Below are positions 1-32,000 of a stretch of DNA of 32,000 nt, one piece after another. The notes below the pieces were generated by a model that was not told the DNA's origin, searched no databases, and saw only the letters and a program-made list of their open reading frames with translations. Made by a program: the position numbers and the translations under genes. The stretch covers positions 1-32,000 of the forward strand of contig NZ_BCZP01000032.1 in assembly GCF_001598795.1 (NCBI RefSeq), written 5' to 3'. The first letter of the stretch is position 1. Every line of letters begins with the position of its first letter. Origin of the DNA: Delftia acidovorans NBRC 14950 (lineage in GTDB: Bacteria; Pseudomonadota; Gammaproteobacteria; Burkholderiales; Burkholderiaceae_C).

Positions 1-64
1 TGCAACGGCCTTTTTTCTTGGGCGCTGCAGACGCATCGACCCCAGAAGGTCGCATCCATGGCGC

Positions 65-89
65 AAAAAAAGGGAGCCAGCGGCTCCCT
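65..89 (-). terminator. Rho-independent terminator downstream of the DUF349 gene
   Basis: Perfect 8-bp inverted repeat AGGGAGCC(71-78)/GGCTCCCT(82-89). On the minus strand it is followed by a 7-nt T run (plus-strand A run 65-71). It lies 30 nt past the stop codon at 119-121. Confidence 0.75.
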
Positions 90-118
90 TCCTGGATGAG
101 AGGATCACCTCCCACGCA

Positions 119-2773
119 TCACTTGCGCAGCAGTTGCTTGAGCACGTTCTGCAGACGGCGCGCGCTGGCATCATCGCGCGGCGATGCCAGCACCCGGGCG
201 GCATCGTTGCCCCAGGTTTCCTGCGGAGCAGGATCGTTGCGGCGCGTCAGCAGCTGCAGCTGCAGGGCACGGCGGGCGCTCAGATGTTCCGCAGGCGTGG
301 GAACGTCGGCGGCCATTTCAAGGCGCAGCAGGGCTTCGCCCGCGTCTCCCTTGGGTGCCTGACCCAAGGCCTGCGACCAGGCGCTGCGCACTTGTGCAGA
401 CACGCGGCCGCCAAGCTGTTGTGCAGCCGGCATCTGGGCAGCATCACGCGACTCCCACGCCGCCATCAACTGGGTCAGTGCCTCACCATGGGCCTGGGCC
501 GCGAGCTTGCGCAGGGCGTCCTGGGCATGCTCCATGGCTTCACGCTGGGCGCGGAAGGCGGGGTCCGCCAGGCGCGGTCCGCGCTCTTCGCGCGGCTCGC
601 GGCTGAAACGGCCACTGTCGCGGCTGTCTCGGCCATCCCGGCCGTCGCGACCACGGCCACCATCGCGGCGGTCGCCAGGACGGGCAGCACGTGCACCGCC
701 CTCTTCCTTCTTCATGCCAGGACGATCATCGCCGCGCACGGCAACCACGGGGCGCACCGGCACCGGCTTGGCTTCGGACTCTTCCGAACCCGCTGCAGCA
801 GCGGCAGGCTCCTGTGCTGGCTGGGCCGCATTCACGGAAGCATCGGCACGGCCACGCAGCGCTTGCTCCAGAGCCTCCACCGCAGCGCGGATTTGCTGCA
901 CGTCACCCGAGGTATTGGCAGCTTCCACGGCCTGCGACGCTTCCAGCACGCGGCGATCATGGTCGCTGAGTGCCACGGCTGCGGCGCGGGGGCCCCGCTC
1001 GGTGCCCTTGCGGTTGAAGGCTTCGTCCAGTGGCTTGCGGAAGGCATCCCAGAGCTTTTGCTCATGCTTGCGGTCCAGAGGCACGGCCTGCGCCTCGGCC
1101 TGCCAGCGCTGCTGCAGGGCCTTGACGGCGTCGATGCGCAGGTTGGGCGCTGCGCCCAGAGCGGTGGCTTCGTCGATCATGGCGTGGCGACGCTGCAGGC
1201 TGGCCTTTTGCGCGGCATGCAACGGAGCCTCGGCCAGGGCCATGGCCTGCTTGAACTGGGGTTGCAGTTCGGCAAACAGCTTCTCGCCGATGTGCCCGCT
1301 TTCACGCCAACGTTCAGCGAACTGGCGCAGTGCGCGCGCCGCGCCCTTGAGATCTTCGCTGGCGGACTGCTGTGCTGCCCACGCCTTGATCTCTTCGATC
1401 AGCGCCAGGCGCTGTGCCTTGGACTGGGTGGTTTCGGTGCGCAGCTTGTCGTGCCAGGATTCGACCACCTTGTGGGCCGTGTTGCAGGCTTCGTCAAACT
1501 TCTTCCACAGTGCGTGGTTGGCTGCGCTGCCCTGGTCGGCCAGCTTCCATTGCTCGCGCAGGCTGCGCAGCGATTCCTGGATCTTGCGGCCACCCAGCGC
1601 CTGGCCTTCAGGGCGGTTCAGCAGGGCTTCCGCCTTGGCAACCAGTTCCTCGCGCAGCTTGTCGGCGTTCTGGCGCGGCCAGCCTTCGGACTCGCCAGCG
1701 GCCAGAAGGGCCTCATGCACCTTGGTGACCAGTACATCGTCCACCAGGCGGCCATGGGCCTTGATGGCGGCGCGCACGGCCTGCACGGCGGCGGAACCCG
1801 CCTTGCTTTCGCCGGCAACCGTCTCAGCCTGGAGCTGCTCCAGCGCCTGGGTCAGTGCACTGCTGGCGGCAGCCACTTGCTCAGGCGATGTCTTCGCCTT
1901 GGGCTGGGCTGCGCTGCGGGCAGCGGGAGCCGGCTTGGACGGCTCGGCGGCCGCTGCCTCGGGAGGCAGGCCACGCGCCACGCGCAGCTCATCGGCCCAC
2001 ACGGGCACGGTGGGCAGCGGAGCGGCTTCGTCGGCGGCGGCAGCTTCGGTCAGCGCCAGTGCAGACTGGAAGGCATCCCAGACCAGGATCAGCTGTGCGC
2101 TGGCGGCTTCCAGCTGGGGCGGGAAACGTCCGTCCACGCTGGCCCAGTTGTCATCGCCAGTCAGTTCGCCGGCCTGCTCCTGCCAACGGGCCACGTCGGC
2201 GCGCAGGTTGTCGAGCACAGCCTGGGCATCGCGCCAGGGCTTGGTGGACAGGACCTCGATGCGCTGGGCCAGCAAAACGGCCACTTCGCGCTGGACCTGC
2301 ACGCGGTGCTGCAGCTCCTCGATGGCCTTGACACGCTCGGCCAGCTGGGCCTTGTGCTGCGACAGAGGTTCACGCGACAGCGGTGCGCCCGCCTTGGCGG
2401 CGTCGCGCTGCCAGGCGATGGCGTCGGCGGCATTGAAGGGCGATGCGACCAGCAGCGCCTGGGCCTTTTCAGCCCACTCCACTGCGATCTTTTCCTGGTC
2501 CTTGGTGCGGCGGATCTCGTCCAGGCGCTCACGCACGGCACGGGCCGCGCCCTTGTCGCGCGCGCTCAGTTCCTTGAGGACGTCCTGCAATTGCTCGACC
2601 GAAGGCTGGGTTGCCAGCCAGTCGCGGATGCGCGCGGCGCGATCACCCGAGGTTTCGGCGGAGAAGGCACCGCCCGTGAGCACATCCAAGGGGTGTTGTT
2701 CGGGATTCTTGGCAGAAGCAGGGCTCACTTCAGGTGCATCGGACATGGTGCTGCGGGGGGAAAGAGAAGACAT
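119..2773 (-). CDS. DUF349 domain-containing protein (884 aa; alternative start at 2746)
   Basis: Long alpha-helical Ala/Glu/Arg/Gln-rich protein with repeated DUF349-type units (LWKKFDEACNTAHKV, LWDAFRKPLDEAFNRK, WRESGHIG, WKLADQG). Neither candidate ATG has a clear SD, so the start is uncertain. Confidence 0.75.
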   Translation of the reverse strand: MSSLSPRSTMSDAPEVSPASAKNPEQHPLDVLTGGAFSAETSGDRAARIRDWLATQPSVEQLQDVLKELSARDKGAARAVRERLDEIRRTKDQEKIAVEWAEKAQALLVASPFNAADAIAWQRDAAKAGAPLSREPLSQHKAQLAERVKAIEELQHRVQVQREVAVLLAQRIEVLSTKPWRDAQAVLDNLRADVARWQEQAGELTGDDNWASVDGRFPPQLEAASAQLILVWDAFQSALALTEAAAADEAAPLPTVPVWADELRVARGLPPEAAAAEPSKPAPAARSAAQPKAKTSPEQVAAASSALTQALEQLQAETVAGESKAGSAAVQAVRAAIKAHGRLVDDVLVTKVHEALLAAGESEGWPRQNADKLREELVAKAEALLNRPEGQALGGRKIQESLRSLREQWKLADQGSAANHALWKKFDEACNTAHKVVESWHDKLRTETTQSKAQRLALIEEIKAWAAQQSASEDLKGAARALRQFAERWRESGHIGEKLFAELQPQFKQAMALAEAPLHAAQKASLQRRHAMIDEATALGAAPNLRIDAVKALQQRWQAEAQAVPLDRKHEQKLWDAFRKPLDEAFNRKGTERGPRAAAVALSDHDRRVLEASQAVEAANTSGDVQQIRAAVEALEQALRGRADASVNAAQPAQEPAAAAAGSEESEAKPVPVRPVVAVRGDDRPGMKKEEGGARAARPGDRRDGGRGRDGRDGRDSRDSGRFSREPREERGPRLADPAFRAQREAMEHAQDALRKLAAQAHGEALTQLMAAWESRDAAQMPAAQQLGGRVSAQVRSAWSQALGQAPKGDAGEALLRLEMAADVPTPAEHLSARRALQLQLLTRRNDPAPQETWGNDAARVLASPRDDASARRLQNVLKQLLRK

Positions 2774-2900
2774 GAATCAATCGTTGAATGTCTGGCTGCC
2801 GCGGGCCGCCAGACGCGGCCGGCCAGGCCGCATGCGGGCATGCTAGCCGGACCGGGAAAACCATATTCTCGCCGTTATTTGAAGCGGAGCCAAAACCGGG

Positions 2901-5900
2901 CTACTGCGTGGACAGGCTGAGCTGGGCGCGCGGACTCCATTCCTGGTCGTCGGAGTCCAGTTTTGGAGCCCCCAGAAACAGGCGTTCAAGCGGCAACTGC
3001 TGCTGGGCAAGGTAGTCGCGCACGGCCACGGCGCGGGCCAGCGCCAGTTCGCGCATGGCGTCGTCGGGCACGGCAATCTGCTCCAGCAGCAGATTTCGCA
3101 TCTGGTCGGTGGGCAGGTCCTTGGCCATGCCGATGACATTGCGTGGCTTGGCAAAGTCGGCGCGACTGTACAGCGCCTTGGTCAAGGCCGGCACTTCGGA
3201 GGCAGGCAACTCGGTCACGGACTCTGCCGACTTGCCATCGCGCAGCACCTGGCGGCGTTTCTGGGCGAGCAGCAGGCGATCGAGCTCCGCCTGCTTCCAG
3301 GCCTCTTTGTCCTGCGCCTCGCGCGCCTCGCCGATCACGGTGAGCTTGAGGGCCGGGCGATCCTTGAGGGAGGCAACCACCTTGTCCAGGCTCTCGCGGG
3401 CCTTGCCGTCGATCTGGGCACGCCCCGGCGCAAAGGCCACCACGCCCGATTCGCTGCTGCCCCCAAAAGCGCCCGACAGCAGCGAGAACGGCGAGGTGAT
3501 GGCCTTCATGATCAGGTTGCCAATGATCTTGAAGATGACCGGCGCCAGCCTGAATTGCGGGTCGTTGAGCGAGCCGCTGACCGGCAGGTCCAGGTCGATG
3601 ACTCCGTTGCGGTCAGCCAACAGCGCCACCGCCAGGCGCACGGGCAGCGAGGCGGGCGCGCCTTCGACGGCTTCGCCGAAGGTGAGCTGATGCAGCACCA
3701 GCTTGTTGCGCGCCGTGAGCTGGCCATCGGGCTCGATCTTGTAGTTGACGTCCATGCTGAGCTTGCCGCGCTCGATCCCGTGGCCCGCGTACTTGATGGA
3801 GTACGGCGACAGCGGGGGCAGTTCCAGGTCGCGCATCTGGGCACGTATGTCCAGGGCCAGCGGCTTGGCCAGGGGATTGACCTGGCCGGTGATCTCAAGC
3901 GAAGCCGTGCCCTGGGCGCGGCCGCGCAGTTCCACATCCGCCAGTTGCGGCGCCTGCTGGCTGGCAGGCTGCTCGGACGAGAAGGCGCTCAGGCGACCCG
4001 CCAGCTCGCTGAGGTCGGCCGAGTAGTTGGGCTGGATGAAGTAGTCGGAGAACTGCACCCTGCCGCCCGTCAGCACAATCGGCCCGATCTTGATGACGGG
4101 CCCAGGCCCGGAGGTGGCCTGCGGTGGCGCCGGTTCGGCGGAAGCCGCCGTGCCATCCGCGGCCGGCGCGGCGTTCTGCTCCAGGGACTGCTGGGACTTC
4201 GCCGATTTGACGATGTCCTGCAGGTTGATGCGCCCGTTGCGCTGCACGATGACGCGCGCAAAGAAGTCGCTGAGCGCCGTCTCGCGCACGCTCAGGCGCA
4301 GCGGCTGGGCGGGCTGCATCTGCAGGTCCAGCCCGCGCACGGCCAGCGTCTTCCAGGCCACCAGTTCATCGCGCAGGCCGAGACCCAAGGCAACCGACTG
4401 GGCCTTGGCCCGGTCGGCCGTGGACTCGCTGAGCACGGCAGCCACGGCGCCTGCCGCCGTGCGTGGCGCGCCCTGCCCTGCGGCCTCGCCCGCCGCTTGC
4501 ACGGGAGAGGCCAGCGCGGAGCGCATGCGCAGATCCACGAGCTCGACATCCCCCTGCACCGCCAGCTCGGGGCCGGCCGGTTGGCTGACAAAGCGCAGTT
4601 GTCCGAGGAAATTGCCGTCGGCACGCACCAACTCCACATTGAGCATGTCGGCAAAGTAGGGCTCCAGCGCATGCAGCGGCAGGCTGCGCGCCTGCAACTT
4701 GCCCTGAAGCGACAGCGGCGCCAGCCCCAGGTCCCCCCGCAGGCTCAGCGAGCCCGCCTGGACACGCCGGCCCGAGCCGACCTGGGCGGACAGCTCCAGC
4801 GGCGTGGGCGCGGATTTTGCGGCCAGCGGCTCGATGGCGCCCATGCGAAGGCGCAGTGAACCCAGGTCCAGCGACACGGTGCGCGCCGAATCCGCGTTGC
4901 GCACGGGCGCTTCGTCACGCAGCGCAATGGCGCCGCCATCGACCTCCACCGCCTGCAGCTTCAGGCCCCAGGGCCGGGTCTTGTCCTTGCCGGCGTCCTG
5001 CGATTCGGACGCCGAGGAGGCGGGCGGCAGCCATTGCTCGTACATCCACCGGCCCTGGGCATCGCGCAACACGGCCAGCTGCGGCTTTTGCAATGCCAAG
5101 CGGCCAACGGAGACCTGCTGACTGGCCAGATTGACCTGCACCTGCTCCAGCTGCAGGTGCGCGATATCGACGGGCGCGGCCTTGTCCTTGAGGCTCAACT
5201 GCTCCACGCCCAGCCCGGCCACCTGAACCACCATGGCGGAACCGTTCCAGCCCAGGCCTGCGTCGGTGCTCAACAGACCCGTCAGCTCGGGTCTGATATG
5301 GGCAGACAGGTACGGCGCCGCCAGTTGCAGCGGCAATTGCCGCGCGGAGATGGCCAGTTGGCCCTGCTTGTCGGTCAAGGCCCCGCTCAGCTGCAACTCG
5401 GCAGGTTTCGCCCCCTCCCCCGCCGATTCGGGCTGCACCTGCATGCTGGCAGCAAGCTGCAGCGGTTGCTCCAGGGGCCAGCGGATATCGCGCACCTGCA
5501 ACGACAGCTCGCGCGCCTGCAGCGCAGCGCCCGACTTTCCAGCGTCGGGAGCGGCATCGCGCCAGTGCACCGTGGCATTGGCAACGGACAGCCTGTCCAG
5601 GCTGACCTTCCACGGCTGGGGCGCGTCGGAGGCAGGCTTTTCCGCTGCCGGCCTGGCATCCGGGGAGGTAGCCCCCCCCATCGCCATCCAATTGATGCGG
5701 CCTTGCGCATCGCGGGCCGCAAAAATCTCGGGGGCGCTCCACTGCACGGACTCCAGCTCTGCAACCGATTGCAGCGGCTGCACGTTCTTGAGCACGGCGG
5801 CCAGGCGCTTGAAGCGCAGCAGGGGGGTGCCGTCGCGGTCGTGCAGCTCGGCGCCGGACAGGCTGACCTCCCCGGTGATGCGGACCACGGCCTGCTCGGC

Positions 5901-6719
5901 CTGCTCAAAGGAGATGTGCAGGTTGGCATCGAGCACGCCGGAACGCGGCTTGACAGGCGCGGTGACGGGCACATAGCCCAAATAAGGTGTCAGGTCCACG
6001 CCCTGCCAGTTCAGATCGACAGCGGTCTGGCGCTGCTCGGTGAAGGGCGTGCTCTGGGCGCTGGATTCAAACCGGCTGCCGTTGAGCGCAAAGGACAGGT
6101 GCGGGAGCACCTTGATCTCGCGCTTGGACTCCAGGTTGCTGATGAAAGGCAGGCGCAGCTGCAACTGCTCGAGCATGTGCTGGCGCTGCTGGACCTCGTC
6201 CTGCAATTCCACGCGGCCGTCGCGCAGCGCAATGTTGTACAGCGCAAAGCCCACGGGCCTGGAGGGCGGCGTGTCGCCGGGTTCGGCCAGCCTGGCCAGC
6301 ACATCGTCCACATCGAAATGCCCCAGGCTCTGCTGGGTCAGGCGCAGCACCGGCGCATCGACCTCGATGGCATCCAGCACCGGCGCCAGCCGAAACAGCG
6401 ACTGGATACTGGCATTGACATAGATGCGGTCGATCTGAAGCTGGGGGGACGAAGATGCAGACGGCACGGACTCCGGTGCCGCGCCTTCCGCCTGGCTCCT
6501 GGCAATGCTCAGATCCCGCAGGGTCAGCTCCAGCGACCAGGGCCGGAACTCCACTGCACCCACACGGACCTGACGGCCCAGCTTGGCCGATGCCTGCTTT
6601 TCCAGTTGACTCTTGGCCACAACGGGCACCAGCGCCCACAGCAGCAGCCACAGCAAAAGGAACGCCACAAGGGCGATGGCCAGCCTGCGCAGCCAGCGGT
6701 GCTTGAAGAGAGATTGCAT
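2901..6719 (-). CDS. DUF748 / AsmA-like large envelope protein (1272 aa)
   Basis: I chose the internal ATG at 6719 (MQSLFKHRWLRRLAIALVAFLLLWLLLWALVPVV). It gives a basic N-terminus plus one TM anchor followed by SQLEKQASAKLGRQVRVGAVEFRPWSLELTLRDLSI, typical of DUF748 proteins. The 47 upstream in-frame codons of the track ORF look non-coding. Confidence 0.75.
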   Translation of the reverse strand: MQSLFKHRWLRRLAIALVAFLLLWLLLWALVPVVAKSQLEKQASAKLGRQVRVGAVEFRPWSLELTLRDLSIARSQAEGAAPESVPSASSSPQLQIDRIYVNASIQSLFRLAPVLDAIEVDAPVLRLTQQSLGHFDVDDVLARLAEPGDTPPSRPVGFALYNIALRDGRVELQDEVQQRQHMLEQLQLRLPFISNLESKREIKVLPHLSFALNGSRFESSAQSTPFTEQRQTAVDLNWQGVDLTPYLGYVPVTAPVKPRSGVLDANLHISFEQAEQAVVRITGEVSLSGAELHDRDGTPLLRFKRLAAVLKNVQPLQSVAELESVQWSAPEIFAARDAQGRINWMAMGGATSPDARPAAEKPASDAPQPWKVSLDRLSVANATVHWRDAAPDAGKSGAALQARELSLQVRDIRWPLEQPLQLAASMQVQPESAGEGAKPAELQLSGALTDKQGQLAISARQLPLQLAAPYLSAHIRPELTGLLSTDAGLGWNGSAMVVQVAGLGVEQLSLKDKAAPVDIAHLQLEQVQVNLASQQVSVGRLALQKPQLAVLRDAQGRWMYEQWLPPASSASESQDAGKDKTRPWGLKLQAVEVDGGAIALRDEAPVRNADSARTVSLDLGSLRLRMGAIEPLAAKSAPTPLELSAQVGSGRRVQAGSLSLRGDLGLAPLSLQGKLQARSLPLHALEPYFADMLNVELVRADGNFLGQLRFVSQPAGPELAVQGDVELVDLRMRSALASPVQAAGEAAGQGAPRTAAGAVAAVLSESTADRAKAQSVALGLGLRDELVAWKTLAVRGLDLQMQPAQPLRLSVRETALSDFFARVIVQRNGRINLQDIVKSAKSQQSLEQNAAPAADGTAASAEPAPPQATSGPGPVIKIGPIVLTGGRVQFSDYFIQPNYSADLSELAGRLSAFSSEQPASQQAPQLADVELRGRAQGTASLEITGQVNPLAKPLALDIRAQMRDLELPPLSPYSIKYAGHGIERGKLSMDVNYKIEPDGQLTARNKLVLHQLTFGEAVEGAPASLPVRLAVALLADRNGVIDLDLPVSGSLNDPQFRLAPVIFKIIGNLIMKAITSPFSLLSGAFGGSSESGVVAFAPGRAQIDGKARESLDKVVASLKDRPALKLTVIGEAREAQDKEAWKQAELDRLLLAQKRRQVLRDGKSAESVTELPASEVPALTKALYSRADFAKPRNVIGMAKDLPTDQMRNLLLEQIAVPDDAMRELALARAVAVRDYLAQQQLPLERLFLGAPKLDSDDQEWSPRAQLSLSTQ

Positions 6720-6858
6720 GGGGCTCTGGTAACTAGTACAGCCCCATCCTGGGACACAGGACAGGGCAACGCTGCATTGCACCAGAAATTGGGGCGACAG
6801 CAACGGCTGGGTCCGCACCACGGCACATTTCTTGACGTTGCAGCCATCCTTGAACGAC

Positions 6859-6893
6859 AAAGCCCGGAAGCCGTGAACCGGCTTCCGGGCTTT
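6859..6893. other. Perfect 15-bp stem-loop of unknown function, terminator-like on either strand
   Basis: AAAGCCCGGAAGCCG (6859-6873), loop TGAAC, CGGCTTCCGGGCTTT (6879-6893). The minus strand continues TTTGTCGTT after the stem. It lies 140 nt upstream of the DUF748 start codon in a gene-free region. Confidence 0.5.
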
Positions 6894-7249
6894 ACGGCGG
6901 GCACAAGTCCCGACCGTTTTCCGCAGTCAAGGAGAGGATGGTCCTTGCTGCTTGGAAGCAAGAGATTGCTTCCAGGAAGGCCGCGGAAGAAGACTTGAAC
7001 CACGGTGTCCGCACTATCGAACACCACTTTTACCTGTCTTCCACCTTGGCGAGACGACTGCAGGAGCAGTCGCCTCCAATATAGAAGGACGCAGGGTCGG
7101 CCTGCCAGTGCTTTTGCATTTCATTGCAATTTCATGACGCACTCTGAAAACGGCGGAAGCGGCGTACATCGGTAGCACGCCACCCGCTCTTCAAGATCTC
7201 AAAACTGTGTTTGCATCCATGGTTTGTTATTATTCATTGATCTAAAAAG

Positions 7250-7293
7250 TTGATTTCATAGTGTTGACCGTGTATTTGGTGAACTCCTAGAAT
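7250..7293 (+). promoter_or_regulatory. AT-rich block with overlapping sigma70-like promoter candidates
   Basis: Two candidates: TTGACC(7264-7269)-18 bp-TAGAAT(7288-7293), and TTGATT(7250-7255)-17 bp-TATTTG(7273-7278). They sit in the most AT-rich stretch of the window (about 7200-7300). I cannot tell which one is used, if either. Confidence 0.35.
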
Positions 7294-7298
7294 CCGCC

Positions 7299-7321
7299 AG
7301 CGCTCGAATAGAGCGTTTTTT
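7299..7321 (+). terminator. Short stem-loop plus T6 tract, a possible intrinsic terminator or attenuator
   Basis: CGCTC(7301-7305), loop GAATA, GAGCG(7311-7315), extendable by G.T and A-T pairs, then TTTTTTGTTT. The stem is weak, and it sits immediately after the promoter-like hexamers. Confidence 0.35.
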
Positions 7322-7430
7322 GTTTCTGCTGCCTCACGACTGAGCAGATCCCGCAGGCATACAACGCAATGGCGCACCAAGCGCCAGCCTCCCGGATCCG
7401 CAGCACCCAATCCAGGGTGTCAGCCTCACC

Positions 7431-7452
7431 GGCCTTCGCTTCGGCGAAGGCC
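7431..7452 (+). other. GC-rich stem-loop with TTCG tetraloop in the slt leader
   Basis: GGCCTTCGC(7431-7439), TTCG, GCGAAGGCC(7444-7452), followed by GTTTCGGGTT. It ends 35 nt before the ATG at 7487. Confidence 0.45.
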
Positions 7453-7486
7453 GTTTCGGGTTGGTGCCCCTAGAAAGGAAAAAGCT

Positions 7487-8398
7487 ATGCCAGCGTCAGG
7501 AAAATTTTTCGCCGCCGCGCGAACGTTCGCCATCGATGTGGCCAACGGTTTTCTTGCCATCATCCACAACAGCTTCGCCCTTCTGGGCTTGGCTGTGGCC
7601 TTCATGGCCATCACTTTGTTCGCCCGCCCTGACCTGCGCGATGCCGGAGAGAGCCAGCTGCGCTCCTGGCTGACCGCTCGCCAGATGGCCGAGCTGGGTG
7701 TTCCCGTCGAACTCGCTGCCAGCGATCGGGCGACGGCGACCAACCCCAAGAACCTGCCCAAGGAGCAGGCGGCCGTGGCCTTCTGGCTCAGCAAGAAGTA
7801 CCGCGTGGCGCCCGAGCCCATCGCGGCACTGGTCAGCGAGGCCTACGACCTGGGCAAGGTCAACCGCCTGGACCCGACGCTGATCCTGGCCATCATGGCC
7901 ATCGAGTCCAGCTTCAACCCGTTTGCGCAAAGCGCTGTCGGCGCGCAGGGCCTGATGCAGGTGATGACCACGGTGCATACCGACAAGTATGAGAACTTCG
8001 GTGGCCAGAATGCTGCCTTCGACCCGGTCAGCAATCTGCGCGTGGGCGTGCGCGTGCTCAAGGAATGCATCGAGCGCGCCGGCTCCATCGAAGGAGGCCT
8101 GCGCTACTACGTGGGCGCGGCCAACCTGCCCACCGATGGTGGCTACGCCGCCAAGGTGCTGGCCGAGCACCAGCGCCTGCGCATGGCTGCCGGCCTGCGT
8201 GCCGTGCCTTTGATGACCGCCAAGGTAGATCAGCCCCGGCAGGCCGTACAGATCGCCTCCACCAAGCCGGCCACCCCCGTGGCCGAGGCCTCGGGCCCGG
8301 CAGCAGCGGCTGCGCCTGCAGCCGTGCCGGTCAGCTCGAGCAACACCTCTGCCCGCTCCGAGCAAGTGGCCCTTCAGTCCCAGGAGCCGGCGCTGTAG
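7487..8398 (+). CDS. Lytic transglycosylase (SLT domain) with N-terminal membrane anchor
   Basis: SLT catalytic signature ILAIMAIESSFNPFAQSAVGAQGLMQVM. Hydrophobic N-terminal segment FLAIIHNSFALLGLAVAFMAITLF. SD-like AAAGGAAAAAGCT directly before the ATG. Confidence 0.85.
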   Translation: MPASGKFFAAARTFAIDVANGFLAIIHNSFALLGLAVAFMAITLFARPDLRDAGESQLRSWLTARQMAELGVPVELAASDRATATNPKNLPKEQAAVAFWLSKKYRVAPEPIAALVSEAYDLGKVNRLDPTLILAIMAIESSFNPFAQSAVGAQGLMQVMTTVHTDKYENFGGQNAAFDPVSNLRVGVRVLKECIERAGSIEGGLRYYVGAANLPTDGGYAAKVLAEHQRLRMAAGLRAVPLMTAKVDQPRQAVQIASTKPATPVAEASGPAAAAAPAAVPVSSSNTSARSEQVALQSQEPAL

Positions 8399-8425
8399 CC
8401 TGACTTCCCGGCACAGTGAATGCAC

Positions 8426-8449
8426 AGCTGGCCAAGGCCAGCTTTTTTC
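8426..8449 (+). terminator. Rho-independent terminator after the slt gene
   Basis: AGCTGG(8426-8431), loop CCAAGG, CCAGCT(8438-8443), followed by a T tract to 8448. It starts 28 nt after the stop codon. Confidence 0.7.
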
Positions 8450-8537
8450 ATGCCCGATCCAACTGCAGGTGGCCCACGCAAACGCCTTCTGCAACGCCCC
8501 TGCCAGGTCTTCGGCGCCACCGGCTCAGCTACACTAG

Positions 8538-8706
8538 CGGGGTACGCAACTGGCGATAGGCGCAGCCGCTTCACGCACCGCTGCCGCTGACGTGGAAACC
8601 AGCAGAAGGCCCGAGAAGGACCACCTTCTGTGAACCACCGGGGAGCGTACCGCCCAGCCTCCATGCGCACGCGGGATCTGGAGTGTTCCGCCGTTCGCCT
8701 GGGCAG
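8538..8706 (+). promoter_or_regulatory. ZTP (pfl motif) riboswitch in the glyA leader
   Basis: Conserved ZTP elements occur in the correct order. P1 5' arm GGTACGC (8541-8547), ACTGGCG (8549-8555), GTGGAAACC...ACCACCGGGGAGC (8592-8645) and P1 3' arm GCGTACC (8645-8651) come first. After a linker comes the 3' pseudoknot sub-domain CCGCC..CGCCTGGGCA, ending at 8705. It ends 40 nt upstream of glyA, a classic ZTP-regulated gene. Confidence 0.8.
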
Positions 8707-8745
8707 CCCTTGGCCTCAAGGGAATTTCAAGTTCACAGGACTGCC

Positions 8746-9993
<1,248 letters not shown>

Positions 9994-10015
9994 GTTGCAC
10001 GCATAGAGGCCTGCC

Positions 10016-10471
10016 ATGAAGTGCCCGTTCTGCAGCCATCCGGACACCCAGGTCGTGGAGACCCGTGAGGCCGAGGATGGGGGCTTCATCCGCCGCCGCC
10101 GCCAGTGCGGCGGCTGCGACAAGCGCTTCACCACCTACGAGCGGCCCGAGGTCAGCTTTCCCGCCATCGTCAAGAAGGACGGGCGGCGCATCGAGTACGA
10201 GCGCGCCAAGCTGCTGGGCTCGTTCAAGATCGCGCTGCGCAAGCGCCCCGTGAGCACAGAGCAGATCGATGCCGCCATCGAGCGCATCGAGGAGCGGCTG
10301 CGCAACCTGGGCGAGCGCGAAGTGCTCTCCAGCCGCCTGGGCGAGATGGTGATGCGCGAGCTCAAGCTGCTCGACAAGGTCGGCTACATCCGCTACGCCA
10401 GCGTCTACCGCAGCTTCGAGGATGTGGACGATTTCAAGAACGTCATGGATGAGGTGCGCAATCCCGGCTGA
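10016..10471 (+). CDS. nrdR: Transcriptional repressor NrdR
   Basis: [17 protein letters not shown]...[20 protein letters not shown] zinc ribbon plus ATP-cone. Conserved glyA-nrdR synteny. Confidence 0.95.
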
Positions 10472-10491
10472 TCAGGCCGGCAGGACGCAAG

Positions 10492-10516
10492 AAAGCCGCC
10501 CTTGGGCGGCTTTTTC
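10492..10516. terminator. Bidirectional rho-independent terminator between nrdR and aroC
   Basis: AAAGCCGCC(C)TTG(G)GGCGGCTTT hairpin, flanked by an A run upstream and TTTTTCTTT downstream, so both strands read a hairpin plus T tract. Confidence 0.8.
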
Positions 10517-10536
10517 TTTGGTGGCCTGGCAGTGTT

Positions 10537-11634
10537 TCAGGGCGCGGCGGCAGGGATGGGAGCCAGGCCCGAATCCACGTCACCGCACTGGGCACGGTGG
10601 CGCAGCGCATGGTCCATCACCACCAGGGCCAGCAGCGCCTCGGCGATGGGCGCTGCGCGGATGCCGACGCAGGGGTCGTGGCGGCCCTTGGTGATGACCT
10701 CGGTGCTCTGGCCCTGCACGTCGATGGATTCGCGCGGCGTGATGATGGAACTGGTGGGCTTGATGCCTATGCGCACTTCCAGGTCCTGGCCCGTGCTGAT
10801 GCCGCCGACGATGCCACCGGCGTTGTTGCTGCGAAAGCCTTCGGGACTCAGCGAGTCGCCGTGCGTGGTGCCGCGCTGGACCACGCTGTCGAAACCGGCA
10901 CCGATCTCCACGGCCTTGACCGCGTTCAGGCCCATCATGGCGTAGGCGACGTCGGCATCCAGGCGGTCATACAGCGGCTGGCCCAGGCCCACCGGCATGC
11001 CGCTGGCCTGCACACGCAGCGCAGCGCCGCAGGAGTCGCCCGACTTGCGCAGCGCATCCATGTATTCCTCGTATTGGGACACATCGGCCACCGGCGCAAA
11101 GAAGGGGTTGTTGCGCACATGCTCCCAGCTCTCGAAGGGCAGGGACAACTCGCCCACCTGGGTCATGCAGGCGCGGAACTCGGTGCCGAACTTTTCCTTG
11201 AGCCACTTCCTGGCCACGGCACCAGCGGCCACCGTGGGGGCCGTCAGCCGTGCCGAGGAACGGCCGCCGCCGCGCGGATCACGGATGCCGTATTTCTGGA
11301 AGTAGGCGTAGTCGGCATGGCCGGGACGAAAGCTCTGCGCAATGTTGGAGTAGTCCTTGCTGCGCTGGTCGGTATTGCGGATCAGCAGCGCGATCGGCGT
11401 GCCCGTGGTGCGGCCTTCGTAGACGCCCGAGAGGATTTCCACCGCATCGGGCTCGTTGCGCTGGGTCACGAACTTGCTGGTGCCGGGACGGCGGCGATCC
11501 AGTTCTTGCTGGATATCCGCTTCTTTCAGCGCCATGCCGGGCGGACAGCCGTCGATGACGCAGCCTATGGCCGGGCCATGCGATTCGCCGAAGTTGGTGA
11601 CAGTGAATAGGGTGCCGAAGGTGTTGCCGCTCAT
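10537..11634 (-). CDS. aroC: Chorismate synthase (365 aa)
   Basis: [33 protein letters not shown]...[11 protein letters not shown]...[11 protein letters not shown]. The start was set to the ATG at 11634, which gives the canonical N-terminus. Confidence 0.95.
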
Positions 11635-11732
11635 AGGCCGACGATTATGCCCGGGTAGCCCGCAAGCGCCGTGCCCGCGGCGGCGGTGCATTGCGCAGAC
11701 AGCCATCGCCCAGCGAGAATAAAAATAGCTAT

Positions 11733-11768
11733 TGGATTGCAAATATTCATAGTTAAAATTGCAATCCA
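11733..11768. promoter_or_regulatory. Perfect 10-bp inverted repeat (candidate operator) in the aroC / AraC-like divergent region
   Basis: TGGATTGCAA(11733-11742), 16 bp AT-rich spacer, TTGCAATCCA(11759-11768). It sits inside an AT-rich block. Confidence 0.4.
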
Positions 11769-11833
11769 CCCTTTTTCAACCGCCTGCGAATCACCACGCT
11801 GGCACCAGCCGCAAACTGCGGGAGGTTCGTGAA

Positions 11834-12331
11834 ATGCAGGCCTCTTACGACTCAACGCAAATCCAGGATCACGGCGACCATGCGGGCAGCACTCCACCGG
11901 CATCGCCAGGCCTTCAGCCCAAGGACGAGGAGCAGGACCTTCGCCCCTCGCTGCTGAATGTGCTGCTGACATCGTCCAGCCCTGGCGATTTCAGAACCCG
12001 CAACAGGCTTGCCCAGGCCAAGCAGTACATGCGGGCCCGGCTCGACGACCCCGAGCTCAAGCCCTTGCAGGTGGCTCGGGACATGGGCATGTCGCTGCGC
12101 AGCCTGGCGCGGCTGTTTGCCACCGAAGGGCTGACCCCGAGCCGCTGGCTCTGGAACGAACGGCTGGCCCAGGCGCACCTGCTGCTTCGGGCAGACAATG
12201 CGCGGCGCGTGACCGATGTGGCGCTGGCCTGTGGCTTCACCAGCTTCTCGCACTTCAGCCGTGTCTTCAGACAGGCCTATGACGTGCCGCCCAGCGCCTT
12301 GCTCAAGCCCAAACGCCGCCGCGTGCACTGA
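11834..12331 (+). CDS. Small AraC-family HTH transcriptional regulator (165 aa)
   Basis: C-terminal AraC double HTH: LQVARDMGMSLRSLARLFATEGLTPSRWLWNERLAQAHLLL...VTDVALACGFTSFSHFSRVFRQAYDVPPS. SD GGGAGG lies 8 nt before the ATG at 11834. Confidence 0.8.
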   Translation: MQASYDSTQIQDHGDHAGSTPPASPGLQPKDEEQDLRPSLLNVLLTSSSPGDFRTRNRLAQAKQYMRARLDDPELKPLQVARDMGMSLRSLARLFATEGLTPSRWLWNERLAQAHLLLRADNARRVTDVALACGFTSFSHFSRVFRQAYDVPPSALLKPKRRRVH

Positions 12332-12398
12332 CAGGTCCTGCGGCCCATCCATTCGCTGTTCACGCGACTGTCTGCTTTGCGCCCTGCGCGCAAAGACA

Positions 12399-12432
12399 AA
12401 GGCCTCCGCCGCATTTTGCGTTCGGAGGCCTT
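12399..12432 (-). terminator. Long hairpin terminator downstream of the CBS gene; also blocks read-through from the AraC-like gene
   Basis: AAGGCCTCCG(12399-12408)/CGGAGGCCTT(12423-12432), with an inner CGCA/TGCG extension. The minus strand continues TTTGTCTTTG after the stem. Confidence 0.55.
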
Positions 12433-12477
12433 GCTGCCCAAGGTGAAACGGACGAAAGGTCGATATCGCCCCGACGA

Positions 12478-12930
12478 TCAGTCCGCGCCCTGGCGCTCGC
12501 CCTCGGGCCAGTCGCGGATGTAGGCCTTGAGCATGCGGTTCTCGAAGTTCTGGCTGTCCACCACGGCCTTGGCCACGTCGTACAGGCTGATCACGCCCAT
12601 GAGCATGCGCTTGTCCATCACCGGCATGTAGCGTGCATGGCGGTCCAGCATCATGCGGCGCACCTCATCCATGTCGGTTTCCATGGTGCAGGTCATGGGA
12701 GCGTCGTCCATGGCCGAGCGCACCAGCGTCTCGCCCACCCCGCCGTGCTTGACGAAGCCCTGGATCACTTCGCGGAAGGTCAGCATGCCGACCACGTCGC
12801 CATGCTCCATGACCACGAGGGAGCCGATATCGCGCTCCGACATCACCTGCACCGCGCTGGCCAGGCTTTCGTCCGGCGACACCGTGTAGAGGGTGTTGCC
12901 CTTGACGCGCAGGATGTCACTTACTTTCAT
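12478..12930 (-). CDS. CBS-pair domain protein (150 aa)
   Basis: MKVSDILRVKGNTLYTVSPDESLASAVQVMSERDIGSLVVMEHGDVVGMLTFREV and a second CBS repeat RHARYMPVMDKRMLMGVISLYDV. SD GGAGA lies before the ATG at 12930. Confidence 0.85.
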   Translation of the reverse strand: MKVSDILRVKGNTLYTVSPDESLASAVQVMSERDIGSLVVMEHGDVVGMLTFREVIQGFVKHGGVGETLVRSAMDDAPMTCTMETDMDEVRRMMLDRHARYMPVMDKRMLMGVISLYDVAKAVVDSQNFENRMLKAYIRDWPEGERQGAD

Positions 12931-13036
12931 GCCGTATCTCCAAATTTGTCTGTGTCGCCGTGGTTGCGGCAAGCCCGTGTCTGACAGGAAATATAGCCCA
13001 CAATGCCCGCTTGCCTTGACAACCATGGAGACAGGA

Positions 13037-14335
13037 ATGCCCGGCTACTCGGACCCCGGCTTTGACACCCTGGCGCTGCACGCGGGCGCACAGCCCGACC
13101 CCGCCACCGGAGCGCGCGCGACGCCCATCCACCTCACGACCTCGTTCGTGTTCGAGTCCAGCGACCATGCGGCCTCGCTGTTCAACCTGGAGCGCCCAGG
13201 GCACGTCTACAGCCGCATCTCCAATCCCACGAACGCCGTACTGGAGCAGCGCGTCTCAGCCCTGGAAGGCGGCGTGGGCGCCATCGCCGTGGCCAGTGGG
13301 CAGGCGGCGCTGCACCTGTCGGTGGCCACGCTCATGGGCGCGGGCAGCCATATCGTGGCCAGCACGGCGCTGTACGGCGGCTCGCAGAACCTGCTGCACT
13401 ACACGCTGGCGCGCTTCGGCATAGAGACCACCTTCGTCAAGCCCGGCGACATCGACGGCTGGCGCGCCGCGGTGCGCCCCAACACCAAGCTGTTCTTCGG
13501 CGAGACGGTGGGCAACCCGGGCCTGGATGTGCTGGACATCCCCACCATCAGCGCCATAGCCCATGAAGCCGGCGTGCCGCTGCTGGTGGACTCCACGCTG
13601 ACCTCGCCCTGGCTGATGAAGCCGCTGGAGCATGGCGCGGACATCGTCTACCACTCGGCCACCAAGTTCCTGTCGGGCCACGGCACCGTGGTCGGCGGCA
13701 TCGTGGTGGATGGCGGCAGCTTCGACTGGGAAAAGTCGGGGCGCTTCCCGGAGCTGACCGAGCCCTACGACGGCTTCCACAACATGGTGTTCAGCGAGGA
13801 AAGCAGCACCGGCGCCTTCCTGCTGCGCGCGCGGCGCGAAGGCCTGCGCGACTTCGGCGCCTGCATGAGCCCGCATACGGCCTGGCTGATCCTGCAGGGC
13901 ATAGAGACGCTGCCGCTGCGCATGGAGCGCCACATCCGCAATACCGAGAAGGTGGTGCAATTCCTGGCCAGCCATCCGCTGGTGGGCCGCGTGGGCCACC
14001 CGCTGCTGGAGACCCATCCCTCGCACCAGCTCGCCAAGAAGCTGCTGCCGCGCGGCGCGGGCTCGGTGTTCAGTTTCGACATCAAGGGCAACCGCAACCA
14101 GGGGCGCAAGTTCATCGAGACGCTCAAGGTCTTCAGCCACCTGGCCAACGTGGGCGACTGCCGCAGCCTGGTGATCCATCCGGCCAGCACCACGCATTTC
14201 CGCATGAGCGACGAAGCACTGGCCCAGGCCGGCATCGGCCAGGGCACGATACGCCTGTCCATCGGACTGGAGGATGCCGACGACCTGATCGATGACCTCA
14301 AGCGCGCCCTCAAGGCCGCTGAAAAGGCAGCGTGA
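13037..14335 (+). CDS. metY: O-acetylhomoserine sulfhydrylase / aminocarboxypropyltransferase, PLP-dependent (432 aa; alternative start 13025)
   Basis: FDTLALHAGAQPDPATGARATPIHLTTSFVF...VYSRISNPT...YHSATKFLSGHG (PLP lysine)...IRLSIGLED. GGAG lies 6 nt before the ATG at 13037. Confidence 0.85.
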   Translation: MPGYSDPGFDTLALHAGAQPDPATGARATPIHLTTSFVFESSDHAASLFNLERPGHVYSRISNPTNAVLEQRVSALEGGVGAIAVASGQAALHLSVATLMGAGSHIVASTALYGGSQNLLHYTLARFGIETTFVKPGDIDGWRAAVRPNTKLFFGETVGNPGLDVLDIPTISAIAHEAGVPLLVDSTLTSPWLMKPLEHGADIVYHSATKFLSGHGTVVGGIVVDGGSFDWEKSGRFPELTEPYDGFHNMVFSEESSTGAFLLRARREGLRDFGACMSPHTAWLILQGIETLPLRMERHIRNTEKVVQFLASHPLVGRVGHPLLETHPSHQLAKKLLPRGAGSVFSFDIKGNRNQGRKFIETLKVFSHLANVGDCRSLVIHPASTTHFRMSDEALAQAGIGQGTIRLSIGLEDADDLIDDLKRALKAAEKAA

Positions 14336-14357
14336 GCCGACAAGGGAGACACCAACA

Positions 14358-15167
14358 ATGAAGATTGATGTTCAGGGCCACGCCATCTACGCCTATACCG
14401 GCGGCAAGGCCTTCAACCCCGCCCAGCCTACGGCCATCCTCATCCACGGCGTGCTGTGCGACCACAGCGTCTGGGCCCTGCAAAGCCGTTACCTGGCCAA
14501 CCACGGCTGGAACGTGCTGGCCATAGATCTGCCCGGCCACTGCCGCAGCGCAGGTGACGCGCCCGCCAGCGTGGAGGCAGCGGCGGATTTCATCGGCCAG
14601 CTCATGGATGCGGCAGGCATCGGGAAGGCCGCGCTGGTCGGCCACAGCTGGGGCAGCCTGATCGCCATGGAAGCGGCCGCGCGGCTGGGCGCGCGCGTCA
14701 GCCACCTGGCGCTGGTGGGCACGGCCTATCCGATGAAGGTCTCGCCCGCCCTGCTGGACTCCGCACTGAGCACGCCAGAGCAGGCCATCCGCATGGTCAA
14801 TGTGTTCTCGCGCGCCACGCTGGCGCCACCCAGCGGCGCAGGCAGTTGGGTATTCGGCGCCGGCATGGCGCTGGGCCGGCGCGTGCTGGCCAGCAATGAC
14901 CGCACCAACCTGCTGCACACCGGCTTCAAGGCCTGCGACAGCTACGCGGGCGGCGAGGCGGCCATGGCGGCGCTGCAATGCCCGGTCCTGTTCGCCCTGG
15001 GCGAGCAGGACCAGATGACGCCGCCCAAGGCCGCCAAGGGCCTGATCGAGGCGGCCCGGGGCGCGCAGCGCCAGGTCAGCATCGTGCACCTGCCCAGCGG
15101 CCACAACCAGATGACCGAGGCGCCCGACCAGACGCTGTTCGCCATCCGGGATTTCCTGGCACGCTGA
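14358..15167 (+). CDS. Alpha/beta-fold hydrolase (269 aa)
   Basis: HG oxyanion motif ILIHGV, nucleophile elbow GHSWGS, C-terminal GHNQM histidine. SD AGGGAGA before the ATG. It starts 22 nt after the metY stop, so co-transcription is likely. Confidence 0.8.
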   Translation: MKIDVQGHAIYAYTGGKAFNPAQPTAILIHGVLCDHSVWALQSRYLANHGWNVLAIDLPGHCRSAGDAPASVEAAADFIGQLMDAAGIGKAALVGHSWGSLIAMEAAARLGARVSHLALVGTAYPMKVSPALLDSALSTPEQAIRMVNVFSRATLAPPSGAGSWVFGAGMALGRRVLASNDRTNLLHTGFKACDSYAGGEAAMAALQCPVLFALGEQDQMTPPKAAKGLIEAARGAQRQVSIVHLPSGHNQMTEAPDQTLFAIRDFLAR

Positions 15168-15173
15168 GCCCGG

Positions 15174-15197
15174 CCGGGTCCTGCCCGCAGGGCCCGG
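15174..15197. terminator. Imperfect GC hairpin between convergent genes (possible terminator)
   Basis: CCGGGTCCTG / CAGGGCCCGG with one mismatch and loop CCCG. No T tract on either strand. Confidence 0.3.
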
Positions 15198-15203
15198 ACG
15201 CAC

Positions 15204-16679
15204 TCACGCGCCGCGCGCGGGGAAGATGCTCTTTTTCACGAGCGCGTGCACGCCCCAGTTGCCATCCACCACCTGGGTGATGCCGAAGTCCACGGCAATC
15301 GACATCAGCGAGATGGCCTCGTCCTCTCCCAATCCCTGGGTGGTCATGAGGAAGTGACGCATCTTGTGATAGGCGTCGCGCAGCGCCAGGTCCACGGAAG
15401 ACTTCTTGAAGATCTGGTTTTGCGCATCAGGCCCCAGCTCCGCCAGGTAGTTGGCGTAGCTGAAGCCATGCAGCAGCCATTCGTCCTGGGTTTCGAGCAG
15501 CGGATAGGCCAGTTCGGCCAGCGGCGTTCCAGGCAGGTCCGCCTTCTTGTGCAGGACCAGCTGGAAGGTGCCGGTCAGCGAGCACTCGATGGCCGTGCCG
15601 CACAGCTCGGAGTCCCCCTGCGAGGCATGCGGATCGCCCACGGTGAAGTTGGCCCCTGGCACGGCCACGGGGAAATACATGGTCGCCCCCTTGCCGATGC
15701 GCCAGTTGTCGATGTTGCCGCCCGTGTGGTTGGGTGGAATGGAGCTGGCCATCTCCACCTCGGCCGGCGCCACGCCGATGGTGCCGAAGTGCGGGCGCAC
15801 GGGAACGCGGATATTGCGCAGCACGTTTTCGTTCTTGCTGATCGTGCGGTGGTCCACGGGCACGCCCGGATAGTCGATGGTCGGGTGGACCACGCCGAAG
15901 GGGTCGGTCTGCGGCGTCCAGCGGTAGTTGTAGACGGCGCGGGCCCAGTTGCGCTCGCCGGTCGCATCCACCTCGTAGATGGTGACCACCTCGCGCTTTC
16001 GGGGCTCGGTGAGCGTGTCGCCATAGTGAAAGCCCCAGTTCGCCGCCGCATTGCTGCCGAAGGTCCGGCCCTTGAATTGCGGGTTGCCCGAGGGGCGTGG
16101 CACCACATCAATGATGCGCACTTCCAGCACATCGCCGGGCTGGGCGCCCTTGATGCGTACCGGCCCCGTGCAGATGTGCACGCCCTGGCCTCCGCCTGCG
16201 CCGTTCTTGGCATCCATGGGACCGGCGCCCCGGCGATCGACGTTCTTGCGCTGGCTGTCCCAGTGGAACACGCTCTCGGCGCCAGGGTCGCCCCGGACCA
16301 TGCGTTCGGCATCGTCATTGGCATGGTGGGTCAGCGTCTCCATGGTCACGTAGTCACCCGATTCGACTTCGACCACCGGCTTGGCCGATCTGCTGAAGTA
16401 GCCCCAGAGCACGGTGCTGGCAGAGGCGGGAATGTAGTAGTGGCTGGCCATGCCCTGGCCGGCCCGGGCGCCAGGCGCGCCCTGGGCAAAGGCCCGGGAC
16501 GGTGCCATCGCGCCGCTGATGGCGCCGGCCGAGACCGCGCCGCCACCGACCACCATGGCGTCGCGCAGGAAGGAACGGCGTGCAACCTGGAATTCCTCGC
16601 GGATCAGCTTCTCATCGGCTGGCGAGGCACCGTGCTGGCAGCCCGGGCCGCAGATATGTTCTTGGTGGGGGATGGTCAT
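15204..16679 (-). CDS. Acetamidase/formamidase-family amidase with twin-arginine (Tat) signal peptide (491 aa)
   Basis: The Tat signal VARRSFLRDAMVVGGGAVSAGAISGAMAPSRAFA-Q lies at about 16485-16679. Family block VGDPHASQGDSELCGTAIECSLTG. Strong SD AGGAG 8 nt before the ATG at 16679. Confidence 0.85.
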   Translation of the reverse strand: MTIPHQEHICGPGCQHGASPADEKLIREEFQVARRSFLRDAMVVGGGAVSAGAISGAMAPSRAFAQGAPGARAGQGMASHYYIPASASTVLWGYFSRSAKPVVEVESGDYVTMETLTHHANDDAERMVRGDPGAESVFHWDSQRKNVDRRGAGPMDAKNGAGGGQGVHICTGPVRIKGAQPGDVLEVRIIDVVPRPSGNPQFKGRTFGSNAAANWGFHYGDTLTEPRKREVVTIYEVDATGERNWARAVYNYRWTPQTDPFGVVHPTIDYPGVPVDHRTISKNENVLRNIRVPVRPHFGTIGVAPAEVEMASSIPPNHTGGNIDNWRIGKGATMYFPVAVPGANFTVGDPHASQGDSELCGTAIECSLTGTFQLVLHKKADLPGTPLAELAYPLLETQDEWLLHGFSYANYLAELGPDAQNQIFKKSSVDLALRDAYHKMRHFLMTTQGLGEDEAISLMSIAVDFGITQVVDGNWGVHALVKKSIFPARGA

Positions 16680-16722
16680 CGAAAATACTCCTGCTGTTGT
16701 GGATCGGTGCCGGCAGCGCCAG

Positions 16723-16745
16723 TGTCCAGGCGAGCATGTCCAGGC
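16723..16745. promoter_or_regulatory. Direct repeat TGTCCAGGC x2 (candidate operator) in the divergent amidase control region
   Basis: TGTCCAGGC at 16723-16731 and 16737-16745. An inverted copy of the TGTCCA core (TGGACA, 16802-16807) overlaps a -35-like TTGGAC. Confidence 0.35.
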
Positions 16746-16839
16746 CGGTTGTTCCTGCGCGCACAAAAACTTGTCGCGACTGCCATCCGGTGCGCCGGGC
16801 TTGGACAGGCTGTACGCGGGCGTTCATAGTTCGCCCCTG

Positions 16840-19272
16840 ATGCACGACGATCCAAGACGCTTTTCCACCCACGCATTTCCCGATGCCTTGCGGCAGGCTG
16901 CGCTCAATGAGGCGCTGTCCAGGGCAGACATCCATGGCGAAGCGCCCACGCCACCGGCCACCCACCTGGCGCTGCGCAGCTCGTCACTGGGATCGGTGTT
17001 CATCACGCTGGCCACCTCGCCGCTGACGCTGCAGGCCGTGGCCAAGCGGCTGCGCGGCCCGGGCCTGCTGCTGTGCGCCTTGCTGCAAGGCAGCGCCGAT
17101 GCGGTGATCGAGGACGCCGCGTTCCCGATCAAGGCCGGCTCGGCCCTGCTGCTGGAGTCAGACCGGGACTGGCAGCTGCAGTTGCCCGGCGACGGCCGCC
17201 TGCTGCTTGCGCGGCTGGAGTCCTCGAGCTTTCTGTTGCGCCTGCTGCGCTCGTGCCCGCCCGAGGCCAGGCACATCGGCGGGACAGGCGGTGTGGGGGC
17301 CATGTGCATGGCAATGGCGGCCTCACTGGCAGAGCAGATCGACACACTGGCACAGGACGATCTGCTGTCGGTGGAGGCCACGCTCACCGACATGCTGGTC
17401 ACCTGCCTGACACCGCGCGCCGGCAATCCCGACCAGGAGCAGGCCGAGGCGACCGAGCCGCCAAGCGCCGTGCAGCTTGGCCATCTGCGCCGCATCTGCC
17501 GCGCCATCGAAACCCGGCTGGGCGATGCCGAGCTGTCCATCGATGCCATCGCCGACGCCGAGGGGCTGTCCACACGCTATCTGCAAAAGCTGTTCAAGGG
17601 GGCGGCCACCAGCTTCAGCACCTACCTGCGCGAACGCCGGCTGGAGCGCTGCCGCATGGACCTGAGCAACCGCTCGCTGCAGCATTTCTCCATTGCCGAG
17701 CTGTGCTTTCGCTGGGGCTTTGGCGATGCCGCCAACTTCAGCCGCGCTTTCACGGCCCGCTATGGTCTGTCCCCCAAGGCCTATCGCGCCAGTCCGGCGC
17801 GCGTGCAGGATGCGCCGCCCGGCCAGCGCGGACGCCCCTCGCCCGCCGAGAGCGCTGCGCAGGGTGCAGAACCGGCCGCAGCGCGCCTGGCACACAGCCC
17901 GTTCCAGGCCCTGCTGCGCGACCATGCACGCTACGCCCAGGCGCTGGCCCTTGTGCCCAAGCGCTCGGCGCACGCAGACAATGGCGGTGCGTCGCCCCAG
18001 CATTACTACCTTCCGGTCTCCGACAAGACCGTGCACTGGGGCTACCTGAGCCGTTCGCTCAAGCCCGTGCTTTCGGTGCGCTCGGGTGACGTGGTGACCA
18101 TGGAGACGCTGACCCAGCATGCCTCGGACGACTGGGAACGCATGATCGAGGGCGATCCGGGCGCCGAAAGCGTGTTCCACTGGACCGCGGCCCAGAAGGC
18201 CGTGGACCGGCGCGGCGCGGGCCCGATGGACGCCTCGATCTACGGCCGCGGCGCGGGCGAGGGCTTCGGCGTGCACATCTGCACCGGCCCCATCTATGTG
18301 CATGAGGCCGAACCCGGCGACCTGCTGGAGATACGCATCCTCGACGTGCAGCCACGCCCCAGCTGCAGCCCCGCCCACCACGGCCGTGTCTTCGGCAGCA
18401 ACGCCGCCGCCTGGTGGGGCTTTCACTACCGCGACCAGATCACGGAGCCCCGCCAGCGCGAAGTGGTCACCATCTACGAAATCGACCACGCACTGCCCGA
18501 GGAGCCCACGGCCCGCGCTGTCTACAACTACCGCTGGACGCCGCAGACCGACCCGTTCGGCGTGGTCCATCCGACCATCGACTACCCGGGCGTGCCCGTG
18601 GACCCCGCCACCATCACCCGGCGCTTTGGTGTGCTGGACAAGGCACGCGTGCCGCTGCGTCCGCATTTCGGCATGCTGGCCGTGGCACCGCGAGAGGCCG
18701 GCCTGATCGACTCCATACCGCCGAGCTACTTCGGCGGCAACCTGGACAACTGGCGCGCCGGCAAGGGCGCGACGCTCTTCCTGCCCGTATCGGTGCCAGG
18801 CGCGCTGTTTTCGGTGGGAGACCCGCATGCATCCCAAGGCGACTCGGAACTGTGCGGCACGGCCATCGAATGTTCGCTGACCGGCAGCTTCGAGCTGCGG
18901 GTGCACAAGCGCGCCGCGCTGGACAACCGCTTCCTTGCAGAGCTGGACCACCCTTTCCTGGAGACCGGCTCCGAATGGGTGATACAGGGCTTCAGCTTCA
19001 CCGACCACCTGGCCGAACTGGGCAGCCAGGCGCAGTCCCAGGTCTATCGCAAGTCATCGCTGGAAGGCGCCATGCGTGACGCCTTCCACAAGGCAAGGCG
19101 CTATCTGATGCTGGCCCACGGGCTGGACGAGGACGAGGCCGTATCGCTGATCTCCGTGGCCGTGGACTTCGCCGTGACGCAGGTGGTGGACGGCAACTGG
19201 GGCGTGCACGCCGTGATCAAGAAGGCGCTGTTTCCGCCGGAACTCTCGGCGTCCGCCCAGGCGGGCCCATGA
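16840..19272 (+). CDS. AraC-family regulator fused in frame to an acetamidase/formamidase domain (810 aa)
   Basis: There is no in-frame stop from 16840 to 19270. The AraC double HTH spans about 17476-17790 (LSIDAIADAEGLSTRYLQKLF...FSIAELCFRWGFGDAANFSRAFTARYGLSPKAYR). An amidase domain spans about 17998-19269 and is collinear with the neighbour 15204-16679. Start codon choice is uncertain because there is no SD. Confidence 0.7.
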   Translation: MHDDPRRFSTHAFPDALRQAALNEALSRADIHGEAPTPPATHLALRSSSLGSVFITLATSPLTLQAVAKRLRGPGLLLCALLQGSADAVIEDAAFPIKAGSALLLESDRDWQLQLPGDGRLLLARLESSSFLLRLLRSCPPEARHIGGTGGVGAMCMAMAASLAEQIDTLAQDDLLSVEATLTDMLVTCLTPRAGNPDQEQAEATEPPSAVQLGHLRRICRAIETRLGDAELSIDAIADAEGLSTRYLQKLFKGAATSFSTYLRERRLERCRMDLSNRSLQHFSIAELCFRWGFGDAANFSRAFTARYGLSPKAYRASPARVQDAPPGQRGRPSPAESAAQGAEPAAARLAHSPFQALLRDHARYAQALALVPKRSAHADNGGASPQHYYLPVSDKTVHWGYLSRSLKPVLSVRSGDVVTMETLTQHASDDWERMIEGDPGAESVFHWTAAQKAVDRRGAGPMDASIYGRGAGEGFGVHICTGPIYVHEAEPGDLLEIRILDVQPRPSCSPAHHGRVFGSNAAAWWGFHYRDQITEPRQREVVTIYEIDHALPEEPTARAVYNYRWTPQTDPFGVVHPTIDYPGVPVDPATITRRFGVLDKARVPLRPHFGMLAVAPREAGLIDSIPPSYFGGNLDNWRAGKGATLFLPVSVPGALFSVGDPHASQGDSELCGTAIECSLTGSFELRVHKRAALDNRFLAELDHPFLETGSEWVIQGFSFTDHLAELGSQAQSQVYRKSSLEGAMRDAFHKARRYLMLAHGLDEDEAVSLISVAVDFAVTQVVDGNWGVHAVIKKALFPPELSASAQAGP

Positions 19273-19285
19273 AGCCCGCCCGGGA

Positions 19286-20113
19286 TCAGACCCGTGCCAG
19301 GAAACGCGCGATGCGTTGGGCAATGCGCTCGGGCTGCTCGCGGTGGGGGACGTGGCCGCCGCCGGCCACGATCTCCACCTCCACCGGGCCGCTGGCGCGG
19401 TCGCGGATGCGCTCGGGATGGACCAGGGAGCCGAACTCGTCGAGCTCTCCATGGATGGCCAGCACCGGGCAGCGCACGCGCTCCAGCGCCTCGTCCAGCC
19501 GGTAGTCTGCAAAAGGCGGGGACAGCCAGGTATCGACCCAGGCAGACAGCACCCAGGCGGCCTTGTCGCCGTGGTATTTCTCCAGGCGCGCAAGCTGGCC
19601 GGGCCGGGCGAAATCCTGTTGGGCCGCGCGAATGCCCTGCAAGGTGCGATCTTCCACAAAGGCCTGGGCGGACTCCGTGATCACCGCCTTGCACTGCGCG
19701 CCATATCGGGCCGCCACCATGGCGGCCATGCCGCCGCCCACGCTGTGGCCCAGCACAATGAAATCCCCAAGGCCCAGCCCCTGGTGCACGGCCGGGAACA
19801 CGGTCTCTGCCTCCCGGGCCACAAAGCCCGGCCCCAGCGTGCCCGGATAGGGATCGGACTGGCCAAAGCCCAGCCGGTCATAGGCCAGCACATCGCGGCG
19901 CGTGGCCTCGGCCAATTGCTGCGGGAAATCGCGCCACAGCGCCACCGAGCCCAGCGAGTCGTGCAACAGCACGATGGGCGCGCGCGCCGGGCCTTGTTCG
20001 CCTTCGCCGGCCGCCGGCGCCTGCCAGCGCCTGACGTAGATGCTGCCCTGCGGTGTGGGAATGCGGATTTCGTTCAAGGATGCGGGGATGTCGGTCATGC
20101 ACGAGGAAGGCAT
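19286..20113 (-). CDS. Alpha/beta-fold hydrolase (275 aa; alternative starts 20098 and 20128)
   Basis: HD/HG motif VLLHDSLGS, nucleophile elbow GHSVGG, CPVLAIHGELD, GGHVPH. GGAG lies 8 nt before the ATG at 20113. Confidence 0.75.
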   Translation of the reverse strand: MPSSCMTDIPASLNEIRIPTPQGSIYVRRWQAPAAGEGEQGPARAPIVLLHDSLGSVALWRDFPQQLAEATRRDVLAYDRLGFGQSDPYPGTLGPGFVAREAETVFPAVHQGLGLGDFIVLGHSVGGGMAAMVAARYGAQCKAVITESAQAFVEDRTLQGIRAAQQDFARPGQLARLEKYHGDKAAWVLSAWVDTWLSPPFADYRLDEALERVRCPVLAIHGELDEFGSLVHPERIRDRASGPVEVEIVAGGGHVPHREQPERIAQRIARFLARV

Positions 20114-20331
20114 CGAAAAAAACTCCATGCCGGTCGGCGCCGGCCCGGCAGACATCATGCGCCTGCATGCCGCCAGAGGGCGACACCGTGGCGACGCGCT
20201 GGGCGAAATGCGGCAGCTTTTGTCTCTCTCGGGGCAGCTTTTGCGAACCCGGGCGCGCGGGTTCCTCCGATGGTGAAAGGCCAGGCAGCGGCGTATAAGT
20301 TGAAGCCACCCCACGCACGCGAAGGCCTGCC

Positions 20332-20685
20332 ATGTCACACGCTTCCGCTCCCCTGCCCGGCGCCGCACAGGCTGCCGTGGACCCGCGCCAGTTCAAGAGC
20401 TTTGCCGAGTTCTATCCGTTCTACCTTCAGGAACACAGCAACCGTACCTGCCGGCGCCTGCACTTCGTCGGCTCCACGCTGGCGCTGCTGTGCCTGTTCG
20501 CGCTGTTCCTGACCGGCAATTTCGGGTTCCTGCTCGGCGGCCTGCTGTTCGGCTACGGCTTTGCCTGGATAGGGCACTTCGGCTTCGAGAAAAACCGGCC
20601 CGCCAGCTTCAAGCGCCCGCTGTACAGCTTTCGCGGCGACTGGGTGATGTGGCGCGACATCCTCACCGGACGCATTGCACTCTAA
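20332..20685 (+). CDS. DUF962 (Mpo1-like) membrane protein
   Basis: FAEFYPFYLQEHSNRTCRRLHFVGSTLALLCLF...GYGFAWIGHFGFEKNRPASFKRPLYSFRGDWVMW, typical of DUF962. Confidence 0.8.
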   Translation: MSHASAPLPGAAQAAVDPRQFKSFAEFYPFYLQEHSNRTCRRLHFVGSTLALLCLFALFLTGNFGFLLGGLLFGYGFAWIGHFGFEKNRPASFKRPLYSFRGDWVMWRDILTGRIAL

Positions 20686-20701
20686 AGCGCCGCGCCGGGC
20701 A

Positions 20702-22048
20702 CTACGGCCGGGGCCGGCTCTCCAGCAGGCTGGCCAGCGTCATGCCCGCCAGGCCCGTGCGCTCCCACAGCGGCTGCACGGCCGCGGAAGGCGCCAGCAG
20801 CAGGCGTTCGACCAGGGGGGCCAAGGGCGTGTGTTGCGGGTCCACCAGCAGCATGTAGCGGGGCTCGGTGCCCTCGCTGCCCGCCGCAACGCCAGGCGCC
20901 TGCACCGTTCCCACCCAGTCGAGCACGGACAGCGCCTGCAGCACCGGATCGATCTGCTGCCAGTCCACATGCAGGCGTCGTGCCAGATCGCTGGCATACA
21001 GGCCCTTGGCGGGCGACTCGCGCTCCTGCTCCAGGTACTGCAGGATTTCCACGGCCATCTCGAACTGCCAGCCCTGCTGTCCGGGCATGCGCTGCACGCC
21101 GGCCATGACGATGGGCAGATACGCGGTGACCACGGCGCCCAGCAGCACGATGATCCAGGCCATGTAGATCCAGATCAGCAGGATCGGCAAGGTGGCAAAG
21201 GTGCCGTAGATGACCGAATAGGTAGGCACCGAGGCCAGGTACAGGCCCAGCGCCTTCTTGGCCAGCTCCATGCAGGTGGCCACGAACAGGCCGCCCACCC
21301 AGGCATGGCGCCAGCGCACCGCCGTATTGGGCACGTAGTGGTACAGGCCCGCCATGCCAGCGGCCAGCGCCAAATACTCGATGGAATCGAAGATGAAGCG
21401 CAACCCCTCGGGCAGCGCATTGACCAGCCCGCGCGAGGCCGACATCACATAGGACGACAGCACCAGGCTCAGGCCCAGCACCAGCGGGCCCAGCGTGATC
21501 GCGGCCCAGTAGATCAGCACGCGCTGGCCCAGCGGCCGCAGCTGGCGCACGCGCCAGATGTTGTTGAGCGTGCGGTCTATGGTGAGGATCAGCGCGACCG
21601 CCGTGATCACCAGAATGGAAAAACCGGCCATGCCCAGCTGGCTGGCCTTGGAGGCGAACTGCGTCAGATAGCCCAGCACCTGGCGCGCAATGGTCTCGGG
21701 GATCAGGCTGTCGATCAGCCAGCGCTCCAGCACGATCTGCACGCGCGAGAAGATGGGAAACGCCGTGAACAGCGCCAGCGCCACCGTGAAGAACGGCACC
21801 AGGGCCAGCACCGTGGTGAAGGTCAGGCTGCTGGCGGTGACGCCCAGCCGGTCCTCTCGAAAGCGTTCGCGCAGCGTGTGCGCGGTATTGCGCCAGGGAA
21901 AGCAGCGCAGGCGCTCGCGCCAGGATGGGGGCACCACAGGCTCGGGCCGCTCCATCAGCGAAAGGCTGCGCTCCTGTTCGGGCGCGGGCAGTGCAACGGC
22001 ACCGTCCTCCAGGCCACCGGCAGGCTCCTGCCCGGGGCCGCCGCTCAT
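20702..22048 (-). CDS. YihY/BrkB-family inner membrane protein (448 aa; start uncertain among 22048, 22054 and 22105)
   Basis: RLGVTASSLTFTTVLALVPFFTVALALFTAFPIF...GTFATLPILLIWIYMAWIIVLLGA, a multi-TM YihY pattern with a soluble C-terminal extension. GGAG lies 8 nt before the ATG at 22048. Confidence 0.8.
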   Translation of the reverse strand: MSGGPGQEPAGGLEDGAVALPAPEQERSLSLMERPEPVVPPSWRERLRCFPWRNTAHTLRERFREDRLGVTASSLTFTTVLALVPFFTVALALFTAFPIFSRVQIVLERWLIDSLIPETIARQVLGYLTQFASKASQLGMAGFSILVITAVALILTIDRTLNNIWRVRQLRPLGQRVLIYWAAITLGPLVLGLSLVLSSYVMSASRGLVNALPEGLRFIFDSIEYLALAAGMAGLYHYVPNTAVRWRHAWVGGLFVATCMELAKKALGLYLASVPTYSVIYGTFATLPILLIWIYMAWIIVLLGAVVTAYLPIVMAGVQRMPGQQGWQFEMAVEILQYLEQERESPAKGLYASDLARRLHVDWQQIDPVLQALSVLDWVGTVQAPGVAAGSEGTEPRYMLLVDPQHTPLAPLVERLLLAPSAAVQPLWERTGLAGMTLASLLESRPRP

Positions 22049-22155
22049 CGCCATATCTCCGCTGCAACGCGCGTGCCTGAAACGGGAACGCGCGTGACCA
22101 TCCAAGCAATCACATGTTCAAAGGACAAGACCATGGCCGATATGATGCCACCCCG

Positions 22156-22554
22156 ATGACTGATTCCATTTCTCGCCCCGGCGCCGATGTCGCCGCCACC
22201 CGCTGGCTGGCGGTCTCCAGCCTCATGGGCCTGATCGTGCTGAGCCTGGCCTGGGAACTGTGGCTGGCGCCCATGCGGCCAGGGGGCTCCTGGCTGGTGC
22301 TCAAGGCCCTTCCGCTGGCGATTCCGCTGATCGGCCTGCTCAAGCACCGCATGTATACCTACCGCTGGGTCAGCCTGCTGGTGTGGATCTATTTCACCGA
22401 GGGCGTGGTGCGCGCCTGGAGCGACCCGGCGCCCGGCCGCTGGCTGGCGCTGCTCGAAGTTTTCCTGTGCCTGATGCTGTTCACCGCCTGCGCCCTGCAT
22501 GTGCGCTGGCGCCAGCGCAGCGCGCGCCGCGCGGCCCAGGCGGCCGGCGGCTGA
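22156..22554 (+). CDS. DUF2069 membrane protein (132 aa)
   Basis: WLAVSSLMGLIVLSLAWELWLAP...LKALPLAIPLIGLLKHRMYTYRWVSLLVWIYFTEGVVRAW, the DUF2069 pattern. Confidence 0.75.
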   Translation: MTDSISRPGADVAATRWLAVSSLMGLIVLSLAWELWLAPMRPGGSWLVLKALPLAIPLIGLLKHRMYTYRWVSLLVWIYFTEGVVRAWSDPAPGRWLALLEVFLCLMLFTACALHVRWRQRSARRAAQAAGG

Positions 22555-22597
22555 GTCCCCGTTTTCATGCCTTCACGTCTTTGAAAGAAGTTGCAAC

Positions 22598-24022
22598 ATG
22601 ACTGCACTGCTTGAACGCCTGCGCCAGATCGTCGGCGAAGCCCATGTCCTCACCGAGGGCGACCTCGTGGCCTATGAACAGGACTGGCGCCGCCGCGTGC
22701 GCGGCAAGTCCCTGGCCGTGGTACGCCCGGCCAGCACGGCCGAGGTGGCCGCCGTGGTGCGCGAATGCGCGGCCGCGGGCACCAGCATCATTCCCCAGGG
22801 CGGAAACACCGGCCTGTCGGTGGGCTCCACGCCGGACGACAGCGGCACGCAGGTGGTGCTCAGCCTCACGCGCATGAATGCCGTGCGCAACATCGACCGC
22901 GACAACCTGAGCTTCACCGTCGAGGCAGGCTGCATCCTGCAAAGCCTGCAGGAGCTTGCCGAGAAAGAGGGCCTGCTGTTCCCGCTGTCGCTGGCCGCCG
23001 AAGGCAGCTGCACCATTGGCGGCAACCTGGGAACGAACGCGGGCGGCACCCAGGTGGTGCGCTACGGCAACACGCGCGAGCTGTGCCTGGGCCTGGAAGT
23101 GGTCACCCCGCAGGGCGAGATCTGGGACGGCCTCAAGGGCCTGCGCAAGGACAACACCGGCTACGACCTGCGCGACCTGTTCATCGGCAGCGAAGGCACG
23201 CTGGGCATCATCACCGCCGCCACCATGAAGCTGTTCCCCCAGCCTGCGGCCCAGCTCACGGCCTTCGCCGCCGTGCCCTCCATGGAAGCGGCCGTGCGCC
23301 TGCTGGGCATGGCGCACCAGTACCTGGGCGCGGGCCTGACGGGCTTCGAGGTCATGGGCCAGTTCGCGCTGTCCCTGGTGATCAAGCACATGCCCCAGCT
23401 GCGCGTGCCCTTTGCGGGCCTGGACGGCGCGCCGCCCTATTACGTGCTGGTCGAGAACTCGGACAGCGAGTCCGAGCAGCATGCGCGCGAGCGTTTCGAG
23501 GCGCTGCTGGAGCTGGCCTTCGAGGACGGCTGCGTGCTTGACGCCGTGGTGGCCGAAAGCCTGTCGCAGGCCCATGAGCTGTGGCACATCCGCGAAAGCA
23601 TTCCGCTGGCCCAGGCCGAGGAGGGCCTGAACATCAAGCACGACATCTCCATTGCGGCATCGCGCATTCCCGCCTTCGTCGAACACACCGATGCCGTGCT
23701 GCAGCGCGAGATCCCGGGTGTGCGCCTGGTCAACTTCGGGCACCTGGGCGACGGCAACCTGCACTACAACGTGCAGGCGCCCGAGGGCGGCGACGCCAAG
23801 GCCTTCCTCAATGAGCGCGAGCACCTGGTCAACCACCTGGTCTACGAGGCCGTGGCCGAATTCGGCGGCTCGTTCTCTGCCGAGCACGGCGTGGGCGCGC
23901 TCAAGGTGGACAAGCTGGAAAAGTACCAGTCGCCCGTGGCCCTGGGCATGATGCGCGCCATCAAGCAGGCATTGGATCCTCAAGGCCTGATGAATCCCGG
24001 CTGCATCCTGGCGCGCGCCTGA
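22598..24022 (+). CDS. FAD-linked oxidoreductase, GlcD / D-2-hydroxyacid (D-2-hydroxyglutarate) dehydrogenase-like (474 aa)
   Basis: FAD_binding_4-type N-terminus AVVRPASTAEVAAVVRECAAAGTSIIPQGGNTGLSVGSTP, and C-terminal FAD-oxidase block GSFSAEHGVGALK...KQALDPQGLMNPG. Confidence 0.85.
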   Translation: MTALLERLRQIVGEAHVLTEGDLVAYEQDWRRRVRGKSLAVVRPASTAEVAAVVRECAAAGTSIIPQGGNTGLSVGSTPDDSGTQVVLSLTRMNAVRNIDRDNLSFTVEAGCILQSLQELAEKEGLLFPLSLAAEGSCTIGGNLGTNAGGTQVVRYGNTRELCLGLEVVTPQGEIWDGLKGLRKDNTGYDLRDLFIGSEGTLGIITAATMKLFPQPAAQLTAFAAVPSMEAAVRLLGMAHQYLGAGLTGFEVMGQFALSLVIKHMPQLRVPFAGLDGAPPYYVLVENSDSESEQHARERFEALLELAFEDGCVLDAVVAESLSQAHELWHIRESIPLAQAEEGLNIKHDISIAASRIPAFVEHTDAVLQREIPGVRLVNFGHLGDGNLHYNVQAPEGGDAKAFLNEREHLVNHLVYEAVAEFGGSFSAEHGVGALKVDKLEKYQSPVALGMMRAIKQALDPQGLMNPGCILARA

Positions 24023-24044
24023 TCGGGCAGCGCCGGCTTTTCAG

Positions 24045-24079
24045 GAACGGGCAGGGCTGCAGCGCGGCGCTGCCCGTTC
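24045..24079. terminator. 10-bp perfect hairpin between convergent genes (likely terminator)
   Basis: GAACGGGCAG(24045-24054)/CTGCCCGTTC(24070-24079), followed on the plus strand by TTGCATTC (weak U tract). Confidence 0.5.
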
Positions 24080-24146
24080 TTGCATTCAAACGCCGTCAGG
24101 TGCGGCCAAACTCGGCCAAACTCGGCCCGGTGCGGCCAGGCGCAGA

Positions 24147-24731
24147 TCAGGAAGCGGGCTTGTTGCTCTCGACCACGGCAAAGGATTTCTGCACCTGGCT
24201 GGGCCAGGCGATGTCGGCACCGGCCGCGTCGGAGAAGTCGGTCTGCTTGCCATCGGTCAGCAGCCACACGCGCAGTGCGTTGCGCGCGGGATCGATCACG
24301 ATGGCTCCCATCTCCTCGCCGCCCTGGTGGGGGCGCAGGCCGACGATGCTCCACACATCGCCTTCCTTGGTCAGCGGGCCCACGGTGCGCATATTGCTCA
24401 GCAGGGTAGGGTAGCTGGTGCCCAGCAGCGCCTTGAGCCGCTCGGCCAGCACGCCTTGCTCCAGGTAGTTGGTGCCGTCATAGGGGTACTTGCCCAGGTA
24501 CTCGGCCAGGCTGTCCAGGCCGGGCTCCCCCGCCTTGGCGGTGGACGGCAGGCGCGTGCGCTCGGGAAAGTTCAGCGTCAATGCGGGCGCGGGCGCGGCC
24601 ACATCGAGTGCCACGGACTGCACGGCCTTGGGAGTGGGAACGGTGGGAGAGCGCGGATCACAGGCTGTCAGCGCCAGCATGGCGGCACCCAGTGCGATTC
24701 CGGCCTGCCAGGGGGAGAGCATGGAAGACAT
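24147..24731 (-). CDS. Hypothetical lipoprotein (194 aa)
   Basis: Signal peptide with lipobox: [33 protein letters not shown] 7 nt before the ATG at 24731. No family recognised. Confidence 0.7.
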
Positions 24732-24906
24732 GCGCAAGCTCCTTGTCAAAGCGGATGCGAAAAAACCATGGCGCCGGTGTGAAAGCCCAGGCAAGACACC
24801 GGCGCCCGTCGGCAGTCATTTTCGCACCGGGGGTTGCAAACCTTGTTTCGAGGGGCATGGATACCGTCGGACAAGGCGCCGTATTCATCAAGGGATAATC
24901 CCCGCC

Positions 24907-25731
24907 ATGAACATGACTGCCGCGCCCCGCCCTGCCCGCTCACAGTACGAAGATTTCATGCGCCATGTCTACGAACATGGCGTGTCCAAGACCGACCGTA
25001 CCGGAACGGGTACGCGCAGCGTGTTCGGGCACCAGATGCGCTTCGATCTGTCCGAAGGCTTTCCGCTGGTCACCACCAAGAAGGTGCACCTCAAATCCAT
25101 CATCCTGGAACTGCTGTGGTTCCTGCGCGGCGACAGCAACGTGCGCTGGCTGCAGGAGCGCGGCTGCACCATCTGGAACGAATGGGCACGCGAGGACGGC
25201 GACCTGGGCCCGGTCTACGGCGTGCAATGGCGCAGCTGGCCCACGCCGGACGGCGGCCACATCGACCAGATCGCCGAAGTGGTCAAGCAGCTCAAGAGCA
25301 ACCCGGACAGCCGCCGCATCATCGTCAGCGCCTGGAACGTGGCCGACCTGCCGCAGATGGCGCTCATGCCCTGCCACGCCTTCTTCCAGTTCTATGTGGC
25401 CGACGGCAAGCTCAGTTGCCAGCTGTACCAGCGCAGCGCGGACATCTTCCTGGGTGTTCCCTTCAACATCGCCAGCTACGCATTGCTGACCCACATGCTG
25501 GCCCAGCAATGCGACCTGCAGGTGGGCGACTTCATCTGGACCGGCGGCGACTGCCATATCTACAACAACCACTTCACCCAGGTCGAGACCCAGCTGGCCC
25601 GCCAGCCCTTCGCCTACCCGACGCTGCAGATCAAGCGCCGGCCCGACTCCATCTTCGGCTACGAGTACGAGGATTTCGAGGTCGTCGGCTACCAGCACCA
25701 CGAGCCCATCAAGGCCCCCGTGGCCGTCTGA
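24907..25731 (+). CDS. thyA: Thymidylate synthase (274 aa)
   Basis: [36 protein letters not shown]...[14 protein letters not shown] (catalytic Cys)...[21 protein letters not shown]. Confidence 0.95.
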
Positions 25732-25752
25732 GGCTGCAGAAAGACCCGTCCG

Positions 25753-26253
25753 ATGGCCATCCATCTCATCTACGCACGCGCCGCCAACGGCGTCATCGGC
25801 AAGGACAATGCCATGCCCTGGCACCTGCCCGAGGACCTGGCGCACTTCAAGCAATTGACCCAGGGCTCGGCCGTGGTCATGGGCCGCAAGACCTGGGACT
25901 CGCTGCCGGCCCGCTTCAGGCCGCTGCCCGGGCGCACCAACATCGTCGTCACGCGACAGGCGGACTGGGCGCCCGAGCCGGCCGCCCCCGGCGTGCTGCA
26001 TGCCACCAGCCTGGAGCAGGCCATGGCGCTGGGCCTCCAGGCATCGGCCGACGTCTGGGTCATGGGCGGTGCCCAGATCTACGCCCAGGCCCTGCCGCTG
26101 GCCGACAGCATCGAGGTGACCGAGATAGAGCGCGACTACGAAGGCGATGCCTTCGCCCCCACGCTCGGCCCCGAGTGGCAGGAAGCGTCACGCAGCCGCC
26201 ATGTGGCCGCCAACGGGCTGCCCTACAGCTTTGTGCGCCTGCAACGACGCTGA
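25753..26253 (+). CDS. folA: Dihydrofolate reductase (166 aa)
   Basis: IHLIYARAANGVIGKDNAMPWHLPEDLAHFKQLTQGSAVVMGRKTWDSLP...RTNIVVTR. It starts 21 nt after thyA, so an operon is likely. Confidence 0.95.
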   Translation: MAIHLIYARAANGVIGKDNAMPWHLPEDLAHFKQLTQGSAVVMGRKTWDSLPARFRPLPGRTNIVVTRQADWAPEPAAPGVLHATSLEQAMALGLQASADVWVMGGAQIYAQALPLADSIEVTEIERDYEGDAFAPTLGPEWQEASRSRHVAANGLPYSFVRLQRR

Positions 26254-26348
26254 CATACCCCTGTCGCACACGGGGCTGGCGGGCGCGGCGGGTCTGTGCA
26301 AATAATGTCGTTTTTCCACGCCTTCGCCGTCTTTCGCGCCTCTTCGCC

Positions 26349-27431
26349 ATGAGCCTCGTCCAGCCCTTGCCCCCCGGTCCGCTCGACATCGTCGGCGACA
26401 TCCATGGAGAGTCCGAGGCGCTGGACCAGCTGCTGGGGCACCTGGGCTACGACGCGCTGGGCCGCCATCCCCAGGGTCGGCGCCTGGTCTTCGTCGGCGA
26501 CTTCTGCGACCGGGGGCCCGACAGCCCGGGCGTGCTCGCCCGCGTCGTGCCCATGCTGGAGTCGGGCCATGCGCTGGCCGTGCTCGGCAACCATGAAATC
26601 AACCTGCTGCGCGAGGATGCCAAGGACGGCTCCGGCTGGTTCTTCGACAGCCGCGTGGCCTCCGATACGCCCAAGTACGCGCCGTTCGCGCGCATGCCGC
26701 TGTGCGATATCCCTGACACCCTGGCCCTGCTGGAACGCCTGCCCATTGCCATGGAGCGCGAGGACCTGCGCGTGGTCCATGCGGCCTGGCGCCCGCAGCA
26801 GATCGCCATGGCGCGCGAGCTGCCGCTGGGCAGCGCACGCAGCGCCTATGACCACTACGAGGCCCTGGCCGCCCAGCAGGCCCAGGTCAACAAGGTGGCC
26901 GAGCGCATGCGTGCCGAACGCCAGCAATGGCCGCATGACCTGGAAGACCGCAACTGGCTGCCGCCCTTCCTGCCCGCGCACAGCGAGAGCGAACTGGCCA
27001 AGGCCATGGTCAATCCGCTGAAGGTGCTGACCTCGGGCGTGGAGCGCGAATGCCGCAATCCCTTCTACGCGGGCGGCAAGTGGCGCTTCGTCGAGCGCGT
27101 GGCCTGGTGGAACGAATACGAGGATGCCCAGGCCGTGGTCGTGGGCCACTACTGGCGGCGCCTGAACCGGGGCGGCCCGTCCTTCCACGGCGCGCAGGCC
27201 GAGAACCTGTTCGGCCAGACCGGTCCGCTGTCCTGGCACGGCCGGCGCGGCAATGTGTTCTGCGTGGACTACTCGGTCGGCGGCCGCTGGAACGCCCGCC
27301 TGGCCGGCGAGGACCCGCAGCAGCGCTTCAAGCTCGCCGCCATGCGCTGGCCAGAGCGCCGCCTGGTGTTCGACGACGGTGCCCAGGCGGACAGCGAGGA
27401 GTTTGGCGTTACGGCGGCCGCTGCCGCATAA
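26349..27431 (+). CDS. PPP-family metallophosphoesterase (360 aa)
   Basis: Motifs GDIHG, GDFCDRGPDS, GNHE and later VVGHYW, followed by a long C-terminal region I cannot assign. Confidence 0.8.
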   Translation: MSLVQPLPPGPLDIVGDIHGESEALDQLLGHLGYDALGRHPQGRRLVFVGDFCDRGPDSPGVLARVVPMLESGHALAVLGNHEINLLREDAKDGSGWFFDSRVASDTPKYAPFARMPLCDIPDTLALLERLPIAMEREDLRVVHAAWRPQQIAMARELPLGSARSAYDHYEALAAQQAQVNKVAERMRAERQQWPHDLEDRNWLPPFLPAHSESELAKAMVNPLKVLTSGVERECRNPFYAGGKWRFVERVAWWNEYEDAQAVVVGHYWRRLNRGGPSFHGAQAENLFGQTGPLSWHGRRGNVFCVDYSVGGRWNARLAGEDPQQRFKLAAMRWPERRLVFDDGAQADSEEFGVTAAAAA

Positions 27432-27437
27432 CACGCG

Positions 27438-29927
27438 CTAGATCCGCGGCGCGTAGCGCAGCGTCAGCAACAGCGACCTGGGCGCACCGTAGTAGTTGTT
27501 GCCCGACACCGTGTTGTAAGAAGGCACGTAGTAGCGCTTGTCCAGCAGGTTGCTGACGTTGAGCGCCACGCTCAGCTCGGGCGAGACCTGGTAGGCCACG
27601 CGTGCATTCCACAGCGCAAAGCCTGCCAGGCGGAAGGCGCGGTCGGAGCTGAGGGTGTCGGTCTGCGCATTCACGCCCGTGCCCACCGTCCAGCGGCCCA
27701 GCTCGCCCGGCAGGCGGTAGCTGCCCCACAGGCGCAGCATGTGCCGGGGCGTCCAGGTGTTGAAGATCTGGCCCTGGTAGTCGGGGTCGGACAGGTAGCG
27801 CGTGGTGTTGTAGGTGTAGCCGGCCGCCAGTTCCAGGCCTGTGGCGACCTTGCCGGAGACCTCGGCCTCCAGGCCCTGGCTGCGCACCTTGCCCGAGGAG
27901 CGCGAGCAGTACCAGTCATCGCATGCAAAGCCGCTGTCGTAGTCGTTGACGGCGCGGTTTTTGTGCTCGTAGCGGAACACGGCCAATGCCATGTTCAGGC
28001 GGCCGTCGGCCATCTCGCCCTTGATGCCGGCCTCGTAGTTGCGGCCCTGCACCGGCTTGATGAGGTCGCCCTGCACGGTGCGCGCGGTCTGCGGCTCGAA
28101 GACGGTGGAGTAGCTGCTGTACAGCGACCAGGTGTCGTTGAGCGCATAGACGGCACCCGCGTAGGGGATGAAACGCCCCGTGGTCTTGCTGGTGGAAGAA
28201 TCGCCCGATTGCGCGCGGTAGGCGAAGTCATTCCAGCCCAGGCGCCCCCCGGCGATCAGCGTGAACGCCTGCGTGGGCCTGACACGCCAGGTGCCGTACA
28301 GGCCCTTTTGCGTGATGTCGTAGTTGCTGCGCACATCCGCGCCACGCGCGGCGATGCTTTCCATGTCCTGCCAGGGGCGGTTGTGGTCTATATCGAAGAT
28401 GTTGCCGCCCGCGGTCCAGGCGCGCACGAAGCGGTCGCTGGTGGTGTAGCCAGCGTAGTTGGCGCCCAGCAGCACTTCCTGCTCCATGCCCAGCGCCTTG
28501 AAACGGCCCGACAGCGACATGTCCAGGCCGCGCTGCTGGTTGTTGAAGTCCACGCCGAAATCGCCGTAGCTCATGCCACTGCCATCGGGCTTGATAGGGC
28601 CCACGGCGCGCTGGTGCACGTTGGTGTTCTTCTCGTTCATGGCCATGCCCACCATCTTGAAGCGCCAGTCCGCATTGAAGCGGTGTTCCAGGTCGGCGAA
28701 CAGCATGTTCTGGTCATTGCCTGCGCGGTTCCACATGGCGCCTGTGTAGGTGGAGCGCGGCAGGCCGATGTCGCTGCCGTCGGCAAAGCGCGGCAGGCCC
28801 ACGATCATGGGGCGCGAGCGGCTGTGGCGCTGCCCCACGGCCAGGCCCACCGTGGTGCTGGCGCTGATGTCGTAGTCCAGCGCCGCGTAGATGTTGCGCG
28901 TGCGGTCGCGCGTGTATTCGGTGAACCCGTGGCTGTAGTCCCCGTCCAGCACCACGCGGCCGCGCAGCGTGCCTTCGGCATTGAGCGGCGTGCTGGCATC
29001 CATCTGCAGGCCGTAGTGGTCATGGGAGCCGAGCTTGCCAGTGAAGACCACGGAGCGCTCGCGGCCCGGGCGCTTGCGCACCAGGTTGATCGCGCCGCCG
29101 GGGCTGCCCGCACCCTGCAGCAGGCCGGCCGCGCCGCGCAGGATTTCCACGCGGTCATAGAACACCAGCGACTCCTGCTCCCAGTTGCCCAGGCTGTAGG
29201 TATTGCGCGTGAACGGCAGGCCGTCGTACTGCAGCGAGTCCACCGCAAAGCCGCGCGCATTGATGGCCAGGCCTGCGCCCACGCCCTGCACAGCCACCAT
29301 GCCGGTGGCGTTGTGGATGGCGTCGGGCAGGCTGGTCATGCCCTGGTCGTCCATGCGCTGGCGCGTGAGCACGCTGACCGATTGCGGAATGTCCTTGAGC
29401 GCCTGCGCGGTCTTGCCCAGCGTGACCGTGCCACTGGTGTAGGAGTCCGAGCCTTCGGTGACGCCGTCACGGATGCGCGTGTCGGTCACCATGACGGCCG
29501 GCAGGCCCGCCTCTGCCCCAGCGGCGGCCTGGCCGCGCGATGTGCGCACCTCGGGCAAGGGGCGCAGCGCATAGCCGCCATTGGGCTGCGCATGGGCGGC
29601 CAGCCCCGTGCCGGCCAGCAGCGCATCCAGGGCCGCAGGCGCTGCATGGTTTCCACTCAGGCCCGCGCTGCGCCTGCCCGTGATGTCGGCCGCCGTGTAC
29701 GACAGCATGACGCGGCTTTCCTGGGCGAAGCGGGCCAGCGCGCCCTCCAGCGGGCCTGCCGGTATGGCGTAGCTGCGCACTTCGGAGGGTGACTGGGCCT
29801 GGGCCTGCGCGGTTTGCGGCGCAAGGGCTGCGCTGACGGCGCACAGCGCCAGCGTGGTGCTGGCAGCCAGTGCCAGCGAATGGCGCCGGAAGGCCGGTGC
29901 CGCAGTGTGAGCAAGTCGTTGGACCAT
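27438..29927 (-). CDS. TonB-dependent siderophore receptor/transducer with N-terminal signalling (STN) domain, FecA-like
   Basis: Signal peptide ...ALAPQTAQAQA. STN-type extension YAIPAGPLEGALARFAQESRVMLSYTAADITGRRSAGLSGNHAAPAALDALLAGTGL. Plug (LPAVMVTD TonB box) and beta-barrel. It lies directly downstream of fecI/fecR homologues. Confidence 0.9.
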   Translation of the reverse strand: MVQRLAHTAAPAFRRHSLALAASTTLALCAVSAALAPQTAQAQAQSPSEVRSYAIPAGPLEGALARFAQESRVMLSYTAADITGRRSAGLSGNHAAPAALDALLAGTGLAAHAQPNGGYALRPLPEVRTSRGQAAAGAEAGLPAVMVTDTRIRDGVTEGSDSYTSGTVTLGKTAQALKDIPQSVSVLTRQRMDDQGMTSLPDAIHNATGMVAVQGVGAGLAINARGFAVDSLQYDGLPFTRNTYSLGNWEQESLVFYDRVEILRGAAGLLQGAGSPGGAINLVRKRPGRERSVVFTGKLGSHDHYGLQMDASTPLNAEGTLRGRVVLDGDYSHGFTEYTRDRTRNIYAALDYDISASTTVGLAVGQRHSRSRPMIVGLPRFADGSDIGLPRSTYTGAMWNRAGNDQNMLFADLEHRFNADWRFKMVGMAMNEKNTNVHQRAVGPIKPDGSGMSYGDFGVDFNNQQRGLDMSLSGRFKALGMEQEVLLGANYAGYTTSDRFVRAWTAGGNIFDIDHNRPWQDMESIAARGADVRSNYDITQKGLYGTWRVRPTQAFTLIAGGRLGWNDFAYRAQSGDSSTSKTTGRFIPYAGAVYALNDTWSLYSSYSTVFEPQTARTVQGDLIKPVQGRNYEAGIKGEMADGRLNMALAVFRYEHKNRAVNDYDSGFACDDWYCSRSSGKVRSQGLEAEVSGKVATGLELAAGYTYNTTRYLSDPDYQGQIFNTWTPRHMLRLWGSYRLPGELGRWTVGTGVNAQTDTLSSDRAFRLAGFALWNARVAYQVSPELSVALNVSNLLDKRYYVPSYNTVSGNNYYGAPRSLLLTLRYAPRI

Positions 29928-30060
29928 GAAATATCTCTTCCCTGAAAAGTGGCTTCTTCAGGACTTGCCACGCGAGAAAAGAAAACACCTCATGCCAACG
30001 GGTCCAGGCATCAGTCAAATTGCAACAATTCGCAACAACAACCATCCGACCTGTCTTGGC

Positions 30061-31068
30061 TCATGTCCGGTTCTGCCGGGCGCGCACGGTCAGCCAGTAG
30101 CGGCCAAAGCCGGTGAGCTCGATGGGCTGGGTGCGCACCAGCATGTCGAGCACGCGGTCGGTCTCGTCCAGCGGATACATGCCCGAGACGCGCAGCGAGG
30201 CGAGCGCGGGATCGCAGGCCAGGCGGCCCCTGCGGTGGCGCGCCAGCTCGGCAATGAAGTCGGTCAGCGGCATGTCCCGCGCGGCCAGCAGGCCTGTGCT
30301 CCAGGCGGCGGCCAGTTCGTCGGCGGGCTGGGGCGCGTCCACGGCAAGGCGGTCAAAGCCGGCCTGCTCGCCCGCGGCCAGAATGCGCACGGCCTGCGGG
30401 GCGTCGGCCGGCCGCACCTCGACCGCGCCCTCATAGACGGCCACATGGCTGGCGCCATCGCGCTGGCGCACCGCAAAGCGCGTGCCCAGCGCACGCAGCC
30501 GCCCTTGCGCGGTTTCAACCAGAAAGGGGCGGGCCTGCGGGTCGCTGGCCGTGGTGACCAGCACCTCGCCGCCCAGTAGCCGCAGCAGGCGCTGGCTGGC
30601 GTCAAAGCGCACGTCGATGGCGCTGGCCGTGTTCAGGTGGATGCGCGTGCCATCGGCCAGGGTCAGTGCCTGGCGCTCGCCGGTGGCCGTGCGGTGGTCG
30701 GCCGACCATTCGCGCCAATCGCCGCGTTGTAGCCACCAGGCGCTGCTGCCCGTGAACGCGGCCAGGGCCAGCAGCTTCATGGCCTGGCGCCGGCCGCGCG
30801 CACGGCTGCGGCGCGGCTGCAGCGCCCCATGCGCCAGCGGTGCGGGCAGATCGCGCAGGTGCAGGCCGCAGGCCTCGATGTGCCGCCAGGCGCGCTCATG
30901 GTCGGGATGATCGGCACGCCAGCGCCGCCACGAGGCCTGCGTGTCCTCGCCGGCATCGCAGGCCTGCAGGGCCACCAGCCATTGCACGGCCTGCAGGCTC
31001 ACGGCTTCTGAAACGGGTGGGCCTTCAAAAACGGGCAGGCCGGTGGATGCGTGGCGGAATTCGGTCAT
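30061..31068 (-). CDS. FecR-family anti-sigma factor / sigma regulator
   Basis: N-terminal anti-sigma segment AVQWLVALQ...WRRWRADHPDHERAWRHIE, a TM segment LLALAAFTGSSAWW, and a periplasmic FecR domain. Confidence 0.85.
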   Translation of the reverse strand: MTEFRHASTGLPVFEGPPVSEAVSLQAVQWLVALQACDAGEDTQASWRRWRADHPDHERAWRHIEACGLHLRDLPAPLAHGALQPRRSRARGRRQAMKLLALAAFTGSSAWWLQRGDWREWSADHRTATGERQALTLADGTRIHLNTASAIDVRFDASQRLLRLLGGEVLVTTASDPQARPFLVETAQGRLRALGTRFAVRQRDGASHVAVYEGAVEVRPADAPQAVRILAAGEQAGFDRLAVDAPQPADELAAAWSTGLLAARDMPLTDFIAELARHRRGRLACDPALASLRVSGMYPLDETDRVLDMLVRTQPIELTGFGRYWLTVRARQNRT

Positions 31069-31078
31069 GGGCTGGCGC

Positions 31079-31606
31079 TCAGCCGCCGAAGAAGCAGCAG
31101 TGCGCGGCCTTGGCGATATGGCGCTGCACGGTGGCCAGCGACAGCTGCAGCTCGGCCGCGATGTCGGCCTGCTTCATGCCGTCGAGCTGCGACAGCAGGA
31201 AGGCACGGCGCACGGGCAGCGCCAGCGTGTCCAGGCGGCGGTCCAGCTCGACCAGCGTCTCCAGCAGGATGGCGCGCGTCTCGGGGCCCGACACCTGCGG
31301 CTCGGGCAAATGCGCCAGCGTGGCCAGGTACGCCTCTTCGATTTGCCTGCGCCGCATGAAATTGGCCACCACGCCCTGCGCCACCGTGGTCAGAAAGGCA
31401 CGCGGCTCGCGTGCGGCAATGGGCTCGCCGCGCGTGAGCAGGCGCATGAAAGTGTCCTGCGCCAGATCGGCGGCCTCCGTGGAATTGCCCAATCGCCGCC
31501 GCAGCCAGCCCTGGAGCCAGCCATGGTGGACGCGGTACAGCGTATCGACCTCTTGGTGCAAAGCGGCGGGGGCGGCGGGCAAGACAGGCTCCTGGTGCGG
31601 CAGCAC
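31079..31606 (-). CDS. ECF sigma-70 factor, FecI-like
   Basis: Region 2 LYRVHHGWLQGWLRRRLGNSTEAADLAQDTFMRLL and region 4 LPVRRAFLLSQLDGMKQADIAAELQLSLATVQRHIAKA. Its stop lies 10 nt upstream of the fecR-like start. Confidence 0.9.
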   Translation of the reverse strand: MLPHQEPVLPAAPAALHQEVDTLYRVHHGWLQGWLRRRLGNSTEAADLAQDTFMRLLTRGEPIAAREPRAFLTTVAQGVVANFMRRRQIEEAYLATLAHLPEPQVSGPETRAILLETLVELDRRLDTLALPVRRAFLLSQLDGMKQADIAAELQLSLATVQRHIAKAAHCCFFGG

Positions 31607-31626
31607 GTGCAGGCGTGCGCCACATG

Positions 31627-31645
31627 AATGAGAAAGATTCTCATT
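31627..31645. promoter_or_regulatory. Fur box upstream of the ECF sigma gene
   Basis: 19-bp palindrome AATGAGAA-AGA-TTCTCATT with perfect 8-bp arms, resembling the consensus GATAATGATAATCATTATC. It lies 21-39 nt upstream of the fecI-like ATG in an AT-rich patch. Confidence 0.75.
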
Positions 31646-31782
31646 CTATAAGGATTAGGCCTTGATGCCCTCCCCTTCGCAAACCGGCGCGCTCCAGAAC
31701 CAGAGACACCGAGGAAGAGCCGCCTCGCACCGAGAGTGTCGTCCCCCTTCAGGGGGAAGGCGCGCAGCGCCTCAGGGGGTCT

Positions 31783-32000
31783 TCAAAAGCTACCGCGCAG
31801 CGTCAGCATCACATTGCGTGGCTCGCCATACCAGTTGTTGCCACCGCTGGTGCCCACCGTGCGGTAGTAGACCTTGTCGAACAGGTTGTTCAGGTTGAGC
31901 ACGGCCTGCCAGTTGCGGTTGATGCGGTACTGCACGCTGGCATTCCACACGGCATAGCCGCCCTGGCTGAACTTGAAGGGCACGGCCGCGCCATCGAACT
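31783..32000 (-). CDS. TonB-dependent receptor, C-terminal fragment; the gene continues past the window edge
   Basis: Barrel end YAVWNASVQYRINRNWQAVLNLNNLFDKVYY...YGEPRNVMLTLRGSF with a terminal aromatic residue. The reading frame is open to position 32000. Confidence 0.8.
   Translation of the reverse strand, partial: FDGAAVPFKFSQGGYAVWNASVQYRINRNWQAVLNLNNLFDKVYYRTVGTSGGNNWYGEPRNVMLTLRGSF

Follow-up and report, generated by a model that had tools for sequence, protein, structure and literature searches.

We found that a 32,000-nucleotide window of the Delftia acidovorans genome, the whole stretch of DNA analysed here, carries a gene in which a complete AraC-type protein is joined to a full acetamidase/formamidase domain, and that this fusion represents a widespread, already annotated but uncharacterised type of regulator. 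The earlier note had allowed that the architecture might prove to be a common and already characterised class. It is indeed widespread, and the NCBI annotation of the Delftia protein names both an AraC regulator and acetamidase/formamidase activity (e.g. ABX37592.1), but a literature search found no characterised example of an AraC-amidase fusion and no paper on one, in agreement with the note's statement that it knew of no characterised AraC regulator with this sensor module. We give an even chance to the reading that the fusion acts locally to switch on the neighbouring amidase gene in response to an amide, with a C-terminal enzyme domain that recognises, and probably hydrolyses, the amide.

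The fusion gene occupies positions 16840..19272 of the plus strand as one stop-free frame, as had been noted, and encodes 810 aa (WP_034396200.1); its exact sequence is present in NCBI Delftia genomes and homologues match it over the full length at 52-100% identity. The open frame extends upstream to 16450, and the start was assigned to 16840 because the N-terminus MHDDPRRFST fits the MxDDLxRFST start conserved among homologues. A consensus scan detected one sigma-70-like promoter candidate (TGGACA-17-CATAGT, 16802..16830, plus strand; 0.1 expected) whose end lies 9 nt before the ATG, a proximity hinting that the fusion mRNA may be leaderless. The order of parts proposed earlier (AraC N-domain, double HTH, linker of about 70 aa, full FmdA_AmdA domain) agreed with the Pfam search. 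The N-terminal part (aa 40-190, 16957..17409) is a FeaR-like, cupin-like effector/dimerisation domain of the AraC_binding_2 type, scoring 26.3 bits with PF14525, just below the cut-off of 27. This family is listed for most fusion homologues, and FeaR is the best NCBIfam match of the fusion (90 bits, far below the equivalog cut-off of 199, so that it is not a FeaR orthologue). The DNA-binding domain with its two HTH motifs (aa 210-318, 17467..17793) was recognised by HTH_18 (aa 237-317, 65.3 bits) and HTH_AraC (43.6 bits), and its helices (aa 210-317) had pLDDT of about 75-90 in the AF2 model. Directly past the second HTH lies an R-G-R-P motif (aa 330-333, 17827..17838), of which R330, G331 and P333 are invariant in the alignment, R-G-x-P being present in 80/80 fusion proteins. 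The linker also contains a leader-like stretch, SPFQALLRDHARYAQALALVPKR (aa 353-375, 17896..17964; AF2 helix at aa 354-371), which aligns with the RRSFLRD leader region of the neighbouring amidase and is possibly a remnant of a Tat leader. Relatives L004-L021 read RRxxF..VL.DHARYA..L.L.PKR at this site, and the RR pair is kept in 14/80. The hydrophobicity of this helix is too low for a membrane segment; the fusion showed no signal peptide, and its linker nothing resembling a TM segment, consistent with the cytoplasmic location expected earlier. The C-terminal amidase domain (aa 386-800, 17995..19239; PF03069, 100 bits) is full-length and matches chain residues 71-480 of PDB 3B9T (E = 1e-183). 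Because the AF2 model is poor over this part, we make no structural argument on inter-domain contacts.

Full-length versions of the fusion came from more than 110 protein clusters of Beta-, Gamma- and Alphaproteobacteria (at least 80 proteobacterial species), and the fusion frame was stop-free in all 80 genome loci fetched. Together with the identical 810-aa protein in many independent Delftia assemblies, these data effectively refute an artefact in which a frameshift or lost stop between 17790 and 18000 joined two ordinary genes, an explanation to which we attach next to no credence. It could draw on the relative P0164/L085, which is called as two overlapping genes, and on the linker, where one alternative frame has a GC3 at least as high as that of the coding frame; but the catalase gene of L085 is split too, which points to an error-prone assembly, and the invariant R-G-x-P motif lies in frame inside the linker.

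The neighbouring gene has exactly the coordinates given earlier, 15204..16679 on the minus strand, and encodes a stand-alone amidase of 491 aa (N-terminus MTIPHQEHIC; PF03069, 109 bits) whose exact sequence is also present in NCBI. The earlier estimate that over half of the positions match the fused domain was borne out by BLASTP (294/478 = 62% identity, E = 0; 66-67% for the catalytic domain alone), and both blocks quoted as identical were found. Direct reading of its first 65 residues (16485..16679, minus strand) gave the twin-arginine leader seen before: a Cys/His n-region (HICGPGCQH), R34-R35-S-F-L-R-D, a Gly/Ala/Val core and AFA followed by Q. The motif is kept in partners of the same clade. 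TIGR01409 scored 12.9-15.0 bits on this leader, under its cut-off of 16.7, and Pfam gave no Tat-leader match for the protein. Twin-arginine signal protein is the name given both to PDB 3B9T, which matches 483 aa of the partner, Cys/His n-region and RR motif included (E = 1e-254), and to the GenBank Delftia acidovorans record of the exact partner sequence. The partner is probably exported by the Tat pathway. A ribosome-binding site, AGGAG (16688..16692, minus strand), lies about 8-9 nt upstream of its ATG at 16679.

Between the two genes, about 70 bp upstream of the amidase ATG, we found a predicted operator, GACAAGTTTTTGTGCGCGCAGGAACAACC (16747..16775, minus strand), in which two ACAA(G) copies stand as direct repeats at a 22-bp spacing and flank GTGCGC; it points to the exported amidase gene. 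Its consensus is GACAAG-N5-GTGCGC-N5-(G/A)ACAA(G), a layout resembling the I1-I2 half-sites of AraC. This is the single perfect match in the whole 32-kb window (0.03 expected by chance), and its PWM score was 28.6 bits versus a shuffle maximum of 11.8. The exact pattern occurred once each in 29 of 84 loci and twice in one more, versus an estimated chance total of about 0.1 hits; these sites sit upstream of the amidase gene or of the first gene in an SBP-permease/ATPase-amidase-fusion(-RidA) operon, and all except those at L027 and L031 are oriented toward it. By PWM the operator was detected in 59/84 related loci, scoring above every shuffle and lying mostly before the partner amidase or its operon, and went undetected in 25/84. 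Some loci had several sites, for example before SBP, amidase and CN_hydrolase genes (L081) or before an amidase and a porin gene (L083), and in Nevskia (L033) the site precedes a TauD gene instead. In an independent metagenome scan the exact operator was found at 39 loci, 19 of which adjoin genes of the family. The consensus promoter scan showed no sigma-70-like site on the amidase strand in Delftia, where the -10/-35 assignment is poor.

A stand-alone FmdA_AmdA gene adjoins the fusion in about 68 of the 80 loci (~85%), and no partner amidase was seen in the other 12. The exported divergent paralogue of the earlier note holds for Delftia; elsewhere the partner varies, being Tat-exported in about 20 loci (a type limited to one subclade), a cytoplasmic protein with ~60-69% identity to the exported amidase of Delftia in about 26, and a distant amidase (34-42% identical) in about 25. 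Divergent orientation is confined to the Delftia/Variovorax/Rubrivivax group. Within the Tat-type clade only the fusion and its partner are conserved as a pair while the surroundings vary. Some related loci hold amide- and amino-acid-type transporters, CN_hydrolase and RidA, and FmdA_AmdA enzymes have been linked to amino-acid-amide uptake (bioRxiv 10.1101/2024.02.22.581678). The fused domains of all 80 loci are monophyletic, forming one old clade apart from every partner. Thus, of the proposal that the sensor is a duplicated copy of the enzyme it controls, the regulatory link is upheld by the conserved operator before the partner gene or operon, but the fused domain did not arise by recent duplication of its neighbour. 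Nor is the proposal general, because 12 loci have no partner amidase, the conservation of the fused domain is about equal across partner classes, and the Nevskia site lies before TauD. Furthermore, because a canonical N-terminal effector-type domain is also kept, the amidase domain may not be the sensor, or not the sole one; sensing proper, perhaps all of it, could fall to the N-terminal domain.

With regard to catalysis, the fused domains retain all 65 positions that are at least 95% conserved in a reference set of 71 stand-alone enzymes, which extends the earlier remark that the conserved GDPHASQGD block is retained. They include H427, D430, H479, D494, E497, H609, N634, D636, D661, H663, D668, E670, E677 and H790, and the core motifs shared across the family, GGN.D and GD.HA.QGD.E, line up with those of five members of solved structure. 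The domain therefore looks catalytically intact, and binding or turnover of an amide by it is plausible. This retention speaks against a pseudo-enzyme that binds the amide with catalysis lost, in the manner of the GATase1-like domains of GbdR/CdhR-type AraC regulators. Such a sensor, which we consider decidedly improbable, would fit the 12 positions conserved in fused domains only (e.g. E474, W525, R565), a 3-residue insertion near GxGxG-GVHICTGP, and the Tat-type clade, where the fused domain is 72-85% and the exported enzyme 83-93% identical to Delftia and the former thus evolves faster.

It is unlikely, if plausible, that the fusion has no allosteric coupling, with the N-domain alone sensing and the C-domain serving as a cytoplasmic amidase co-expressed at fixed stoichiometry or for oligomerisation only. 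The N-domain and DNA-binding domain are complete as a stand-alone AraC protein, the long linker is predicted disordered at aa 320-351 (AF2), the conserved enzyme residues are all kept, and every PDB entry of the family holds 4-8 chains. However, the fusion arose once and is unbroken in all 80 species, the sole split example being that on the L085 contig, and such persistence from a single origin suggests a functional link without proving allostery. Rather improbable is a relay in which the fused amidase is active and what the N-domain actually binds is the product of that reaction (acid, or ammonia/amine), so that the regulator reports amide turnover and not binding. Both an effector-type N-domain, beta-rich and well folded in the AF2 model (pLDDT 80-94), and a seemingly intact enzyme domain are conserved, and the best-matching FeaR-type regulators respond to pathway intermediates, but conservation across the fusion is lowest in the N-domain (31-60% identity). 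Very improbable, and purely speculative, is that the fused domain forms mixed oligomers with the unexported paralogue precursor or binds its leader, coupling transcription to Tat export flux. The sequence identity of the paralogues (62-67%), the multi-chain family structures, the leader-like linker helix and the unusually conserved Cys/His n-region of the partner would fit, but this cannot be the general mechanism of the family because most fusion loci have a non-exported, very different or no partner.

Known systems resemble the fusion in part. FeaR of E. coli and other AraC_binding_2-type AraC/XylS activators share the N-terminal domain and double HTH, and FeaR, like the fusion in its proposed role, is a local activator of a catabolic enzyme gene; FeaR also controls the periplasmic enzyme TynA. 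FeaR, however, has no domain past the HTH, whereas the fusion continues for another 490 residues that include a complete enzyme. Rob of E. coli likewise places a sensor-type domain, GyrI-like and ligand-binding, C-terminal to its AraC DNA-binding domain, but no effector domain precedes its DNA-binding domain, and what follows it is a small binding domain without enzyme function, unlike the 415-aa metalloamidase-family fold of the fusion with its intact conserved residues. Ada (an AraC-type HTH flanked by enzyme domains), AdaA-AlkA and the trigger enzymes PutA and BirA carry, in one polypeptide, a DNA-binding regulator and an enzyme for the very compound that governs regulation; they differ in enzyme family, chemistry and regulon, and any coupling of catalysis to regulation in the fusion is putative. 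The GATase1-like (DJ-1/PfpI) domains of GbdR/CdhR/ArgR-type regulators also derive from an amidohydrolase-type fold, but they are N-terminal and catalytically degenerate, whereas the fused FmdA_AmdA domain is C-terminal and keeps every conserved residue. Pseudomonas aeruginosa amiE with AmiC/AmiR, the M. smegmatis acetamidase regulators and Methylophilus fmdA-fmdB are likewise cases of amide-inducible control of amidase and amide-transport genes, and have accessory genes similar to those of some fusion loci (Peripla_BP-type ABC transporter, CN_hydrolase, porin), but their regulators are an ANTAR antiterminator with a PBP-like sensor or the Zn-ribbon FmdB, none being an AraC-amidase fusion. PDB 3B9T, a JCSG structural-genomics entry, is a close homologue of both the exported partner and the fused domain, but a stand-alone protein; a literature search found no published function for it.

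For the preferred reading, that of a local amide-responsive activator, we infer that the protein binds DNA and acts as an activator and not as a repressor, and likewise what its ligand is, its catalysis and the actual Tat export of the partner. The fusion protein would bind the direct-repeat operator, placed in Delftia beside or overlapping the -35 region of the exported amidase gene, and, once a small amide has entered the cytoplasm, would activate transcription. The amide would be recognised by the C-terminal amidase domain, where its probable hydrolysis would make the signal self-limiting, while the N-domain would serve dimerisation and possibly a second input. The induced paralogue would then be exported folded by the Tat pathway and hydrolyse the amide in the periplasm.

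The frame at 16840–19272 on the plus strand was free of stops and encoded an 810-aa protein in which an AraC-type regulator is joined to an acetamidase/formamidase domain (hereafter, the fusion). The ORF is open upstream as far as 16450. We placed the start at 16840 because the N-terminus, MHDDPRRFSTHAFP, fits the pattern MxDDLxRFSTxAFP and this start is conserved in all homologues. Pfam profiles recovered the single-frame domain order that the earlier note had read by eye: AraC_binding_2 (PF14525; aa 40–190, 26.3 bits, just short of the gathering score of 27), then HTH_18 (aa 237–317, 65.3 bits, cut-off 33.6), then FmdA_AmdA (PF03069; 100.1 bits, gathering score 27). HTH_AraC matched the same residues as HTH_18 (43.6 bits, cut-off 26.6), and the protein has the two HTH motifs, above gathering score, of an AraC/XylS DNA-binding domain. 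Most homologues are recorded with AraC_binding_2. In the AF2 model of the full fusion, the N-domain (beta-rich) and the DNA-binding domain were confident, residues 320–351 were disordered and a helix spanned 354–371; the amidase half was poorly modelled (pTM 0.41). The top NCBIfam model for the N-terminal half was the FeaR equivalog NF007243, whose score of 90.2 bits against a cut-off of 199 makes the fusion FeaR-like in fold and organization, not a FeaR orthologue.

More than 110 protein clusters (90% identity level) spanned 98–100% of the fusion at 52–100% identity, and all of them had both HTH_18 and FmdA_AmdA; at the 50% level, the full-length family reduced to a handful of representatives. 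A genome scan with one genome per species gave 567 relatives, of which the best 80 loci, from Beta-, Gamma- and Alphaproteobacteria, were analyzed. The AraC and amidase parts lay in one stop-free ORF in all 80, so the fusion is intact in each of these best loci. One of them, from Delftia acidovorans (L001), was 99% identical to the window, and the identical 810-aa protein is found in many independent Delftia assemblies at NCBI. A frameshift or missed stop, one of the outcomes that the earlier note named as fatal to its claim, is ruled out by the full-length clusters, the 80 stop-free loci and the identical Delftia proteins. One relative, P0164 (locus L085, 1592–4022), was called as two overlapping genes, an AraC gene of 349 aa and an amidase gene of 473 aa. 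It is the sole relative so called, and it probably reflects a frameshift-prone assembly, not a true unfused orthologue, because a catalase gene on the same contig is also split.

The divergent neighbour lies exactly where the earlier note had put it, at 15204–16679 on the minus strand. It encodes 491 aa beginning MTIPHQEHICGPGCQHG and also belongs to FmdA_AmdA (109.3 bits). Its end-to-end likeness to the fused domain held as well: 294 of 478 aligned residues (62%) were identical, with 66–67% identity across the catalytic domain, and both quoted identical blocks were found. Both proteins matched the solved members 3B9T, 5UBU, 2II1, 3TKK, 2F4L and 2WKN alike. We aligned 80 fused domains with 71 stand-alone partners drawn from all three partner classes described below. 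At each of the 65 positions conserved in at least 95% of the partners, 95% or more of the fused domains shared the residue of the partners, and no position had switched. These positions include H427, D430, H479, D494, E497, H609, N634, D636, D661, H663, D668, E670, E677 and H790, so that the fused copy retains the residues conserved in the family, presumed to bind metal or to act in catalysis. The core motifs common to five solved members, GGN.D and GD.HA.QGD.E..G.A.E, are also intact. These residues and motifs speak against decay of the fused domain into a pseudo-enzyme, and both modules of the fusion look intact. Besides, 12 positions were conserved in fused domains only. Within the Tat-type clade, identity to the Delftia copies was 72–85% for the fused domain versus 83–93% for the exported enzyme, the former being the somewhat faster to evolve.

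The leader of the neighbour reads A-R34-R35-S-F-L-R-D, then a Gly/Ala/Val core, AMVVGGGAVSAGAISGAMAP, and then AFA|Q; that is, it has the S/T-R-R-x-F-L-K-type motif, the moderately hydrophobic core and the AxA site of a Tat leader, and RRSF[LI] is conserved through the Tat-type partner clade. Its best and only Tat-profile match, TIGR01409, scored 12.9–15.0 bits, below the cut-off of 16.7, and the Pfam Tat model (PF10518) gave no match on the leader. The close homologue PDB 3B9T (E = 1e-254) and a GenBank D. acidovorans record of the exact neighbour sequence are both named twin-arginine signal protein. The twin-arginine signal claimed in the earlier note is therefore readable in motif, core and cleavage site but falls short of the profile threshold, and we infer that the protein is exported through Tat. 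A further motif, H-[IV]-C-x-x-G-C-x-H, lies in the n-region before the arginines (aa 8–16; 16632–16658, minus strand). Both 3B9T and all Tat-type partners that a motif search recovered carry it, and it persists in Herminiimonas/Oxalicibacterium-type partners that lack both RR and the hydrophobic core, which suggests a role beyond export, for example in metal or chaperone binding.

The fused copy has no such leader, in agreement with the earlier note: sequence and hydropathy checks showed neither a signal at its N-terminus nor a linker segment resembling a membrane span. A ToxR-like transmembrane regulator with an exported C-domain was rejected, since the 15-aa hydropathy maximum of the linker was 0.53 versus 1.53 in the partner leader, with no TM-like segment. 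Directly after the second HTH, all 80 fusion proteins carry R-G-x-P (aa 330–333; 17827–17838, plus strand). The Delftia version is RGRP, which is the core sequence of an AT-hook, and a contact with the minor groove is possible. In the Delftia-proximal subclade, a linker helix, RRxxF..VL.DHARYA..L.L.PKR, aligns with the Tat leader of the partner. This helix is limited to the L001–L021 subclade, RR is kept in 14 of 80 fusion proteins, and the Delftia linker, which reads HSPFQALLRD, has no RR. A vestigial Tat leader throughout the family is thus tenable in part, and the fossil-leader reading is suggestive at most because distant members lack the helix. The sister relation of fused domains to Tat-type partners depends on short branches of the neighbour-joining (NJ) tree.

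A stand-alone FmdA_AmdA gene adjoined the fusion in approximately 68 of 80 loci, and its type was not uniform. Tat-type partners (~20 loci) were mostly 81–100% identical to the exported Delftia copy and had the RRSF[LI] leader; this class includes three leader-decayed relatives at 64–68% identity. Cytoplasmic partners (~26 loci; ~60–69% identity to the same copy) start directly at MKHH.LPVS, and distant partners (~25 loci; 34–42% identity) are 345–390 aa long. No partner was seen in 12 loci, several of which were short contigs. Delftia, Variovorax and Rubrivivax have the Tat-type partner in divergent orientation; in Aquabacterium, Pseudomonas, Methylophaga and Nitrincola it is an upstream gene that reads in the same direction. 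The divergent neighbour with a Tat-type leader is therefore present in Delftia as the earlier note had it, but this arrangement is clade-specific and the partner class varies among the 80 loci.

Gene neighbourhoods also differed. In the Tat-type clade, the pair alone was conserved and the surroundings changed. For example, the genes flanking the Delftia pair (12893–15167 and 19286–22105) encode a Cys_Met_Meta_PP (MetY-like) enzyme, two alpha/beta hydrolases, an Mpo1-like protein, a BrkB/YihY-family membrane protein and a CBS-domain protein. As no evident connection ties any of these to amide metabolism, the Delftia pair is a two-gene island. Two forms of transport operon were found at other loci. 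One had, in this order, SBP_bac_3, a fused permease-ATPase, the amidase, the fusion and RidA (SBP_bac_3, permease-ATPase and RidA genes occurred at 29, 32 and 20 loci, respectively). The other had a Peripla_BP-type ABC system and CN_hydrolase. TauD, SDR, Rieske or LigB genes were added at some loci. Neighbouring ORFs were grouped by clustering at strict cut-offs, and several conserved ‘ORFs’ without Pfam match are probably antisense artefacts of a high-GC genome. A canonical formamidase was rejected for all the proteins concerned: against the NF045496 (FmdA) cut-off of 500 bits, the fusion scored 52.5, the Delftia neighbour 68.4 and the other partner classes 65–68. FmdA_AmdA enzymes with different regulators have recently been linked to L-amino-acid amide uptake (bioRxiv 10.1101/2024.02.22.581678). 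Because of the low formamidase scores, the transporter contexts and this amino-acid-amide link, the substrate should be some small amide, and formamide is not to be assumed. Methylibium has two different amidase systems side by side: some 5 kb from its fusion/Tat-amidase pair, at 16157–20535 of locus L082, are genes for a canonical fmdA-type formamidase (409 aa), a Zn_ribbon_8 (FmdB-like) protein and a urea/amide-type ABC transporter.

Alignment of the regions upstream of Tat-type partners revealed a candidate operator, GACAAG-N5-GTGCGC-N5-GACAAG; the spacer between its boxes is A/T-rich. The exact pattern ACAA-N6-GT[AG]CG-N7-ACAA, scanned over 84 loci, had 31 matches in 30 loci (one per locus, two in L081), compared with an estimated chance expectation of ~0.1 in total. 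All these sites lay upstream of either the partner amidase or the gene that opens its operon, and they pointed toward it except in two Paraburkholderia loci (L027, 7700–7728, and L031, 6537–6565, both minus strand), where the strong operator faces a divergent gene, away from the amidase-fusion operon, and a weaker site faces the amidase. In 59 of 84 loci, a PWM built from the exact sites exceeded all shuffled controls, whose maximum was 11.8 bits. Some loci had sites before other genes: three in L081 (before binding-protein, amidase and CN_hydrolase genes), two in L083 (one before the amidase, the other before a porin gene) and one before TauD in L033. In the Herminiimonas/Oxalicibacterium group, the region downstream of the fusion gene holds second, weaker operator-like sites, GACAAT.A.TTGTTCGTTG...ACAAGA (L018:7077, L019:11393, L020:6657, L083:12268). 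The last directly precedes a Porin_4 gene and suggests that the regulon includes a channel for uptake across the outer membrane. As an independent test, all metagenome contigs were scanned for the exact 18-base pattern; 19 of the 39 loci found had family genes (amidase and/or AraC part), mostly the amidase directly downstream of the site, and several of the remaining sites were at the cut end of stored sequence.

The window contained one operator match without mismatch, at 16749–16775 on the minus strand (0.03 expected by chance); the PWM 29-mer (16747–16775, minus strand) scored 28.6 bits. The predicted site is separated by ~70 bp from the amidase ATG (16679), which lies downstream of it, and by 65 bp from the ATG of the fusion (16840). 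It consists of a strong 17-bp half-site and a partial repeat 22 bp later that abuts the putative –35 region, a layout that resembles the I1–I2 arrangement of AraC. A sigma-70-like promoter candidate for the fusion gene, TGGACA-17-CATAGT (16802–16830, plus strand), ends 9 nt before the ATG. No Shine-Dalgarno sequence was visible ahead of this ATG, and the regulator mRNA may be leaderless.

The earlier note had proposed a one-component regulator whose sensor is a duplicated copy of the enzyme it controls. An NJ tree of 152 amidase domains placed all 80 fused domains in one clade, free of stand-alone enzymes, which indicates a single fusion event. Recent tandem duplication of the neighbour was rejected on this clade of 80 species and on flat partner-to-fused-domain identities (59–66%). 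The fused domain is hence a paralogue of the neighbour, as proposed, but an ancient rather than a recent copy.

In the best-supported interpretation, the fusion acts locally and in response to an amide, as an AraC-type activator of the amidase gene beside it and, in other species, of an amidase/transport operon. The regulatory link from the fusion to the partner amidase is well supported by comparative evidence; we infer DNA binding, the sign of regulation, the ligand and catalysis. The fusion would bind the direct-repeat operator before its target genes and activate their transcription. How the C-terminal domain, with its conserved residues kept, takes part can be read in several ways. We favour a role as the sensor, a reading to which we give an even chance overall. 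Alternatively, it may be a signal-processing enzyme that feeds the N-terminal effector domain, whose AraC_binding_2 profile is borderline in Delftia, or a passenger uncoupled from the regulator, joined to it in all 80 loci. It is also conceivable, though we think it rather improbable, that sensing is coupled to catalysis, with an active fused amidase making the ligand of the N-domain or using its catalytic cycle to switch the DNA-binding domain. Such a regulator would report amide flux and clear its own signal, and in the Delftia clade the cytoplasmic copy would be a ‘taster’ for the periplasmic enzyme. To our knowledge, catalysis-coupled sensing has not been described for AraC-family proteins.

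Several known systems are conceptually close to this fusion, although none of them contains an intact FmdA_AmdA domain. FeaR-type activators share the N-domain plus HTH, Rob has its sensor C-terminal to the AraC DNA-binding domain as here, a single chain is both enzyme and regulator in Ada and in trigger enzymes such as PutA, and the sensor of GbdR-type regulators derives from an enzyme but is degenerate. Regulators of other types serve the known amidase regulons: AmiC/AmiR, FmdB and those of the M. smegmatis acetamidase. Literature searches (AraC with acetamidase/formamidase, 3B9T, amidase domain, trigger enzyme) found no paper on the fusion, and the earlier note knew of no characterized example, but the architecture is widespread and already annotated in databases: WP_034396200.1 is named ‘acetamidase/formamidase family protein’, and one GenBank record, ABX37592.1, ‘transcriptional regulator, AraC family with acetamidase/formamidase activity’.

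The fusion is widespread, compact and directly testable; in Delftia, a single regulator, operator and target gene fit within 4 kb. It offers a handle on the substrate of the large ‘long’ FmdA_AmdA subfamily, including the orphan structure 3B9T, and might serve as an amide-responsive biosensor part. The predicted regulon (amidases, amino-acid-/amide-type ABC importers, porin, CN_hydrolase and RidA) points to a pathway for scavenging amides that is common among proteobacteria of soil and marine habitats. If the amidase domain controls the DNA-binding domain, the family would clearly exemplify how an entire enzyme, still functional, can become the sensor of a one-component regulator, and it would have one evolutionary origin and a defined operator.
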